DNA of 64,000 nucleotides from the IMG/VR virus record IMGVR_UViG_3300046733_000629; one strand, given 5' to 3'. Source of the DNA: a virus. Lineage: Duplodnaviria > Caudoviricetes. Positions 1-64,000 of this stretch are shown here, piece after piece (positions within the stretch are counted from its first letter, which is position 1; the number at the start of each line of letters is the position of its first letter). Made by a program: the position numbers and the translations under genes. The notes beneath the pieces were generated by a model, which ran no database searches, was not told the origin of the DNA, and saw only the letters and a program-made list of their open reading frames with translations.

Positions 1-1020
1 GTTACCTGTAATCTCAGTCTTCTGAGATTCGTTTAGTTTCTGTGATTTAGTTGTGCTTGATTCGTTAAGTACCGTTGGTAGGTATTTGTTGAATTGAGCT
101 TTTAGCTTACTTGTGCTTACGCTTTCAAGTAAGTTGTTCATTAATTCACGTTTGTCTTTTGATAGTGGTGACATAAGTTCAGCCATAACTGACTCACGTT
201 CACGGCTTTCATTAATTCTAGTAACTTTATCAGTTGCTTCAGTAATTTTTGCCTCTCTATCTTTAATTTCTTTATGTGATTCGTCAAGTTGACTCTTCAC
301 GTCTGAAAGTTCTTTTGAAAGTTTTGAAATATGTGTACCTTCAGCTAAGTGAGAACCCATAAATTCTGCTGCGAATGTTTCAAACAACTTACGTCCAAAC
401 ATATTTTCTTTAGCAGTTTTAATATCTTCTTTTAAAGTACCTAGTTCTTTTGAGAGTGTGCCCTCAACAATACCAGCTAGTTTAGTAGAAGCTTTATCTA
501 CGAATTCAGCTTTCGCTTTAGTGATCATTTCTTTACCTTCGGCGACAAGTTTTACCTTTTGTTCAATAAGGTCTTTCTTGTCATTATGGAATTCATTAAG
601 TTCTGAAGTAAGTTGTTCCATCACAAAATCTTCTAACTTCTCAAAGTTACCTTCTTGAAGTTTTCTGTCTTTGCGTAGTTCTGTAATTTCCTTGTTAAGA
701 GTTTCCATAACAAACTTATCAAGTAGATTAGCGTGTTCCGCAATCTTACGTTTGTACTCAACTTGAGCTTCTACTGCTGCTTTTTTGTCCGCTGCAAATT
801 CTTTCAACTCAGTATTAATTGTATCTGATACCATCGCGTCTAGTGCTTCCACCATTGATGTTTTATCAGTTTCATATCTGTTTGCGAATTCTTCACGTAA
901 TTCAGCAGTGATCTCTTCTCGAGCCTCACCTAATTTTACTTCCCATGCTTCTGAAAGTGTTGAACGCACTTCTTCCGATAGGACTTCTGAACTTAGGAGT
1001 TGTTCTATTGCATTAGCCAT
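1..1020 (-). CDS. Prohead scaffold/core protein (T4 gp22-like), partial; runs off the left edge
   Basis: Own translation from ATG at 1020: MANAIEQLLSSEVLSEEVRSTLSEAWEVKLGEAREEITAELREEFANRYE...; frame open to base 1; Glu/Lys-rich coiled coil; AGGAGA SD; directly follows the prohead protease as in T4-like head operons. Confidence 0.72.
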   Translation of the reverse strand, partial: MANAIEQLLSSEVLSEEVRSTLSEAWEVKLGEAREEITAELREEFANRYETDKTSMVEALDAMVSDTINTELKEFAADKKAAVEAQVEYKRKIAEHANLLDKFVMETLNKEITELRKDRKLQEGNFEKLEDFVMEQLTSELNEFHNDKKDLIEQKVKLVAEGKEMITKAKAEFVDKASTKLAGIVEGTLSKELGTLKEDIKTAKENMFGRKLFETFAAEFMGSHLAEGTHISKLSKELSDVKSQLDESHKEIKDREAKITEATDKVTRINESRERESVMAELMSPLSKDKRELMNNLLESVSTSKLKAQFNKYLPTVLNESSTTKSQKLNESQKTEITGN

Positions 1021-1650
1021 TTAGTTTCTCCTAATATCTAGTTTTTCAATGAACTGTAGTACTTCCTTCTGGAGGTACTCCTCAGCTAATTTGTCGTTGT
1101 TTGCCGCGTTTGCTACGTCAAGTAAGATGTTACCACGTTTCCCATTCATAATTTGTTCATAAATTGGATTTGGGTATGCATCTGGTGCACTTGGATTAGC
1201 TACAATATCAACTGTTTGTATTTCAAAATCGCTAACATTGCCATTGTCTGTAACATTACCGCTACCCCTTGACGAAACGCCAAGTTTGACTCCATTGTCT
1301 AAAAGGGTTTTACAAATATTTCCCATCGGAGTTGGTAATAGCTTTAAACGACCATAACCGTCTTGACCATCCATCCACATTTTTTCAATCATGTGTGACA
1401 CACGGTCTAAATTTACTTGCAGATCATCTGGGTGATCTGCTTCACCTAATACAGAGTAACCAGTATCAATCTTTTCTTGGATGACTTTAACAGCCTTACC
1501 AATTTCTGATACTGGATATACTCTCTGATTTTGATTACGCTTTTCACCTTGGACGAAAATTCCTTGCATATATAGGTTCTTACCATCTTCTGAAGATTCA
1601 GTGATGATATTTGCCTGGTCGTATGTTAGGTTTTCTTTAAGTGTGAGCAT
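1021..1650 (-). CDS. Prohead protease (T4 gp21-like)
   Basis: GIFVQGEKRNQNQRVYP, catalytic His region GEADHP, Ser region GVSSRGSG and DIVANPSA motifs typical of gp21. Confidence 0.92.
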   Translation of the reverse strand: MLTLKENLTYDQANIITESSEDGKNLYMQGIFVQGEKRNQNQRVYPVSEIGKAVKVIQEKIDTGYSVLGEADHPDDLQVNLDRVSHMIEKMWMDGQDGYGRLKLLPTPMGNICKTLLDNGVKLGVSSRGSGNVTDNGNVSDFEIQTVDIVANPSAPDAYPNPIYEQIMNGKRGNILLDVANAANNDKLAEEYLQKEVLQFIEKLDIRRN

Positions 1651-1652
1651 AA

Positions 1653-2498
1653 TTATTCAGCCTTGCCTTTTTTCTCTGCGCCGTGACCTTTAGACTCTGG
1701 AGATAATTTTGCACCGTCACCTGGGTGAGTTACATTCATATCTTTTGCATCGCCTGTTAAGCCTTTTGAATCGCCGCCGTCTGATTTAGCAGACATATCA
1801 ACTGCTTTGCCGCCCATGTCATTTTTACCTGCAACTGGTGATGCTTTACCATCGTCACCTGCTGGCATATCTGCTGGGTGCATGCCGTCTTTACCTACTT
1901 TAGTTAAATCAGCTGCTTCTTCGATTTCTTCCGAGTCTTCATCAGCTTCCGCTGCAGTTTCTTCAACTACTGCTTCTTCCATTTCTGGTTCCATATCCAT
2001 TTCTGGAGCTGGATCTGCTGCTGGCTCGTCGCCCATAATTTTAGCAAATTCTGCTTTAAGATCTTCTAGTGCGTCTTCAACGTTTACTAGCTTATCTTCA
2101 ATTTCTTCGTGATCTTCTTCGTGATCGTCTACTTCACCATCACCATTTAAATCACCGTCATCGTCTGATGCTAATTCCATTTCAGCTTCTGGCTCTGCTA
2201 GATCTGATTCAGGAGCGTCTTCGCCCTCTTTATCTTCTCCGTACATTTCCTCTGCTTCAATTTCGTCATCATCTTCTTCGATGTCGTCGATAAAGTTATC
2301 AGCTTTTTCGTCACCGATCGCTTCATCTAATTCTTCTTCCGCTACTTCATCTTCTACAACTTCGTCTGCTTCGACTAAGTCGTTCCAAATTTCACGTGCT
2401 TTTTCTACGAATGCTTCGTGTAGTAGGTCAGAAGCTTTTGCTTCTTCGCCATTCACTAGGCTTTCTATCACTTTAATATAACGTTCGCGAGTACTCAT
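1653..2498 (-). CDS. Highly acidic prohead core/inner head protein
   Basis: Start moved to MSTRERY at 2498 (AAAGGAGA SD); extremely Asp/Glu-rich with several L/I-x-E sites that could be gp21 cleavage sites; lies between portal and protease. Confidence 0.6.
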   Translation of the reverse strand: MSTRERYIKVIESLVNGEEAKASDLLHEAFVEKAREIWNDLVEADEVVEDEVAEEELDEAIGDEKADNFIDDIEEDDDEIEAEEMYGEDKEGEDAPESDLAEPEAEMELASDDDGDLNGDGEVDDHEEDHEEIEDKLVNVEDALEDLKAEFAKIMGDEPAADPAPEMDMEPEMEEAVVEETAAEADEDSEEIEEAADLTKVGKDGMHPADMPAGDDGKASPVAGKNDMGGKAVDMSAKSDGGDSKGLTGDAKDMNVTHPGDGAKLSPESKGHGAEKKGKAE

Positions 2499-2569
2499 TA
2501 GCTTTTCTCCTTTATCGAGGTTATAACACATGTATTTAGTCTTACTACAAGGTAAGATATCTTAAATAC

Positions 2570-2595
2570 AAAAAAAACCGCGGTTTTGACACCGC
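2570..2595 (-). terminator. Probable intrinsic terminator
   Basis: Minus strand GCGGU-GUCAAA-ACCGC hairpin followed by GG and an 8-U run. Confidence 0.55.
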
Positions 2596-2629
2596 TGGTA
2601 TAAAAATAACAGTTATGTAGGTATTTTAT

Positions 2630-2827
2630 CTACTCTTCTGCTTGGCTAGCGCCGTATTGTAACTGTACATCTTCGATCTTAGACGTATGCTCACTACGAG
2701 CCATTTCACGTCTATTACGCATCTTATTTAGATGTTTCAGTGTCAATCTAGGTCTACGGGTATCGTCAAGATCCCATTTGTTCAAGTTATCATCTTCTGG
2801 TTTTTGAGCAAGTTCATTAAACCTCAT
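2630..2827 (-). CDS. Small conserved-looking head-module protein (65 aa)
   Basis: MRFNELAQKPEDDNLNKWDLDDTRRPRLTLKHLNKMRNRRE...; start overlaps the portal 3' end (coupled). Confidence 0.6.
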   Translation of the reverse strand: MRFNELAQKPEDDNLNKWDLDDTRRPRLTLKHLNKMRNRREMARSEHTSKIEDVQLQYGASQAEE

Positions 2828-4484
2828 TTGATGTATCTCCCATATCATCGTTCAGTTCAGCATCTGGTGTGTCAGTTGGACCATCCATGCCTGTATCTGC
2901 ATTCTCTGCATCAACGTCAGTTGGTTGGAAACTATCAACATCGGAACCTCTAATACCTAATGCTCCTAAATCTCCTGTTGCTGTACTGTCAGGCATATTG
3001 CCTTTTTGATTTTCTTCTTTCCACAATCTTTCGTTCTCAACCATTTCTTCTTCATTTAGTCCTAAGTACCTATCAAGTAAGAATCTTCTTGACAAGTATC
3101 CCACGCCTTCAAGCTGACCAAATAGTTGTGCTTTTTGTGCATCAATTTCAATTTGTCTATACTGTGAGAAACTTTGTGGTTCAACAAAGTTTAGTTCAAA
3201 TAAACTAGAACTAACATCTAGTCCTCTGTGTTTACAGAACATTTTAAATTCTTTGTCTAATGTATTTTGCAATGTAAGTTGTAGTCTTTCACAATACTTT
3301 GCAAAACGGAATTCTTGTATCATTGCTGTACCTATACGTCCATCGTTAAATGCCGCTATACCATCTTCACTTCCAGTAGGAAGGTACGATGTTGGTACAC
3401 GAAGTCCACGCATAAGTTTGTTATTAAAGTACTTTAAATCATCAATCTCACCAAGGTTTTCACCGCCCGGTAATACTTCAACTTTAGATCCACGTCCTTC
3501 TGCTGTTTGAGCAAAGAAGTAATCTTCCATTATTGATAATGGGTTATAAGCCGCATCCACAACTTTAGTACCGCCACCACTCATATTTGGAATACGTGTT
3601 TGGTGTACTTCGTTTTTAACTCTTTCAACAAAGCCCATTGCTTTGTGTGCTGGCATATTACCTACGTCAATATAGAACACACGTCTTTCTGGTGCTCTTT
3701 GTACACGATAGATAATAATACTATCTTCTAGTAATTCTTTTTGTTTATATACTTTAAATACAGATTCTAATATACTGTTACCAAATGGCCAATTTGCATT
3801 CATGCCATCACTTAGGCTTACGTGTACTACGTTCTTAGAATCAACTGCATACTCTGAATTAACACCTTGTGAATTGTTTGCATTAACAACACCACTGTTT
3901 CCTTTACCAACACTATAACCTGTTGTAGGATTAACCGCAGTTGAATCTGCATGTTTCTTAGTATCTGTTGCAACCATATCATGTAAATTTAGTGCAATAT
4001 TTTTAATTATGTATTGATCAATTTGTCTGCCTTCGCTTTCGTTAACAATAGCTTTAGCAACATCGCCTGGTTGTACCCATATAAGTTTATATGTTTCTGG
4101 ATCTCTAATAAAAAATTGATCTCCGTATTTAATACATGATCTAAACATAGTAAATATTCTACGTTCAAAATCATTAATTCTAACCCACTGTTTTAATGCA
4201 GTTTCAAGGGCAGTAACTTCTGTATCAGTTGGAGATGTTTTGTACTTAATTCCAAAAGGAATACTTGATTGTGGATCTAATTGTGTACTAAATTCAGCAA
4301 TAGTATCTAGTGCCGCATTAATTTCACTGTCTTGGTCCATTTGATCATATTGAGTATAACGTTCAACTCTGTTTGGTTGCCCTGAATATACCTCAGGTAG
4401 CCAACTCTGCCAACGGTTTGTTTTAGTATTACCCGCTGTTCCATCATTAACGTTATATCTTGTAAAGTGTTTTTTCCAACTCAT
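2817..4484 (-). CDS. Portal vertex protein (T4 gp20-like)
   Basis: YDQMDQDSEINAALD, LLEDSIIIYRVQRAPERRVFYIDVGNMP, EDYFFAQTAEGRGSKVEVLPGGENLGEIDDLKYF, EFRFAKYCERLQ: hallmark gp20 motifs; late promoter ATAAATA at 4510-4516 (-). Confidence 0.94.
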   Translation of the reverse strand: MSWKKHFTRYNVNDGTAGNTKTNRWQSWLPEVYSGQPNRVERYTQYDQMDQDSEINAALDTIAEFSTQLDPQSSIPFGIKYKTSPTDTEVTALETALKQWVRINDFERRIFTMFRSCIKYGDQFFIRDPETYKLIWVQPGDVAKAIVNESEGRQIDQYIIKNIALNLHDMVATDTKKHADSTAVNPTTGYSVGKGNSGVVNANNSQGVNSEYAVDSKNVVHVSLSDGMNANWPFGNSILESVFKVYKQKELLEDSIIIYRVQRAPERRVFYIDVGNMPAHKAMGFVERVKNEVHQTRIPNMSGGGTKVVDAAYNPLSIMEDYFFAQTAEGRGSKVEVLPGGENLGEIDDLKYFNNKLMRGLRVPTSYLPTGSEDGIAAFNDGRIGTAMIQEFRFAKYCERLQLTLQNTLDKEFKMFCKHRGLDVSSSLFELNFVEPQSFSQYRQIEIDAQKAQLFGQLEGVGYLSRRFLLDRYLGLNEEEMVENERLWKEENQKGNMPDSTATGDLGALGIRGSDVDSFQPTDVDAENADTGMDGPTDTPDAELNDDMGDTSNEV

Positions 4485-4520
4485 ATTGTTATTATCCTTT
4501 GTATTTTAGTATTTATGCCT

Positions 4521-6539
4521 TTAACGGAAGTTACTGTTTCTTTCCTTTAAGGCTTTTTCTAATACTGCATCCTCTTCGGCTTTTATTGTCTTTTGCAACG
4601 CCGCAATTTGTTTTTCCAATAAAGACATTTCTGTATTGATCAAACGTTTTTCTCTAGGATGTTTAGTTATTTTAACCGATTCTTGTCGATCTGTCAACCT
4701 ATCTTTGAGTATAGCTAGTTCCTTACTCTTAGGTATATCCTTTGGAACTGCTAATACTGGTACAGTAGAAGGTACGTTTTCACTGAGGTTCATAGGATTG
4801 CTAGCTGATCTTCTTAAAATGTCATCTTGATATACGTCAGATGTTTTATTAGGTAATGGAGCTGTTCCTAGTTCTGTTTCAGTTATTGCTTCATTAAAGA
4901 AGTTAGTTGATTTATCTTTAATTGTTTCTGAATTGTCACTAAACCAATTTGAAACAGTTTCAATTTTTGTTGATAAACTATTTAAATTTAATGTAACAGC
5001 GTTTTGTGCTCTCAAGAACATTTTGCTTGCATCGTTCATTGCTTGTACTGTACTACCTGATGCTGTTAATTTTGCTCGGGTTTTCTTATTAAGTGCTTCA
5101 ATCTCATCAGCACTTAACTTTGCATATTTTCCAAAGTTCTTTTTGATTAATACACCGCTTGATTGTAACTCTGCAATTGCTTGAAGTATACTATTATCTA
5201 CTGCACCAGCATTTGCCATTTTAGTCATATCCATATTAGTAAAACTTTGCAATATGTAGTTACCAGCTTCTTCTCCTCGCAGTTCTCCTGTTTGAATCAT
5301 TCTTTCAATATTATTAAAAAAGTCTTCTCCCATTACTTTTGTAAATGCTGCTCTTGTTTCAGGAGTTAGTGTAGATTCAAATTCAAAGTTTTCAATATTA
5401 CCTGTATACTGAAACAGTTTCTCACCCAATGCTGTTGCTAGCTCTTGTATCCTGCCTCCACCGGCACCTTGGTCTGATATTAATGATAATTGTTGTAATA
5501 TGTGTTTTGCTGCACTAGCTTGTTCATTTTTACCATTGTCTCTAAGACCTTGTAAACCAGCCATTTCAAATGTTCCACTAATAGCAGCCATTTGTCTTTG
5601 TAATGCATCACTTCTATTTAAAGAAGTTAAACTTGCCATTGCTGTACTTTCTACAACTAAGTCTTGGAAACCTTTATCTAACTTAGTTCCCATACCAGCA
5701 AGCGTCATATCTATTGCGCCTGTTAAACGTTGTGTTTCTATATAAGCCGCATACTGATTCATTAGTTCAGTATTTGAAAGTCCTAAATCACCTAACTTAT
5801 CTGTAGCGTCACTAAGTTTCTTAAACATACTTAGAAATTGTTTAGAACCGCCTGATACATCTGATCCAAGTGCTGTCATAGTGCCACCAAAATTTGTTAT
5901 AGTATCTGAAAATGCATTATAGGTTATACCTGCTTTCATACTGTCATCATACAAATTATCAAATTCAGATGCACTAGAATAAAATATAGCACCACTGTCA
6001 ATCATTTTCTTTTGTACTTCTGCAAACTGTTCAAACTTGGCTGCATTCCAACCTGCCCATGCTAGTGCAACATCAGTTACTGTACTCATAGTACCGCCAA
6101 ACTTAGTAAAAAATTCACCTAGTCCTTTGGATTTTTTCATTAGAGACTGTAAGCCACCGCCGCCAGCTGGTCCTTTAAGTTTACCTGCTAAACTATCAAC
6201 AGCACCTACCATACTTGATAATGGCTTTTCTGCATCACCAAAGAATGTTGCCGCTTTGTTTATTGCGGATGCTGTACCTGTTGTTCTATCTAAAAATGTT
6301 TTTTGATTTTGTTCTGTTGATTCACTGTTTGCATCAGCTGCTTCTACTACTGCTTTTACAGATGCTATTACTTCTTCGTCTACTTCTTTAAGTTCTTTAA
6401 CACCGTCCAGCATTGTATCTGAAATAATATTAGTACGTTGTAACTGCTTTGCCATAGCAAGCAAAGTTGATTCACTTGCCCACGCCGGAAGTTCAATGGT
6501 AGTACCATCTGGTAAAGGTATATTATTTTTTTTGGCCAT
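4521..6539 (-). CDS. Tape-measure-like helical virion protein, copy 1
   Basis: 672 aa, Ala/Gly/Met-rich and predicted helical; N-terminal LPAWASESTL motif shared with the neighbour; position in the structural module. Confidence 0.5.
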   Translation of the reverse strand: MAKKNNIPLPDGTTIELPAWASESTLLAMAKQLQRTNIISDTMLDGVKELKEVDEEVIASVKAVVEAADANSESTEQNQKTFLDRTTGTASAINKAATFFGDAEKPLSSMVGAVDSLAGKLKGPAGGGGLQSLMKKSKGLGEFFTKFGGTMSTVTDVALAWAGWNAAKFEQFAEVQKKMIDSGAIFYSSASEFDNLYDDSMKAGITYNAFSDTITNFGGTMTALGSDVSGGSKQFLSMFKKLSDATDKLGDLGLSNTELMNQYAAYIETQRLTGAIDMTLAGMGTKLDKGFQDLVVESTAMASLTSLNRSDALQRQMAAISGTFEMAGLQGLRDNGKNEQASAAKHILQQLSLISDQGAGGGRIQELATALGEKLFQYTGNIENFEFESTLTPETRAAFTKVMGEDFFNNIERMIQTGELRGEEAGNYILQSFTNMDMTKMANAGAVDNSILQAIAELQSSGVLIKKNFGKYAKLSADEIEALNKKTRAKLTASGSTVQAMNDASKMFLRAQNAVTLNLNSLSTKIETVSNWFSDNSETIKDKSTNFFNEAITETELGTAPLPNKTSDVYQDDILRRSASNPMNLSENVPSTVPVLAVPKDIPKSKELAILKDRLTDRQESVKITKHPREKRLINTEMSLLEKQIAALQKTIKAEEDAVLEKALKERNSNFR

Positions 6540-8461
6540 TATTGTGGTCCTCCAGTAGTTATTTTCTTAGCATCCATTTCGGCTTTCTTTTCTAATAACA
6601 TTGTATAAAATGTTTTTTGTTCCAATAATTGACTTTCTAACATTAGTTGTTGTGCTTCAGCTGCTTCTATTTGTTCATCTGTTGCATCTATAGTTTCGCC
6701 AGCTTCGTTTGTGTATTCGGGTGTTTCAATAAACGACTCGATATGATCCATTCTAGACTGTGCTGCATCAATTTTTTGTTTAGCTACCTCAATTGATATA
6801 TCAATATTCTTATCAGTAACTTGTGCAAGTGCTGCTTCTCTATTAACAGTCATTTGTTCATCATAAAAATCATCAAAGTCTGATTCCTTACCAAAGAACC
6901 CACTTACTGCTCTACCAAATTTCATCAAATTATCTGTTACAAGATTTATACCTGTATCCATTGTACCAAAGCCTGGTGTTAATATTTCTTGCAAGTTTTG
7001 AAATGTTACTGCAAATTTGTCTATAGTATCAATTGATCCATCTGCATTATCAATTACACCTTTATAATAAGAAGTTGTTAATAACTCGTCTGTGTCTGCA
7101 CTCATATACGAATCTGGTATTGCTTTTGTTCTTGCTATAAGTTCATTTGATTCACGTAGGTCAGAACTGACTCCAGGCTTAGGCATTGCATCTTGTACCA
7201 TTTTTACAAGTCTTCTTTGTCTGTCTACCATGGCTTTGTTGTCACCTAATTTTCCTTGAGCTGTATCTTCAACTAATGCTATGTATTCTTCTGCAATTCC
7301 TGGTCCTACTCTACGTAGTTTTTCTATTAGTTCTCTGTTAACATTGTTTGCTGCTGTTGTATCAAATTGAAAATCTCCAACTGTTGATATTACGTCTTGC
7401 TCAAATGTCTTAGCAAAGTCTTCTCCAAATGTTCCCGTCATTAAGATTGCTGCTGTACCTTGTGCTTGTTCTATATTTTGTATTGCTGCCTTGCCAAATA
7501 ATTCTTCAATCTTTTTTGTATTTTGTATAATATTAAATTGTAACTCTTCATTGGTACGTGCTTCATTTCTAAGATTTAATGCTTCCATTCTTTGCATGCC
7601 TAAGTTATTACCAGTAAACATTGCAAGTGCATTAGCTGATTCAAAAGAGTCAGCAACACGTCTTTTTGTCATTGCATTCATTTCTTGGATTTGTCCTAAC
7701 TGATAAAGTGTCTCAGTTTCTTGTGCTAGAGATCTAGCTGTATCTTGTATGCCCATTCCAAAATCACTAAATTTATCATCGTTCTCAATTTGAGAAAGCA
7801 TTTCAGATAATTGATATTGTCCTTTAATAACATCGCCGCCTGCTGCAATCATAAATGGTTGTGTGGCTGCTGTAATGTCTGCAAATTCTTTAAAACCCAT
7901 ACCCAACGAACGTATACTTGATCTAAGTGTAGTGTACATATCTATATCACTAACAATAGAACCAAAGTCAATTAATTGTCTAGCATACTTGTCTTGTTCA
8001 GTTAATAATTTAGCAAATACAGTACCAACACCTGTTGCTGCCACCATACCATACAAACCTGCTTTAGTAGCGCCGCCAATAGCTGCACCAACTGCATTTC
8101 TTCCGCCGCCTAAAAAGTCTCCTGCGGCTGCTCCGGCGTTATACATTAACTTAGCTGTTTCGTGTGATAGATCTGCAACTGCCTGTATGGGTGACATATC
8201 AGACATAACTGAGCTCATTGCACCTTTTGCTTTTTTAGCACCCTTTTCTATCTTTTTTTCTAGTTTTTCTGCTTTTCGTTCTGCTTCTTCAGCTTTACGT
8301 GCAGTAGTTTTAACTTCACTAGTACCGGATCCACTTAATATGGCTGCAATTTGACCCATTGTAATGTTTTGAGAGGTCAGATCACTGTTAAGGGCTTGCA
8401 GTGTTTCTTCTGTAGCCCAAGGATAGCGTTTACTTATAAATTCAAAGTATTGGTTGTCCAT
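6539..8461 (-). CDS. Tape-measure-like helical virion protein, copy 2
   Basis: 640 aa, same composition; N-terminal YPWATEETL motif; translationally coupled to copy 1. Confidence 0.5.
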   Translation of the reverse strand: MDNQYFEFISKRYPWATEETLQALNSDLTSQNITMGQIAAILSGSGTSEVKTTARKAEEAERKAEKLEKKIEKGAKKAKGAMSSVMSDMSPIQAVADLSHETAKLMYNAGAAAGDFLGGGRNAVGAAIGGATKAGLYGMVAATGVGTVFAKLLTEQDKYARQLIDFGSIVSDIDMYTTLRSSIRSLGMGFKEFADITAATQPFMIAAGGDVIKGQYQLSEMLSQIENDDKFSDFGMGIQDTARSLAQETETLYQLGQIQEMNAMTKRRVADSFESANALAMFTGNNLGMQRMEALNLRNEARTNEELQFNIIQNTKKIEELFGKAAIQNIEQAQGTAAILMTGTFGEDFAKTFEQDVISTVGDFQFDTTAANNVNRELIEKLRRVGPGIAEEYIALVEDTAQGKLGDNKAMVDRQRRLVKMVQDAMPKPGVSSDLRESNELIARTKAIPDSYMSADTDELLTTSYYKGVIDNADGSIDTIDKFAVTFQNLQEILTPGFGTMDTGINLVTDNLMKFGRAVSGFFGKESDFDDFYDEQMTVNREAALAQVTDKNIDISIEVAKQKIDAAQSRMDHIESFIETPEYTNEAGETIDATDEQIEAAEAQQLMLESQLLEQKTFYTMLLEKKAEMDAKKITTGGPQ

Positions 8462-8567
8462 TTTTCCTTCTCATATTAACCGATGTTTTAATTCAGATAA
8501 ATACTATTGTAATATACACACTATTTATGGTATTCATAATATAGGTATATAATTGGAGAACAAACAT

Positions 8568-9398
8568 ATGACGAACCCACTAATTCAAGCATATAGAAAA
8601 CCAGCTTTGTACATTGCATTGCCAAGTAAGGGTAATTTTTATAAAAATAAACCTAAACTCAGCATTGATAACGAACTAGCGGTATATGCTATGACAGCAA
8701 GGGATGAACTTATAACTAAAACACCAGACGCTTTGTTTAACGGAGAAGCCACTGTAAGTTTAATTAGAAGTTGTTGCCCAGACATTGATGATCCAGATTC
8801 AATGCCTGTGAGCGATTTACTTGTAATACTAATTGGAATTAGACAAGCAAGTTACGGTAAGGAAATTGACGTAGACGTTAAGTGTCCAAAATGTGAATTT
8901 GATAATCAACTACAACTTGATGCAAGTATAATGTTGTCAAAAACAAAATCAGAAATAGTCGCACGTGAAGTAACGTTAGACTCTGGTTTTAAAATAACTG
9001 CCAACCCATACACATTAAGAGATAGAACAACACTACAAGTTCAACAAATAAAACAAAACAAAATGATTCAAGGTTTAAGTGATGCAAAATTAGATGACGT
9101 TGCTAGACAAGAATTGTTTGGAAAAACATTTGTTGAGATTGCTGAACTTACTGTTAGTTTAATTACTAATAGTATTGAAAGTGTACAAGGTCCTGAAACT
9201 GATATTATTTCAGACAAGGAAGTGATTAAAGAATGGTTACAAAATATAACAAGAGCAGACTACGATGTAATTAAAAACAAAATAGAAGCACTAAGTGAAA
9301 GTGGTTTAGAAACTGAATTTAATGCTAGCTGCCAAGAATGTAATCACAATTGGAAAACTGGTGTTGATTTAGATATTGCAAATTTTTTCGGGGGTTGA
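8568..9398 (+). CDS. Baseplate hub assembly protein (T4 gp26-like)
   Basis: Start MTNPL at 8568 after GGAGA; YIALPSKG..Y, ELAVYAMTARDELITKTPDALFNG, LLVILIGIRQASYG and CPKC/CQEC Zn pairs. Confidence 0.78.
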   Translation: MTNPLIQAYRKPALYIALPSKGNFYKNKPKLSIDNELAVYAMTARDELITKTPDALFNGEATVSLIRSCCPDIDDPDSMPVSDLLVILIGIRQASYGKEIDVDVKCPKCEFDNQLQLDASIMLSKTKSEIVAREVTLDSGFKITANPYTLRDRTTLQVQQIKQNKMIQGLSDAKLDDVARQELFGKTFVEIAELTVSLITNSIESVQGPETDIISDKEVIKEWLQNITRADYDVIKNKIEALSESGLETEFNASCQECNHNWKTGVDLDIANFFGG

Positions 9399-9622
9399 TA
9401 GCTTCTCGTCAACCCGTAGAAATCCAAGAACTAGTTCAACGATACGAAAAACAGTTAGAGAAATCTGAAAGCAGTTTCTTAGACATAGTAATACGCAGTG
9501 AAGGTGCAGTAAGTTATCAAGATATTATGATGATGCCTGTTCCGGCTATAAAATTATTAGTTGAAAGAATGAATCACAGAGTTGAAGAAATCAACAAATC
9601 TAATCGCGGTCCTCGCCGGTAA
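9395..9622 (+). CDS. Small baseplate/tail assembly protein (gp51-like by position)
   Basis: 75 aa, coupled to the gp26-like gene; G.VSYQDIMMMP..IKLLVE resembles tail-chaperone C-terminal segments. Confidence 0.45.
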   Translation: MIASRQPVEIQELVQRYEKQLEKSESSFLDIVIRSEGAVSYQDIMMMPVPAIKLLVERMNHRVEEINKSNRGPRR

Positions 9623-10049
9623 TTAATTTATAATAAGTATCAGGCCAGTTGTCGTAATACTTTGTAGTTTTTAAGTACTTACGTTTTTCCATTATATCTC
9701 CACGCAATTGAATAAACACACAATCTGTAAAGTTCTTTACAAAGTGTCCACTATTTCTACTACTCGTAAAAAATAATAAATCAGGATTGGCAACCATTGC
9801 CTCCTCGCAAAATTTTTCTACGGGTTCCATATCATTTATATCACCTAACCAGGCAATACCAATCTCATATGTAGATTTGTCAAAAGTGTTTAGTTGTGAT
9901 AAACTATCACGTGCATCTATAAATTGTATTTTTTGCTGTAGTCTAGCCTTACGTGCAAACGGACATACTGGTAAGCCAGAGTCCTGTTTAACCTCAATAG
10001 AGTTTTGGCTCCATTTAAGGAATTCTTGTTCAAAGTCAGAAAAGTTCAT
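9600..10049 (-). CDS. Hypothetical protein, DUF1415-like
   Basis: W....IE.....LPVCPFARKA motif recalls the DUF1415 N-terminus. Confidence 0.5.
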   Translation of the reverse strand: MNFSDFEQEFLKWSQNSIEVKQDSGLPVCPFARKARLQQKIQFIDARDSLSQLNTFDKSTYEIGIAWLGDINDMEPVEKFCEEAMVANPDLLFFTSSRNSGHFVKNFTDCVFIQLRGDIMEKRKYLKTTKYYDNWPDTYYKLITGEDRD

Positions 10050-10074
10050 TATATTGATATCATTCTTGTTTATT

Positions 10075-10680
10075 GTTCTTGATGTCTTACGACATCATCA
10101 TTATCACAAAGCTAACGCTTTGTTCAATGCATATTGCTTACGCTTAATTAAAGTATCAAACTGTATTAGATAAAAAGCAATTTTTTAGATCTTAATTTAT
10201 ATTAATATTTATCTTGTTCCTTGGCAAGATATTTTATTCACACTTAGCCTACTACGGGCCAAGTGTAAAATGAGTTCTTGGCATAGAACAGCACCCACAT
10301 TACCATAGTAAACCTAGTTTAACACCTAGGAAGGGCGGTTACGCTGTACCCTTATTACATACTGCCTTTCTAACGCAGAAACATCCGGAGCCATGGTATC
10401 GACTTTTGGACTATCCTCAAGTTACGAGCGTTCGTAGAGCTTGATCTTTTTGATTTGTCAAATCAGTGTATTGACATTTGCAGGCACACCAGTATCTAGT
10501 CACGTGAATTCGTAACCTCAAGGTGAGTCGACCAACGCCGACCAAACGGAGCCTTGTTGCCTGTGTTAGTTTTGTATTAGCCTATATTTGCGAGATTTGG
10601 TATCTGTGTATTTTGGTTTGTATTAGTAATTATCTGATGCTTTAATTATTAGCTGATAACGCAATTAAAACCTTAATTCT
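10075..10680 (-). ncRNA. Candidate large structured non-coding RNA, family not recognised
   Basis: No credible ORF; core is GC-richer than flanks; at least 10 stems; G.U pairs and a GNRA (GUAA) loop work only on the minus strand; own sigma70 promoter at 10685-10713. Confidence 0.65.
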
Positions 10681-10684
10681 TGTT

Positions 10685-10713
10685 ATACTAACAAGAAAAA
10701 TATGCGTTGTCAA
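10685..10713 (-). promoter_or_regulatory. Sigma70-type promoter driving the candidate ncRNA
   Basis: TTGACA-17 nt-TAGTAT; the -35 box contains the TGA stop of the GIY-YIG gene; the -10 box lies within a perfect 9-bp inverted repeat (10677-10697). Confidence 0.75.
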
Positions 10714-11153
10714 CCTTTTTTCAGATGTTCTGTAAGAATTTTTGAACTGCCAACCCTTACATTAATAATGCCGTTATAGTATTCATCGGTTTCTAATACT
10801 CTACGGTCAAATTGTTCTTTAGCTTCTAAATAGCTTGCAACACCTCTACTAGGACAAAAATGTAATATTTCTCTAGTAAATTTATCTGCTCCAAGTGTTA
10901 GTACGTCAGCATTTAAATGATCTGACGAACCCCAATAAGTCTGCCAATCACTTTCTTTAGTGCCACGTCTTTTATTCTTTTTACCCTTTAACGGTGGTTT
11001 AGTTGTTTTGAACTTTGCTAGTTTCTTACCAATGTACTTACGATCATTAGTAAGGTTAGTTATTAAGTATACAAATGCTTCTACGCCGTCTGGTATCTCA
11101 GTGATTATTTTATTTTTGTATGTCCAAGGGACTGTCTTCTTTGTACCACTCAT
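10710..11153 (-). CDS. GIY-YIG family endonuclease (catalytic domain only)
   Basis: FVYLITNLTNDRKYIGKK, WQTYWGSS, YLEAKEQ (catalytic Glu) and YYNG (Asn); 147 aa with no C-terminal DNA-binding domain. Confidence 0.85.
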   Translation of the reverse strand: MSGTKKTVPWTYKNKIITEIPDGVEAFVYLITNLTNDRKYIGKKLAKFKTTKPPLKGKKNKRRGTKESDWQTYWGSSDHLNADVLTLGADKFTREILHFCPSRGVASYLEAKEQFDRRVLETDEYYNGIINVRVGSSKILTEHLKKG

Positions 11154-11277
11154 CTATTAATCTTTTAATTCTGTCTAATGCGTCCATTCCTATAGATGCT
11201 TGTTCTATTGTGAAGGGAGCATGCTTTAACACATACTCTTTATCTTCTAATACAAATTCTTCTTGATCTTTATGCAT
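11110..11277 (-). CDS. Small hypothetical protein (55 aa), not in the ORF track
   Basis: MHKDQEEFVLEDKEYVLKHAPFTIEQASIGMDALDRIKRLIDEWYKEDSPLDIQK; start overlaps the gp46 stop, end overlaps the GIY-YIG start. Confidence 0.45.
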   Translation of the reverse strand: MHKDQEEFVLEDKEYVLKHAPFTIEQASIGMDALDRIKRLIDEWYKEDSPLDIQK

Positions 11278-13045
11278 CAATTACTTCAATCTCAGTATTA
11301 AAAGTAGTGAAGCCATTTTCTTTTGTAACTTGTAGAACGCTGTTAACACGACCCACTAATTCATCTCGATGAGATATAAGTAAAATATTTTTTCCACGAT
11401 CACGTTCCATTTTCTTTAATACACTTAATGCACTTTCAACACCAATTGTATCCATACCGCTATCAACAAGTTCGTCAATGCATACTAAGTTAATAGGATG
11501 ATTCATGCTTTCAAATACATCACGGAAACTCCAACTAAGACCTAGTATTAATCTGTTACGTTCACCTCTTGACAAATTATCAAAGTCTAAGTCTTGTCCA
11601 AGTTGTGTAATAGTTACAGTTAAGTCACTTTGGAATTGTACTTCATGTGGTAAACCTAAACGTGTAATATAATATTCTAAACGTGTGTTTAAGAATTGTA
11701 AATTTTGTTCAATAATCTTTTTACGAATAAAACTATCTTTGTTTGTAAGTAGTTTCAATAAAAAGTCTTGATGTTCTTTTAATTCAGTAAGTCTATTAAC
11801 TTCTGTCCAACTTACTTCTTGTAACCCAGTATTTTTTAATGCTTCAATTTGTTCTGTATATGGGTCTAATTCCTTTTCAGTATTCTCAAGTAATATTTTA
11901 TTTTCTTTAATTTTATTTTGATGTTCGTATGCTTCGTTCAAACTATTATATTCAATACGTGGTGCAATGCCAATATCGCCAATTTCTTCAACAGCAAGTT
12001 TGTATTCTTCCATTGCTGATGTATCATCGTCAATATGTTTTTGAGAATCATTAACTAGTTCTGTTTTTTGTTCTACTATTTTATCATGTTGCTCATCATG
12101 TATTTCTTGTCCACATGCATAGCATTTATGTTCTAAAGTAGAATCTAAATCTGTTTGTGCCTTGTTTAAACGTTTTTGTTCACGTTCAATACTACTAGTA
12201 AGTCTTGCTATTTCAGCAGTTAATGTATCTCTTTGATTTTTCTTTTCATTGAATTGTGCAAACTCAGCATGTGATTTAATTTCAGCGTCAATATCAATAT
12301 GTTCTAATGCATTAACTTCACTAGCATATTCATTTATTTTTTCAATCTGTTTACTAGCCCAATGAGTTTGTCTACGTTCTAAATCTTTAATACTACTACC
12401 AATACGTTCATTGGCATCTTCAATGCCTTTTATTCGAAATGTTTCTTCAGTAATTCTATCTTTAGTATTCTTAGTTAAGTCTTTTAATATATTTGCTTTT
12501 TGACTAAGTTTTGTAATACCTAACAGTTGTTCAATCATCTCACGTTGATCATTTGCTCGCATACTTAAGAATGGTTCTGTGTATGTGTTTAATGCACAAA
12601 TATGCTTAAACATTGTATGACTCATACCAAGTACATCTTCAATAACTGCTTGGCTTTGTCTACCTTCGCCTTGCATTTCGTCGGTGATGCCTTCGTTGTT
12701 ATCAACATCGTTTACTAAGAACTTAAATATGTTAGGCTTACGTCCACGTTCAATTCTGTAACTTACACCGTCTTTTTCAAAGTCGCAAGTTACCATCATA
12801 TTCTTATTATTAGTTTTATTAACTAGATTATCTTTTTTAATATTGTAAAGTGCATTGCCATACAATGCATAACTTAATGCATTAATAATAGTAGTCTTAC
12901 CAGTACCATTACGAGAACCATCTCCTCCTAAGTCAATGTTATTACCTAATACAAGTGTTAAGCCGTGTACGTCAAAGTGTACAGCCTGTGTGACATTACC
13001 CACACTCATAAAATTCTTTACGGTGATATTTTTAATTGTTAGCAT
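11270..13045 (-). CDS. Recombination nuclease ATPase subunit (T4 gp46 / Rad50 / SbcC-like)
   Basis: Walker A RNGTGKTT, Zn-hook CYACG inside a coiled coil, signature LSRGE, Walker B IDELVD, H-loop ISHR. Confidence 0.95.
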   Translation of the reverse strand: MLTIKNITVKNFMSVGNVTQAVHFDVHGLTLVLGNNIDLGGDGSRNGTGKTTIINALSYALYGNALYNIKKDNLVNKTNNKNMMVTCDFEKDGVSYRIERGRKPNIFKFLVNDVDNNEGITDEMQGEGRQSQAVIEDVLGMSHTMFKHICALNTYTEPFLSMRANDQREMIEQLLGITKLSQKANILKDLTKNTKDRITEETFRIKGIEDANERIGSSIKDLERRQTHWASKQIEKINEYASEVNALEHIDIDAEIKSHAEFAQFNEKKNQRDTLTAEIARLTSSIEREQKRLNKAQTDLDSTLEHKCYACGQEIHDEQHDKIVEQKTELVNDSQKHIDDDTSAMEEYKLAVEEIGDIGIAPRIEYNSLNEAYEHQNKIKENKILLENTEKELDPYTEQIEALKNTGLQEVSWTEVNRLTELKEHQDFLLKLLTNKDSFIRKKIIEQNLQFLNTRLEYYITRLGLPHEVQFQSDLTVTITQLGQDLDFDNLSRGERNRLILGLSWSFRDVFESMNHPINLVCIDELVDSGMDTIGVESALSVLKKMERDRGKNILLISHRDELVGRVNSVLQVTKENGFTTFNTEIEVIDA

Positions 13046-13047
13046 GT

Positions 13048-14070
13048 TTACGATGTTAATCCTGTATAAATGTCTACTAATAGTTCTTTTTTGATAGTAT
13101 CGCTTTGTACTGAATCTAGTTGTGATAATACAATACTGTCTACATTTTCAACTTGTATATCAACTCCTTTATTCCAGTCTTGTGTATGCTCTTCTTTCTT
13201 ACTTGGCATAAGAGCAATCTCACGTAAGTCATATTGTTTAGCAAATGTTTCTTTAATAAAGTTTGCTTCTTCATATGTTATACCTACGTCAAGTGTTACA
13301 CGACAATAAGTTTTGTCTGACAAAAACTTGTCTGGGTCGTCAATAAGTTTACTTAATGTAAGTGTACGATATTTAGGTGCATCAGGCCATTTTAGATATT
13401 CGATAGTACCATCCCAATCTAAAATAGTACAACCACGTTCATCATCCCATGCATCAGCATAGTTATGTGGAAAACAATTACCTGGATAAATTACATTACC
13501 GTGTTGTTGTCTTTTATGAAAGTGTCCACTAAACACCATTTCGGGTCCTGATAAATCTTCTGCTTTTAGTCCACCATGATCTGGCATCTGTACCATTGCA
13601 TTCATATAGAAACTAGGTAGTTCAAAATGACCAAACATATATTTACATTTAATATCTCTCAACGACTTCCATTCGTCATCACATAGCCATGGAATAAATG
13701 CAACACCGTCTTCAACAAAACGCTGATCATTTATCATTCTAATCTTAGGAAAATCTTCAATCATAGACAAACTATGAATCTCACGTTTTTCTCTATAATA
13801 GAGATCGTGATTTCCTGTAATCATAATAACTTCATCGAAGTTATCATTTAGTCTACGTAAATTACTTGTTGTATAGTTTAATGTACTAACATTAATACTT
13901 GCACGATTATGATGCCAGTCACCTAAGAAGAAACATTTTTTAATACCTCTATTATGTGCCTCTGATATCATCCAATCAATAAAGTCTTCACAATCTTGAT
14001 TGTGATGCCGACTATTATTCTTCATGCCAAAGTGAATGTCAGTAAAAATTATTGCTTTGTCAAAAAACAT
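13048..14070 (-). CDS. Recombination nuclease subunit (T4 gp47 / Mre11 / SbcD-like)
   Basis: Metallophosphoesterase motifs FTDIHFG, LGDWHH, GNHD, GHFE, SGHFH. Confidence 0.95.
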   Translation of the reverse strand: MFFDKAIIFTDIHFGMKNNSRHHNQDCEDFIDWMISEAHNRGIKKCFFLGDWHHNRASINVSTLNYTTSNLRRLNDNFDEVIMITGNHDLYYREKREIHSLSMIEDFPKIRMINDQRFVEDGVAFIPWLCDDEWKSLRDIKCKYMFGHFELPSFYMNAMVQMPDHGGLKAEDLSGPEMVFSGHFHKRQQHGNVIYPGNCFPHNYADAWDDERGCTILDWDGTIEYLKWPDAPKYRTLTLSKLIDDPDKFLSDKTYCRVTLDVGITYEEANFIKETFAKQYDLREIALMPSKKEEHTQDWNKGVDIQVENVDSIVLSQLDSVQSDTIKKELLVDIYTGLTS

Positions 14071-14988
14071 TTATTCTCCAGTTTCTTCTGCTTCAGGTTC
14101 GCTATCTGTAATATATACTGTTTTCTTTAATGTTGGATTCTTTTCTTTGAGAGCTTGTTCACGTTCTTCGTGTGCTTTCCACTCTGCATTAAATGTTCTA
14201 GTATTACTTGGATTCAAACCTTCTTCTTCTAATAAGTCATCTCTAATGTTCTGACTACGTTTTTCTAAATTAAGAACTCTTGTAAAACTATTGTTAATAG
14301 CGGCAGTATAATATGCAAATGGATTTTGTGATTTAAATTCATTAAACTGTAATCCAATTTGTGCCAACTGTAGTAATGCTTGTCCACGCATTTCGTCTAC
14401 ATAAGTGTATCCACGCCAGTTACCACGCATACTGTATCTCTCACATAGTTTGATATACATACGAGCTAGTCTATCGTTTGTTTTTCCATGGTCTACACTA
14501 AAATGACCGTTATCTCTTCCACCTTCCCAATGACTACGAGCTACTTCTTCTAGATCGCCTTCAATGTACGCATAATGCTTAAATGGTGGGAAGTTACATT
14601 TAGCATGTAAATCTGCTTCTGTTTTTGGTTTGTTTTTTCTGTTTTCTTGTGGGACATGATCAAATGTCATTACTCTAACCACAATATCATCGTCTTGAAT
14701 AGTGTCTATATCTACTGCGAAATCTGCTGCCCTGGGTTTAGTTTTTTTACCTGTTAAACCTTTTTCCCATCTTTTAACTTCAGCTTCGTGTGCTAGTTTC
14801 TGTAATCTTTTTGCTCTATTCTGTTTAGCTTCTGCAGTCACTTCCTTAGTTATTGCATCTAAGCCTTCAACAATAATATCATAATGAGTATACTGATCAT
14901 CACGTGCCCAGCAATAAGACATCTTACTACTGTGTATCTCTCTTAACAAATCTTTGTTTGTTAAGTAAAATTGTTTTGGTGTTTTCAT
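14071..14988 (-). CDS. Late-transcription sigma factor (T4 gp55-like)
   Basis: YLTNKDLL N-terminus; NWRGYTYVDEM and FNEFKSQNPFAYYT..INNSF..L..EK motifs; adjacent to gp47/gp46. Confidence 0.87.
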   Translation of the reverse strand: MKTPKQFYLTNKDLLREIHSSKMSYCWARDDQYTHYDIIVEGLDAITKEVTAEAKQNRAKRLQKLAHEAEVKRWEKGLTGKKTKPRAADFAVDIDTIQDDDIVVRVMTFDHVPQENRKNKPKTEADLHAKCNFPPFKHYAYIEGDLEEVARSHWEGGRDNGHFSVDHGKTNDRLARMYIKLCERYSMRGNWRGYTYVDEMRGQALLQLAQIGLQFNEFKSQNPFAYYTAAINNSFTRVLNLEKRSQNIRDDLLEEEGLNPSNTRTFNAEWKAHEEREQALKEKNPTLKKTVYITDSEPEAEETGE

Positions 14989-15011
14989 TAAAATATTCCT
15001 TTGTTAGCGTT

Positions 15012-15040
15012 ATTATACGTAAGTACTAGTTGATTGTCAA
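15012..15040 (-). promoter_or_regulatory. Consensus sigma70 promoter for the gp55-gp47-gp46-GIY-YIG operon
   Basis: Perfect TTGACA-17 nt-TATAAT. Confidence 0.85.
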
Positions 15041-15085
15041 CCGGTTTTTTAAAATGATAAATACTAACGAACGGAGAGTAGTATC

Positions 15086-15694
15086 ATGCTAATTGAACAC
15101 ATATTAACAGAGGGTGTAAACAATATTGCCGTATTTTATGGCGGTCGTTTTCAACCTATGCACCAAGGACACAAAGATGTTTATAAACATTTGTGTAATA
15201 AGTTTGGTGCCGATAACGTATTTATTGCTACAACTTTTAGCCAAAAAGCAAAAAAAGCACACGCTGGCGGCGACTTTAGTAGTGATCCATTTACGTTTGA
15301 TGAAAAAGCAAGCATCATGAGAAAGATGTTTGACATACCAGGAGATAAGATTGTTAACACAAATCCTTATAGACCAGACCTAGCCGCAGTAAACAGAGAC
15401 CCTGGAGATACTGCTACAATACTAGTATATGGTGCAAAGGATGCAGATAGGTTAGCAACAGGAACAGGATTCTTACATAAAATGCCAGAAGACATGGATG
15501 AACTAATTCCAACTGCCCAAGATAGAGGTTACGTTTACGTAGCTCCATTAATGCAAGGCGGAATGAGTGCAAGTGACTTTAGAGCAACTATGGCTAGTGC
15601 TGCACCTGATGAAGAAAAGCAAAAGAGCTTTACTAATTTCTTTGGTAAATTTGATCCAAATGTATTTGGATTCATTAAGGAGCGTCTAACGTAA
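15086..15694 (+). CDS. HxGH nucleotidyltransferase (NadM/NadR NMNAT- or cytidylyltransferase-like)
   Basis: VFYGGRFQPMHQGH motif, PFTFDEK, C-terminal MSASDFR (KMSKS-equivalent); late promoter ATAAATA near 15057. Confidence 0.8.
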   Translation: MLIEHILTEGVNNIAVFYGGRFQPMHQGHKDVYKHLCNKFGADNVFIATTFSQKAKKAHAGGDFSSDPFTFDEKASIMRKMFDIPGDKIVNTNPYRPDLAAVNRDPGDTATILVYGAKDADRLATGTGFLHKMPEDMDELIPTAQDRGYVYVAPLMQGGMSASDFRATMASAAPDEEKQKSFTNFFGKFDPNVFGFIKERLT

Positions 15695-16317
15695 TGGCTG
15701 GTATAGCAGACAAGAATAAAGCATCGCTTGTACTTAAAAAACAAGGTAAACCATTTTTTACACTTGGAATCTTAAATCCATTAAAGGATGCAGGAGGTGT
15801 TGAGTTTCCGTTCACACCTACTATTCAGATATCACACCAAACATCTTATGGACAATACGATGTTCCAGGTTCTAATTATCAACAGCAATACTACATGAAT
15901 ACTCCAAACCCAAGTATATCAGTAACAGCAATGTTTGCCGCTAATTCAGATGAAGAAGCAAGATATACAGCAGCCGCATTACACTTTTTTAAAACATGTA
16001 CTAAATCAGATTTTGGTGCTACAAGACAAGCAACCGCAGGTACACCACCTCCTATATTAAAATTTAATTGCTATGGGTCTGTTCACGCTAATAATGTTCC
16101 ATGTGTAATACGAAGCTTTAACTATACGTTACCAGAAGATACTGATTATGTAGATGTATCCACAGGCAACGAGACAATGAGTATACCAGCATTATTGCTA
16201 GTCAGTTTAGAACTAGCACCTCAACTTACTCCAAAGAATGTAAAAGATGAATTTAACATAGCTACCTTTGCTAGTGGACTTGCATTAAAAGGTGGAAACA
16301 ACGGAGGGTTTATTTAA
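15694..16317 (+). CDS. Baseplate/tail tube initiator (gp48/gp54-like)
   Basis: GVEFPFTPTI..SH...Y....GSNY, GTPPPILKFNCYG...NVPCVIRSFNYTLP pattern; first gene of the baseplate operon. Confidence 0.6.
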   Translation: MAGIADKNKASLVLKKQGKPFFTLGILNPLKDAGGVEFPFTPTIQISHQTSYGQYDVPGSNYQQQYYMNTPNPSISVTAMFAANSDEEARYTAAALHFFKTCTKSDFGATRQATAGTPPPILKFNCYGSVHANNVPCVIRSFNYTLPEDTDYVDVSTGNETMSIPALLLVSLELAPQLTPKNVKDEFNIATFASGLALKGGNNGGFI

Positions 16318-16601
16318 TGGAAAAATATAGAACAGATAGTTTATATAGAAACACAGAAGTAGTTGGTTCTAAATTTTTAGATGTATTATCAATTGATAAT
16401 ATTGACGTTAAGAATACAATTACAAAAACTATAACGCTAGAACCAAAACACAATGAGCGTCCAGACTTATTAGCATATGAGTTATATGGAAACTCAAAAC
16501 TATGGTGGGCATTTGCGTTGTTTAATCAAGACAAACTTCAAGACCCTATTATAGATTTTAAATCAGGGCTACATATTATAGTTCCTGTAAGGTTCGCATA
16601 A
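16317..16601 (+). CDS. Baseplate wedge LysM-like protein (gp53 / P2 gpX-like)
   Basis: RPDLLAYELYGNSKLWWAFALFN...DPI.DFKSG motif. Confidence 0.8.
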   Translation: MEKYRTDSLYRNTEVVGSKFLDVLSIDNIDVKNTITKTITLEPKHNERPDLLAYELYGNSKLWWAFALFNQDKLQDPIIDFKSGLHIIVPVRFA

Positions 16602-16602
16602 C

Positions 16603-18975
16603 ATGGCAGACAAGTCACTAACAGCAATAAATTCTAGAAACTATAACCCAGGAAACTTGCGACCAAGTAGTAAGTATACATGGAATGGTGAAGTAGGACA
16701 GAATGGCGGCTTTGTTGTTTTTGACAGCCCAGAAATGGGAACACGTGCTCTTGCAAAGAATTTATATACAAGTCAAGAAACACATGGTAATAATTCAGTA
16801 CGTGATATTATTACCCGTTGGGCACCACCAAGTGAAAATAATACAGAAGCATATGTTCAAAAAGTTGCAAAAGAAATGGGAGTTAATCCTGATGCCAACT
16901 TAGGTAGCTTACGAGACAATCCAGCTACTACTAAAGCACTTGTTAAATCTATTACTAAACACGAAGGCGGCGGATTAGGAATTTACAACGATAAACATTT
17001 TGAAGACGGTATTGCACTAGCTAACGGTAAGTCAGCTGCTGAGATAGATTTTCAAAGAAAGCCAGAAAACTTTGAGCCACCAGCAGATGCAAATGATGGC
17101 TTTGCTGAAAACGAAGACGGAGATCTTGTACCACAAACAACTGTACCAACTAAACCAGAAATAGCTAAAAAACAAATTGAAAATATTGTAACTTCAAATT
17201 GGATGAGTACAGTTGATTCGCCACAATACATATGGACATTATTTCTTGTTGACAATGAGACATTTAACGATCCAAATAGTTTACATGGAAGTGAATCAGC
17301 AGTGTCTGCAGGTAAAGCAGTTATTGTTGCAAGGCAAGGAGTAACTACACAGTTCTCTTTAGATAACTTTGCAATGATAGCAACTGTAACACCAGGACAA
17401 GCACACGGTAATAGTACACCAGGAATCATTCAGTTTGATATAATAGAAACTTTGGGATTTACTTTTTTAGATAGAATAATAAAAGCCGGTATTGGGTTGG
17501 GAAAGCCTGGAAATTTACACGAACAAAACTTTGTTCTAAAATTAGACTTTGTTGGTAGAGATCCACTTACGGCTGCTAGTGTCAAGTATCCTGGAACTTT
17601 TATATATCCAGTAAAACTAAATCAAATAAGAAGTACAACAGGTCCTGAAGGAACAAGATACAATGTTATTGCATGGTCGTTAATTAAACATGCACAAACA
17701 GAAACTGTTACTGATGTAGATGTAACAGTTAAAAATGTAACAACTGTAAAAGAATTTATTGATGGGTTTGTAACAAAATATAATAGTCAGCAGATGGAAA
17801 TGTTATCTCCTGTAGATCAGAAAAATGGTAAAACTCCTGATAAACAAATTGAAATAAATTTTGATGAAAGTAGTAATGTTCGAGGCATCAAAGGATTAAT
17901 GAATTTTAATTTAGCAGTTAAACCTTGGGGAGCTACTGCGAATGCTGACAAGGCAGGTGGACAAGCTAAGAACTTAGATAATGCAGATGCAAATGATATT
18001 ACAATAGAAGCTGAAACATCCATACCAGTAGCTATTGGAAACAAGGTGCAACTGAATACTCCGGCATTTGCTGAGTATGTTAAGGAAGCACAGAAGATTG
18101 GAATGACACCAAGTATTGTTGTTGATTCAAAACCAGTTTATCCAGATAACTTTGCTGGAACAGGAACAGGCGCAGATGCATATGTTGGACCAATTAAAAT
18201 TATATACACAATTAAAATACATCAGCATTGGGCAGCACAAAATGGAGATAAAGCAACACACAGAAAAAACTTTGCTGATACTAAATTCCAAACAGAAAAA
18301 TTTAAAATGTTACCAATTGAAAAGAATTATACATTTCTTTATACAGGATTAAATACTGAAGTATTAAATTATCAAATTGATATAGAAAGTTTATATACAG
18401 TGGTATCAGTTCCACAAGCTGGAATATATCATGCAGACAAGTCAGAACAGTTTACTCCTACTACGCCTACTAAAATTACTAAGTACTTAGAGGATGTTCA
18501 ATATGATAAGATGCCATCAAATTATAACGATTACACAAAATTTATTAACAAGCCTTATTCAATTGGTGAACAACAAAAAAATGAAACAGATGCCACAGAC
18601 ACGTTAAACGCTAGTCTCGCAGCCAATATGGCAAAAAGAGAATATGATTCATATAACTTTTCAATGGAAATAAAAGGCGATCCGTATTGGATGGCAGGAT
18701 CGTTGCAATCTATTGTAGAAGGAGCAGACAGTCCAGATTACAGTAAACGAGATGCATTAGTATCATTTTTACAATACAATCCTAACGCAGAAGACTTATT
18801 AGAGTTTCAAAGGAGAGGTCCAGTTGATCTAGTATCAAGTGGAATATATAAATTAACAAAAATTGAAAGTAGATTCCAAGGTGGAAAGTTTACACAGACA
18901 CTGTCTGGATTTAAAGATCCAACAACAAATACACTTTTAATATTACCACAACTAATAGAAATATCAGGAGCATAA
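16603..18975 (+). CDS. Baseplate hub protein (gp27-like) with an N-terminal lysozyme-like domain
   Basis: N-terminus RNYNPGNLR...GTRAL...IITRWAPPSENNTEAYV (virion lysozyme-fold family); C-terminus MEIKGDPYW...GIYKLTKIESRFQGGKFTQTL typical of hub proteins. Confidence 0.7.
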   Translation: MADKSLTAINSRNYNPGNLRPSSKYTWNGEVGQNGGFVVFDSPEMGTRALAKNLYTSQETHGNNSVRDIITRWAPPSENNTEAYVQKVAKEMGVNPDANLGSLRDNPATTKALVKSITKHEGGGLGIYNDKHFEDGIALANGKSAAEIDFQRKPENFEPPADANDGFAENEDGDLVPQTTVPTKPEIAKKQIENIVTSNWMSTVDSPQYIWTLFLVDNETFNDPNSLHGSESAVSAGKAVIVARQGVTTQFSLDNFAMIATVTPGQAHGNSTPGIIQFDIIETLGFTFLDRIIKAGIGLGKPGNLHEQNFVLKLDFVGRDPLTAASVKYPGTFIYPVKLNQIRSTTGPEGTRYNVIAWSLIKHAQTETVTDVDVTVKNVTTVKEFIDGFVTKYNSQQMEMLSPVDQKNGKTPDKQIEINFDESSNVRGIKGLMNFNLAVKPWGATANADKAGGQAKNLDNADANDITIEAETSIPVAIGNKVQLNTPAFAEYVKEAQKIGMTPSIVVDSKPVYPDNFAGTGTGADAYVGPIKIIYTIKIHQHWAAQNGDKATHRKNFADTKFQTEKFKMLPIEKNYTFLYTGLNTEVLNYQIDIESLYTVVSVPQAGIYHADKSEQFTPTTPTKITKYLEDVQYDKMPSNYNDYTKFINKPYSIGEQQKNETDATDTLNASLAANMAKREYDSYNFSMEIKGDPYWMAGSLQSIVEGADSPDYSKRDALVSFLQYNPNAEDLLEFQRRGPVDLVSSGIYKLTKIESRFQGGKFTQTLSGFKDPTTNTLLILPQLIEISGA

Positions 18976-18976
18976 A

Positions 18977-20182
18977 ATGGCAGGCTATTTAAAACATGAC
19001 GGAGTACACGTATCAAATAGAGTTAAACAAAGCAACGAAAAAGGAACTAATACTCTTAGTGGAATTTATATTGCTCAAGTAATAAACAACGAAGACAGTT
19101 TATATACGGGTAGAATTTCAGTAAAGATTGCAGACTTTGGCTCAAAGGATAACACACGTATTTGTTTATTAGCAACACCATTTGGTGGACATACAGAAAT
19201 TAAAGAAAGCGGTGATGATGAAACTAAAGAAGCACAAGCACCTATAAGTTATGGAATGTGGCCACAGCCACCTGAAGTTGGAACTAATGTAGTTGTTGCA
19301 TATACTGGTAGCCAGGAACAAGGAATTGTTTTGGGTAGCCTCATAGCTAAAGATAGAAACGCTATGATGGGTGGCAATGCTAGTGGACAGGTTTATGCAG
19401 ACGGACAAAAAAGTTTAGGACCAGCAGTTGAAAAGAATCCATATGATCAGAATGATAGTGATACAAAACCATTAGACGAATTTAACCAAGCAGTATTAAA
19501 TGAACAAGGATTAAGTTTAGACTATGTAAGAGGACACAGTCAAAGTAGTGCTAGACGTGAAAGTCCAAGTAAAGTATTTGGTATAACAACTCGAGGTGGA
19601 CATACGTTTACATTAGACGATGGTGACGACGGTGGCAACAGTCAAAATATTAGATTAAGAACAAAAGGTGGAGCTCAGATATTAATGGACGACACTAATG
19701 GATTTGTTTTCATAACAACACAAACAGGTGATGCATGGGTTGAACTTGATCGTTCAGGACATGTAGATGTATATAGTAAAGCAGGTATAAGTTTTCACAC
19801 AGAAGGTGATTACAATGTACATGCTAAAGGAAGTATTAATATGCAGTCAGAACAAGGTGTTAACATTAAAAGTTCTGGAGCAGATGGAATTAAAGTAGAA
19901 ACAAGTGTAGGTAACATTGATGTATACAGTGCATTAGATATTAACATACAATCAGATGCCAATTACGGTTTACTTGTTGCAGGTAATCAAATTATAAAAG
20001 GTACTAGAATAGATATGAATGGACCAGAACCAACACCAGCTACAAAAACTACAATACAAAATCAAGGAGCTAACACAAGTGTCAAAGTATCTACAGCAAG
20101 CAGAGTTCCAGAGAAGCATCCTTGGAAAGGTGTTGAAGCTACTCAAGAATCATTCAAAGCAGGAAAAGGAAATACTGCATAA
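18977..20182 (+). CDS. Baseplate central spike (gp5/VgrG-like, no lysozyme insert)
   Basis: OB-fold GIYIAQVINNED...GRISVKI, SYGMWPQPP.VGTNVVV, beta-helix repeats, terminal RVPEKHPW. Confidence 0.8.
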   Translation: MAGYLKHDGVHVSNRVKQSNEKGTNTLSGIYIAQVINNEDSLYTGRISVKIADFGSKDNTRICLLATPFGGHTEIKESGDDETKEAQAPISYGMWPQPPEVGTNVVVAYTGSQEQGIVLGSLIAKDRNAMMGGNASGQVYADGQKSLGPAVEKNPYDQNDSDTKPLDEFNQAVLNEQGLSLDYVRGHSQSSARRESPSKVFGITTRGGHTFTLDDGDDGGNSQNIRLRTKGGAQILMDDTNGFVFITTQTGDAWVELDRSGHVDVYSKAGISFHTEGDYNVHAKGSINMQSEQGVNIKSSGADGIKVETSVGNIDVYSALDINIQSDANYGLLVAGNQIIKGTRIDMNGPEPTPATKTTIQNQGANTSVKVSTASRVPEKHPWKGVEATQESFKAGKGNTA

Positions 20183-20907
20183 TGGTTGATTTTATTTTAC
20201 CTAATAATATTAGTAGTCGTAACTTAATTGATTACACACTATTTCAAACATTGGATGCTAGTGCAGTTAATGATCAAAAACCAATGTCTGAATTAGAAGC
20301 TAGTTCTAAATTAATTAATTTAAAAATTAGAACAACTGGTTGGACAGGATACAATAAAGTTATTGACAAACAAACAGTAATCGGTTATGCTAATAGAGAT
20401 GACACTCTTCTACAAGGTAATGGTATCACCGAAGAAGATGCTTTCAATATATGGATAGAAGATTTCAAAGACAGAGAAAGAAGATTTAAAAATACATTCT
20501 TATTAGAAACATTATCACAAACACAATATGATGCAATGTTAAGTATGTATTTACAAACTAACACATTTAATGAAGTAGGTTCAGATATTAGAATGTTTGA
20601 TCTAAGAGAATTTATTGACAATAGACAATGGAATCATATTGCTACTGCTATGACTATATGTGGGAAGAACAGATTACAAAGACAAGCTGATGCAAAAATA
20701 TTAATGCTTGGCGATTACGGAACTAACAAAGATAGATCATTAATTAAAGAACAAGGCTTACAAGTATTGTATAAAGAACATAGTGCAGGTGTACTTAATC
20801 AGTTGCAAACCGAACAAGCAGAATATGTTTACTATGCAGAAACAAATAGATTCTTACCAAACATGAATGAAAGCCGTAAAAGAATTTTAGCAAAACAGCT
20901 AAGTTAA
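20182..20907 (+). CDS. GH24 phage-lysozyme-like baseplate protein, apparently lacking the catalytic Glu
   Basis: TVIGYA, GITEEDA, LSQTQYDAMLS and R...EA-like RQADA segments match GH24; the usual FEG position reads TTG. Confidence 0.6.
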   Translation: MVDFILPNNISSRNLIDYTLFQTLDASAVNDQKPMSELEASSKLINLKIRTTGWTGYNKVIDKQTVIGYANRDDTLLQGNGITEEDAFNIWIEDFKDRERRFKNTFLLETLSQTQYDAMLSMYLQTNTFNEVGSDIRMFDLREFIDNRQWNHIATAMTICGKNRLQRQADAKILMLGDYGTNKDRSLIKEQGLQVLYKEHSAGVLNQLQTEQAEYVYYAETNRFLPNMNESRKRILAKQLS

Positions 20908-20954
20908 TCCCCCACTGAAATAATTTAAATACTACTATAACAAGGAATAATAAC

Positions 20955-21500
20955 TTGAATCACGCCGTACTCTTACTTAACGCAGATGGAAACCCGTTAT
21001 CGATATTTCCATTGAGCACAATTAGCTGGCAGAATGCAGTTAAAGCGTTATGGGGTGACAAAGTACATGTTATTAAAAATTATGATAATCAATTCCTCCG
21101 GTCACCTACAGTAACTATTCCATTTCCAAGTATTGTTATGCTTAATACATATCATAGACAACCCACTAGAGCTAAGTTTACTAGACGTAATGTTTACATC
21201 AGAGATAATTATACGTGTCAATATTGCGGAGATAACTTTGCTTACAATGAACTTACACTAGATCATGTTATACCAAAGTCAGCAGGAGGCAGGCTAACTT
21301 GGGTTAATACAGTAAGTGCATGTGGTCCTTGCAATGTAAAGAAGAGCAATAACTCATATCCACTTCCAAAAAAGAAGCCAATTATTCCTACATGGCATCA
21401 AATTAACTATTCAAACAAGCGTCATACCCTGTCAATTCCCGATATTGCATGGCAAGATTATGTACAATGGCCAGAAGATAAGCTAATTTTACAATCATAA
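20955..21500 (+). CDS. HNH endonuclease (McrA-like)
   Basis: RDNYTCQYCG, LTLDHVIPKSAGG, WVNTVSACGPCNVKK; TTG start after AAGGA. Confidence 0.9.
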   Translation: MNHAVLLLNADGNPLSIFPLSTISWQNAVKALWGDKVHVIKNYDNQFLRSPTVTIPFPSIVMLNTYHRQPTRAKFTRRNVYIRDNYTCQYCGDNFAYNELTLDHVIPKSAGGRLTWVNTVSACGPCNVKKSNNSYPLPKKKPIIPTWHQINYSNKRHTLSIPDIAWQDYVQWPEDKLILQS

Positions 21501-21533
21501 TCTACCTACTTAATTATTTGCATAAATAGTTGT

Positions 21534-21917
21534 ATGAGCAATATAATTGGATACACAACAATAGATCAACCATACACGAGCAGCAATCTATCTAATATAG
21601 ATTTAGCGAAGCGTGATCTGCTAAACCATTTCCATATCCGTAAAGGAGAGAAGTGGACAGATCCTGAGTTTGGTTGTGACTTACCTTTATACATATTTCA
21701 ACCTTTAGATGACATCACAATGGATGCTATCAAGGAAGAAGTATTTGCAGTAGTAAATTATGATCCAAGATTTGTAGTAGATGATACTAATATCATTGTT
21801 AATCAAGATGCTCACTATGTTACTATTAATGTAAAGCTAACATATGTACCAACAACAACTGCAATAGATTTGCAGATCAAATTCGATAACGAATTTCAAC
21901 AGAACGCAGAGTTTTAA
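21534..21917 (+). CDS. Baseplate wedge subunit (gp25-like)
   Basis: KRDLLNHFHIRKGEK...PEFGCDL...IFQP...YDPR; late promoter 5 nt before the ATG. Confidence 0.88.
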   Translation: MSNIIGYTTIDQPYTSSNLSNIDLAKRDLLNHFHIRKGEKWTDPEFGCDLPLYIFQPLDDITMDAIKEEVFAVVNYDPRFVVDDTNIIVNQDAHYVTINVKLTYVPTTTAIDLQIKFDNEFQQNAEF

Positions 21918-21919
21918 TT

Positions 21920-24900
21920 ATGGCACAAAAAACTAGACAAACAAAATTATTTGCGGCAGAAGACTATACAGTTGTATATGAATCATATATTAATGCAAAC
22001 TTTCAAGCATTTGATTATGATACTATGCGATCAGCAATGGTCGAGTATGTACGTAACACATACCCAGAGAATTATAATGACTGGGTAGAATCAGCAGAAT
22101 TTGTATCACTACTAGATGTAGTTGCACAATTTGGACATAACTTAGCATACAGAGTAGACCTCAATGCAAGAAACAATTTCTTAACAACAGCCCAAAAACA
22201 AGAGTCAGTATATAAGCTGGCAGAGTTTTTAGGATATCAGCCAAGACGTAACGTGCCAGCGTATGGTGAGATGAAAGTTATTGCAGTTAAAACAAATGAA
22301 GCAGTTATTGGTAGTGCAGGAACAAGTTTAGGTGGAACTGAAGTTAAATATGAAATTACAAACAACTCAAGTAACTTAGATGATTTTATTACAGTATTAA
22401 ATGCATCAATGCAAAACAGTAATCAATATGGAAGTCCTACTAAAAGTTCAGTAATTAATAATATTAAAACAGATTTCTATGATTTAAATAATACACCAAA
22501 TCAAATTAAATTTGATGTTGAAGGTGTTGCACTTGGTAAGTCAGCAACGTTTAATATTGTTAACAGTGAATATGATAGTGTTAATAAAACATTCGTAGAA
22601 AAAATGCCAGACCCAGTAAGTTCGTTTGGAATTTATTTTAAAAATGACGGCAAAGGTATTAACAGTATTAATAGTGGATTCTTTGCAGGAGTTAAACAAG
22701 GATCATTAGCATACCAAGACTTTGTTATTTCAGATCCAATTGACAACGCAGTGCTTGATGTAACTGCAACAGACATCAACCAAAACGATGTATGGGTGCA
22801 GAACATTAACGATACTGGTAACGTTACTAAGCAATGGACAAAAGTTTCAGATGTAAATGGAAATGTAATTTATAATAATTTAGCTAACGGTGTTAGAGAT
22901 GTATACAGTGTTAAGACTAGAGAAAATAATCAAATTTCAATTGTGTTTCCAGATAGAGCATTTGGTAACATTCCAAAAGACACAATAAGAGTTTGGTATA
23001 GAACTAGTGCTAACAGTACATATGTTGTTAGACCAGATGACTTAACAAATAAAAAAGTACAAATAAATTATACAGGATTAGATGGAAACGTATACACACT
23101 TGTAATAACGCTACAACTAAAACAGCCAATTGCAAATGCAAGCTCAAATGAAACACTAGATAGTATTAGAGAAAATGCTCCTAGAAATTATGCTACACAA
23201 GATAGAATGATTACAGCAAGTGATTATAATACAATGCTTGGTGGTAGTAATGGTGGACTTATTAAAATTAAAAGTGTTAACAGAACATTCAGTGGACACA
23301 GTAGATATTCTAAATTTACAGACCCAACTGGTACGTATTCTGATTTATACTTACGTGGAAGCGATGCAGTAGTTTCGGAAAGCGAAAATTTAGTTTCGTA
23401 CTCAACATCAAGTTCAGATTCGTCAACACAAATATTTGAAAAATATGTTAAAAATATTATTGACAACGATGAATTTGTAAACTTATATTACACAAAATTT
23501 AAAACAACATTTGAAGGACTAGCAACTTCAGCAGGATATACTACAAACAAATTTACATGGGTTAGTCCTAGTACAACTGCAAGTGGTGCAAAGAATGGAT
23601 ATATTACGGATCCAAGCAATGCAGGATTAATTCAACGTGTGGGTGAAACTTCAGATACTTATATGAAGTATATAACACCAGGCGCATTAATTAAATTTAA
23701 AAAAGTAAATGGTGAAGAACTATGGTCTAAAGTTGTAAGTGTATCGATGAACGGATTAGGTATAGAAAACATTGGAGCACAAGCCGGTGCACCAACGGGC
23801 AAGCGTAAGGACGGTACAGGTGCAATTGTATTGGATAGTATTATTCCAGGACAAAGCACAATTGAAGTAATTTATCCAGCATTGTCTAGAAGATTTATTT
23901 CTAGAGAACGAGATATTATTAAAACATATTTAGATGCTAAAAGATCATTTAGTGTAAAATATAATTACAAAAATAAAAGTTGGGATGTTGTAAGTGAAAA
24001 CATTGGTAACATTAATGATGCATACCCAGATAATTTTGCACTAGGAAGTGATAGTTGGATTTTATATTTTGACTATACAGGCTCAGCATTTGATATTTAT
24101 TTGAGAACAATTAGATTTAATTTTACAAGTAGTTCAGTTAGATTAGGAAACATACAAAACGAATATGATTTAAGTTCGTATACTAAAAAAGCCAAACGTG
24201 ATCAAATAAAAATAGTTGATGCGGTTGATAATGCGATAGTAGAAACTGGAAAGTTTTTTGTATATGGATATGATCAGGCTAGCACTAACAATTATAGATT
24301 AGTATTAATAGATGGTAACGCAGATAGTAGACCAGATAATCCATTAGCATTCAATGAAGTAGTAGGATTTGGTAACACAACTAAATCAAATTTAAACTTT
24401 GAATGGCAACATGTTACTACAGATAATCAAGTAGTAGATCCTAGCTTTACAAATGTTATTGATGTGTTTGCATTAACTTCAGCATATGATACTAGTTATA
24501 AGAACTGGCTAAATGGTACAATTTCTACACAACCATCACCACCAACTAGCTATACATTATCGCAACAGTTTGGATCAGTTGAAGGCAAAAAAGCAATGAG
24601 TGATACTATTGTTTACAAGCCAGTTAAGTATAAACCAATATTTGGTACACATGCTGAACCAGAACTAAAAGCAAGATTTAGAATTATTAAATTATACGGA
24701 TCAAATATTACAGACAGTGATTTAAAATCAAAAACAGTAACAGCTATAAAGGAATTCTTTAGTTCATCAGAATGGGACTTTGGAGAGACTTTTTACTTTA
24801 CTGAGTTAGCGGCATACGTACACAAGGAACTAGCAGGTGTACTAAGTAGTTTTGTTATTGTACCACAAGGAACCGGAACAACATTTGGAGACTTATTTGA

Positions 24901-25003
24901 GTACACACCAAACACAGACGAAATGCTAATTGCAGATGTAACAGTAAATGAAATTGATATTATTCAAAACATTACAGACGAAAATATTAGAGCAGGAAGT
25001 TAA
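21920..25003 (+). CDS. Baseplate wedge subunit (gp6-like)
   Basis: FQAFDYDTMR, SEF..LLD..A..GHNLAYRVDLNARNNFL.TA...SV..LA..LGY.P, E.LDSIRENAP..YATQDRMITASDY. Confidence 0.87.
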   Translation: MAQKTRQTKLFAAEDYTVVYESYINANFQAFDYDTMRSAMVEYVRNTYPENYNDWVESAEFVSLLDVVAQFGHNLAYRVDLNARNNFLTTAQKQESVYKLAEFLGYQPRRNVPAYGEMKVIAVKTNEAVIGSAGTSLGGTEVKYEITNNSSNLDDFITVLNASMQNSNQYGSPTKSSVINNIKTDFYDLNNTPNQIKFDVEGVALGKSATFNIVNSEYDSVNKTFVEKMPDPVSSFGIYFKNDGKGINSINSGFFAGVKQGSLAYQDFVISDPIDNAVLDVTATDINQNDVWVQNINDTGNVTKQWTKVSDVNGNVIYNNLANGVRDVYSVKTRENNQISIVFPDRAFGNIPKDTIRVWYRTSANSTYVVRPDDLTNKKVQINYTGLDGNVYTLVITLQLKQPIANASSNETLDSIRENAPRNYATQDRMITASDYNTMLGGSNGGLIKIKSVNRTFSGHSRYSKFTDPTGTYSDLYLRGSDAVVSESENLVSYSTSSSDSSTQIFEKYVKNIIDNDEFVNLYYTKFKTTFEGLATSAGYTTNKFTWVSPSTTASGAKNGYITDPSNAGLIQRVGETSDTYMKYITPGALIKFKKVNGEELWSKVVSVSMNGLGIENIGAQAGAPTGKRKDGTGAIVLDSIIPGQSTIEVIYPALSRRFISRERDIIKTYLDAKRSFSVKYNYKNKSWDVVSENIGNINDAYPDNFALGSDSWILYFDYTGSAFDIYLRTIRFNFTSSSVRLGNIQNEYDLSSYTKKAKRDQIKIVDAVDNAIVETGKFFVYGYDQASTNNYRLVLIDGNADSRPDNPLAFNEVVGFGNTTKSNLNFEWQHVTTDNQVVDPSFTNVIDVFALTSAYDTSYKNWLNGTISTQPSPPTSYTLSQQFGSVEGKKAMSDTIVYKPVKYKPIFGTHAEPELKARFRIIKLYGSNITDSDLKSKTVTAIKEFFSSSEWDFGETFYFTELAAYVHKELAGVLSSFVIVPQGTGTTFGDLFEYTPNTDEMLIADVTVNEIDIIQNITDENIRAGS

Positions 25004-25006
25004 TAA

Positions 25007-28000
25007 ATGGCTAAGAAAAAAGCAGGACAATCTAAGGTAAACAATATAAAAACAAATAAGTTTTTACCAGGTGTATTTCAAACTGATCTAAATAAAAGTT
25101 GGTTAGATAGCACATTAGATCAAATGGTTTCTAAAGGACCACTTGATAACATTAATGGATACGTTGGATCTAGAAACGGTGCAACTGCAAATATTAATGA
25201 CTCTTATATTGAACCAAAGTTTCATATACCTCTTAGACGTAAGTCTCAACTAAAGCCAGGTGTTGTTAGTTATGATGATGATTTAAAAATAACTAATCAA
25301 CTTACTATAGATGACATTGCTCATTCTATTAACACAAATTTTGATGCATACAATTATAACTCTGCATACAATACAGAAATATATTCATACAGCCCACCAG
25401 TTGATGTTGACAAATTAGTTAACTTTAAAAATTATATTTGGGCAGAAGAGTTACCAGTATACGAAAGTATATACACGGGTGCTAGTAAAAATCCATTAGT
25501 AGATTCTAGACATCGTACATTATACACATTAACAGATGATAATAATACGTTCAGCGTTGAAGACCATATGCTTATTAAGTTTACTGGTTCAGGTTGGGAT
25601 GTAGCTGTTAAAGACAAAACATTTATTGTAACTGGTGTTGGTACATTTGTTACATTTGAAGAATTCAGAGATGAGAACACTAGAAGAGTATATCACAGTG
25701 TTGTACCTCACACACAAAATAATGATGGTATATGGGACGACAGTAAAGTTCATCGTGTCATCCCAAATAAGCAAAACAAATACTGGCAAGCCGGAGCAAG
25801 AAACTTTTTAACATTAATTAATGATTATAATAATGATGCTAGCCAGCTACCAATCTTTGATGGCTTTCATTTTACAGACTTAAACTCTAATGCAACTCAA
25901 TTAGTTGAAGGTGTGTTAATTAGATTTGATTCTGATGATTGGTTTTATAATAATGCAGAACAAAAAGAAAACATATACATTGTTGATAAATTTCCAAATG
26001 GATTATTATCACTTAGAGAAGTTGTAAAAGCAACATGGAGTGTAGACCATTGGACACTTTCTACAAGTCCAAGTGCTAAAGCAAGTGACATTGCAAAACT
26101 AAAAAACATAGCAAAGTTTGATATGAATGGCGAACTTGCGTGGGACTTTGGATTACCAGTTGAACCTATTTTAGATTATATAGTAATTGCTAAAGAAGAT
26201 TTATTTCATACAGCATGGAGCAGAGCTAACCACTGGGTAAACATCAGTACAGTTAGAAAACTAATGACGTTGTTACCTGATTATAACTTTGACGACATCC
26301 TATCAAATAAACGTAGAGCAAAAAGACCAATCATTGAATACAATGCAGGCATTAACTTACACAACAATGCAAGGCATCACGATTATGAAGATGACCCAAC
26401 ATACATTGGTGCAATAGACTTTGGTGTAACAGCAGGTGACGATATTAGCATCTTGCCAGTGGGATCAACATATGTTTACATAGATAGCACCCAAGATAAA
26501 GTTTATAAGTCAACAACTACTACACCAACTACAGTGCTTACAATGTCAAATAATTATTGCTTAACAATTAAGAGTGTACTAAATGCAAACAAACTTAATT
26601 GGCAACACAGTGACGTATGGTACGTTAACAATAAATTTACTCTAGCACAACAAAAAACAAAAGTCAACCAATATCCGCTTTATAAATTCTTTACAGATGA
26701 AGGCGTTGCATTTGAAGATATAGTAGGTACAAACTTTACAGGTGATAAAATATTTGGATACAAAGAAGGCACTGGTGCAATTGATCCAGAACTTGGATTA
26801 CAATTAAGTTATAAAGATTCTCCAAAAGGTGCTGAATATGAATTTGAGAATTTTATTTTAACAAGCAAATATAAAAATACATTACAAAATGCAGAGAATC
26901 CAAAAATAACATTTAATAAATCAGGACAAGGTTATAACTTATATAAAAGATATGACAAACTTGAAACTGTTTACAGACAGTCTGGAATGCCAGCTGGCGC
27001 ATTAACAACTGAACAATATAAAATTACAATAGGCGATAACAACTTAACTATTCCATATGGATATGATAATTGGGACAGAACACATGCATTTGTATTACAC
27101 AAGAAAAATGATAAGTTTACTTTGTCAAGATTAAATGTAGACACGGGCGAATTTTTAGAACAAGATGTTCCGTCTATACAAACAATACGTAAAAATACTA
27201 ATATTAAAATACATAACTTAACAACTGAAACTATACAATATTTCCTTCCAGGTAACATTCAAGTTACGCCAACTACAAGTTCACAGACTGTTGGCGGATT
27301 GGTAATTGAAAAAGATGCAAACAATGTTGTTGAGTTTTCATTAACTACTGACAATGTTAGTATTGTTGTTGAAGGTAAAGTATTATCAATGATTACTTCA
27401 ATTGATAATCAAGATGATTTAAATTATTCAATAACAAATAACGGAAATAAAATTAACGATTCGTACATTACAATAAACAATAATAATATTGTAATAAGTG
27501 AATTTGCATTTAAAGAAAATGATATAATTGATTTTAGTTTTAGAAGCAATGAAAATAAAACAGCTACAACAATTAGCTACCCAGAAGTTATGGAACACAA
27601 TGTACATAATGAATCAATAAAAACGTTTACAATAAGCGAGACACTTGAACATTGGGTTAGTAAATTAAATGTTAATCCAAATTTTGATGGCAACTCGTTT
27701 TCAGAAAATAATTATAGTAGTATAACACATACACCATATTATGGTGGAACATTATATATGCGTAAGCATGATAGTATAATGCACGACATTAATTATTCAA
27801 ATGAGAATATAGATGTTACTGGTTCATTAGTTGAACAAGGTGCAGATTGGATTTCATTTAGAAACAGAGTACTAGCACAAGTAAAAAGATTATATCAAAT
27901 TAATCCTTATACAGATATTAAAAGTATAACAGATGATTCAATTAGTGAGATATTAAAAAATAAAAGAACTATTGACTTACATAAAACTTCTAACATGTTA

Positions 28001-31000
28001 TATGCAGAAGCTGAAGTAACGCAGACTATAAAAATTACTGATACAAGTGTTTTAGCATATAAAACAAATTACACATTCAACGGTGATTTAAATATTAGAG
28101 ATCATGTATATGTTTATCTTACTGACGCAAACGGAAAAGTAATATTACAAAAAGATACAAACTATACAATGATTGGAGATACAATTTATCTAACAAGTTT
28201 AAGTAATACTGCTACTGAACTAGAAGTAGTATATCATAACATGGACTCAGATAGTTTTGTTCCAGCAAGTTTAACTAAGCTAGGATTATCAAAAGGTTAT
28301 AGACCAATTGTAAGTAACAATGTATTATATACACATGATGGTTATGAATATAATTTAACAAGTACTGCTAACGTAACAGATATTACATCAGCAAACTTTG
28401 ATGTAGTGCATGCAGTATTATTAGATATGGAAAATAGAATATACGCTGGTCTTGTATTACAAGATACAATGTATGATAAAAAGCAATATGCTTCATACAC
28501 AGACTTCTTGCCTAACACGCAACACAGTACATGGTATACATTAAACATTTTAAATAATTATACAGAAAAGTTTTATACAAAATGGGCAAGTATAAGAAAT
28601 GTAAATGAAACTAATATATACGACCAAGCTGATAAGTTCACATGGAACTACAGTACAATACAGTTTGATAACTTTAAAACACCAGGACATTACAAAGGAG
28701 TATACACACTTCTGTTTGGTACAGCAACACCACATTTAACTCCTTGGCATATGCTAGGATTTGGATTCAAACCAACATGGTGGGATGCAAACTATAGTTG
28801 GACAGATGCAACTAAACGTACAGCATTAATTAATGCGTTAACAAATGGTATAGTATCTCAGCCAAGCCAGCCAGTAGAACAAGATTTAAAATACGCTAGG
28901 TTTAATTGGGAGTGGTCAACTAGATGCCCAGTAACAACAACAGGTGTACTGGAAGATCCAACAACAGTAATTGGTTTACCTAACTCAGCTGATGCGGCAC
29001 AAGACTTTGTATTTGGTGATTACGGACCTACAGAATATATGTGGAGAAACTCTGCAGAAGGACAAGCAACAATGATTGACGCTGTTCTAAAATTAAATCC
29101 AACTACAGCATGGACTAGTTTCTTCCAGCCAGGATTTGTAAAAGAAAGTATTAATGGATTACCACAAACTTATTATGATAAGCAATTAACTGCAACAGCA
29201 AAATATAAAGTACCGGGCATAGTTTATGATAAAACTATTACAAAAGTAACAGTATCAAACTCGCCGAGCGGACTAACAACTGATTCAGAATTTATTATTA
29301 TTGATGACTTTACAAGTTCAAAAGCACGTGCTAAATTTAAAATAACATATGGAAAAATTACTAGTGTTAGTTTAATTGATCGTGGAATTAATTTCACAGG
29401 CGATCCTATTGCAGTACATAAACTTGGCACCGACATTCAACCAATAACAATAGACTTTAAAGTTAATGAAATTCCATTTGTTGCAAACGGAATAGCACAA
29501 GCACAATATAACTTTGCACAACGAAATCAAAAAGATGTAAATCATGAACAACTTTATAAAAACTTAACAACTAAACTAATACAAAAAGTTGGTGGGTTTA
29601 CTAGCAAACATTTATTAAATGTATTTGCTGAAAGCAGTGTTAATGGTGATTTTCAATTTGGTCAAGCAGACTTTGATGTTACTATGTATACCGGTAAGCC
29701 AACACAACTTGTAACAGCAAGTGCATTGTTTATTACTAAAGATATTGCTGGTTACAAAGTTAATGGTATAAGCAACAACAAACAAGAATTTAATTTTTAT
29801 GAACCAAACACAACAGGTTTAGAATATGATGAACTAACAATAGCTAACTCATCAGTTAAGAGATATAAAAGATTTGTTTCTACTCCAAGTGTTATTGAGT
29901 ATAATGCACCTGTAGAAAAAATACAAGATGTTTATAACTTTATACGAGGCTATTGGATGTGGATGGAAACAAATGGATACACATTAGAATTTGACAAAGA
30001 CAGTTCGGCTGCAGACTTTGTAGGCTGGGCTAAGACAGCTGATGACAATGACATTTATGTTTTACAAATAGGTAGAAAGATTTCGTTTAAACCAACACAC
30101 GGAACAGTACTTGAATATAATAAATTAACATACAGTAACAATGACGTACTATCAATATATAATAAAAAACTAGACAACAGTGATCTAAGTATTGATAGAA
30201 AAGAAGGTGTTGCTTACATAGAAACAAAAGATAAAGAATTTATTGGAAGCATCACAAGTGCAGTAGTAGATTATGAACATGCAATTATATTTGAAAAGAA
30301 AACTAACCTTGGTGTTGATGTATTTGATGATGTAAAAGATAAAGTACAAAATAGATTGTTAATTAAAGGACAACGAACACAAGACTGGAACGGTGAGAAG
30401 AAAGCACCAGGATATTTAGTACTAGATAATCATATTGTTGAAAATATTGATAGTGCAGTACAAAGTATAGATGACATTTATAGAACTGATGTTGATGAAT
30501 TTAATTCAGCATTAGGAAAAGCAAAAGACCTGACAATAGGAAACATAGAAAAAACATGGACACAAGATTTGGGATTAAACAAAAACGTAATCACAAAGAT
30601 GCATCAAGGACTAATAGGAAATACAGGTACAACTACAGCGTTAGATAAAATTGGTAGATCAAATATATTAAATGAAAACGGAACTGATATTTCAGTATAC
30701 GAACAATATATGTTTAGACAATCAGAATTAGGTAACAATGACATTGAAGAACCTTTTGAATTTGAAATTACATCTTCTGATATTTCTTCATCACCGCAGA
30801 TTATTGCATTAGATGATTCAGTTGTTGATCCAGTTGAATTATTAAATGTACTACCGGAAAAGATTGTTAACAATAAAGACTTAACATTTGATACTAAGTC
30901 TTTTGGTAGTAGTATGGTTGATATACTTACAGGCGGTGAGCCGCTTTCAACAGAAACAAAATATAAAATACTTAATGCAGATCAATTATCTACTGTATGG

Positions 31001-34000
31001 GATTCAAGTGCATCATATGCAACTATTCCAACTTGGAATAATTATACAAGTTATAAACTAGGCGACGAAGTTAGACACGAAGGTAAATTATGGGAATGTC
31101 AAGTTGACTACACAGGTAAGACAGAAATAACAGCAAACATAGAATTAAAAGCTAGAAACGCAGGAATAGCATTTCCTAGTGGAACAGTTGCAACTGTAGC
31201 TGGAACAACAACTACGTTTGCTCAAACAAAAACAGAATATCAAGATATAGTAGCAGTAGGAAGTACAACTAATCCTACATTTGCTCCAACAGAAACTTTA
31301 CTAATAGATGGCATTGGAGTAGGCTTCAGTAAGTCACAAGAAGTTCCAGTAGTTACTGGACCAGCAGTTATAAGAGCAAACTCAGGACCAAAACAGTTTA
31401 CAGATGTAACAGGAAAGAATATTACTATTAATGGAGTGTTAGTTGACTTTGATACTACTCCACAGGATATTATTGAAAACTTTACAGGTGTTGATAATGG
31501 AGTAGCACCAGCAGTTGATCTTGAAGATACATTTACATTAGCAACTACACTAAGTCCAAATACATACGGTATTTCAAGTGTAACAGTTGACGGCTCAGTA
31601 ACAACAGCATACTCGGTGAGTGGACAAGATATTATATTTACAACTGCACCAACAGTCGGAGCTGCAATTGTTGTAACACTTGTACATGTTGCAAATCAAA
31701 TGTCAACAACTGACATTAGAGATTTTATTAACAACGCAGGTATCACAGGTGTAACTGCTAGCTTAGTAACAAGTTTTGACTTATTAGAATTATCATATAA
31801 TACAAATACAGTAGGAGATAACTTAGTATTATCTGCATCAACAACAAATGTAGACTTAGGATTTCCATCAAGTGGTGCAACAGTACAAGCACCTAGTGAA
31901 CTTCAACAACAAAATGCTAACTTAGTACTGTCAGATATTGTTACACAAATTAATGCTACAAACGGATTAGAGTTAGTAATAGCAGACGAATTTAATAACG
32001 CACTAAGATTAACAAGTACAGATACTAAAAGAACATTAACAGTAAGTGGATCTGCTCAAGCATTACTAGGATTAAATGCAAACTATAATGCAAGCACAAC
32101 ACAGACTTCAATAGACACAACGCACCAACAAGCGGCAGTGTTAATACAAAATTCATTAACAACAGCAGGTATCACAGATGTAGCTGTTAACTATGTTAGT
32201 AACCAAATCGTAATAACGTCTGAAGCAGATAGTATTGATATGGGTACAGGAACATTTAACAACATAGCTGGATTTGATAGCGGTGTAACTAATGCTAGAG
32301 AAGCTGGTGTTGTAAACGAATTTAATGCAGTAAAAAATGGAACACCACACTTTAGTGAATTAACTTCAGACAAAGATCCAGTAATGTTTAATATATTAAT
32401 TTCAGATGATAGTGCATTAGAAGTTGAAACTAAGGGAAATATAGCAACTAAGTTCAATGGTTGGAATGTATTACAAGTACAACCTAAAGCAGGAACTCCA
32501 TTGTTTAGTAAAAGTACAGACGGTTCTGATTGTGGAATATGTGCAGGTACATTAAGTAGAGATGGCAATGATGCAGAAGTAACAACCAACGAAGCACATG
32601 GCTTTGAAGTTGGCGATTACGTAATGCTAGTGAATACAGATACTACTCCACCTATTGATGGTATACACAAAGTTACTAAACTAGGAACAGACAACAAAGT
32701 CTTTTACATAGATGAATTTATTGAAAAATGTGGTAATGCAGTTTGTGTACTACCACTAGTTACAACAAGATTTGCAAACGAAAATATAAGCACAAATGCG
32801 TTAGCTGATCCAACTTGGAATTTACCAGCTAACACATTGATATGGGAAAAGTTTAACAATGCAACATTGGGAACATGGGTATATTCAGTATCAGGATCAA
32901 ACAAAACATTTGTAAGATCAACTACACATAGACCAACTCAGTATGATGTTGATAATATTATAATTTACAATCAAGCAGACAATACTACAAAAGTTCAGTT
33001 AGAAGCATACGATCCTATGAGAAAGGTTCTCCCAGGTGTTGCTATGCAAAACTTAGAATATATAGAAGTTGCAGATAATGCAATTTATAATACAAGTACT
33101 GATGATTCTACAGCAACTGATCAGAATAATGCATGGGGCACTGAGCAAGTAGGAACAAGATGGTGGGATACAAGCAAAGTACGTTACTATGATTATGATC
33201 AAGGTACTGTAAGTTATAGAACAGACATGTGGGGCAAACTATATCCTGGCAGCGAAATTGTTGTGTGGGAATGGATCCAATCTACAGTGGCACCAGATGA
33301 TTATGCAGACGCAGTTAAGTCTAGCAAAGAAATGTTTGGAGTTATAGCAACAGGTGAAGCATATTCAGTTGTTGATAACAAAACTAATGAAACCGATTAC
33401 TATTATACTATTGATAAAATTTGGAACAGCTCTACTAACGCATACGACAATGTTTACTACTTCTGGGTTAAGAATAAAACTACAATAAACAATCAAAGAT
33501 CTTTATCAGCATTTGATGTTGCATCAATGATTGAAAATCCAACACAGTCTGGTATTGCTTGGTATGCAGTATTAGATAGCAAAACATTTATTATCGATAA
33601 CATCAACTATTACGTAGAAGATAAAAATACAGTATTACAAATTAACAAAGCGCCAGACAAAGTTAACTCACATAATGAGTGGACACTTATTGCTAAAGAC
33701 AAAGATATCATTCCAGGATATTATGTTAGAGGTATGAAATATAATTTAGCAGGACAAGATCTTAATGCTTCTAAAATTCCATATCAAACTTTACATAGAT
33801 TTAGTAAGTATGGAGATAACTTCGATGAAGGGCAAACATGGTTTAATAATTTATACGAAGCTAGAAGAAATACAGCTACAGCTATAAATGGATTACTAAA
33901 AGATATTTGGATTAATGATCAATATCATAATACTTGGAACCGAACAGCATTCAACAAATCATTTCCAACATACTTATGGAACTGGATTGATTATAAATTA

Positions 34001-35131
34001 AAAACATACACAGGCACATTTAATCATACAAAGATTATTCCTGGTGCATATGATTTACTTAACGTAGATAGAACATATCACAATGTAGTTAAAGTTGTTA
34101 AACGAGGTGCAAATAATATTGACAGAAGTGAACTATATGCATATAATAATGTTACTAACGTTTGGGAATTAGTTCTTAAAAAGAATGTTACAATTGAACT
34201 TAATGTTGATGCATTATGTCCTACCAAAGGTTGGGATGCAGATGCATGGGATTCAGATAGATTTGATCAAGCAAACGTTGGCGAGTATTGGATTAAATTA
34301 ATAACAGCATTGCATGAAGACTTGTTCATTGCACACAACAAATATAAGATGAACGAGCTGTTCTTTATAATTGTTGATCATGTACTAAGTTCTTTACCAC
34401 AAACAAACTGGATAAGAAAAACAACGTATGTTAAATTAGAACTTACAAATTCATTAGATTCAACAACTAAAAAGTACACAAGAGATAAAACAAATAACAT
34501 AATTGGTTATGTTGAAGATGTAAAACCATATCATACTAAGATAAGTTCTACAAACATACGACATACAACAGATACAGAGGAAGTGAAGTTAACAGTATCT
34601 GATAGTAATCAAATATTATTATCAGAGAAAGCATACGATACATTAGAACTTTCTCCAACAGAATTATTAAACATTATAGTTCAAACAAATGCATCAGGAA
34701 ATACACATGCAACTGATTCATTAACATTTGCACATATACAAGATAATGCAGGCACAGTTAACGCATATGCATTAACAGAAGCATTAGAAACAACATTAAC
34801 AGCAGAACTTAATGCAACAGATACAACAATAACAGTAGCAGATACTACAGCATTTGCTAACACAGGTATGTTGTATGTAAATGGAGAACTAATTGAATAT
34901 AGCAAAACTAACGCAACAACGTTAGCGATAACAAATCGTGCAGTATTAAATACATTTGCTAGAAACACAGCAATAGGAGATTCAGTAACACAAGTTAATA
35001 CAACTCAACTTACATATGCTAATCCACAAACGGCACAAGCATATAACACAACAGGTGAGTCGATATTAGCTAGCTCTACCTCTACACAAGCACAAGAGTT
35101 GCAAGCAGCAGGAAAGGGTATTGAATTATAA
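25007..35131 (+). CDS. Giant baseplate wedge/receptor-binding protein (gp7-like position), 3374 aa
   Basis: N-terminal FLPGVFQTDLNKSWL..TLDQ..SKG and C-terminal YVEDVKPYHTK typical of the wedge protein after gp6; internal Thr/Gly-rich beta region and a CBM5/12-like motif. Confidence 0.7.
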   Translation: MAKKKAGQSKVNNIKTNKFLPGVFQTDLNKSWLDSTLDQMVSKGPLDNINGYVGSRNGATANINDSYIEPKFHIPLRRKSQLKPGVVSYDDDLKITNQLTIDDIAHSINTNFDAYNYNSAYNTEIYSYSPPVDVDKLVNFKNYIWAEELPVYESIYTGASKNPLVDSRHRTLYTLTDDNNTFSVEDHMLIKFTGSGWDVAVKDKTFIVTGVGTFVTFEEFRDENTRRVYHSVVPHTQNNDGIWDDSKVHRVIPNKQNKYWQAGARNFLTLINDYNNDASQLPIFDGFHFTDLNSNATQLVEGVLIRFDSDDWFYNNAEQKENIYIVDKFPNGLLSLREVVKATWSVDHWTLSTSPSAKASDIAKLKNIAKFDMNGELAWDFGLPVEPILDYIVIAKEDLFHTAWSRANHWVNISTVRKLMTLLPDYNFDDILSNKRRAKRPIIEYNAGINLHNNARHHDYEDDPTYIGAIDFGVTAGDDISILPVGSTYVYIDSTQDKVYKSTTTTPTTVLTMSNNYCLTIKSVLNANKLNWQHSDVWYVNNKFTLAQQKTKVNQYPLYKFFTDEGVAFEDIVGTNFTGDKIFGYKEGTGAIDPELGLQLSYKDSPKGAEYEFENFILTSKYKNTLQNAENPKITFNKSGQGYNLYKRYDKLETVYRQSGMPAGALTTEQYKITIGDNNLTIPYGYDNWDRTHAFVLHKKNDKFTLSRLNVDTGEFLEQDVPSIQTIRKNTNIKIHNLTTETIQYFLPGNIQVTPTTSSQTVGGLVIEKDANNVVEFSLTTDNVSIVVEGKVLSMITSIDNQDDLNYSITNNGNKINDSYITINNNNIVISEFAFKENDIIDFSFRSNENKTATTISYPEVMEHNVHNESIKTFTISETLEHWVSKLNVNPNFDGNSFSENNYSSITHTPYYGGTLYMRKHDSIMHDINYSNENIDVTGSLVEQGADWISFRNRVLAQVKRLYQINPYTDIKSITDDSISEILKNKRTIDLHKTSNMLYAEAEVTQTIKITDTSVLAYKTNYTFNGDLNIRDHVYVYLTDANGKVILQKDTNYTMIGDTIYLTSLSNTATELEVVYHNMDSDSFVPASLTKLGLSKGYRPIVSNNVLYTHDGYEYNLTSTANVTDITSANFDVVHAVLLDMENRIYAGLVLQDTMYDKKQYASYTDFLPNTQHSTWYTLNILNNYTEKFYTKWASIRNVNETNIYDQADKFTWNYSTIQFDNFKTPGHYKGVYTLLFGTATPHLTPWHMLGFGFKPTWWDANYSWTDATKRTALINALTNGIVSQPSQPVEQDLKYARFNWEWSTRCPVTTTGVLEDPTTVIGLPNSADAAQDFVFGDYGPTEYMWRNSAEGQATMIDAVLKLNPTTAWTSFFQPGFVKESINGLPQTYYDKQLTATAKYKVPGIVYDKTITKVTVSNSPSGLTTDSEFIIIDDFTSSKARAKFKITYGKITSVSLIDRGINFTGDPIAVHKLGTDIQPITIDFKVNEIPFVANGIAQAQYNFAQRNQKDVNHEQLYKNLTTKLIQKVGGFTSKHLLNVFAESSVNGDFQFGQADFDVTMYTGKPTQLVTASALFITKDIAGYKVNGISNNKQEFNFYEPNTTGLEYDELTIANSSVKRYKRFVSTPSVIEYNAPVEKIQDVYNFIRGYWMWMETNGYTLEFDKDSSAADFVGWAKTADDNDIYVLQIGRKISFKPTHGTVLEYNKLTYSNNDVLSIYNKKLDNSDLSIDRKEGVAYIETKDKEFIGSITSAVVDYEHAIIFEKKTNLGVDVFDDVKDKVQNRLLIKGQRTQDWNGEKKAPGYLVLDNHIVENIDSAVQSIDDIYRTDVDEFNSALGKAKDLTIGNIEKTWTQDLGLNKNVITKMHQGLIGNTGTTTALDKIGRSNILNENGTDISVYEQYMFRQSELGNNDIEEPFEFEITSSDISSSPQIIALDDSVVDPVELLNVLPEKIVNNKDLTFDTKSFGSSMVDILTGGEPLSTETKYKILNADQLSTVWDSSASYATIPTWNNYTSYKLGDEVRHEGKLWECQVDYTGKTEITANIELKARNAGIAFPSGTVATVAGTTTTFAQTKTEYQDIVAVGSTTNPTFAPTETLLIDGIGVGFSKSQEVPVVTGPAVIRANSGPKQFTDVTGKNITINGVLVDFDTTPQDIIENFTGVDNGVAPAVDLEDTFTLATTLSPNTYGISSVTVDGSVTTAYSVSGQDIIFTTAPTVGAAIVVTLVHVANQMSTTDIRDFINNAGITGVTASLVTSFDLLELSYNTNTVGDNLVLSASTTNVDLGFPSSGATVQAPSELQQQNANLVLSDIVTQINATNGLELVIADEFNNALRLTSTDTKRTLTVSGSAQALLGLNANYNASTTQTSIDTTHQQAAVLIQNSLTTAGITDVAVNYVSNQIVITSEADSIDMGTGTFNNIAGFDSGVTNAREAGVVNEFNAVKNGTPHFSELTSDKDPVMFNILISDDSALEVETKGNIATKFNGWNVLQVQPKAGTPLFSKSTDGSDCGICAGTLSRDGNDAEVTTNEAHGFEVGDYVMLVNTDTTPPIDGIHKVTKLGTDNKVFYIDEFIEKCGNAVCVLPLVTTRFANENISTNALADPTWNLPANTLIWEKFNNATLGTWVYSVSGSNKTFVRSTTHRPTQYDVDNIIIYNQADNTTKVQLEAYDPMRKVLPGVAMQNLEYIEVADNAIYNTSTDDSTATDQNNAWGTEQVGTRWWDTSKVRYYDYDQGTVSYRTDMWGKLYPGSEIVVWEWIQSTVAPDDYADAVKSSKEMFGVIATGEAYSVVDNKTNETDYYYTIDKIWNSSTNAYDNVYYFWVKNKTTINNQRSLSAFDVASMIENPTQSGIAWYAVLDSKTFIIDNINYYVEDKNTVLQINKAPDKVNSHNEWTLIAKDKDIIPGYYVRGMKYNLAGQDLNASKIPYQTLHRFSKYGDNFDEGQTWFNNLYEARRNTATAINGLLKDIWINDQYHNTWNRTAFNKSFPTYLWNWIDYKLKTYTGTFNHTKIIPGAYDLLNVDRTYHNVVKVVKRGANNIDRSELYAYNNVTNVWELVLKKNVTIELNVDALCPTKGWDADAWDSDRFDQANVGEYWIKLITALHEDLFIAHNKYKMNELFFIIVDHVLSSLPQTNWIRKTTYVKLELTNSLDSTTKKYTRDKTNNIIGYVEDVKPYHTKISSTNIRHTTDTEEVKLTVSDSNQILLSEKAYDTLELSPTELLNIIVQTNASGNTHATDSLTFAHIQDNAGTVNAYALTEALETTLTAELNATDTTITVADTTAFANTGMLYVNGELIEYSKTNATTLAITNRAVLNTFARNTAIGDSVTQVNTTQLTYANPQTAQAYNTTGESILASSTSTQAQELQAAGKGIEL

Positions 35132-35177
35132 CACTACTTTATCATAAGGCATAAATAGTGTATAAGGAATAGGTATA

Positions 35178-35783
35178 ATGAAAACATTAAATGAAAAATC
35201 AAAAGTTGCAGTGGAAGGTCACGTTTTAATCAAAGATTTTGATACAGGTGAAGTACTACTCGACAAACACAACGCGATTAATTTCCAAAATTTTGCATTA
35301 GCAGTAGCTCATGCAATGGGTGGAGTGAATAATAGTGGTGGTAACAGTTATATTGTTAGCAAACTAGCGTTAGGTTATGGTGGTACATCGATTGACTCGG
35401 GTACAGGAGCTATAACTTATAATGCACCTCAAGTAACAGGTACTACAGGTGGATTATATACAGCTAGCCAAGACAACACAGACGCTAACAATCCAGTAGA
35501 CTTACAAGTCAATGTATCAAACTTTTACGTAACAGATACAGCAAATCAACCATATTCAGATCTAGTATGCAATACAGTATTAGATTATGGATTTCCAGCA
35601 GATGCTCAAACACTTGATAATGCAAGTGACTTTGATACAGCTGGCAATTTCGTATTTGACGAAATTGGTTTAGTTGACGGCACTGGTAACTTTTTAACAC
35701 ACTTAATTTTTCATCCTATCCAAAAAAGTAAAAATAGAAAATTAGAGATTATATATACTCTAAGAATTAGAGCAGGAGTTTAA
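35178..35783 (+). CDS. Virion structural protein (tail/baseplate)
   Basis: GHVLIKDFDTGEVLLDKHNAI, FVFDEIGL, LTHLIFHPIQKSKNR...IYTLRI; own late promoter ATAAATA near 35152. Confidence 0.65.
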   Translation: MKTLNEKSKVAVEGHVLIKDFDTGEVLLDKHNAINFQNFALAVAHAMGGVNNSGGNSYIVSKLALGYGGTSIDSGTGAITYNAPQVTGTTGGLYTASQDNTDANNPVDLQVNVSNFYVTDTANQPYSDLVCNTVLDYGFPADAQTLDNASDFDTAGNFVFDEIGLVDGTGNFLTHLIFHPIQKSKNRKLEIIYTLRIRAGV

Positions 35784-35785
35784 AC

Positions 35786-36712
35786 ATGGCATATACAATT
35801 AACAAACACAATAACACAACAATTACAGTAGCCGATGATACCCTCAATGTGGAAACTAGCTTGCGTTTAGTAGGTAAAGACTATATCGGTTATGGTGAAG
35901 CTATAGCACAAAACTCTGTTAGCCTATTAGAAAATTTTGCAAGCGAGACAGCACCAACTAATCCAATTGAAGGTCAACATTGGTGGAAACCAAGCACAAC
36001 ACTATTAAACATTTATCACAACGGTTCGTGGTTAGGAATTGACGCAGGTACAGGTGTTGCTTCAATTTTAGATACAAACGGCATAGCTCATTCAGTTTAT
36101 GTAACACGTGCTAATGGTATTCCAGTAACTATAACAAGTTCAGATACAACAGCATGGGCAATAGCTCCAACTGAAACAGATTATCACCAATACTTTTTAG
36201 ATAATGGTGCTGGTAATACAGCAACTATCAACTCAGGTATCAATCTTAATACAGTAGTAGGATCTGCAATGAAGTTTCACGGAACAGCAACACATGCACA
36301 ATATGCTGACGTTGCAGAAATGTATACAGCAGACCAACAGTTTGAAGCAGGAACATTAATTATGTTTAGCGATGGTACTGGTGCAGAAGAAGTAACAGAA
36401 ACACAACATCAAAAAGATCCTAAAATATTAGGAGTTGTAACAACAGATCCAGCATTATTAATGAATTCAAAACTAACATCAACTGATAATAAATTTGCAG
36501 TAGGTGTAGCACTACTAGGAAGAGTTCCTTGTAAAGTTGTTGGAAAAGTTAACAAGGGTGATAGAATTTGCTCAAGTGATACAAAAGGACATGGAATGTC
36601 AGCGGATATAAATGTTGATGAGTATACATGGAAACATGTTATAGGCAGAGCATTAGAATCCAAGTCAAGCGAAGACGCAGGTACTATCGAAGTTATTGTT
36701 GGAGTAAAGTAA
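35786..36712 (+). CDS. Tail fibre/appendage with a C-terminal autoproteolytic chaperone (Peptidase_G2/IMC-like)
   Basis: N-terminal L.LVGK.Y.GYGE...N...LLENFA attachment motif; YADVAEMY...ILGVVTTDPA.LMN...VALLGRVPCKV.G...KGD...IGRALE. Confidence 0.78.
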   Translation: MAYTINKHNNTTITVADDTLNVETSLRLVGKDYIGYGEAIAQNSVSLLENFASETAPTNPIEGQHWWKPSTTLLNIYHNGSWLGIDAGTGVASILDTNGIAHSVYVTRANGIPVTITSSDTTAWAIAPTETDYHQYFLDNGAGNTATINSGINLNTVVGSAMKFHGTATHAQYADVAEMYTADQQFEAGTLIMFSDGTGAEEVTETQHQKDPKILGVVTTDPALLMNSKLTSTDNKFAVGVALLGRVPCKVVGKVNKGDRICSSDTKGHGMSADINVDEYTWKHVIGRALESKSSEDAGTIEVIVGVK

Positions 36713-39439
36713 ATGCCCACTAAGCCGGCCAAAGTATTAACAGGCACCATTATTGATGCCACACACATGACAGATCTTATGAATTATTATAATGAGATTT
36801 GGGCTGGCGGATCGTATGCATACGATGCCAATCATAGTTCATCAACTGATGATAGAAGATTTGGTTGGGGACAGACTACAGCAACATTAATACCAACACC
36901 AATTACTGGTGAACTAATTACAGCTGATGTTTTTAACCAAGCAATAGCACAAGTAAATGCAGGGCAATATCATATAAGTGATTTACCAGGAAACTTATTA
37001 ATTAAACTTGGCGTAGGCGACAAGATATTAAATACACGAGGAGCAAGTCCAGCTAACGCACCTGCTCATTACAATAATATAATATCCAAAATTGAAAATT
37101 TACAAAACAATAAGTATGTAGTTGACTGGTCAGATTGGGATAAAGATAGACTTATATCTCTCAATACGCAACCATGGGACGAAGATTTATCAGTTGTACA
37201 CAAGTTTTCTTTTACAGATTATAACGAAGCTAGACACTTTTTTAACAGTGGCGGAGAGCTAACATTAGAATTAGAAATGGATCCGGGTGGACCTCCAGGT
37301 AATGATGTATGGAGACAAGTGTTTGATCAATTTGATAGTATTAGAATTGGTGCAGAAACTTGTAGAGTAGTTGCTGATAATGTATATGATATATTGTCTA
37401 CAAGCACAGTAAACCCAAAAGGATTCTACAATGGTATTGCATTTGGACAAGACTTTAGTACTATATTAGATGCAGGTGTATTTAAGTTTGCTGGAGCACA
37501 AGGCGAATACGAATATGCATATGTTTACGTGTATAGTGAATACAACAGTAGAAGAATTCAATTACAAATTAAAGCAGATGAAGTAGGTGGAACATTTAAC
37601 GTATATGTTAGAGTTAACCTAATAGAAGATGAAGATGATACATTTGCAATTTCTCAGCCTATCAAATTATATTCAGGTTGGGTTAATCCAACACAAGCAC
37701 CAGTAAGTGGTGATGGTAATGAAAGTTACATGACTGCTAATAGTGGAACTATATATAGATTTGATGAAAGAACAGCTCCTATCATTACAGAAGATACACC
37801 ATGGAATAAAGTAGACCTTGCATCAGGCATGCAATTAGATGCTAATGGAGGTAAGGATTGGGTTGGTACTACATTACGTAACATACCAGTAGCATACTTA
37901 ACAGTTGGCAAGCAATATGTAATTAAAACTATAGGCACCACAGACTGGACAACAGTAGGTGCATCAGACAGTAATTTAGAAACAGTATTTACAGCAACAC
38001 AAACGGGTGTTGGAACTGGTATAGCAGACGAAATACAAACAGCATCAACAGATCCAGGTATTAACTGGTACAACAAAGGTCGTTGGGGCTTCAGCACAAA
38101 ATTCCAACTTCCAGCAACTACTATAACACCTACAATAGGTAACACAACAGTATTTGTTGAACCTGTAAGTATCAATAGAGGACAATACTCACAAGACATT
38201 ATAGCAACATTAACAGATGTATCTGCAACAGCAAGTGCATCAAATGTAACAATAACATTCTATGATCAAGCTGGTGCGGCGTTAGCTTCACCAACAGTAA
38301 CTTATGCAAATAACAAAGCAACGGTTGCAGAAGCAGACTTACCTACAGTTTGGCACAGTGCAAAAGCAACTGATGTTGCAAGTGGATGGAGTACAGCAGG
38401 ATTAGCGTATGTAAATAATACAGCACCTGTTCAGCCCACACAACCTGCATCGTATCAACTTACAATGATTAAAGATGGTGTAGTGTCAACGGACAACGTT
38501 GCAGAAGATGGAACACAAATTAAAATTAAATTAAACACTACTAATGTTGCAGACGGAGTGTTTAGTTATGAAATTAGTGGAAACAATATCACAACAGCAG
38601 ATATTAATAATGCATCACTAACAGGATCATTTACAACGACAAATGGTGTTGGTGAAGTATTGATAAACATTTCAGCAGATTCACTGACTGAAGGAGTTGA
38701 AACATTAACATTTAGTATACTTAATACTAGTGCATCAATAAATGTTTTAATTAACGATACAAGCATTTCGCCTACAGTATACACAAACAATTATGACGGT
38801 GTTAGTGTTTTCCAACAAATGGAACAAACTGCAGCCAATAACTTAACACCTACATTAACAGGATGGGTTAAAGTTACTGATGGAAGCGGCATACTAATTT
38901 CTAATTCAGAAAGAGACAATGTAATTGCAGCTTTACAATCAGACAATGCAGTGGCAGACTTTGTAAATACATTTAGTAATGATGGATATACTACTAGTAA
39001 TACAAATGACTTATTAGCACTTGCAATTCAAGATACTGTAACAGAGTGGAACAATGCAGTTAATGCAGTAGGTTTGTCAAATATTAATGGATATTCAGCA
39101 ATATACAATTCTGGAACAATTTTAACACAAGGTATGTTAGGATCAACATATACTTCGCCAACGTCAGGTGCAGAGTACACTAGAACAGATCCAGCATCAC
39201 ATACTACAATAACTTATGCACCAAACCTTAATACAAATGATTATCTATCATTAACAAATGGTAACATAGCTGCTCTAGAAGATGCTATCAACGGTGCTAG
39301 AGGTGTTACAATGTCAGCTAGTGAACGTGCCGTTATTATTGCACTTGTAACAGCATTAGCAAATACTGTAATAGCTCTTGTTAATGCATTAACACTAGAC
39401 TTAGATATACACGATTACACACGTTCAAATAACAGCTAA
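36713..39439 (+). CDS. Tail fibre / receptor-binding protein
   Basis: 908 aa, Thr/Asn/Gly-rich; FS.TDYNEARHFFNSGG collar-like segment, YVIKTIGTTDWTTVGA motif, Ig/Calx-like SADSLTEGVETLTF. Confidence 0.65.
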   Translation: MPTKPAKVLTGTIIDATHMTDLMNYYNEIWAGGSYAYDANHSSSTDDRRFGWGQTTATLIPTPITGELITADVFNQAIAQVNAGQYHISDLPGNLLIKLGVGDKILNTRGASPANAPAHYNNIISKIENLQNNKYVVDWSDWDKDRLISLNTQPWDEDLSVVHKFSFTDYNEARHFFNSGGELTLELEMDPGGPPGNDVWRQVFDQFDSIRIGAETCRVVADNVYDILSTSTVNPKGFYNGIAFGQDFSTILDAGVFKFAGAQGEYEYAYVYVYSEYNSRRIQLQIKADEVGGTFNVYVRVNLIEDEDDTFAISQPIKLYSGWVNPTQAPVSGDGNESYMTANSGTIYRFDERTAPIITEDTPWNKVDLASGMQLDANGGKDWVGTTLRNIPVAYLTVGKQYVIKTIGTTDWTTVGASDSNLETVFTATQTGVGTGIADEIQTASTDPGINWYNKGRWGFSTKFQLPATTITPTIGNTTVFVEPVSINRGQYSQDIIATLTDVSATASASNVTITFYDQAGAALASPTVTYANNKATVAEADLPTVWHSAKATDVASGWSTAGLAYVNNTAPVQPTQPASYQLTMIKDGVVSTDNVAEDGTQIKIKLNTTNVADGVFSYEISGNNITTADINNASLTGSFTTTNGVGEVLINISADSLTEGVETLTFSILNTSASINVLINDTSISPTVYTNNYDGVSVFQQMEQTAANNLTPTLTGWVKVTDGSGILISNSERDNVIAALQSDNAVADFVNTFSNDGYTTSNTNDLLALAIQDTVTEWNNAVNAVGLSNINGYSAIYNSGTILTQGMLGSTYTSPTSGAEYTRTDPASHTTITYAPNLNTNDYLSLTNGNIAALEDAINGARGVTMSASERAVIIALVTALANTVIALVNALTLDLDIHDYTRSNNS

Positions 39440-39446
39440 TTCACCA

Positions 39447-39475
39447 TTGACAAAAGCCGATAAATAGTTTATTAT
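39447..39475 (+). promoter_or_regulatory. Composite promoter: sigma70 promoter with a late ATAAATA box nested in its spacer
   Basis: TTGACA(39447)-17 nt-TATTAT(39470); ATAAATA at 39460-39466. Confidence 0.65.
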
Positions 39476-39506
39476 ATACATATATAATTATATGAAGGAG
39501 TAGTCT

Positions 39507-39854
39507 ATGGACGAAAGACTTGAGAAGGCATTAGAGTTTAGTAATTATGCCTTAACAATTAATAACCAAAAACGTAACATTCGTAACAGAGTAGAGCAAT
39601 TACAAATTGTACACCACTTAGGCGGAGTGTTTAAAGCTGATCATGAAACTATTGGGTTTATTAAAACCTTAATTGATCTAGAACACAAACAGTTTATTGT
39701 AATTGATAGTAAACAAAATCCTATTACAGTTAGAAGTTTACAAGAATTATTTGATAAACTAGTAGATGCATATACGAGTGCTACTACTGAGTTTGAAATT
39801 GAAAACGAAAAGCTAAAGAAAGCACGTAACATTAAAAAAGTAATGGATTGGTAA
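39507..39854 (+). CDS. Hypothetical protein (tail-fibre-associated, chaperone-like)
   Basis: MDERLEKALEFSNYALTINNQK...; strong AAGGAG SD; first gene after the fibres. Confidence 0.6.
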   Translation: MDERLEKALEFSNYALTINNQKRNIRNRVEQLQIVHHLGGVFKADHETIGFIKTLIDLEHKQFIVIDSKQNPITVRSLQELFDKLVDAYTSATTEFEIENEKLKKARNIKKVMDW

Positions 39855-40750
39855 TGACAGAATACTCAGCACCAAAAGGTGTTTGTTTCTATGCTTACAA
39901 TAATGATCAACTTGATTATGTAAGAATGGCATTGCTGGCTGGCAAGTATGTTAAGAAATACTTGAACTTACCAGTGTGCTTAATTACTGATGAAGGATCA
40001 GAAGCTTGGCTAGAACAAAGTAATCCTTCAGAAGTTGTTGACTCAGTGTTTGATTATATAATTGTAACTAACGATGAAATGAAATCAAATGCAAGACGAC
40101 ACTATGACAGTCCGTGGACTGAGTTTTCAGCACAATTTAATAACAGTAACAAACATAAAATTTATGAATACAGTCCTTTTGAAAAAACATTACTATTAGA
40201 TATTGACTATATTGTAAAGTCAGATAAACTATTAAAATACTTTGAAGGCGATCATAATGTATGCATGTATGATAATGCATTAACATTACGCAACGAACTA
40301 CCCGCTGACAGAGAGCGTTTCTTATATGACGCTGGTATTAAGATGTGGTGGAGTACAGTTGTGTACTTTGATAGAAGTGACTTTAGTAAAATGTTTTTTG
40401 ATACATGGGCTCATGTTGCAGACAATTATGAATTCTATCAATACCTATATAACTTTCCAAGTAAACTATTCCGTACTGATTATTGTGTTAGTATTGCAGT
40501 ACACATATTATCTGGTATGACAGGCGAACACGACTTGTTAGGAAACTTTGATAATACTTCTATGTATAACATGAGTCAAAAAGATGATTTAATAGAATCA
40601 GAAAATTTAACCGACTGGATATTTTTAGCACATAGTCCTAGAGAGCAATGGAAAAATATTTTAGTAAGATCAAAAAGTGATGTTCATGTTATGAACAAAA
40701 GAGCATTAGGTAGAGCCTTGCCAACCTTAATGGAGAAGTTTGATGTCTAA
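39854..40750 (+). CDS. GT-A fold glycosyltransferase-like protein
   Basis: KGVCFYAYNN..DY..MA, VCLITD, YEYSPFEKTLLLDIDY (DxD); TAATG coupling with the previous gene. Confidence 0.65.
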   Translation: MTEYSAPKGVCFYAYNNDQLDYVRMALLAGKYVKKYLNLPVCLITDEGSEAWLEQSNPSEVVDSVFDYIIVTNDEMKSNARRHYDSPWTEFSAQFNNSNKHKIYEYSPFEKTLLLDIDYIVKSDKLLKYFEGDHNVCMYDNALTLRNELPADRERFLYDAGIKMWWSTVVYFDRSDFSKMFFDTWAHVADNYEFYQYLYNFPSKLFRTDYCVSIAVHILSGMTGEHDLLGNFDNTSMYNMSQKDDLIESENLTDWIFLAHSPREQWKNILVRSKSDVHVMNKRALGRALPTLMEKFDV

Positions 40751-41612
40751 TGAACTGCTAGTTGAAAAAGAAGATAGAGGTTATTTAATTCTTGCAATGC
40801 AAGATTTTGAATATGAACAAGCCGCCGCTCTTGCATACAGTATTAAAATACATAACAAAGATGCTAGTGTAGCTATTGTAACAAATTACATGGACCGGAT
40901 ACCTCATCATCATCATGATATATTTGATTATATGATTGACCTTCCGTATGGTAGTAATGAAGTTACAGGAACTAATGAATGGCAACTGTATTGGTGTACA
41001 CCATATGTTCACAACATGGTAATCAATTGTGCTAGCTTAGTAAAAGAAAATCATAACAGTGCATGGGAATATTTAATTGACCATCACGAGATATGTTTCT
41101 TTTCTGATTCAACAGACTTTAAAGGTACACAGTTAGCTAATAAAAAATTAAATGTACTATGGGCTGAATATAGATTTAACACAGTACATAGTAATATGTA
41201 TTACTTTAAGCATGATACAGATGTATCGTTGGCATACTTTAAACTTGCTGATGTGTTTATGCAGAACTGGCGAGATGTATATTCTCATTACTTTAAAGAA
41301 CAACACAAACCAACACAATACAGCAACGATGTTATGCATAGCATTATTAACACAGTAGTATTACATGACGAAGTATTACAAAATAAAAATATAATTAACA
41401 CAGTAAACATGCCTATAACATTAACAGATGGAGTAATAGGTATATGGGACAAATGGACAGACAGATTAAATGTATGGTCTAGCAAAGGAGCTAAAGTTAA
41501 AATACAAAACTTTGCTATGTCTACTAATTTGTACTATGGGGAACAAGAGTTTCTAACACAAGAAATATTAGATGAGCACCGAGACACTTACAGAATTACA
41601 GCCAAGCGATAG
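40740..41612 (+). CDS. Glycosyltransferase-like paralogue with a degenerate DxD motif
   Basis: RGYLILA, YEQAAALAYSIK, VAIVT, NEWQLYWCTPY align with the previous gene; NCA at the DxD position. Confidence 0.55.
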   Translation: MMSNELLVEKEDRGYLILAMQDFEYEQAAALAYSIKIHNKDASVAIVTNYMDRIPHHHHDIFDYMIDLPYGSNEVTGTNEWQLYWCTPYVHNMVINCASLVKENHNSAWEYLIDHHEICFFSDSTDFKGTQLANKKLNVLWAEYRFNTVHSNMYYFKHDTDVSLAYFKLADVFMQNWRDVYSHYFKEQHKPTQYSNDVMHSIINTVVLHDEVLQNKNIINTVNMPITLTDGVIGIWDKWTDRLNVWSSKGAKVKIQNFAMSTNLYYGEQEFLTQEILDEHRDTYRITAKR

Positions 41613-42582
41613 TACTGAGAATTATAATAAAAGAAAATATTATATTCTCTTTGACCAAAAGACTGGCAAGATTAAAAAGATTAGTAACGCAGTACAACAA
41701 GTTCCCAATGGTTTAATGCAAACACAATCTTGGAATCCAGTATGTAAACATATTATCAAAGGTACTCAGAGCCTTAAGAAGTATGGAATGATATGGGACA
41801 TACAAGAAGAAAAATATGACATAGACTATCGTAGTACAACATTAATGATTGAATCAATTAATAATAAACTACAACCATTTAGTACAGAAGTTGATCCTAC
41901 AGTATCTGAAATGTTTGTAAAAGTATTATACGAAGACAATCAAGTACTAGTAGAAGTAAACAAAGATAATATTAAAAGTATTAAAAACCTAAGTGACATA
42001 ACAGAAATATCTACATCAGAAAATAAACTGTTAGATATTTTTATTACAAAAAAGCTAGACCCAGATTATCTAATTGATATTGTTGAAGTTGATCCACTTG
42101 TACTGTTTAAAACGGGCAAGCAACTAATAGAGTTAAACAGTGATATATCAGCTAAGGTTGACTGGAGTAACATAAGTTTATATTCAAAGTCAGTGTTTAA
42201 TAACTATGGTTGGACACTACAGTCTAGCTTAAATAAAAATCAACAGTTCTTAGGAACAAAAAGAGTTTTACAACACAATACCTACTCAGAAAGATCGAAC
42301 ATAAATATTAACGTAGTAGATAATATACTTCATATAGATAGCGATATATCTGACAAGGAGTTATATTATTTTGAAGGTAAGAACAAATTACGTTTTGTAG
42401 TATGCGATGGAAGCATTGATAAACTTGTTGGAGCATTTGAAGTAACAAGTGGACAACTACTACAAAAGAATTCAACACTAAGTATTGGATTTGATTGGCC
42501 TAGTAAGCCAATATTACTTTACAGAAACAATTACATAACAGTTAACACACACGGAGAGATTATAAATGACACAAATGACTAG
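41572..42582 (+). CDS. Hypothetical protein
   Basis: 336-aa ORF coupled within the operon; no motif recognised. Confidence 0.6.
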   Translation: MSTETLTELQPSDSTENYNKRKYYILFDQKTGKIKKISNAVQQVPNGLMQTQSWNPVCKHIIKGTQSLKKYGMIWDIQEEKYDIDYRSTTLMIESINNKLQPFSTEVDPTVSEMFVKVLYEDNQVLVEVNKDNIKSIKNLSDITEISTSENKLLDIFITKKLDPDYLIDIVEVDPLVLFKTGKQLIELNSDISAKVDWSNISLYSKSVFNNYGWTLQSSLNKNQQFLGTKRVLQHNTYSERSNININVVDNILHIDSDISDKELYYFEGKNKLRFVVCDGSIDKLVGAFEVTSGQLLQKNSTLSIGFDWPSKPILLYRNNYITVNTHGEIINDTND

Positions 42583-43552
42583 CATCAACGAATTTGATAT
42601 TGTTTTTATCAGCTACGATGAACCGAATGCAGATGAAAACTATAACGACTTAATTAACAAAGCACCATGGGCTAAACGTAGCCACGGAGTGTTTGGCAGT
42701 GATGCCGCACACAAAGCCGCAGCCGACTTAGCTGAAACAGATAGATTTATTACAATAGACGCAGACAATATTGTTAGAGAAGATTTCTTTGGCATTGAAG
42801 TAGACATGGGTCGTATTAGAGACACTGATGTAATCAGTTGGGCTGGTAAGAATACTATCAATGGGTTAGTATATGGTAATGGTGGAATTAAATGTTGGCC
42901 AAAGCCTGTTGTGTATGGAATGCAAACACATGAGAATGCACCAGCTGGAGATAAAAGAGCACAGGTAGACTTTTGTTGGAATATCAACTACGTACAAATG
43001 AATAATATATATTGTGATGTAATGAATAATGCTAGTCCATTACAAGCATGGCGTGCTGGTTTCCGTGAAGGTGTTAAGATGGGATTGGTTGATGGAGATG
43101 TTGTAGACCCTACACAACTAAAAGATAAAGTACACAATAAAAATTATAAACGTTTACTTACATGGATGAGTGTTGGAGATGATTGTGATAATGGACTATG
43201 GGCAATCTATGGTGCAAGACTTGGCTGTCATATGACTAACATCACTAGAGAAAATTGGGACTGGAAAAATGTTAGAGACTTTGATTGGCTAACAAAATTT
43301 TACAAAGAAGAAGTACTACCAAACTTTGAAACAGATAGTGATCAGCTTTGTCCACGTACAGGAATGAAATGGAACTATGCTAAACTACAAAGCGAAAGCG
43401 ATAGACTTGGATATGATATACGTAGCAAACTTGATCTAGAGATTGCAGACTTAGGCAAAGAAGGTTCACGTTTCTTTAAAGAAGTATACATTAACCCTAG
43501 TAGACTTGGAGCACAAGTCAAAGAAGAGAATGTTGAGGATACATTAGAATAA
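42566..43552 (+). CDS. Glycosyltransferase family 2-like protein
   Basis: FDIVFISYDEPNADENY, HGVFGSDAAHKAAA, FITIDADNIV (DxD), YGNGGIKCW, QAWRAGFREGVKM. Confidence 0.7.
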   Translation: MTQMTSINEFDIVFISYDEPNADENYNDLINKAPWAKRSHGVFGSDAAHKAAADLAETDRFITIDADNIVREDFFGIEVDMGRIRDTDVISWAGKNTINGLVYGNGGIKCWPKPVVYGMQTHENAPAGDKRAQVDFCWNINYVQMNNIYCDVMNNASPLQAWRAGFREGVKMGLVDGDVVDPTQLKDKVHNKNYKRLLTWMSVGDDCDNGLWAIYGARLGCHMTNITRENWDWKNVRDFDWLTKFYKEEVLPNFETDSDQLCPRTGMKWNYAKLQSESDRLGYDIRSKLDLEIADLGKEGSRFFKEVYINPSRLGAQVKEENVEDTLE

Positions 43553-43708
43553 ATGTTAACTGAAAAAGAAGTAAGAGATATATTTAGACAACACATAAAA
43601 GATGATTCAGTGTTTGCTGAATGCTGGCCAGATACCGACCGTAACTTTTACGAATGGTGTTCACAGTATTTAGATTACAAACATATTGAAAGCAACGAAG
43701 ATGGCTAG
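43553..43708 (+). CDS. Small hypothetical protein (51 aa), not in the ORF track
   Basis: MLTEKEVRDIFRQHIKDDSVFAECWPDTDRNFYEWCSQYLDYKHIESNEDG; fills the gap exactly and overlaps the next start. Confidence 0.55.
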   Translation: MLTEKEVRDIFRQHIKDDSVFAECWPDTDRNFYEWCSQYLDYKHIESNEDG

Positions 43709-45329
43709 AAAATTAGAAGAAGTAGATTGGATCAGAGACGACCGAGGTGAAACATTACCCGGCGTAGCAAACAGAAACAAGATGCGTGACCTTCTCAATG
43801 AAACAGGTCCAGGATTCTGTTTGGCTAAATGGACACAAGTTACAATGCACTTAGGTAATGGACTAACACACAGTTGTCACCACCCAGGTGCACACAAGAT
43901 ACCATTAGAAGAATTAAAAGATAATCCTAGTGCATTACATAATACATTGTTTAAAAAAGAAAGACGCAAAGAAATGCTTAACGGCAAGCGTCCTGCAGAG
44001 TGTGACTTCTGTTGGCGAGTAGAAGACAATGGAGAGATAAGCGATCGTGTGCTTAAAAGTTTGCCTAGCTTCAGTAGTCCACATTATAATAAAATTAAAG
44101 ACTTAGATGGAGATGAAGATATATTTCCTACATATGTAGAAGTTAGCTTTGGTAACACTTGTAACTTTGCATGTGCTTATTGTGGGCCAGCGTTTAGTAG
44201 TAAATGGCAACAAGACATTGATCAAAACGGTGACTACAATATATTAAATCATCATTATAATCCAATTAAAGAATCAGAAGTACATATACCAAAGAGGGAA
44301 CATAATCCCTATATTGAAGCATTTTGGAAATGGTTTCCAGAAGCATATAAACATATGCATACGTTTCGTATTACAGGCGGCGAGCCTTTGTTACTTAAAG
44401 ATACATTTAAAGTTATTGACTTCTTAATGAAGAATCCAAATCCACAACTAGAGTTTAGTATTAATACTAATGCATGTCCACCAGGACACAAGTGGAAAGA
44501 GTTTGTAGAGAAAGTACAATACTTAACTGAGAATAATTGTGTTAAGAAATTTGATTTGTTTGTTAGTGCAGAAGCTACAGGCGACCGTTGTGATTACATA
44601 CGTGATGGTATGGACTGGAAGATGTTTAAAACAAATGTAGAATACTTTTTAGCTAACACAAAAGATACACGTGTTAACTTTATGGCTGCGTTTAATGTTT
44701 TAAGTTTAAGTACGTTTAAAGAATTATTAGAATGGGTATTAGAACTTAAACAAATGTATAGCTGGAATGGAATGGCAGCATGGTTTGAAGAAAAAGGTTT
44801 CTTAGGAACTGTACCAGGAAGTAAACCTTACAAAGAAAGAAAAGGTAAACAGCATAGTCGTGTTAGTATTGATACACCTTATGTTAGACATCCACCTTGG
44901 TTAGATCCTGCTATAGCTAGTAAAGAATTAATTAAAGAATATTTGATTCCTGCATTAGAGTTTATGTATGAGAATGTTGGTACACCTGACTTCTATGGTA
45001 CAAACAAGTTTGAAGATTGGGAATGTTTAAAACTAAAACGTAATACTATTGATTGTATTATAAAAGCAGATCAATTAGATGAAGATGGATTACATCAAGA
45101 CAAAGATTTAAAGTTAACAAGAAGTAAGTTTGGAAACTTTGTACAAGAATACGATAGACGAAGAGATAAAAAATTCTTAGAAGTGTTTCCAGAGTATACA
45201 GATTTTTATAATACTTGTATCAAAGAATATCAACAGATATGGGATGCACCAGAAACAGATGTAACATATGAAAAATACAAACAACAGTTAAAGGACGCAA
45301 AGAATGCCAAAAATATCCCTAGTAAGTAA
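43701..45329 (+). CDS. Radical SAM enzyme with an N-terminal SPASM/twitch-like auxiliary cluster domain
   Basis: CNFACAYC (CxxxCxxC), ITGGEP, INTN; N-terminal FCLAKW...HSCHHP...ECDFCW. Confidence 0.9.
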   Translation: MARKLEEVDWIRDDRGETLPGVANRNKMRDLLNETGPGFCLAKWTQVTMHLGNGLTHSCHHPGAHKIPLEELKDNPSALHNTLFKKERRKEMLNGKRPAECDFCWRVEDNGEISDRVLKSLPSFSSPHYNKIKDLDGDEDIFPTYVEVSFGNTCNFACAYCGPAFSSKWQQDIDQNGDYNILNHHYNPIKESEVHIPKREHNPYIEAFWKWFPEAYKHMHTFRITGGEPLLLKDTFKVIDFLMKNPNPQLEFSINTNACPPGHKWKEFVEKVQYLTENNCVKKFDLFVSAEATGDRCDYIRDGMDWKMFKTNVEYFLANTKDTRVNFMAAFNVLSLSTFKELLEWVLELKQMYSWNGMAAWFEEKGFLGTVPGSKPYKERKGKQHSRVSIDTPYVRHPPWLDPAIASKELIKEYLIPALEFMYENVGTPDFYGTNKFEDWECLKLKRNTIDCIIKADQLDEDGLHQDKDLKLTRSKFGNFVQEYDRRRDKKFLEVFPEYTDFYNTCIKEYQQIWDAPETDVTYEKYKQQLKDAKNAKNIPSK

Positions 45330-46218
45330 TTCAGGTAAGAAGGCTAGTTTTACTTTTGTAGATAACATTGTTGGTGAAACAATGTTTAACCTAATTAAAA
45401 AACGTGAAAAGAATATTAGACCATCTCATGGTAGCTTTAATATGTTTGCAGATCCAAGTGCAATAGAAGCAAAACTAAAAAAGATAGTTAAAGAAGCAAG
45501 TGCATTGGGTGTGGCTATGCCTAAGATACCAAACAGGCTAGATAGAGATACATTAAATAGAATACACGAAGCATTTCACGTAGTAGAAGAAGTATACAAA
45601 GCTACTGACAGTGACTTTAATATTTTAGATGAAGACAGTAAAACTATAAGAAGATTACTTAAAGATGTTAATTTCCTAGTACACGAACTTGAGAATGCAT
45701 TGTTTGGTTCAAAACGAGCTGCGTTTACAGTATTTTATATAGGCGAGTACAACATAAGTGACAGAGTAATACTTAACTCTGAGCTACGTAAGATGTTTAT
45801 AAGTACATCAATGCCTAACAGAGTAACACTACACGTTGGCTATGCTACTATAGGAAAGAATCTATTACATGCAGTAGCAGACAACGATATAGAAATAGTT
45901 AAGAATGGAAACCTAAGGCCACAACTTAGTTTAAGTACAGAAACAATATGGCATTGGAATCCAGTTAACTTAGTTAACACAAGCAAAGCTGACAAAGACG
46001 AACGTGACAAAAAAATGAGAGCTGAATGGGAAACTAAAGTTAGAAACTTTGTAGTAAACAATAATTTACAAGACTATGTAGGTTGGAAAGATCCTATACA
46101 TTATAACAGTGTACAACCTTGTTATGCATATTCAGATGATAACATGTCGTTGGAAGAATGGTATCACATGATTGATACAGATGGATTAGCACAAGTAGAA
46201 CTATATGAAGATAATTGA
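45304..46218 (+). CDS. Hypothetical protein
   Basis: 304-aa coupled ORF; His-containing motifs (LNRIHEAFH, LVHELE, LHVGYATIGK). Confidence 0.6.
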   Translation: MPKISLVSNSGKKASFTFVDNIVGETMFNLIKKREKNIRPSHGSFNMFADPSAIEAKLKKIVKEASALGVAMPKIPNRLDRDTLNRIHEAFHVVEEVYKATDSDFNILDEDSKTIRRLLKDVNFLVHELENALFGSKRAAFTVFYIGEYNISDRVILNSELRKMFISTSMPNRVTLHVGYATIGKNLLHAVADNDIEIVKNGNLRPQLSLSTETIWHWNPVNLVNTSKADKDERDKKMRAEWETKVRNFVVNNNLQDYVGWKDPIHYNSVQPCYAYSDDNMSLEEWYHMIDTDGLAQVELYEDN

Positions 46219-47371
46219 TTTTAAATACAGAAAGGAATGGAGTTTCTTTGAGTATCGTTATAGACAAGAACGATTAAATAAAGATATTCTTTCTCCTAGT
46301 AACGATACAACATTAACCAAAGTAATAGTAGAAGACCCAGGTGAATACAGCTTACACGAGTTTGTTCCCTTTCCTGGTCAAAGTTGTATTGTTATGATTA
46401 CTAGTCCGTTTAAAAATACAAAGTGGACAATAGACAACAATGACTATAGAGCAAGGTGTTATACTAAAGTAGTATTTGATAGTCCACGTAACGTTATGTT
46501 TACAAAGTATTGCAACAACAAAGAAGAAATGTTTATTATACAAGGTAACTGGCATAACATAGAAACAGTAGAGCCTAGAGCATTTTATAAAAGTTGGACC
46601 ACAGAGAAACGTGTACAACAACTAATTAATAAACCAAAGCCAAGTTACATAAAAGAGTATGGTGGCTTCCACAGTATAGTAGACAACGATTCAGAAACTA
46701 CTATTGTTAACATGACAGATGCTGGTTGGTGGTTCCAAGATCAAAGTTATACTCCTTGGTACAATCCTTATGTACTAAGTTGGCGTAAAGCAAATATGAA
46801 TGTATTAAGTTGGAGAACACCTGTAACAGCAGGGTTTGCATTTGGCTTTGAACAAAGTCCAAAAGAAACTGCTAAAAAGCATGCTAAACTAATTAAAGAA
46901 CATTTCCCTAAGACAAAGAAAGTTGTATACTTTGGACAGTGCTTGGGCAGTAGTAAAGCTATCAGTACAGCAATAGAGTTTGGTGCTGATAAGTTATATA
47001 CTACAAGTACATTCTTTGATCCAATATATCATAGAAGCTATAACTTATTGAAGTTAAGTGGACACAAGAGTATAGATGCATTAACTACTATTGACAAAGC
47101 CAAACACTTACCAGACACTAAGCTATTGTACAAGAGCATGGATGCAGAAGAAACAAGTGAGTATGGAAGATTCCAATACAACGTAGGTCCCAAAGATGAA
47201 ATCAAACATCATGTTGTTAGATACTTGGATGTATGGGCGCCTGTGTTAAGCACAGAGTCTTATGGAATATTTCAATTCTTAGATAACGATAACAAGTTAC
47301 CTGACACTGAAGTAGATTTAAATTTTAAAGAAAGTAAAAGTCTTAGATACCGTATTGATACACACGGATAA
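46205..47371 (+). CDS. Alpha/beta-hydrolase-like protein with a Cys nucleophile elbow
   Basis: KKVVYFGQCLGSSKAI (G-x-C-x-G) in the C-terminal half, late His (KHH). Confidence 0.45.
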   Translation: MKIIDFKYRKEWSFFEYRYRQERLNKDILSPSNDTTLTKVIVEDPGEYSLHEFVPFPGQSCIVMITSPFKNTKWTIDNNDYRARCYTKVVFDSPRNVMFTKYCNNKEEMFIIQGNWHNIETVEPRAFYKSWTTEKRVQQLINKPKPSYIKEYGGFHSIVDNDSETTIVNMTDAGWWFQDQSYTPWYNPYVLSWRKANMNVLSWRTPVTAGFAFGFEQSPKETAKKHAKLIKEHFPKTKKVVYFGQCLGSSKAISTAIEFGADKLYTTSTFFDPIYHRSYNLLKLSGHKSIDALTTIDKAKHLPDTKLLYKSMDAEETSEYGRFQYNVGPKDEIKHHVVRYLDVWAPVLSTESYGIFQFLDNDNKLPDTEVDLNFKESKSLRYRIDTHG

Positions 47372-47402
47372 AAAAATTGCTGATGCATTCCTACACCAGC
47401 AA
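47370..47402 (-). terminator. Intrinsic terminator
   Basis: Minus strand UUGCUGGUG-UAGGAAUG-CAUCAGCAA 9-bp stem followed by a 7-U run. Confidence 0.75.
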
Positions 47403-47426
47403 CCTTAATTAAATTATTATAAATTA

Positions 47427-47741
47427 TTATGCAGTTTCTGTAATAGTAACTGTATAACCTGCGGCTTCCATTGCTGCTTTTACTGTAGCGGTGTTAGCTG
47501 AATGAGTTTGGTATTCTGTCCAACCTGCATCAGTCCATACACGTGCAATAGTAATTGTGTCTGCATCTTTGTCGTATGTACGAGTAACAGCAACATTTCC
47601 TGCTGTTTCTGCTGCGCCTACGAATTCAAATACTGCTTGTTCTTCTTGATTCATAACATTTAATACTTCAATCATTGGAAGATGAAAATGTGCTGCTGCG
47701 TATTTGCTTTTGATTCCTGAGATTACAATTGTTTGGTTCAT
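47427..47741 (-). CDS. Small Ala/Thr-rich protein (104 aa)
   Basis: AAGGAGA SD, own terminator, codon usage like the head genes. Confidence 0.75.
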   Translation of the reverse strand: MNQTIVISGIKSKYAAAHFHLPMIEVLNVMNQEEQAVFEFVGAAETAGNVAVTRTYDKDADTITIARVWTDAGWTEYQTHSANTATVKAAMEAAGYTVTITETA

Positions 47742-47754
47742 GATGTTGTCTCCT

Positions 47755-48336
47755 TTATATACTACTATTTATGTCAAAGCAACCTAAAATAGCATAACGA
47801 TCGTCTAAACTATCATTTATCACTCTGTGATACCAGTTGCTGTTTATATACCATATCTCACCTGGACCCATTTGTTGAGATACTATCTTACCCTTAACAT
47901 CAAATTGTACGTTATGTGATCCACGTACAACTATTATAAACCTATCACCTGTTGGTGGATCCATATGCCAATCCAATACTTCGCCTCCGTTGAGTTTAGC
48001 CCAACGCATACGATATGTATTACCTATTGTTGATTGAATATCATTTACCAACAATTGGTATTCGGGATATATTAAATTGTAGTCTGTGGTTTCCGGTTCG
48101 GGGTTTGTGGTGTACTGTATGTTACTATGGTTATAGGATTGTAGTTTGCTAACATCGTAATCTATTCCATTAGTGGTTCGTAGTTCCAATGTGTCTTGCA
48201 AACTCCAATTGTCGGCATGAACTATATAGTCCAAGCACTTGGCAGGGTCTACAGTTCCTAGAAACCTAACCAAAGGATTTTGTTTACGTAATTGTATAGT
48301 CTTTCTTTTTGTATAAATACTATTAGAATTGCTCAT
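47755..48336 (-). CDS. 2OG-Fe(II) oxygenase, aspartyl/asparaginyl beta-hydroxylase-like
   Basis: RMRWAKL.GG..LDWHMD (HxD), GEIWYINSNWYHRVIN (distal His), DRYAI; start moved to MSNSN, 5 nt after ATAAATA. Confidence 0.82.
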   Translation of the reverse strand: MSNSNSIYTKRKTIQLRKQNPLVRFLGTVDPAKCLDYIVHADNWSLQDTLELRTTNGIDYDVSKLQSYNHSNIQYTTNPEPETTDYNLIYPEYQLLVNDIQSTIGNTYRMRWAKLNGGEVLDWHMDPPTGDRFIIVVRGSHNVQFDVKGKIVSQQMGPGEIWYINSNWYHRVINDSLDDRYAILGCFDINSSI

Positions 48337-48365
48337 ACGAGTATTTATCAGGTAAAAAAACAAAT

Positions 48366-49283
48366 ATGAATTATTATGAACTAGAACCGGAAAACAATCA
48401 TTTCCATGATGTTATTATTGATGTAACACATCAGTGCAACATGAACTGCAAAAACTGCTACATACCCAACAGAGATATCCCAGATATGGACATAGACAAG
48501 ATGTTGGATGCTATTGCCAGGTTTCCTAAACGTTGTAACATACGTATTATAGGTGCAGAACCCACAGTGCGTAATGATTTACCAGAGATATGTCGTGCTA
48601 TCAAAGCTAGTGGACATAGACAAATACTATTGACAAATGGATTACGATTAGGTAACAACGCTTATGCACAAAAACTACGTGCTAGTGGATGTAATCATGT
48701 GTATCTAAGTTTAAATGGAGTTGATAATGATGACTGGTATGAGGAAATAGACGAGCTTCGTTGTGCTAAACGCAAGCTACAAGCACTAGATAACCTACAA
48801 AAGAATCGTTTTATTATACAAACAGGTACTATTATTGTACAAGGAGTAAACGAAACTGCTCCAGAAAGACTGTTACACACACTCAAACGCTATGATGTAA
48901 CCAATGCAGTGATACGAATCAAGAACGTAGGACAGCTAGGCCGTCATATGAATGGTGTAGAAGACAATATAAAGATGGAAGGACTCATGCAATTGTGCAG
49001 TGATCAAATGAATGTAAGCATGGATTACTTGCGAGAATGGCGAACCAAGCCAATTGTTGATACACTAGATCCAGAATTAAACAGTTTTATGTTTCCATTA
49101 GATCCTGCTAGTGCAGATAAACCTATTAATCGTAGTGGGTTATGGGTTAAAATAGCTAATTGGGATACTGAGAACGAAGAACAAATCCCTAGTCCAAACA
49201 GCGAAAGACGTGGTAGACTAACAGAAGACTTTAAAGTAGCTCCGTTTTTCGAACATGTTAAAATGAACGAAGGCGGATACTAA
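48366..49283 (+). CDS. Radical SAM enzyme (MoaA/PqqE-like core, no SPASM domain)
   Basis: DVTHQCNMNCKNCY, IIGAEPT, LLTNGLRL, VYLSLNG. Confidence 0.9.
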   Translation: MNYYELEPENNHFHDVIIDVTHQCNMNCKNCYIPNRDIPDMDIDKMLDAIARFPKRCNIRIIGAEPTVRNDLPEICRAIKASGHRQILLTNGLRLGNNAYAQKLRASGCNHVYLSLNGVDNDDWYEEIDELRCAKRKLQALDNLQKNRFIIQTGTIIVQGVNETAPERLLHTLKRYDVTNAVIRIKNVGQLGRHMNGVEDNIKMEGLMQLCSDQMNVSMDYLREWRTKPIVDTLDPELNSFMFPLDPASADKPINRSGLWVKIANWDTENEEQIPSPNSERRGRLTEDFKVAPFFEHVKMNEGGY

Positions 49284-49310
49284 GTTAAAGCCTCCCTATA
49301 TAATCAATTA

Positions 49311-49601
49311 TTAGTCTGCTATATCAACAGTAACAGTGTTGTCACCGTCTGCTGGAAATCCGTCTGAATCTTTTTCATTGTTGTTGTATCTTGGTGCTCC
49401 TGCTGCCCAAGCATCATATGTTGCTTGATCTGCAAAAGTAATAGTTCTAGTCACTGAGCTCGGTGTTGCTAGAGCGTATACCCAAGTAACGCCATCAATG
49501 AATCCACTGGTTGGAGCATCATATGCTTCGCACCATGCTTCAGCTGAATCAAATGTTCTACCATCTGTTGCAGTCATTGTTTGTACTTTAGTTATAGCCA
49601 T
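49311..49601 (-). CDS. Small acidic Ala/Thr/Asp-rich protein (96 aa)
   Basis: Late promoter ATAAATA near 49641-49647 (-), AAGGAGA SD. Confidence 0.75.
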   Translation of the reverse strand: MAITKVQTMTATDGRTFDSAEAWCEAYDAPTSGFIDGVTWVYALATPSSVTRTITFADQATYDAWAAGAPRYNNNEKDSDGFPADGDNTVTVDIAD

Positions 49602-49839
49602 CGTTGGTTCTCCTTAAGGCAACCTTATTGGTTGTGTATGTATTTATCCGACAGTAGTGGTTTTTTTGCTAGTGTAATAACCCTAGACTACAGCGAAGCT
49701 CTGCTTAAAAAATTTTTAGACCCCTTATAGTACGCTTTACAGTACAAAGACCTACTGTGGGTGTGACAATGATTTATGGTAGCATATATAGTCTTGATAA
49801 TGCAGTAAATGGTTCTTAAATGACTAGTACTAGTATGTG

Positions 49840-50241
49840 TTACAGTGACAGTAGATAACGTTTGTATTCATCTAAACTCATTGATTCCTTAAACAGTCGC
49901 GGATACCAATCGCTTATGTAAGTCCAACTATCTCGCAGTCTATCTTCCGAAGGTATTGTATCCCAACTAAAGTCACGCATTAGTGACAGTGCAACCCTGT
50001 GATCTAAACCGCATAGTGGACTGTATACTACACGTTCTAACTGATATCCAAAGTCATCACAACATAACTGATAGTCTTGCGGCGCACTTACGCTAAAGTC
50101 ATGTACAGCATACACAGGTAATGAATCCAAAAGAACTCCTTTATACTGTACAAGTATATCGTCGTAACTTCCAGCATCAGTAGCAGACGACAACCCTAGT
50201 ATTAAGTTGTGTATGCAGTCATGTCCTAGTATGTGTATCAT
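49840..50241 (-). CDS. Hypothetical protein (133 aa)
   Basis: TATAAATA late promoter 6 nt before the ATG; plausible composition. Confidence 0.6.
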   Translation of the reverse strand: MIHILGHDCIHNLILGLSSATDAGSYDDILVQYKGVLLDSLPVYAVHDFSVSAPQDYQLCCDDFGYQLERVVYSPLCGLDHRVALSLMRDFSWDTIPSEDRLRDSWTYISDWYPRLFKESMSLDEYKRYLLSL

Positions 50242-50575
50242 ATAGCGTATTTATAGTATAGAGGTGGTATATAGCAAACTTGGTAAAAAAATGCTAGCAA
50301 AAAAATTTACTATACAAACTGACGGTGAGACCCAAAGTTTTACACTGTACACGTATAGTATAGACTATAGTAGTAGTAACTGTAACTCAAGGTCTAAGCA
50401 TATCCCTTGTACGCACAGTGCAAGCACAATGCGTTGTGGTTTTCCCTAGTGGATATAATGAGAAATGGTTTGTAGCAGATCTGAGAAAAAATTGAGATTT
50501 TTGTTGGGCGCCACTCAAAATTTTCACCAGACCACAGCTGCACCATTAGACAACCGTGATCTAGCCAGTGAAAAA

Positions 50576-50743
50576 TTATTCTGATTTAATTAATTTTAAT
50601 GCACTTTTTGGTAGTCTATAAGTGCTACCTGGGCATTCAAACACAGTAACCCAGACACCTTCAACTCTGGTTACTGTTCCTGTTATGCTTCTACCTGCAG
50701 TGTTAGTGAACTGTACACTACTATGCTCTTTAATAGCGGCCAT
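50576..50743 (-). CDS. Small SH3/KOW-like beta-barrel protein (55 aa), not in the ORF track
   Basis: MAAIKEHSSVQFTNTAGRSITGTVTRVEGVWVTVFECPGSTYRLPKSALKLIKSE; AAGGAGA SD; similar to the C-terminal half of 50752-51024. Confidence 0.65.
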   Translation of the reverse strand: MAAIKEHSSVQFTNTAGRSITGTVTRVEGVWVTVFECPGSTYRLPKSALKLIKSE

Positions 50744-50751
50744 ACTTCTCC

Positions 50752-51024
50752 TTATACTATAGTTAACATATGTGCTGGCACCTTCCAGTTACCTATAGAG
50801 GTCTCTACAGTAACATTCTTGATAGCCTTCTTACGCACAGTACCTTGTACTACTGTACCATTACGTTGTGTGAACTCTACTACATCTCCTATAGCAATAG
50901 TACGCAATTGTGTACGGCTTACATAGCTTCTACGCAGTGCTACTTCTTCCATGATGTGTACTAGCTCATCCTGGTTCATAGTTCTGATGTGATTAACAGT
51001 ATCATTCATTGTGTTTACAGTCAT
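50752..51024 (-). CDS. Early hypothetical protein with an SH3/KOW-like C-terminus
   Basis: IGDVVEF...GTV......VTV....WKVP..ML; AAGGAG SD; perfect sigma70 promoter upstream. Confidence 0.75.
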   Translation of the reverse strand: MTVNTMNDTVNHIRTMNQDELVHIMEEVALRRSYVSRTQLRTIAIGDVVEFTQRNGTVVQGTVRKKAIKNVTVETSIGNWKVPAHMLTIV

Positions 51025-51056
51025 AGCGTGTACTCCTTTATTGTTTAATATACTAT

Positions 51057-51085
51057 ATTATAGCATAAGATGTCTTGGTTGTCAA
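51057..51085 (-). promoter_or_regulatory. Early sigma70 promoter
   Basis: TTGACA-17 nt-TATAAT, perfect consensus. Confidence 0.85.
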
Positions 51086-51103
51086 CCCCTTATTCATAGG
51101 TAA

Positions 51104-51133
51104 GCCCCACAACACGGTTAAACATTGTGAGGC
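51104..51133 (-). terminator. Terminator-like hairpin
   Basis: GCCUCACAA/UUGUGGGGC 9-bp stem (one G.U on the minus strand); weak U tract. Confidence 0.4.
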
Positions 51134-51223
51134 TCGTATAGTTAGTTAAGGAGTCAACCCATAACACTTGGATTGCTAACCGTTAGTTGTACTGAGGCGA
51201 TCTAGCCAACCCCTCGATTGTAC

Positions 51224-51430
51224 TTATTTTGCGTCCTGATCTGGCAACGTAGGGGCTTTAACACGGCTGCGATTCCGTGTCCATTGGCCTTGAGGAATGT
51301 CCTCTGTACGTGCTCCAGGTTCGCATACGGTGATAACACCACCGCGGGCTAGATATTCTGCTACAGATTCACTAACATTTTCAATGCTTTGAATCTTTGT
51401 TTTTGATTTCTTTTTTGGTAATTGTTTCAT
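51224..51430 (-). CDS. Small hypothetical protein (68 aa)
   Basis: VAEYLARGGVITVCEPG motif typical of small phage proteins; coupled to the upstream gene. Confidence 0.65.
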   Translation of the reverse strand: MKQLPKKKSKTKIQSIENVSESVAEYLARGGVITVCEPGARTEDIPQGQWTRNRSRVKAPTLPDQDAK

Positions 51431-51431
51431 A

Positions 51432-51755
51432 TTATGATCCTACTGTTAGGTCAAAGGTTTTTGATACTGGATCGAATTCTAATTGCTCTACATATACACC
51501 GTGATATCCACAACTATACATTAGGTGACCTGCGGCCGCTAGGGCCTCACTTGTGTTGATCTTACCGTCTACTACGCTAACAGGAAGGTCGCTTTCCCAA
51601 TTAAGGAATACATAATCTTGCTTGGGAGGCCATTCATTGTTGTCGGCCGCACGGTAATCAAACATGTCTGTTCGCATCTTATACACACCATCAGGCGCTG
51701 ACGTTGAATCTGATTCACAATCCCAAACCATATTCTCTACAATCTGTACACTCAT
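51432..51755 (-). CDS. Early hypothetical protein (107 aa)
   Basis: AGGAGA SD and a sigma70 promoter upstream. Confidence 0.7.
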   Translation of the reverse strand: MSVQIVENMVWDCESDSTSAPDGVYKMRTDMFDYRAADNNEWPPKQDYVFLNWESDLPVSVVDGKINTSEALAAAGHLMYSCGYHGVYVEQLEFDPVSKTFDLTVGS

Positions 51756-51791
51756 AGACGTTCTCCTAAACTTTTTATTAACTATACACTT

Positions 51792-51820
51792 ACTATACTA
51801 TATCTATTTCGCTTTGTCAA
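51792..51820 (-). promoter_or_regulatory. Early sigma70 promoter
   Basis: TTGACA-17 nt-TATAGT; shares 16 identical nt around the -35 box with the promoter at 52119-52147. Confidence 0.75.
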
Positions 51821-51833
51821 CCGAAATAGTACA

Positions 51834-52025
51834 TTATTGTGCAGGATGACCCAGGAATAATTCGCTCCAAACCATATCAAGTGTTTCGAATATAGCGTCT
51901 TGATTGTGTACAAGCACATCCAAATTTTGATTGATACAGTATAACAAACTAACCATAGCTACCATCCACGATACCAGTGCGATCACCAATACAGTATAAG
52001 CAGTATTTGTTATGATATTATTCAT
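51834..52025 (-). CDS. Small membrane protein (63 aa)
   Basis: One hydrophobic segment YTVLVIALVSWMVAMVSLLY; GGAGA SD. Confidence 0.6.
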   Translation of the reverse strand: MNNIITNTAYTVLVIALVSWMVAMVSLLYCINQNLDVLVHNQDAIFETLDMVWSELFLGHPAQ

Positions 52026-52049
52026 CTTTTTCTCCAAATCGTCGGCCCT

Positions 52050-52112
52050 TTAGTTGACTATCCACCATAGAATAATCCATGCAATAAAGAACCAAATGAT
52101 CTTCTTTAACAT
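52050..52112 (-). CDS. 20-aa hydrophobic micro-peptide
   Basis: MLKKIIWFFIAWIILWWIVN; ATG 6 nt downstream of the -10 box of a sigma70 promoter. Confidence 0.45.
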   Translation of the reverse strand: MLKKIIWFFIAWIILWWIVN

Positions 52113-52118
52113 ATGTAT

Positions 52119-52147
52119 AATATAACACTATTCCACCCCTTTGTCAA
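52119..52147 (-). promoter_or_regulatory. Early sigma70 promoter
   Basis: TTGACA-17 nt-TATATT. Confidence 0.7.
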
Positions 52148-52319
52148 CCGAAATATCTTGGTATTTGAATAACAAATGTTCAGGTATATCTAACCCATTA
52201 TACTGATAATAATAACGTAACACAGTATTACGGTTATGTGATATAATCAATACATTACCATCCTTGTATAGCGTATAGTAGTTACCACAATCTCTTATAG
52301 TATAGTGTGTATTATCCAT
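52128..52319 (-). CDS. Small hypothetical protein (63 aa)
   Basis: MDNTHYTIRDCGNYYTLYKDG...; TAAATA box 5 nt before the ATG. Confidence 0.55.
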   Translation of the reverse strand: MDNTHYTIRDCGNYYTLYKDGNVLIISHNRNTVLRYYYQYNGLDIPEHLLFKYQDISVDKGVE

Positions 52320-52368
52320 ACTACTATTTAACAAAATACCGTGTATATAGGCTGTTTTAGACGTAGTA

Positions 52369-53050
52369 GGGAATAGGTATTCCCTTATAGTATACTTACA
52401 CTAAGAAGTTCATGAAACACCTTAGAAAACCACTGTAAGTCACTGATACTGTTGACTTATTTGAGCCATAACCATGCCTTTAGAACCGTATGACGCGATA
52501 TATGGGTGATTTCACCACCATTATCTTTTAATCGAGCCCTTCAATCACCACGGTTTTAGAAAAATTTACCACTATTCTGCACTATGCTAAAGGGAACCGG
52601 TATTCCCCCGAATCTGCGTATACGCAAGCTACTACGGTGTCGGCCGGCTACTATGCTAGTACTACTAGGGTTATTGTTACACACGCTAGTACTACTATAC
52701 GCTATACTACTATATGCATCTATACTACACGCTAGTTCAAGTTCACTACTGTATACGCTAATAATATAGGTTGACAGATCACTCAAGTATAGTAGTATGT
52801 ACGACTGGGCTGTAATAAAGGTTATAGTATCTATATCCGTAACAGTAGTAATGCGTAAGCAACACATGCCTAGATATATTTTATAAAGCGAGTAGAGGTA
52901 GGCTCGCACAACATAGGTACTGGTCTATGTACACTTTATTATCAGTATGTAACAACGCTCTGGGCTTACACGGAACGTTATTGAGGAAAGTTACTCCACA
53001 CGCTAGCAACAGAGGTTGTAAAAAAATTTGTTGCAGAGCTCCGCTAGGTA
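52369..53050. repeat. Non-coding cluster of palindromes and short direct repeats
   Basis: GGGAATAGGTATTCCC (52369) and GGGAACCGGTATTCCC (52592); TGCGTATACGCA (52615); GCTAGTACTACTA x2 (52655, 52685); ACACGCTAG x3 (52681, 52727, 52998); TATACGCTA x2 (52696, 52752). Confidence 0.7.
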
Positions 53051-53140
53051 TCTTGTTAGAGTAATAAACTAGCAAAAATCACCTGTGAAAACAGTTAAGT
53101 TGTGGTTAATTAGTCTGGGTTTTATTGGGTTATTTAGAGG

Positions 53141-53169
53141 TTGACAAGCAAGACGTCTTATCGTATACT
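53141..53169 (+). promoter_or_regulatory. Early sigma70 promoter
   Basis: TTGACA-17 nt-TATACT; spacer nearly identical to that of the promoter at 51057-51085. Confidence 0.82.
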
Positions 53170-53203
53170 GTAAGTATAGTTAATAACAAATAGGAGATAC
53201 AAC

Positions 53204-53530
53204 ATGGATAAATTTATTAAAGAAGATTTCAATTACGATGGTATGTACTTAACCTATGGAACTGATAGAAAGTTTGTAGCTAGATTCAAATACATCAAGT
53301 TTTGTGCTAGTTTTAAGAGCTTTTTAATTAAAAACTTTACACAGAGTGAATACTTTTCAGCTTATGATTCAGGTACTAGTCCATTGGATATACTAGAAAG
53401 CAAGGGGTTTATGACTCCACAAGCCAAGAAGTTGTGTAAACAAAATGGTATGACAGCTACACAAGAAAACTATAAGATATGTTTACATGCACAGTTTAAA
53501 GCATGGGAAACTAGTAGGGAGGCGGCGTAA
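53204..53530 (+). CDS. Early hypothetical protein (108 aa)
   Basis: AGGAGA SD; RKFVARFKY...FK.FLIKNFT..EYF..Y..G.SPL.ILESKG. Confidence 0.75.
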   Translation: MDKFIKEDFNYDGMYLTYGTDRKFVARFKYIKFCASFKSFLIKNFTQSEYFSAYDSGTSPLDILESKGFMTPQAKKLCKQNGMTATQENYKICLHAQFKAWETSREAA

Positions 53531-53531
53531 C

Positions 53532-53738
53532 ATGGGAATGTACAGTTTAATCGAAGATAATGTTGAGAAGTTCTACAGCATTGCAGAAGAATCAGTGGGT
53601 GAATGCGAACACCTTAATCAGTTTATAGCTAAGATGAAACCACACACCAATCTGCTACAAGGAAGCGGAGATGAAGATCATTTTGAAGATCTTTGCTATG
53701 AGATGTGGAACGAAAAGTGGAGCAAATACAATGCTTGA
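53532..53738 (+). CDS. Hypothetical protein (68 aa)
   Basis: Start MGMYSL after GGAGG. Confidence 0.6.
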   Translation: MGMYSLIEDNVEKFYSIAEESVGECEHLNQFIAKMKPHTNLLQGSGDEDHFEDLCYEMWNEKWSKYNA

Positions 53739-53829
53739 TTTTATTGCAGAGATAGCACTAAGAGCGGCCGTTGCAGTAGCGATTCTATTTGCAATAGGTT
53801 TCGTTATTAGTTTATTCAGTGGATTCTAA
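53731..53829 (+). CDS. Small membrane peptide (32 aa)
   Basis: MLDFIAEIALRAAVAVAILFAIGFVISLFSGF; coupled start. Confidence 0.5.
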   Translation: MLDFIAEIALRAAVAVAILFAIGFVISLFSGF

Positions 53830-53832
53830 ACA

Positions 53833-54612
53833 TTGGAATACCTAACCAGTTCATTTGAAGACTTTAAAACGTTTGTACAAGAACAGTTTGTTCCTGCATG
53901 CGAATCACGAGGTTTACAACCACTATTAAAGGAACTAGACACTAACAAGCTAGCGGCAGTTCGCAGTCAAAACGGCGTTAAAACAGAAGTAAAATTAATA
54001 CGAGGCAACCTAAGTCTTATTGCTGGCTACGGTAATAGTCCTGAAGAACGTGATGTAATGCGAGAAGAATTAGCCAAACATGGACGTGAATGTATGCCTG
54101 GACGAGCATTGTTGCAGATGCCTTACAGAGATTTAGATGACTATTTCCTATTCCTAGAACAGTTGGAAGAAATAGATGCAATAGCTAAAGCAACACGTGC
54201 TAGTCAATACTTTACAAGAAGCTATGATCCATTAATGATTGCTAATAGGTATTTCTATGCAGTCCAAAACAAAGATCAAGATTTAATTAACATGAGCAGA
54301 ACTCTGTTGAGTGCAGATGGATACGACAGTGACATTGCTATTAACAAACCCAGTGAAACTAGAACCTACAGAGAACACGTGGTTCCTTGTATTAAGATAC
54401 ACACTGAGATTATGCGACGAGTTATGCTAACAGAAACCACACCCGAAGCTATAGCACAGTTTATCAAAGATAACCTAAAGATTGCTTATATAAGTGTAGC
54501 AGATAGACAACGCATTGACTTTGAATATAAATGGTTAACAGACATGCCCAAGGATTGGAATTGGGGTGACAACATAACCGCTAGACTAGACGAAACCAAT
54601 ACCAAATACTAG
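53833..54612 (+). CDS. Hypothetical protein; C-terminal REHVVP motif reminiscent of His-Me/HNH-like nucleases
   Basis: 259-aa ORF; TYREHVVPC...DMPKDW.WGD..ARL. Confidence 0.5.
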   Translation: MEYLTSSFEDFKTFVQEQFVPACESRGLQPLLKELDTNKLAAVRSQNGVKTEVKLIRGNLSLIAGYGNSPEERDVMREELAKHGRECMPGRALLQMPYRDLDDYFLFLEQLEEIDAIAKATRASQYFTRSYDPLMIANRYFYAVQNKDQDLINMSRTLLSADGYDSDIAINKPSETRTYREHVVPCIKIHTEIMRRVMLTETTPEAIAQFIKDNLKIAYISVADRQRIDFEYKWLTDMPKDWNWGDNITARLDETNTKY

Positions 54613-54627
54613 AAAGATCCAAACTAC

Positions 54628-54858
54628 ATGTATACAGTTGAATTTGAACATGATGAAGTCACAGTGACTATCTTAGATGATAATGGTGATTGTCCAGACT
54701 TGATTATAAATGCATTTGATGATGTTGTTTATATACGACAGTTTGAAGATGATAACCCAATGCCACAAGCAATTGCAGTTACACCTGCTATGTTTGAAGA
54801 TCTAATTAATTCACTAAACAGTCCAGAAGGTGCTTTTCGTACTATAACTAAGTCTTAA
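54628..54858 (+). CDS. Small acidic hypothetical protein
   Basis: MYTVEFEHDEVTVTILDD...VYIRQ... Confidence 0.6.
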   Translation: MYTVEFEHDEVTVTILDDNGDCPDLIINAFDDVVYIRQFEDDNPMPQAIAVTPAMFEDLINSLNSPEGAFRTITKS

Positions 54859-55189
54859 TAGGATGTAGGTTTTTGCTGGTAGGTTTACCACACATGCTTT
54901 TGCATATGCTAGGACAGCTGGTTGAACGACTTTGTAATTGACTCTTTAGGGTTTGCATTGTATCAGTTTTCATAACTCCTTCAATGCCTTTGGGATAGAA
55001 TACTAGATCCTTAGTGTCTAAATCGTTCGCACTCATCCAAACCAAAAACTCATCCCAATCTCTGGTATTGTTTACATAACAACAGGGTCTAAGATATCCA
55101 TCAGGACTAAGGAATACACTGTGACTGTCTTTGTGTTCTTCGTCCAAACATCTAGGATATATGTTTATTGGTTCGTCATTCGTTCCCAT
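54848..55189 (-). CDS. Stand-alone SPASM/twitch iron-sulfur domain protein
   Basis: YPRC...VFLSPDGYLRPCC...CPSICKSMC; own GGAGG SD. Confidence 0.75.
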   Translation of the reverse strand: MGTNDEPINIYPRCLDEEHKDSHSVFLSPDGYLRPCCYVNNTRDWDEFLVWMSANDLDTKDLVFYPKGIEGVMKTDTMQTLKSQLQSRSTSCPSICKSMCGKPTSKNLHPIKT

Positions 55190-55830
55190 TTATCCCTCCA
55201 CATTTGTAATTGTTCTGGAAATAGGTATTGAGGCATATCATCTACATTATCAAATGAATATGGTTTCCATCTAGTACTACGTCTAACTTGGAACCTTTCA
55301 AATCCTATTTCTTTTGCTAGTTGTCTAGCAGTTTCTGTTTGATGCTGATTGTATGGAAATTCAATCCATTTCCACAGTGTTGTAGGTTTATGTTTCATAC
55401 TCAACACCTGACTCATAGCATATTCAATATCACTCCATTTGCTACGTTTACGATATATATGGTTTGTATCTTCTAATCCATCTACACTAAACGTAAACAG
55501 AACTTTATCGTTTAATTCTAATTCGTGTATCTTATCCCATAACTCTGGTTTAGTATTGCTGGCATTGGTTTCTATTGTAAAACGTTTGCCTTGTTCCACA
55601 AACAATTGCATTATTTCTACAATCTTTGGGTGGTATATGGGATCTCCATAACAACCTACAAATTGATATTGCCAGAAGTCTGTTTCATAAGCTAACCAAC
55701 GCACATAATCGTAATCCATATGTCCGGTATTCCATTGTGGCTTTAGATGCTTTTGATAGTTACGTGGACAACCAGGACAACCCAATGTACAGATAGTTGT
55801 TAATTCAATTTCTAAGTTATTATAATTCAT
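55165..55830 (-). CDS. Radical SAM enzyme (core domain only)
   Basis: EIELTTICTLGCPGC, GCYGDPIYHP, IETNA, FSVDG...YR; start moved to MNYNN, 7 nt after ATAAATA. Confidence 0.88.
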   Translation of the reverse strand: MNYNNLEIELTTICTLGCPGCPRNYQKHLKPQWNTGHMDYDYVRWLAYETDFWQYQFVGCYGDPIYHPKIVEIMQLFVEQGKRFTIETNASNTKPELWDKIHELELNDKVLFTFSVDGLEDTNHIYRKRSKWSDIEYAMSQVLSMKHKPTTLWKWIEFPYNQHQTETARQLAKEIGFERFQVRRSTRWKPYSFDNVDDMPQYLFPEQLQMWRDKWERMTNQ

Positions 55831-55913
55831 TATGTAGTATTTATCATACAAAACATTAACATATGCTTTAATTCTGATAAATACAGTTGTAATTAACACA
55901 ATTAGAGAAATCA

Positions 55914-57413
55914 ATGAAAACAATATGGGGAATCAATACTGGCACACACGATGCTAGTATAACAGTGTTCGAACAAAGTAGAACAGGTAGTCTTAACATA
56001 GAATTTGCCGCACACGCTGAACGTAGCAGTAGAATTAAGAATGATAAACATCTTAATCCAACAGTTATCGGGCAAGCACTAGAGTATGGCGAACCAGATG
56101 AAATTTATCACTATGAACATGGATTACTAAAACGTGCAAGACAAGTATGGGCTGGGCAATACGATATAGCATTTAATAGACCAAGTATATCTACACAGTT
56201 ACAAAAAGTATATCCAGGATTAAACAAACGAATCAAACACAGTAAACATCATCATTCACATGCGGCCGCAGGCTATTACACTTCGCCGTTCTCAGATGCT
56301 AATGTTTTAGTATTAGATAGTATTGGTGAGTTTGAAACAGTAAGTATCTGGCAAGGTAACGGTCAATCATTGGATAAGACTTGGAGTCAGGGTTATCCAC
56401 ACAGTATTGGTTTGTGGTACAGTGCAATGACTCAACGTATAGGACTTAAACCAAACGAAGATGAATACATATTAATGGGTTGGGCAGCAATTGGTGACCC
56501 AGATAGATTCAAAGAAAAAATATGGCACGACTTCTTCCATCCTATTAAACATTCAGAACCAGCAGTAAGACTAAGACATAATTTACACAGAGGTTGCAGT
56601 TGGTGGGCACCAGAGCTTAACACTGTACAAGACTTTGCAGACATTGCGGCAGGAACTCAAGCAGTGTACGAAAGAATATTTAGACACTATTGCAATTACA
56701 TTAGAACACATACACCTAGTGAGAACCTAGTTGTTATGGGTGGGTGTGCTTTGAATTGTGTTGCTAACAGTATAGCCAAAGAATATTTCAGGGAAGTATG
56801 GATAATGCCTAACCCAGGTGACGCAGGCAGTAGTTTAGGAACTGTATTGGCCGCTAAGAATAAGTTTGTACATTTTAATAATCCTTATTTGGGATACAAT
56901 ATATCTGGAGCATATCCAGTTCAAAGTGCATTAAAAGAATTACATTCAAAAAGAGTTGTAGGTGTTGCTAACGGTCGTGCAGAGTTTGGCCCTAGAGCTT
57001 TAGGTAATAGAAGTTTATTTGCTGACCCACGTGGAAACGATATCAAGCACTTGGTTAATCAAACAAAACGTAGACAAGAATTTAGACCATTTGCTCCTGT
57101 GATACTAGAAGAATATGCAAGCGAATACTTTAATGGACCAGTTGGACCATTTATGCAGTTCACTAGTGTATGTTTGAATCCAAAAGGATTTCCTGCTATT
57201 GCTCATTATGATAATACAAGCAGAGTTCAAACAGTAAACAAATATCAACATCCTAAGTTGCATGAACTATTAACACTTTGGCACGAAGATACTAATTGTC
57301 CAATGTTATTAAATACTAGTTTAAACATCAAAGGTGAACCAATGGTAGATACAGAAGAAGATGCACAAAGGTGGCACAAGCAATATGGAGTGAAAGTCTT
57401 TACACATGACTAA
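55914..57413 (+). CDS. O-carbamoyltransferase (NodU/CmcH/TobZ family)
   Basis: HDAS, ERSSRIKND, HHHSHAAAGYYTSPF, LDSIGE, GGCALNCVAN, PGDAGSSLG, GRAEFGPRALGNRS, EFRPFAP, LLNTSLN. Confidence 0.95.
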   Translation: MKTIWGINTGTHDASITVFEQSRTGSLNIEFAAHAERSSRIKNDKHLNPTVIGQALEYGEPDEIYHYEHGLLKRARQVWAGQYDIAFNRPSISTQLQKVYPGLNKRIKHSKHHHSHAAAGYYTSPFSDANVLVLDSIGEFETVSIWQGNGQSLDKTWSQGYPHSIGLWYSAMTQRIGLKPNEDEYILMGWAAIGDPDRFKEKIWHDFFHPIKHSEPAVRLRHNLHRGCSWWAPELNTVQDFADIAAGTQAVYERIFRHYCNYIRTHTPSENLVVMGGCALNCVANSIAKEYFREVWIMPNPGDAGSSLGTVLAAKNKFVHFNNPYLGYNISGAYPVQSALKELHSKRVVGVANGRAEFGPRALGNRSLFADPRGNDIKHLVNQTKRRQEFRPFAPVILEEYASEYFNGPVGPFMQFTSVCLNPKGFPAIAHYDNTSRVQTVNKYQHPKLHELLTLWHEDTNCPMLLNTSLNIKGEPMVDTEEDAQRWHKQYGVKVFTHD

Positions 57414-58248
57414 TAGATTTGATTCAGCAGGTTACACAGAAAAAGCAATGTCTGATAATTGTATTGCAGTAAAAAGAGATGTAGAAAGAGGACAACATCC
57501 ATTTCTAGTTGATGCACTCTCATCTGTAGATAATTTAACAAAGTCAAGACAACAACAATTAAGTTTATGTGAGCTTGGAATAGGTGGTGGCGGTGCTCAT
57601 GCATTGTTGTATCAATTTACCCAAGACACACATGTACTAGGTGTAGACTTGTTTCATAAAGATCATTTAGAACATTATAAGACTACAAGCAAAAGAGACT
57701 ATTTTTTAAAAAACCATAAACGATTGTCAGCTGATCAAGACTGTTCATTAAGATGTTGCTCCGAAGTTAAAAGACAAAAAGATCTAAAACCAAATAGAAA
57801 AGAATCATTGTTTCATGGAATGGATGCATATCAAATATCAACAGCAAAACATTTAGTAAAAGTAAATGGTGCTAAGTTAGATTATGTAAATGATGATGCA
57901 GCACCTTACTTGGGAGCATTAAATGGATTAATGGATGCTTATAAAGATTCAATAAGCGATCAAGGAATATTAATATCCACTGGACCATTTGGTAATGGAA
58001 CACCAGACTCATATGCTCGTTGGGAAAGTGGACAATACTTAGAAGACTGTCAAGAGCTTGCTAAACAGGGCTTTGTGATATTTGATATGACTGAATATAG
58101 ACATCATCGTAAAGCAGATGCTCAGCCAACAGGTTACATACTATCAATTGTTGCGGCATGGACTCCAAACTTTAATAACTATAATGATTTATTTGTTAAA
58201 TACGAACATAACATAACACACGGTAAGGATAATTGGAAAAATGATTAA
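57406..58248 (+). CDS. Class I SAM-dependent methyltransferase-like protein
   Basis: LCELGIGGGG (motif I), VLGVDL, LDYVNDD. Confidence 0.5.
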   Translation: MTNRFDSAGYTEKAMSDNCIAVKRDVERGQHPFLVDALSSVDNLTKSRQQQLSLCELGIGGGGAHALLYQFTQDTHVLGVDLFHKDHLEHYKTTSKRDYFLKNHKRLSADQDCSLRCCSEVKRQKDLKPNRKESLFHGMDAYQISTAKHLVKVNGAKLDYVNDDAAPYLGALNGLMDAYKDSISDQGILISTGPFGNGTPDSYARWESGQYLEDCQELAKQGFVIFDMTEYRHHRKADAQPTGYILSIVAAWTPNFNNYNDLFVKYEHNITHGKDNWKND

Positions 58249-58345
58249 CTGGATAAGAACTAAAATAGCAGAGTGGAAATACAAACGTATGATGAAAAAG
58301 AAGCTGAAAGACATGGCTGATAAAGATCCATTCATATACGATTAA
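58241..58345 (+). CDS. Small basic protein (34 aa)
   Basis: MINWIRTKIAEWKYKRMMKKKLKDMADKDPFIYD; coupled start. Confidence 0.5.
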   Translation: MINWIRTKIAEWKYKRMMKKKLKDMADKDPFIYD

Positions 58346-58357
58346 AGGAAAATAACA

Positions 58358-58573
58358 ATGATAAGTTTATGCGTTTCACTATGCAGTAACATAGACGGCC
58401 AATGTACAGGTTGTGGCAGAACTATGAAAGAGAAGAAAGAATGGAAGCTCGCTGATGGTGACGAAGTAATACATAAACGTATTGCTGAATCTGCTAGTGC
58501 AAGGCTAACAGAACAACAATTAAAAACCTGGAACAAACTATATAACAAAAAAGTGGAGAGAATAAATGAGTAA
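58358..58573 (+). CDS. DUF1289-like Cys-rich protein
   Basis: SLCVSLC..IDGQCTGCGRT..E...W. Confidence 0.75.
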   Translation: MISLCVSLCSNIDGQCTGCGRTMKEKKEWKLADGDEVIHKRIAESASARLTEQQLKTWNKLYNKKVERINE

Positions 58574-58668
58574 GTTTATTAAGTCATGGACTGCCTTTAC
58601 TAAAGATAGTAAAGTAGGAAATGCTATTATGAAAAATATAGAGGAAAAATCTCAAAAGGAGAAAGACA

Positions 58669-58866
58669 ATGATTAAAAACTTAAAAGATTTAATAATTGT
58701 AGCATTGGTAGTTGGAGTATTATCATTGCTAGGAGTTATTATTGTAGGCGACTACTATGTTGCATTACAAGAAAATAGACCAGTGGACGAGAGTGTTATT
58801 ACACTAATGAAGATGGCACTAACAGGATTAATTGGTATTATTGCTGGTTATATTGGTAGTAAGTAA
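58669..58866 (+). CDS. Two-TM membrane protein (holin-like topology)
   Basis: Two hydrophobic segments flanking ENRPVDES; AAGGAGA SD. Confidence 0.55.
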   Translation: MIKNLKDLIIVALVVGVLSLLGVIIVGDYYVALQENRPVDESVITLMKMALTGLIGIIAGYIGSK

Positions 58867-58886
58867 TAAAAAGCTACATGAATCGC

Positions 58887-58914
58887 TTGACATTTTATTA
58901 TAAAAGTGTATAAT
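58887..58914 (+). promoter_or_regulatory. Sigma70 promoter
   Basis: TTGACA-16 nt-TATAAT. Confidence 0.7.
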
Positions 58915-58936
58915 AAAGGTTAACAAAGGAAAAATA

Positions 58937-59071
58937 ATGGGATATTTTTTATTAGGAATACTTATTGGCTGGCTTGTGCCTAGACCGAAGATTATTGGTA
59001 AAGCAGAAGCGGCTATATGGAATCCAATCAAATCAAAGCTACCAAAGAGTGTTACTAAACACTTTGGCTAA
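58937..59071 (+). CDS. Small membrane-anchored protein (44 aa)
   Basis: MGYFLLGILIGWLVPRP...; AAGGA SD. Confidence 0.5.
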   Translation: MGYFLLGILIGWLVPRPKIIGKAEAAIWNPIKSKLPKSVTKHFG

Positions 59072-59085
59072 ACAAAAGGAATAAC

Positions 59086-59259
59086 ATGACACATCAAAAG
59101 ATAGTAGAAGCTTTCCAAGCATATACAGTAGAACATGAAGCATGGGAAGACAAGGGCGTTAAAGCGGCCGCGGCTAGAGCTAGAAAAGCACTAGGTGAGT
59201 TAGGTAAACTAACTAAAGAAAGACGTAAAGAAATACAAGAAAAAAAGAACGCAATGTAA
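59086..59259 (+). CDS. Histone H1-like (Hc1-family) basic protein, 57 aa, not in the ORF track
   Basis: MTHQKIVEAFQAYTVEHEAWEDKGVKAAAARARKALGELGKLTKERRKEIQEKKNAM; the K.AA.RARK.L.EL.K..K..RKE pattern of the Hc1 N-terminal domain. Confidence 0.75.
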   Translation: MTHQKIVEAFQAYTVEHEAWEDKGVKAAAARARKALGELGKLTKERRKEIQEKKNAM

Positions 59260-59271
59260 CCACGGAGGGTT

Positions 59272-59466
59272 ATGGGAAGAAAGTTAACAATAGAACTAAC
59301 TGATGGTAAAGAATACAACGAAACCAAAGAAGGTTTAAGTTTAAAGAAAATACTAAAATCTGTTAGTTCAGCAGTACCAAAGGGTACTAAGGAAGTAAAA
59401 GTTCAGTACGTAAATAGAAAAGGTACTGAGATAGATAGATGGGTAAAGGTACCAACACAGTCTTAA
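59272..59466 (+). CDS. Small basic hypothetical protein
   Basis: 64 aa; GGAGG SD. Confidence 0.6.
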   Translation: MGRKLTIELTDGKEYNETKEGLSLKKILKSVSSAVPKGTKEVKVQYVNRKGTEIDRWVKVPTQS

Positions 59467-59609
59467 TAATAGCATTACTAATTATGCTTACAGGTTGTGG
59501 ACCTACATTGTTTAACGTAGGTGGGTTCGGAATTACCACAGGCGATATTGCTGGTAGTGTAGTTAAGAAAAAAGTATTATCAGCAAACAAGCCCAAAGAT
59601 GAAGAGTAA
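59439..59609 (+). CDS. Small lipoprotein (56 aa), not in the ORF track
   Basis: MGKGTNTVLIIALLIMLTGC|GPT...: basic N-terminus, hydrophobic core, LTGC lipobox. Confidence 0.55.
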   Translation: MGKGTNTVLIIALLIMLTGCGPTLFNVGGFGITTGDIAGSVVKKKVLSANKPKDEE

Positions 59610-59799
59610 GAAAAGAGTAATGCACAGAAAGTTATTAGATGGTACTGAAGTACCTGAGTTTGATATTCAAATTGAACTCAAAGTAAGCACAAAATGTCCA
59701 GGCAAATATAAGTTAGTTGATCTTGAAACTGGTCAAGAATATATTGGACAAGTTAGAACCAAGGAAGATCCTTATTATTGGAAGTTACTAAATGAATAA
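59599..59799 (+). CDS. Small hypothetical protein
   Basis: TKCPGKYKLVDLETGQEYIG motif. Confidence 0.6.
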   Translation: MKSKKRVMHRKLLDGTEVPEFDIQIELKVSTKCPGKYKLVDLETGQEYIGQVRTKEDPYYWKLLNE

Positions 59800-60475
59800 A
59801 AAAATATTAGAACAATTAAGCATTATGTTTCAAGCAAGTCCTCAACTTATGCGAGACAATGAGTTACTATCTAAAGCAATTAGTGGTACATTTGGTGTAG
59901 AGCTGAATACAGAGTTCACTGACATAATTGCGTTAGCAGATAAAATACATCATGCAGTGCTAGAAAACTATTTTAGTAAAGTATGGCAACCACACACTAA
60001 GAAATACAAATACAGTGGACTATCAATTGTTGACGAAGTTAATGGATTAAATCCATTAAACGTATTAGACTTAGGTTGTGGTTATAACGAGTTCAAAGGA
60101 AAGATTAAAAACTTAGTTGGAGTTGATCCTTATAATAAAAAAGCAGACATTACATCAAACATATTAGATCATGTTGGAGAAAAACCATATGATGTTGTTA
60201 TTTGTCTTGGAAGTATTAACTTTGGAAGTGTTGATAAAATTTACAACGAACTTGAACATGCAGTTAAAATTACAAAGCCAAGTGGATTGCTTTACTTTAG
60301 AGCTAACCCAGGCAGACAACACGAAGCAATGGAAGCTAAGTGGATTGAATTTTTTAATTGGAACAGCGAATTTATAATTAACAGTGCAGGTCAGCTGAAC
60401 TGTTCTATTGTAGAGCTTAGACAAGAAATGGGTGAACGTGGTTCACGATATTACTTTGTCTTAAAAAAGAATTAA
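59792..60475 (+). CDS. Class I SAM-dependent methyltransferase
   Basis: VLDLGCG, GVDP, YDVVICLGSINF, KPSGLLYFR. Confidence 0.82.
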   Translation: MNKKILEQLSIMFQASPQLMRDNELLSKAISGTFGVELNTEFTDIIALADKIHHAVLENYFSKVWQPHTKKYKYSGLSIVDEVNGLNPLNVLDLGCGYNEFKGKIKNLVGVDPYNKKADITSNILDHVGEKPYDVVICLGSINFGSVDKIYNELEHAVKITKPSGLLYFRANPGRQHEAMEAKWIEFFNWNSEFIINSAGQLNCSIVELRQEMGERGSRYYFVLKKN

Positions 60476-60492
60476 CATAAATTGGAGAAGTA

Positions 60493-61944
60493 ATGTTTGA
60501 AATCATAGCCGCGATTTTAGCCGGCACATTTTACGGACTGATTGTTGGCATCATACCTAGTGCAGGTGCTACAACAGGCCTTGTTGCCTTATTTGGATTC
60601 ATAGGTTGGTTTACAGCCTTTGATCCTTACCTGGGTGTAATATTTGTAATGGCAGTTGTTGCTGCCAGTACTACCGGAGATAGCTTCAGTGGAGTCCTCT
60701 TAGGTATTCCAGGTGCCAATAGTGCAGCCGCAACAATGGTAGATGGATTTCCATTAGCATTACAAGGCAGAGCTACATATGCATTGACAGCCGCAATAAC
60801 AGTATCAACTGTTAATGGACTCTTATGGGGAACGTTAACGTTTGCATTGTTACCGTGGTATAGTAATTTAATTATGATATTTGGTATTCCAGAACTCTGG
60901 GCCTTTGTGTTATTAGCATTGGCCACTGTTGGTTTTGTCAGCACAAAGTTTTGGGTAAGAAGTATAGTTGCAATTGCTATTGGATTCTATGTAGGACTTA
61001 TTGGAATGGATCCAGAAACAGCCGCAGACAGATACACATTTGGTTGGGACTATCTAGCAGATAGTGTACAAATTATGCCATTTGTAGCAGGGCTGTTTGC
61101 AGTACCCGAAATACTTGATGGGTTATTTAAAAAAGGGAAAGTTGCAAGTATCAAAACTTCTCAAAAAGGCCAAACATGGGAAGGCATTCAAGCATCTTGG
61201 AAATACAAATGGGATGGATTGCGTGGTGGACTAATTGGTGCATTTATTGGCTTCCTTCCTGGATTAGGTGGAGCAATGAGTGATTGGATGGCATATGGTG
61301 CAACCACAGCCATGAATCAAAATGAAAAGATTCCTTTTGGTAAAGGAAATATTAAAGGTGTTATTGGACCGGAAGGCTCTAATAATGCACAGAAAGCAAC
61401 GTCAATGATTCCAACAGTATTGTTTGGAATTCCAGGTGCAAGTTTTGCGGCCATTGTTATGGCTCTATTCATGTACTTAGACTTTGAACTTGGTACACCC
61501 GACCTAGTTTATGACACAAAGTTCTTTGACAGTTTGTTTATTGGGTTTATGGGTGCTACAGTTGCAGTCTGTTTCTTTTGTTTAGTTTTTACTAGATGGA
61601 TTGCAATGATTACGTATGTTCCTTATTGGGTATACGGTCCACTTTTACTAGTTTTTGTTACGTGGGCTTGTGTTCAATATACAGGAGGATGGGAAGACTA
61701 TGTAGTATTACTCATATTCAGTGTCATTGGTATAGCTTGTAAGTACTTGAAGTTTAGTAGACCAGCTATGTTAATGGGTTTCATTCTTGCGGACAGGATT
61801 GAATCATTAACCTTACAAATGTTTGGTTTGTATACGCCAGATAAACTCTTAGATAGACCAATCTTTCTTGGATTAATGGTAGCAGTAATTGCTATGTTTA
61901 TCTATGGAGTTTTCATTAATAAACAAAGACTAGACTATTCGTAA
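60493..61944 (+). CDS. tctA: Tripartite tricarboxylate transporter large subunit
   Basis: G..VGIIP..GA, LLGIPG...AAATMVDGFPLA, GAFIGFLPGLGG, GVIGPEGSNNA, P..LFGIPG; many TM segments. Confidence 0.92.
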   Translation: MFEIIAAILAGTFYGLIVGIIPSAGATTGLVALFGFIGWFTAFDPYLGVIFVMAVVAASTTGDSFSGVLLGIPGANSAAATMVDGFPLALQGRATYALTAAITVSTVNGLLWGTLTFALLPWYSNLIMIFGIPELWAFVLLALATVGFVSTKFWVRSIVAIAIGFYVGLIGMDPETAADRYTFGWDYLADSVQIMPFVAGLFAVPEILDGLFKKGKVASIKTSQKGQTWEGIQASWKYKWDGLRGGLIGAFIGFLPGLGGAMSDWMAYGATTAMNQNEKIPFGKGNIKGVIGPEGSNNAQKATSMIPTVLFGIPGASFAAIVMALFMYLDFELGTPDLVYDTKFFDSLFIGFMGATVAVCFFCLVFTRWIAMITYVPYWVYGPLLLVFVTWACVQYTGGWEDYVVLLIFSVIGIACKYLKFSRPAMLMGFILADRIESLTLQMFGLYTPDKLLDRPIFLGLMVAVIAMFIYGVFINKQRLDYS

Positions 61945-61973
61945 TCATAAAATATAAAAACAATAAGATTTGG

Positions 61974-62002
61974 TTGACAACTCTTTAAATGTACTATAAT
62001 AT
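61974..62002 (+). promoter_or_regulatory. Sigma70 promoter for the tctC-like gene
   Basis: TTGACA-17 nt-TAATAT (TATAAT at 15 nt). Confidence 0.65.
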
Positions 62003-62034
62003 ATGCTTACTTTAACTTAAAGGAGAATACAATA

Positions 62035-63093
62035 ATGTTAAAAAGACTTTTAACGGTAGTGGCACTTGTGGCTACTATGACAACATCAGCATTTGCTGAT
62101 ATCACACTTGTTGTTCCTCAGAAACCTGGTTCTGGAACTACTGTTTGGACAGAAATTGTTGCCAAGCAATTAGAACCATTTCTAGGTGAGAAGATCAACA
62201 TTAAACTAATTCCGGGTGCTAGAGATATTCCTGGTGTTAACAAATGGCATAACGAAATGCGTGATATGGACGATCACTTTATGGTAACACATGGTGGTAA
62301 CGGCGTATCGTTTTTAGCAGATAAAGTTGACTATAACTATGCTGAATATGAGTCAATTGGACTTATGAACTTGAACATCATTGCGGCACACCGTACTGAT
62401 GCAGATAAGAATAAGCCAAGCTTCTCATCAGGCTCAGGCATGGTACCAGAAGCATTTGCAATGACTTTGCTTATTTGTGGTCCAGACAAAAGCATGGATG
62501 AATACATTGCTTGTTTCAAAGACAATGTAAATTGGGTAAAAGGAATGAAAGGTTCAGAAAGACGTTTAGCATTTAAACGTGGTGAACTTTCAGGAACAAG
62601 AGAAAACCCAGCGGCTTTCAAAAAGCATGCACAGCCAACAATCGATGCAGGTGATGCAGAACTTTGGTTCCATCATGGTATCCTTGATGCGGCAAACGCA
62701 AGACACAACGATGACCCTAACTATCCAGGTTATCAACTTGAAATCCTATTTGAACAAAAATGGGGTGTAGCACCTAGTGGTGAATTCTACAATGCATATG
62801 TACTTGTAAAATCATTCCGTGATGGTCTACAAAAAGCAATTTGGGCGGCAAAAGGAAATCCTAACGCAGAGAAACTAAGAGTAGCTCTTACTAAAATGTC
62901 ACAGGATCCAGATGCAACAGCGGCTATTGCTAAGAAAGTTGGAAACTACGAATGGTTAATTGGTGGCGCAGGCGACCAACAACGTGATACACTAATGACA
63001 TTCATTACTGAAGATGCGTTGAAAAACCTAGTACGTTTTAATGTAGAAGCTTTAGATCTAAAAGCAATCTACAAACCAAACTTACTTGACTAA
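62035..63093 (+). CDS. tctC: Tripartite tricarboxylate transporter periplasmic substrate-binding protein (TctC/Bug-like)
   Basis: Signal peptide ending AFA|D; ITLVVPQKPGSGT, I...PGA..., G....RLAF.RGE; follows tctA. Confidence 0.8.
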   Translation: MLKRLLTVVALVATMTTSAFADITLVVPQKPGSGTTVWTEIVAKQLEPFLGEKINIKLIPGARDIPGVNKWHNEMRDMDDHFMVTHGGNGVSFLADKVDYNYAEYESIGLMNLNIIAAHRTDADKNKPSFSSGSGMVPEAFAMTLLICGPDKSMDEYIACFKDNVNWVKGMKGSERRLAFKRGELSGTRENPAAFKKHAQPTIDAGDAELWFHHGILDAANARHNDDPNYPGYQLEILFEQKWGVAPSGEFYNAYVLVKSFRDGLQKAIWAAKGNPNAEKLRVALTKMSQDPDATAAIAKKVGNYEWLIGGAGDQQRDTLMTFITEDALKNLVRFNVEALDLKAIYKPNLLD

Positions 63094-63112
63094 TTTTAAA
63101 ATATAAGAAAGA

Positions 63113-63138
63113 GGGCGGCAGAGATGTCGCCTTTTTTT
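63113..63138 (+). terminator. Intrinsic terminator
   Basis: GGCGGCA-GAGA-UGUCGCC hairpin (GNRA loop) followed by U7. Confidence 0.85.
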
Positions 63139-63153
63139 GTGGCTAAATACAAC

Positions 63154-63363
63154 ATGGATAGCAAACTCAGAAGCCTTATCAAAACTATATCATGGAGACT
63201 AACAGGCACTCTCGCAACCTTTATAATAAGTTACATAATACTACGTGATCTTACAGTCAGTGGCTCAATTGCTATTATTCAATTAACAGCCAATTCGATA
63301 ATCTTTTATTTCCATGAACGTTTATGGAATGTGATTAGTTGGGGCAAAGACAAATCAAACTAA
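63154..63363 (+). CDS. DUF2061-like membrane protein
   Basis: RSLIKTISWR..GT..TF..SY...Y.HERLWN..SWG; ATG 4 nt after TAAATA. Confidence 0.8.
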   Translation: MDSKLRSLIKTISWRLTGTLATFIISYIILRDLTVSGSIAIIQLTANSIIFYFHERLWNVISWGKDKSN

Positions 63364-63588
63364 ATCATACTTTTTAATTTTATGTATTAATAATGTTCTG
63401 CCAATACCTAATTCTTTGGCAGTCTTTGTTCTGTTGTTGTTTTGATTTAATAATGCAGATTCAATTCTTTGCTTTTCAATTTCTTCTAATTCTACATTCA
63501 ACGGCTTACTTGGACACCATCTTTCTTGCATAGAATCTAATTGGTCAAATATATAATCTTGTTCTTCAATATTATCTATATATTTCAT
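63355..63588 (-). CDS. Fis-like helix-turn-helix protein (HTH_8)
   Basis: IEKQRIESAL.....NRTKTAKELGIGRTLL..KIKKY. Confidence 0.82.
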   Translation of the reverse strand: MKYIDNIEEQDYIFDQLDSMQERWCPSKPLNVELEEIEKQRIESALLNQNNNRTKTAKELGIGRTLLIHKIKKYDLV

Positions 63589-63674
63589 TTTATTTCCTTA
63601 TAATCATTAAGTATAGTGTAAATATTTTTACAGTATTTTATAAATAGTAGTAGTTAATTAAGGAGAAGCATACT

Positions 63675-64000
63675 ATGAAAGTATTTATTCGAGCGTTAAT
63701 CATTACTATATTTGTTGCAATATCTGGCTCAGTTGTATATGCCGATCCTATTGTTACTGAAAGTACTAGTACAAGTAACGTAACAACAAAAGGTGACACA
63801 AAAACTACTGTAAAAAGTCCACCTCCTAGTGCTATTAGTCCAAGTATGAATAACAGCAATAGTGATTTATGTACAGTAGGTATATCAGGTGCAGTGCAAA
63901 CACAGATACTTGGTATAAGTGGTGGAAGCACAGTTAGAGATATGAACTGTGAAAGACTCAAATTATCTAAAACAATCTACGACATGGGTATGAAGGTCGC
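63675..64000 (+). CDS. Secreted/exported hypothetical protein, partial
   Basis: MKVFIRALII...YA|DPIVT...SPPPSAISP...DLCTVG.SGAVQTQILGISGG...NCERLKLSK; late promoter and AAGGAGA SD; runs off the right edge. Confidence 0.7.
   Translation, partial: MKVFIRALIITIFVAISGSVVYADPIVTESTSTSNVTTKGDTKTTVKSPPPSAISPSMNNSNSDLCTVGISGAVQTQILGISGGSTVRDMNCERLKLSKTIYDMGMKV

Follow-up and report, generated by a model that had tools for sequence, protein, structure and literature searches.

The window analysed here is a stretch of 64,000 nucleotides from a Caudoviricetes virus (IMG/VR record IMGVR_UViG_3300046733_000629), an AT-rich phage with about 33% GC. On its minus strand, a gp47-like gene and a gp46-like gene are followed by a GIY-YIG nuclease gene, an interval of 660 nt (10050-10709) and an ORF of 149 aa (Table 1). 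The gp46-like and gp47-like genes share about 67% DNA identity with those of the Pseudomonas jumbo phage PA5oct. According to Pfam, the 147-aa GIY-YIG protein consists of the catalytic domain only, without a DNA-binding extension, and its gene occupies the same place in all relatives examined, directly upstream of the RNA described below and on the same strand. The 149-aa ORF has no Pfam family match, and the label DUF1415 that had been attached to it finds no Pfam support. PA5oct displays the same outer synteny as the window, with a baseplate hub, a homologue of the 149-aa ORF and an unannotated, ORF-poor gap of 660 nt, and it harbors no GIY-YIG nuclease gene at the syntenic place.

The interval had been proposed, from its letters and ORFs, to encode a large, highly structured and promoter-driven RNA on the minus strand that belongs to no known family. 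The statement that it contains no credible ORF is borne out, as its sole ORFs are 42 and 40 aa long, and neither of them has a Pfam match. Indels of one and two bases among close relatives would break any reading frame, and no conserved coding frame was found across the alignment of the relatives; stop-free stretches of 45-95 aa occur in some of the aligned sequences. The core is indeed GC-richer than its flanks, with 0.43-0.45 at 10250-10620 versus 0.26-0.35 around it.

Table 1. Genes, signals and structural elements of the locus, in window coordinates and in the order of minus-strand reading.
Feature	Position	Strand	Basis or remark
gp47-like recombination nuclease gene	13048-14070	-	Mre11-like; SbcCD-like cluster
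gp46-like recombination nuclease gene	11270-13045	-	Rad50-like; SbcCD-like cluster
GIY-YIG nuclease, 147 aa, upstream neighbour	10710-11153	-	Pfam SegE_GIY-YIG, E 1.3e-33; PHROGs phrog_447, E 3e-36
Predicted sigma-70-type promoter	10685-10713	-	Consensus scan; TTGACA, 17-bp spacer, extended -10 TG-TAGTAT
Inverted repeat CTTGTTA-GTA-TAACAAG over -10 box	10679-10695	.	Seen in sequence
AT-rich leader block, nearly invariant	10627-10659	-	Alignment A1, columns 58-88
Leader hairpin AGAU-ACCAA-AUCU	10593-10605	-	Read by eye
5' domain, multi-helix junction	10480-10572	-	Alignment A3, model R1
P1, closing helix of 5' domain	10554-10551/10485-10482	-	AGGC with GCCU
P2 hairpin, 5' domain	10543-10537/10532-10526	-	Covariation supported
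P3, 5' domain	10525-10522/10490-10487	-	
P3a hairpin, 5' domain	10517-10511/10504-10498	-	
P4 hairpin	10457-10475	-	Fits structure, stem invariant
Loop-loop (kissing) contact	P4 loop ACAC 10469-10466/P8 loop GUGU 10325-10322	-	4/4 pairs 100% paired
P5 helix	10444-10440/10421-10417	-	3/5 pairs with double changes; encloses P5a
P5a hairpin	10436-10433/10426-10423	-	Pair 171/185: C-G in 20, A-U in 15 sequences
Pseudoknotted core	10301-10411	-	S1 crosses S2; model R2 scores 140.6 bits
S1	10411-10408/10386-10383	-	3/4 pairs with double changes; 100% paired
S2, long-range helix	10398-10391/10308-10301	-	5/8 pairs with double changes; 100% paired; encloses P6, P7, P8
P6 hairpin	10378-10362	-	Inside S2
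P7 hairpin	10353-10331	-	Inside S2; loop invariant GCRUAACC
P8 hairpin	10330-10313	-	Inside S2
P10 variable hairpin, GUUC/GAAC	10274-10289	-	Presents twin box 1
Twin box 1, UGCCAAG	10283-10277	-	Within P10
P9 hairpin, 11 pairs	10238-10268	-	99.5% paired; 2 pairs with double changes; between twin boxes
Twin box 2, UGCCAAG	10220-10226	-	57 nt after box 1
Late-promoter-like TATAAAT	10195-10201	-	ATAAAT conserved, A2 columns 417-425; resembles T4-type late promoter
Two small covarying hairpins	10122-10107, 10097-10080	-	Probable leader of 149-aa ORF
149-aa ORF, downstream neighbour	9600-10049	-	Syntenic with PA5oct gp337

No known RNA family was recognised in the interval, in agreement with the proposal. 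Rfam 15 at gathering score gave zero matches over the whole window and over 20 related loci, and at E<=10 the region 9900-10850 returned nothing relevant, only chance-level matches. The Rfam classes without a match include GOLLD, ROOL, HEARO, OLE, raiA, RNase P, tmRNA, 6S, riboswitches and Polynucleobacter-1, and ARAGORN reported neither tRNA nor tmRNA. A CRISPR repeat or RNA anti-CRISPR was rejected, as CRISPR-DR33 (RF01343) reached 22.9 bits, below its gathering score of 39, and covered only the small hairpin at 10075-10111. The interval and four relatives' versions of it had no blastn match in 50,697 phage records, nhmmer found no similarity to the syntenic gap of PA5oct, and 185,579 bacterial and archaeal genomes contained no true match, the sole prokaryote pattern match, in a Balneolaceae MAG, being due to chance. 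No published description of such an RNA was found in the literature, and fragments of it could be present in the catalogue of short (29-151 nt) viral RNA motifs drawn from IMG/VR (PMC10690425).

Conservation of the interval was followed in 26 IMG/VR loci gathered via the 149-aa protein. Most of them match the interval at 75-94% identity across about 650 nt, whereas their 149-aa protein is only 52-87% identical, and a sliding comparison has revealed that 10200-10550 is the best-conserved DNA of the whole neighbourhood. Among 12 loci, the core (about 10220-10572) keeps 82-95% DNA identity in 11, falling to 69% in the most divergent relative, as compared with 80-91% for gp46 and 65-87% for the 149-aa ORF. 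A degenerate core pattern retrieved 42 viral and 36 metagenome stretches, all of them marine, and the alignment used for the structural analysis (A2) contains 36 distinct sequences from marine viromes and metagenomes. As far as it has been searched, the RNA family is restricted to uncultured marine phages (myoviruses).

The assembled model of 78 pairs is 97.5% base-paired across the 36 relatives of A2, while in the slid control, in which the 3' partners are shifted by 1-3 columns, only 29-41% are paired. Compensatory (double) changes affect 28 of the 78 pairs against 9.5 +/- 1.7 in shuffled alignments, and none of 500 shuffles reaches 28. RNAalifold applied to A2 predicts 73 pairs, 24 of them compensatory, and an exhaustive comparison of alignment columns picked out S2 (the long-range helix), the 4-bp helix that crosses it and a loop-loop contact. 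The minus strand, to which the original prediction had assigned the RNA, is identified by the pairing itself: 97.5% of cells pair on this strand versus 88.5% on the plus strand, and eight pairs are conserved in most sequences as G.U, which can form on one strand only. The folding energy deviates from that of shuffled controls in the direction of a structured RNA, but only marginally, with a z of about -2 on either strand, so that the comparative data carry the case. Both conservation and covariation among the syntenic relatives are strong, and the reading of the interval as an RNA survived this comparison. Taken with the Rfam searches, they support the proposal in its central claim, and it is close to certain that the interval encodes a genuine structured RNA whose family is new.

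The RNA folds into three parts, namely a 5' junction domain (10572-10480), a core (10475-10301) and a 3' module (10289-10220). The long-range helix S2, which had been anticipated at the same coordinates, is the best supported of all helices. The proposed hairpins at 10313-10330, 10331-10353 and 10423-10436 are supported by covariation, as is that at 10526-10543, and the long hairpin described as having 13 bp (10237-10269) contains two covarying pairs. In the kissing contact, the A2 pair 137/287 is A-U in 17 sequences, G-C in 13 and G-U in 5. The stems of P4 (10457-10475) and P6 (10362-10378) never vary, and they are thus neither supported nor contradicted. Other elements had to be corrected: the helix closing the 5' domain is not the proposed CAGGCA/TGCCTG (10481/10558) but the shorter P1, and the hairpin at 10210-10231 is not conserved among relatives. 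Two further pairings were discarded, an outer helix between the box regions suggested by single-sequence folding, whose sides change in parallel and not complementarily, and a pairing between GUAACC in the P7 loop and GGUUAC in the P3a strand, which shows no covariation.

The promoter, also part of the original prediction, is well conserved in the 13 leader-bearing relatives and the window: its -35 is invariant, its -10 is always TG-TAnnnT and the 17-bp distance is fixed. The TTGACA (10713-10708) overlaps the TGA stop of the GIY-YIG ORF, the -10 lies at 10690-10685, and transcription is predicted to start near 10678. Phages of the PA5oct type rely on the host RNA polymerase and on TTGAC/TATAATA promoters (PMC7318152). 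The TTGTTA...TAACAA arms of the inverted repeat that covers the -10 box are kept in most relatives, being imperfect in L003 and L007, and this repeat (10679-10695) could be an operator or a weak hairpin ending the nuclease mRNA. The leader block downstream of it also reads as promoter-like (TTATCA or TTGAAG, about 18 bp, GATAAT). The leader hairpin shows a compensatory change from C-G to U-A, relatives having AGAC...GUCU, and it occurs in one to three tandem copies in distant T4-like contigs. A MotA-box middle promoter on the opposite strand was rejected, as the box word is found there with no -10 element after it.

Signals of another kind suggest the 3' boundary. The conserved TATAAAT probably delimits the RNA unit on its 3' side and would be where late transcription of the 149-aa ORF begins; in T4-like contigs the equivalent place holds a terminator hairpin with a UUCG loop and then ATAAATA. 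The two small hairpins that had been noted at 10081-10096 and 10107-10122 show compensatory changes (alignment A1), and they probably lie outside the large RNA. The 3' portion of the interval as proposed, some 150 nt (10075-10200), is more likely the late 5' leader of the next gene than part of the RNA. Reading the TATAAAT and these hairpins as a late leader, the predicted RNA unit extends from about 10678 to about 10210, and the size of about 600 nt given earlier has to be reduced to a conserved core of about 360 nt, or about 450 nt counted from the predicted start. No canonical terminator was found at the 3' end of the RNA in the jumbo-phage lineage. In this lineage, the RNA is very probably an independent transcription unit.

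Contigs assembled from 13 marine metatranscriptome runs include parts of the interval, and the carriers, RNA and DNA together, span 11 studies. Over 9000-12500, the depth of contigs from four metatranscriptomes is comparable on the RNA and on its neighbours, and one or two contigs run from the nuclease ORF into the RNA. This equal cover proves neither a discrete or abundant transcript nor its strand; phages of this lineage are present in those marine samples and are probably active in them.

The nuclease leads to a wider set of phages, as at least 599 relatives of the protein are found in IMG/VR. It is 75-85% identical to that of the window in contigs whose gp46 is only 51-58% identical, and where it follows gp46 it is usually succeeded by a GC-richer, ORF-poor stretch of 350-650 nt. 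Where it lies elsewhere (about 18 of 80 loci, 76-85% identity), the next ORF abuts or overlaps its stop codon, and the nuclease gene of the cultured phage Melnitz has only 148 nt behind it. The A2 sequence profile gives weak matches within the first 100 nt past the stop codon in eight T4-like contigs. In alignment A3, the 5' domain is paired in 93.9% of cells against 27-38% when slid, with double changes in 14 of its 22 pairs and compensation in all four helices. The covariance model of this domain, R1, scores 102 bits on the window (E 5e-24) and finds the domain directly past the stop codon of the nuclease gene in 28 sources out of the 82 that were searched. Eleven of these 28 had played no part in building the model and match at E 1e-8 to 1e-12, apart from two at 3e-4. 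The domain is a single-copy feature, found once in the window and once in each of two relatives' contigs, of 222 kb and 123 kb, and R1 has no match in the whole genomes of PA5oct and Melnitz.

In the T4-like relatives the RNA starts almost directly at the end of the nuclease ORF, only a few bases from its stop codon, and has no promoter of its own. The core model R2 did not recover the T4-like versions, giving weak matches in L134 and L175, centred on the P7 hairpin motif, and nothing in the syntenic locus L001; core homology outside the lineage therefore rests on the reading of sequences and not on a score. By eye, counterparts of the P5 helix, of the pseudoknot order and of the P7 hairpin can be seen in some T4-like contigs. 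The R1 matches after the same nuclease, together with twin boxes in T4-like members, indicate that the RNA is one member of a broad and apparently undescribed phage family. The window displays the features of this wider family: linkage to the nuclease after gp46, a 5' domain that covaries and a pair of identical boxes, each of about 7 nt.

These twin boxes are two copies of one short word in the 3' module. In each of the 36 relatives (36/36), both positions share the same 5-9 letters, and the word differs by lineage, with at least eight words among the 36 sequences. Other words, alike in both copies, are UGUCAAG, UGUGAAG, UGUAAAA, GGUGAAG, GGAAAAG and others, one relative has three boxes, and the T4-like members carry ACAUGAAG, ACAUGAUG, AGAUAAUG and AUCGUGAU with a spacing of 54-68 nt. 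Words that vary between lineages and never differ from each other are a clear and testable sign of something that reads both copies, and the simplest reader would be a strand that pairs with them. As the boxes change freely between lineages and yet stay mutually identical, a pairing partner is likelier than a protein reader. The nuclease does not co-vary with the boxes, its identity staying high where gp46 has diverged; since the boxes vary freely and the nuclease barely, it is unlikely to read them by protein contacts.

Candidate partners were sought within the loci. Among third copies and complements of the box in the locus of each relative, no position recurs across box variants, and complements of the box are no commoner in the window than expected by chance. 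Those positions that do recur do so only in closely related loci that have one and the same box, and a site in the baseplate-hub gene tracks two of the box variants and not the others, both of which point to chance or phylogeny. A pairing of the boxes with CUUGGC in the P9 stem was rejected as well, as it fits only two of the eight variants.

The explanation favored overall, to which a probability of about 40% is given, is a minus-strand non-coding RNA gene whose product acts in trans and pairs through its twin boxes; the trans-acting, box-pairing mechanism, taken by itself, is put forward tentatively and is rather doubtful. It is proposed that, in the jumbo-phage lineage, the host RNA polymerase would transcribe the RNA from its own extended -10 promoter (10713-10685). 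The resulting transcript would be about 450 nt long and would stop short of the late promoter that serves the next gene. In the T4-like relatives, the RNA would be a 3' extension of the nuclease mRNA ending at the terminator. The best guess is that it would work in trans as a stable folded RNA or as an RNP scaffold, in which the rigid 5' and core domains may hold the two identical boxes as single-stranded sites. The boxes would then pair with another nucleic acid, whose sequence would change together with theirs.

It could be argued that the interval is a cis-acting mRNA element, either a long structured 3' UTR by which the gp47-gp46-nuclease transcript is stabilised or terminated, or else a leader or insulator controlling early and middle read-through into the late gene. 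The RNA always lies at the border between the DNA-metabolism genes and a unit with a late-type promoter, the T4-like version lacks its own promoter and ends in a terminator with a UUCG loop, and the nuclease ORF and the RNA are continuous in a metatranscriptome contig. However, an element of some 360 nt that combines a pseudoknot and a loop-loop contact with loops that hardly vary far exceeds the needs of a known stabiliser or terminator, the jumbo-phage lineage has an invariant promoter dedicated to the RNA, and no riboswitch or leader family matches it, all of which makes such an element unlikely. It is quite unlikely, too, that the RNA recruits, guides or regulates the adjacent nuclease as omega RNAs do for IscB/TnpB. 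The gene is immediately upstream in every relative examined, in the T4-like contigs only a few bases separate its stop codon from the RNA, and the order of gene and RNA is kept where gp46 is only about 55% identical; the protein has no DNA-binding extension. Nevertheless, about 18 of 80 loci have the same nuclease and no space for the RNA behind it, as does Melnitz, whose genome has no R1 match; the nuclease sequence does not change with the boxes, and the RNA has its own promoter in the jumbo-phage lineage. Within the ends predicted for the RNA, no variable segment of at least 15 nt that resembles a guide is apparent: the boxes are words of 7 nt, and the stretches that vary in the leader and past box 2 do not show the bounds of a guide. 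Small GIY-YIG enzymes can also act without RNA, as T4 endonuclease II does.

A ribozyme, self-cleaving or self-splicing and possibly the remnant of an intron that carried a GIY-YIG homing endonuclease, would account for the large pseudoknotted fold with invariant unpaired nucleotides and for a nuclease more conserved than its neighbours, as expected of a mobile gene, GIY-YIG genes being typical passengers of phage group I introns (PMC3073962). This reading is improbable given that no group I, group II or small-ribozyme model matches at E<=10 and that the pseudoknot is ordered as S1 5', S2 5', S1 3', three hairpins and S2 3', which leaves only 9 nt for P4-P6. The gp46, nuclease and 149-aa genes are complete and collinear with their homologues, so that there are no exons to join, and a group I intron in particular was rejected on these grounds, with no match to RF00028 at E<=10 and a wrong topology (9 nt between the 5' strands). 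Least probable of these rivals is that the feature works as DNA, whether in starting replication, in promoting recombination as a hot spot or in being the target of a nuclease, with the activity residing in the 7-bp direct repeats that surround a palindrome. Direct repeats do flank a hairpin-forming segment beside SbcCD-like genes, and the three boxes of one relative suggest gain and loss of units. Duplex DNA, however, has no need of the long-range and loop-loop pairs that covary here, eight conserved G.U pairs and many changes from G-C to G-U are tolerated on one strand only, and the promoter points into the element.

Among known systems, the RNA comes close to the large ornate RNAs of bacteria and phages. 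GOLLD and ROOL are often found in prophages. As in GOLLD, ROOL, HEARO, OLE and raiA, several hundred nucleotides form many covarying helices and tertiary contacts, have no coding capacity, are borne by phages and have a function that cannot be deduced from sequence. To our knowledge, the twin identical boxes have no counterpart in any of these five. The comparison drawn in the original prediction with the size of the GOLLD, ROOL and HEARO class holds in that this is an ornate large RNA, but it is smaller than GOLLD and ROOL. It also differs from the five families in having no sequence or structure match to them and a fixed place after gp46 and a nuclease gene. Large ornate RNAs have been examined by cryo-EM (bioRxiv 10.1101/2024.12.08.627333). 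What is new is the family; as a general class, ornate RNAs with no known function have been found in phages before.

Other known systems share single traits with the locus. As in the OMEGA systems (IscB/TnpB with omega RNA), a small nuclease gene abuts a structured RNA gene on the same strand and both travel together, but the nuclease has a GIY-YIG fold and not RuvC/HNH, neither a long variable guide nor transposon ends are evident, and the nuclease here often occurs without the RNA, so that co-occurrence is not obligate. Phage group I introns with GIY-YIG genes, such as T4 td with I-TevI, also place a pseudoknotted RNA beside a GIY-YIG ORF in the DNA-metabolism cluster of a T4-related phage; here, in contrast, there are no exons and no model match, the helix topology is another one and the ORF lies outside the folded RNA. 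Two short identical words that flank a segment, with their identity and not their sequence conserved, recall telomerase RNA and the ncRNAs of DRT2 and DRT10 (PMC12632851), but this is a resemblance only, given a box spacing of 55-64 nt that is not in frame and no reverse transcriptase found in three relatives' contigs. A template RNA for reverse transcription was rejected on the absence of PF00078 from these contigs, which are 123-222 kb long and represent incomplete genomes. The ncRNA001-004 of PA5oct (PMC7318152) are likewise unannotated RNAs of a related jumbo phage that uses the host RNA polymerase, but they lie at other genome positions, none of them in the syntenic gap.

The RNA is found in dozens of marine virome and metagenome contigs of one lineage and is linked to a much wider set of T4-like marine phages. 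Large RNAs with such conserved tertiary structure are rare, and their known roles are mostly those of ribozymes, RNP cores and guide scaffolds. This rare degree of structure, together with the absence of the RNA from Rfam 15 and from the literature and with its breadth, probably marks an unrecognised function of abundant ocean viruses. It is a very remote prospect that the twin boxes are a programmable specificity element, a 7-nt word that would choose a nucleic-acid target by pairing for the GIY-YIG nuclease or for the gp46/gp47 end-processing machinery; if this were true, abundant ocean phages would harbor an RNA-directed nuclease system of an undescribed kind. The fixed place of the RNA beside recombination nucleases offers a concrete start for functional work.

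The GIY-YIG nuclease gene that precedes the minus-strand large RNA is itself better conserved than gp46. Its 147-aa product is 75-85% identical even in contigs where gp46 reaches just 51-58%, a difference that would reflect either unusually strong constraint on the nuclease or its horizontal spread among marine myoviruses. In PHROGs, this protein's family goes under the name 'NAD synthetase', apparently a misannotation that has been carried over. Between the gene and the large RNA lies a small hairpin motif, CAGAY-loop-RUCUG, present in 2-3 tandem copies in some of the T4-like contigs (distant marine phage contigs carrying the same nuclease gene).

On the other side of the RNA, the 149-aa ORF had originally been predicted to be DUF1415, but a Pfam search of this ORF gave zero matches. 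Its sole PHROG match is weak and to a family of unknown function, and its conservation is far below that of the large RNA upstream. The second of the two hairpins preceding it gave a sub-threshold match to CRISPR-DR33 (E 0.029). In T4-like contigs, motifs resembling these two hairpins (GAGCGUAAGC and then a hairpin) lie 3' of the late promoter.

Location of the features and loci discussed
Feature	Window (nt)	Other loci	Remarks
147-aa GIY-YIG protein	10710-11153	L106-L185	
Hairpin motif CAGAY-loop-RUCUG	10593-10605	L151, L157, L181 (3' of nuclease gene)	5' of large RNA
Two small hairpins	10080-10122		Directly 5' of 149-aa ORF; compensatory changes
149-aa ORF	9600-10049		
PA5oct syntenic region		L001:3002-4480 (PA5oct 75704-77180)	660-nt unannotated gap, then four tiny annotated ORFs
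Further 5' regions, set 1		L121, L125, L130, L135, L143, L163, L170-L178	
Further 5' regions, set 2		L134, L150, L160, L162, L175, L177	
Further 5' regions, set 3		L153, L166, L174, L179, L184	

The PA5oct syntenic region shows no similarity to the large RNA; its four annotated ORFs, of 38-50 aa, lie within a GC-richer stretch, and a different RNA that has escaped annotation may be encoded in this region. In L117, the box, the short word that flanks a hairpin near the RNA 3' end, occurs three times rather than twice (ACAUGAA, about 240-400 nt after the RNA start), so that relatives may differ in how many box-flanked units they carry. Other contigs have, after the same nuclease gene, 5' regions of at least three additional types; downstream modules, among them GGAACGAAGC and GUCGACGUAGGUUGGGAAAGGUCAGAGCCC, are common to contigs whose 5' regions differ. 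This sharing suggests that the RNAs located after the nuclease gene form a modular super-family with exchangeable 5' domains.

What the first reader, a model, noticed from the sequence alone, without database searches (positions are those of the whole stretch)
10075..11153. Catalytic-domain-only GIY-YIG nuclease physically fused to the ncRNA promoter: possible nuclease-RNA system
SEEN: the 147-aa GIY-YIG keeps its catalytic residues (YIG, Glu in YLEAKEQ, Asn in YYNG) but has no C-terminal DNA-recognition domain, and its TGA stop is part of the -35 box of the RNA promoter. KNOWN: Seg/I-TevI homing enzymes need an extra DNA-binding domain; HNH-HEARO, IscB-omegaRNA and TnpB-reRNA pair a compact nuclease with an adjacent structured RNA. 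INFERENCE: the RNA could supply targeting or regulation, which would be an RNA-associated GIY-YIG system. The alternative is a structure-specific recombination or host-DNA nuclease (T4 EndoII-like, consistent with its place in the gp46/47 operon) whose neighbour is coincidental.
Basis: inference. Interest (0 to 1): 0.72.

Follow-up and report, generated by a model that had tools for sequence, protein, structure and literature searches.

The report
Small nuclease gene plus twin-box RNA
A small DNA-cutting enzyme gene of an uncultured marine T4-like phage is followed directly by a real, large folded RNA of an uncatalogued family; the two travel as a tight pair in hundreds of related phages, but nothing shows that the RNA guides the enzyme.

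Summary
ORF 10710-11153 (-) is a 147-aa, single-domain Seg-type GIY-YIG nuclease. Its TGA stop lies inside a TTGACA -35 hexamer. A roughly 0.4-0.5 kb structured RNA follows; it shows covariation and has no Rfam match.

The RNA-guide reading is not supported:
- 21 of 77 close GIY-YIG orthologues lack the RNA, as does the complete Melnitz genome, yet they keep every conserved residue.
- The only variable RNA segments are two identical 7-9 nt "twin boxes", and no complement to them was found.

The pairing is still tighter than plain synteny:
- All 182 RNA loci fetched by RNA motifs alone have a small nuclease gene upstream: GIY-YIG adjacent in 174, GIY-YIG plus one ORF in 2, and an unrelated PD-(D/E)XK nuclease in 6.
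- The nuclease-RNA junction almost never takes insertions (2 of 184), against 40 of 172 at the gp46-nuclease junction.

The nuclease is old and under strong purifying selection, so it is not a recently spreading homing gene. The stop/-35 overlap is specific to this window's subclade (13 of 167 distinct junctions).

Best reading: a hard-wired gene pair, an RNA-independent DNA nuclease plus a stand-alone RNA of unknown role. This scan has reported the same RNA family before on other DNA ("twin-box RNA").

The parts
13048..14070 (-). gp47 / SbcD-Mre11-like nuclease subunit
   Evidence: Pfam Metallophos, phrog_100 E 9.5e-72
11270..13045 (-). gp46 / SbcC-Rad50-like ATPase
   Evidence: Pfam AAA_23 and SMC_N, phrog_77 E 1.3e-99
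11110..11280 (-). Small 56-aa ORF between gp46 and the nuclease gene, overlapping both. No family match.
   Evidence: Homologues lie in the same place in subclade loci, including those with the PD-(D/E)XK nuclease.
10710..11153 (-). 147-aa single-domain Seg-type GIY-YIG nuclease (P0001)
10685..10713 (-). Sigma-70-type promoter: TTGACA, 17 nt, TG-n-TAGTAT. The -35 hexamer contains the nuclease TGA stop (10712-10710).
   Evidence: Conserved in 13 distinct subclade junctions.
10585..10678 (-). 5' leader of the RNA, specific to this subclade. It is absent where the RNA core starts right after the nuclease stop.
   Evidence: Alignments A1 and A5
10409..10551 (-). RNA 5' domain: hairpin 10527-10543, then the CACC...GGTG helix enclosing a hairpin (10487-10527), then further stems
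   Evidence: Compensatory changes seen in A1 and A2. Profile match.
10219..10366 (-). RNA 3' domain, holding the twin boxes and the long hairpin
   Evidence: Covariance model R1: 65 bits, E 2.6e-11. Pair counts on A4.
10277..10283 (-). Twin box 1 (UGCCAAG)
10240..10266 (-). Long hairpin between the boxes (10 bp stem), the best-supported helix
   Evidence: Helix 5: 94% of cells paired, 6 of 9 pairs changed on both sides
10220..10226 (-). Twin box 2 (UGCCAAG), 57 nt after box 1
10080..10146 (-). Conserved tail before the next gene: GCGUAAGC motif (10135-10146) and two hairpins (10106-10123 and 10080-10099). A counterpart (GAGCGAUAGCGAAAAC plus a hairpin) exists in the other RNA subfamilies.
   Evidence: Alignments A1 and A2. 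The weak CRISPR-DR33 look-alike is below threshold.
9600..10049 (-). Next gene, 149 aa, function unknown. It follows the RNA only in this subclade; the downstream gene differs elsewhere.

Best explanation
This is a hard-wired two-gene pair, not an RNA-guided enzyme. The 147-aa protein is an old, vertically inherited, single-copy DNA nuclease under strong constraint. It consists only of a Seg/I-TevI-type GIY-YIG catalytic domain and sits at the end of the gp55-gp47-gp46 recombination block. I infer that it acts on DNA without RNA, as a structure-specific or host-DNA nuclease. Behind it lies a separate gene for a roughly 0.4-0.5 kb, multi-helix, pseudoknotted 'twin-box' RNA of an uncatalogued family. 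In this window's subclade the RNA is driven by its own strong promoter, whose -35 box overlaps the nuclease stop codon. In most other phages the RNA core starts within a few tens of bases of the stop. There the RNA start, or its promoter, must overlap the end of the nuclease gene, or the two are co-transcribed. I infer that this shared boundary keeps the pair together and shuts out insertions. The RNA most likely works in trans as a stable structured RNA. Its two identical boxes probably present the same short sequence twice to one partner, either a protein or another RNA. Shown here: the anatomy, the conservation, the covariation and the linkage statistics. Inferred: the nuclease substrate, the transcription start and the RNA's role.
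For: The nuclease does not need the RNA. 21 of 77 close orthologues lack it, and so does the whole Melnitz genome. Eight RNA-less contigs of 34-99 kb have none either. No residue separates RNA-linked from RNA-less proteins. More distant family members in cyanophages sit near nrdB without the RNA. The nuclease is old and constrained. Median amino-acid identity to the window is 79%, against 56% for gp46 and 53% for gp47. Identity at four-fold sites is only 0.39, against 0.51 and 0.50. There is one copy per large contig. The RNA is real: G+C island, 85.5% of cells paired against 31-45% for slid controls, and 15 pairs changed on both sides; G-U pairs fix the minus strand as the sense strand. The RNA has its own promoter here, conserved in 13 distinct junctions. 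The junction is tight: the nuclease stop to RNA distance has a median of 46 nt and reaches 400 nt or more in only 2 of 184 loci, against 40 of 172 for gp46 to nuclease. A PD-(D/E)XK nuclease that PHROGs annotates as a junction resolvase replaces the GIY-YIG in situ. It does so in close relatives of this window (gp46 80% identical), which keep the full RNA.
Against: The RNA was never seen without a small nuclease gene in front of it (0 of 182). When the GIY-YIG is missing, the replacement is again a nuclease, in at least two distant lineages. Pure layout does not predict that; it hints at a functional tie. A gp49/EndoVII homologue exists in a close relative, so the nuclease is not needed as the only resolvase. 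The function of the twin boxes is unexplained.
Confidence: 0.5

Rival explanations
1. The nuclease and the RNA are functional partners. Either the RNA is a cis-acting 3' element or an inhibitor that controls a potentially self-damaging nuclease, or it forms a ribonucleoprotein with whichever small nuclease is encoded upstream. In the boldest form the twin boxes act as short guides.
For: RNA to nuclease is 182 of 182, including 6 loci with a nuclease of a different fold. GIY-YIG and PD-(D/E)XK are mutually exclusive and single-copy in five large contigs. The RNA core starts at or within tens of bases of the nuclease stop, as reRNA does in TnpB. The twin boxes are the fast-evolving part of an otherwise conserved scaffold. 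The protein has an invariant basic insert, KFKTTKPPLKGKKNKRRG.
Against: 27% of close orthologues and the complete Melnitz genome have the nuclease without the RNA, with no compensating protein change. In this window the RNA has its own promoter and a 130-nt leader, so it is not simply the nuclease 3' UTR. The boxes are only 7-9 nt, and no complement was found within 4-10 kb. Two unrelated folds would both have to bind the same RNA. No binding or activity data exist.
Confidence: 0.3
2. The nucleases are free-standing homing endonucleases (intronless homing) parked next to their target, which is the highly conserved RNA gene. GIY-YIG and PD-(D/E)XK are competing selfish occupants of one site. 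The fast-evolving boxes are cleavage-site polymorphisms that give immunity.
For: The protein belongs to the Seg family (Pfam SegE_GIY-YIG), and its nearest fold is I-TevI. Different nuclease families occupy the same intergenic slot in related phages. Homing endonucleases often sit beside or inside conserved RNA genes; T4 SegB in the tRNA cluster is an example (own knowledge).
Against: No empty site was seen in 182 RNA loci. There is no DNA-binding domain. Synonymous sites are as saturated as in the flanking genes while the protein is far better conserved, which means long purifying selection and not recent spread. PD-(D/E)XK divergence tracks gp46 divergence. There is one copy per genome fragment. 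Orthologues at other loci have no RNA.
Confidence: 0.12

Closest known systems
Free-standing Seg endonucleases of T4 (SegE; Pfam PF19835) and the I-TevI catalytic domain
   Same: Same catalytic domain family. The full-length profile matches at E 1.3e-33. The best structural match is I-TevI at Z 7.8. All the GIY-YIG motifs are present.
   Different: There is no DNA-binding domain. It is single-copy, strongly conserved and vertically inherited, with no empty sites. That is not the behaviour of a selfish homing gene.
T4 endonuclease II (DenA), a 136-144 aa single-domain GIY-YIG host-DNA nuclease
   Same: Same size and same single-domain architecture, with fold Z 5.7. In Melnitz the family member lies just after nrdB, as denA does in T4, and in Syn9 it lies about 2 kb downstream of nrdB.
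   Different: No detectable sequence relationship (hhalign E 0.65). These phages are not known to modify their DNA, so self/non-self discrimination would need another basis.
OMEGA systems (TnpB-reRNA, IscB-omegaRNA/HEARO)
   Same: A compact nuclease gene abuts a large structured RNA, and the RNA starts at the end of the nuclease ORF in most loci.
   Different: The nuclease fold is different. There is no 12-20 nt guide and no transposon context. The nuclease often occurs without the RNA, and the RNA also follows an unrelated nuclease. Nothing matches HEARO or any other Rfam family.
GOLLD and ROOL (large ornate non-coding RNAs carried by phages)
   Same: A large, multi-helix, pseudoknotted, phage-borne RNA of unknown function with strong covariation.
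   Different: No homology to them. It is smaller. It has the twin boxes and an obligate position behind a small nuclease gene.
'Twin-box structured RNA' of earlier reports in this scan (e1-3440727 and others; unpublished AI notes)
   Same: The same family. It has two always-identical, fast-evolving boxes, lies behind a small GIY-YIG gene in uncultured aquatic T4-like phages, and is absent from Rfam. I re-derived these points independently before reading the notes.
   Different: This window belongs to a subclade with an extra 130-nt leader and a promoter fused to the nuclease stop codon.

Membership tests
GIY-YIG nuclease superfamily | Sequence motifs: GIY/YIG strands, catalytic Arg, Glu and Asn | tested here: met
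   FVY29, Y40-I-G42, R62/R63, E110 and N127 are invariant in 23 orthologues. Pfam SegE_GIY-YIG scores 116 bits against a cut-off of 25.
GIY-YIG nuclease superfamily | GIY-YIG alpha/beta fold | tested here: met
   AF2 model pLDDT 88. The top four VIA matches are all GIY-YIG domains, Z 7.8 to 5.3. The Foldseek top hit is 1mk0.
Seg / I-TevI-type homing endonucleases | Catalytic domain joined to a sequence-specific DNA-binding domain | tested here: not met
   The protein is 147 aa and the profile covers residues 10-130. There is no second domain.
Seg / I-TevI-type homing endonucleases | Patchy presence, with homologous sites that lack the gene (targets for homing) | tested here: not met
   0 of 182 RNA loci lack an upstream nuclease.
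Seg / I-TevI-type homing endonucleases | Signs of horizontal spread: the gene is more similar than its flanks at silent sites | tested here: not met
   Four-fold-site identity is 0.39 for the nuclease gene, against 0.51 and 0.50 for gp46 and gp47.
Seg / I-TevI-type homing endonucleases | Site-specific double-strand cleavage of a cognate allele | not testable with these tools
   Needs a biochemical assay or mixed infections.
T4 EndoII (DenA) | Sequence homology to DenA | tested here: not met
   hhalign of A3 against T4 DenA gives E 0.65.
T4 EndoII (DenA) | Structural likeness and single-domain size | tested here: inconclusive
   2wsh Z 5.7, rmsd 3.5, 86 residues aligned. This is shared with all GIY-YIG domains.
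RNA-guided nuclease systems (OMEGA-like) | Structured RNA encoded next to, or overlapping, the nuclease gene | tested here: met
   The median distance from stop codon to RNA is 46 nt over 184 loci.
RNA-guided nuclease systems (OMEGA-like) | A variable guide segment of useful length attached to a conserved scaffold | tested here: not met
   The only variable parts are two identical 7-9 nt boxes. No complement lies in the loci.
RNA-guided nuclease systems (OMEGA-like) | The nuclease always co-occurs with its RNA | tested here: not met
   21 of 77 close orthologues and the complete Melnitz genome lack the RNA.
RNA-guided nuclease systems (OMEGA-like) | Protein-RNA binding and RNA-dependent cleavage | not testable with these tools
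   No RNA-protein complex predictor or assay was available.
Any Rfam family (including HEARO, GOLLD, ROOL, tmRNA, RNase P, group I intron, Polynucleobacter-1) | Covariance-model match | tested here: not met
   No hit at gathering score in the window. No relevant hit at E up to 10 in 9950-10800. None at E up to 1 in 8 related loci. ARAGORN finds no tmRNA.
Large ornate phage non-coding RNAs (a kind, not a homology family) | Over 300 nt, several covariation-supported helices including a pseudoknot, phage-borne, non-coding | tested here: met
   30 pairs tested, 15 with changes on both sides, and the pseudoknot helix is 93% paired. ORF-free. Found in more than 230 viral contigs.

The most novel reading that the evidence does not exclude
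The twin-box RNA is the functional core of a new kind of nuclease-RNA module. It recruits, regulates or programmes whichever small nuclease is encoded immediately upstream (GIY-YIG or PD-(D/E)XK), and its two identical fast-evolving boxes specify the nucleic acid to be bound or cut. That would make it the first RNA-dependent system built on GIY-YIG or PD-(D/E)XK nucleases.
Probability: 0.08. Interest if true: 0.9.

Novelty: new member of a known kind. Interest (0 to 1): 0.55.

Why it matters
The RNA is a large, clearly structured, uncatalogued family that is common in uncultured marine T4-like phages. Some carrying contigs are 165-330 kb and are estimated to be only about half complete. Large phage RNAs of unknown function such as GOLLD and ROOL are an open problem, and this family adds two unusual clues. 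First, two short boxes are always identical to each other yet differ between close relatives. Second, the RNA always sits behind a small nuclease gene, and that nuclease can be of either of two unrelated folds. If the tie is functional, it would be a new way of coupling an RNA to a nuclease. If it is not, the pair is still a clean example of gene linkage enforced by overlapping signals. The protein itself is among the best-conserved in these phages, is mislabelled 'NAD synthetase' in many records, and deserves an assay.

Tried and rejected
- **Known RNA family:** Rfam at gathering and permissive thresholds found nothing relevant in the window or in 8 related loci.
- **tmRNA:** ARAGORN found none in the window or in 27 loci. 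The Melnitz two-piece tmRNA described in PMC9004378 lies at another locus.
- **RNase P or group I intron:** a resemblance by eye was not borne out.
- **Partner for the twin boxes:**
  - No reverse complement lies within the loci.
  - Two recurrent weak internal candidates do not covary with the box variants.
  - Mutual information points only from box to box.
- **Conserved sigma-70 promoter inside the nuclease gene's 3' end in the other RNA subfamilies:** no consistent site was found.
- **DenA orthology:** rejected by hhalign.
- **The GIY-YIG as the phage's only junction resolvase:** weakened, because a close relative carries an EndoVII homologue.
- **Recent horizontal spread of the nuclease gene:** rejected by four-fold-site identity.
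- **RNA relocated elsewhere in RNA-less contigs:** not found with model R1 in 8 contigs or in Melnitz. The contigs are only 10-27% complete, so absence from those genomes is not proven.
- **RNAalifold on MAFFT alignments of all subfamilies:** the structures were inconsistent. I therefore tested hand-derived helices on the 3' domain only. Helix 4 of that set is poorly aligned (50% paired).
- **Complex prediction:** not used, because it does not handle protein-RNA pairs.

Full report
**What is in the window**

The genes around the finding lie on the minus strand, in this order:
- gp55-like late sigma factor (14071-14988)
- gp47/SbcD (13048-14070)
- gp46/SbcC (11270-13045)
- a 56-aa ORF (11110-11280)
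- the flagged ORF (10710-11153)
- a 660-nt ORF-poor gap (10050-10709)
- a 149-aa ORF of unknown function (9600-10049)

The DNA is about 32% G+C and T4-like. The only cultured phages with detectable DNA similarity are the Methylophilales phages Melnitz (Kyanoviridae), and only within the flagged ORF. No whole genome is held for this window.

**The protein**

- The ORF gives 147 aa.
- It matches Pfam SegE_GIY-YIG over the whole 123-position profile (E 1.3e-33). It also matches phrog_447, whose own profile is 148 aa long.
- In 23 orthologues the GIY-YIG hallmarks are invariant: FVY29, Y40-I-G42, R62/R63, E110 and N127. So is a basic insert, KFKTTKPPLKGKKNKRRG.
- An AlphaFold2 model has pLDDT 88.
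- Its four best structural matches among 48,161 representative chains are all GIY-YIG domains: I-TevI (Z 7.8), PD-T4-3 (6.4), T4 EndoII (5.7) and UvrC (5.3). Foldseek also ranks I-TevI first.

This is normal for the family, however. tblastn finds it in 782 phage records, mostly cyanophages and Felix-O1-like phages, often mislabelled 'NAD synthetase'.

**The promoter**

TTGACA (10713-10708), 17 nt, then TG-n-TAGTAT lies on the minus strand, and the TGA stop (10712-10710) sits inside the -35 hexamer. Among 167 distinct nuclease-end sequences, 13 have this layout: an invariant -35, a TAnnnT -10 and variable spacers. All 13 are in this window's subclade. It is a credible promoter, but it is lineage-specific. 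The subclade carries a roughly 130-nt leader between the stop codon and the RNA core that other phages lack.

**The RNA is real**

- Positions 10205-10584 form a G+C island (44-46%).
- The region is more conserved than the neighbouring genes, with compensatory changes. One example is TCGGC..GTCGA / TCGAG..CTCGA / TAGAG..CTCTA.
- The G-U pairs fit only the minus strand.
- A profile built from 19 diverse copies finds the element right after the nuclease gene in 54 of 80 loci that were fetched through the protein alone.
- On a 47-sequence alignment of the 3' domain, five hand-derived helices (30 pairs, one a pseudoknot) are 85.5% paired, against 31-45% when partners are slid. Fifteen pairs change on both sides.
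- Rfam has no match at any threshold tried, in the window or in eight related loci. ARAGORN finds no tmRNA.

**Twin boxes**

Two 7-9 nt segments lie 57-60 nt apart and flank the best-supported hairpin (10240-10266). They are identical within each RNA but differ between RNAs:
- UGCCAAG in this window (10283-10277 and 10226-10220)
- UGUCAAG and UGUGAAG in close relatives
- ACAUGAAG, ACAUGAUG, ACAUAAUG, GCAUGAAG and AGAUAAUG elsewhere

Their variable positions share more mutual information with each other (0.67 and 0.74) than with any other column. No complement lies in the loci. Two weak internal candidates do not covary with the boxes. Their role is unexplained.

**Does the nuclease need the RNA? 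No.**

- Of the 80 closest orthologue loci, 77 have enough downstream DNA to judge. 56 carry the RNA: 54 by profile, plus L052 and L054 by covariance model. 21 do not.
- The complete Melnitz genome (protein 77% identical) has no match to model R1.
- Eight RNA-less contigs of 34-99 kb have none either, although they are fragments.
- No alignment column outside the termini separates RNA-linked from RNA-less proteins.
- In Melnitz and Syn9 the homologue lies downstream of nrdB, directly in Melnitz and about 2 kb away in Syn9. In T4 the analogous single-domain GIY-YIG, DenA, lies directly after nrdB. DenA is not detectably related in sequence.

**Does the RNA need a nuclease gene? Apparently yes.**

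I fetched RNA loci with two RNA-only motifs. 182 of them have enough upstream DNA to judge:
- 174 have the GIY-YIG directly upstream.
- 2 have the GIY-YIG plus one extra ORF.
- 6 have no GIY-YIG. Instead a PD-(D/E)XK nuclease (Pfam PDDEXK_15, E 1e-23 to 1e-25; phrog_244, annotated as a junction resolvase) ends about 20 nt before the RNA.

Three further points came out:
- L222 and L244 are close relatives of this window (gp46 80% identical). They keep the small upstream ORF, the full RNA and the downstream gene; only the nuclease gene is exchanged.
- PD-(D/E)XK divergence tracks gp46 divergence, so both nuclease types are old residents of this slot.
- In five large contigs the two nucleases are mutually exclusive and single-copy.

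**Junction statistics**

The gap between gp46 and the nuclease gene is 400 nt or more in 40 of 172 loci and reaches 2.4 kb. The gap between the nuclease stop and the RNA is that large in only 2 of 184 loci, with a median of 46 nt. The genes downstream of the RNA vary. The nuclease-RNA boundary is therefore specifically protected.

**Selfish or housekeeping?**

Median protein identity to the window is 79% for the nuclease, against 56% for gp46 and 53% for gp47. At four-fold degenerate sites the nuclease gene is no more similar than its flanks: 0.39 against 0.51 and 0.50. That pattern means long purifying selection, not recent spread. Together with the single copy, the missing DNA-binding domain and the absence of empty sites, it argues against a classical homing endonuclease.

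**Interpretation**

The most economical reading has four parts:
- The nuclease is an RNA-independent DNA nuclease attached to the recombination block. A PD-(D/E)XK nuclease can stand in for it.
- The RNA is a separate gene.
- The two are welded together by overlapping expression signals. In this window that is literally a promoter built over the stop codon.
- The RNA acts in trans, presenting its two identical boxes to one partner.

I give this reading 0.5. A true functional tie (regulation, inhibition or an RNP) gets 0.3, because the 182-of-182 rule and the nuclease-for-nuclease exchange are not predicted by layout alone. Within that 0.3, a guide-like role gets at most about 0.08. Homing next to a conserved RNA gene gets 0.12.

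**Limits**

- No protein-RNA modelling was available.
- Only the 3' domain was tested quantitatively for structure.
- Most contigs are fragments.
- This scan has reported the same RNA family several times on other DNA. I reached the family, the boxes and the linkage before reading those notes, and then used one of them as a lead.

Noticed in passing
window 10677-10697: A 9-bp inverted repeat (TTCTTGTTA/TAACAAGAA) is centred on the -10 box of the RNA promoter. Similar repeats appear in most, but not all, of the 13 subclade junction variants, so it may be an operator.
   Followed up: partly
window 10080-10146; c-type loci such as L039 about 4870-4920: After the RNA comes a conserved tail: GCGUAAGC or GAGCGAUAGCGAAAAC, followed by one or two hairpins. 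It is kept across RNA subfamilies although the downstream gene differs. It may be the true 3' end of the RNA module or a separate element.
   Followed up: no
L012, L079, L177 (about 100 nt after box 2): Some family members carry a third copy of the box sequence about 100 nt downstream of box 2.
   Followed up: no
L040, L060, L018 (b-type RNAs); c-type RNAs: The sequence just upstream of each box is also repeated (AUUGUGGC twice in b-type; CUGUGAC and UCUGAC in c-type). Both copies can pair with the same hairpin loop, which suggests two alternative pseudoknots, that is, a possible two-state switch.
   Followed up: partly
L241:7140-8072 (-), L266:1378-2310 (-): In the distant PD-(D/E)XK lineage, a 310-aa protein with a weak, below-cut-off radical-SAM match is inserted between gp46 and the nuclease gene.
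   Followed up: no
L251:4553-5374 (-), L268: These are the only two loci with an ORF between the GIY-YIG and the RNA. It is 273 aa and matches no Pfam or PHROG family. The contig behind L251 is 328 kb.
   Followed up: no
phage records: Members of this GIY-YIG family (phrog_447) are widely annotated 'NAD synthetase' in cyanophage and Felix-O1-like genomes. This looks like a propagated mis-annotation.
   Followed up: partly
c-type RNAs, start of the 3' domain (AUGUCGACGUAGG): A near-invariant palindrome, GUCGAC, sits in the c/d-type RNAs. It could mediate RNA-RNA dimerisation. It is absent from this window's subfamily.
   Followed up: no
window 11110-11280: A small 56-aa ORF overlaps both the gp46 end and the nuclease start. 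It is conserved in the subclade whichever nuclease follows.
   Followed up: partly
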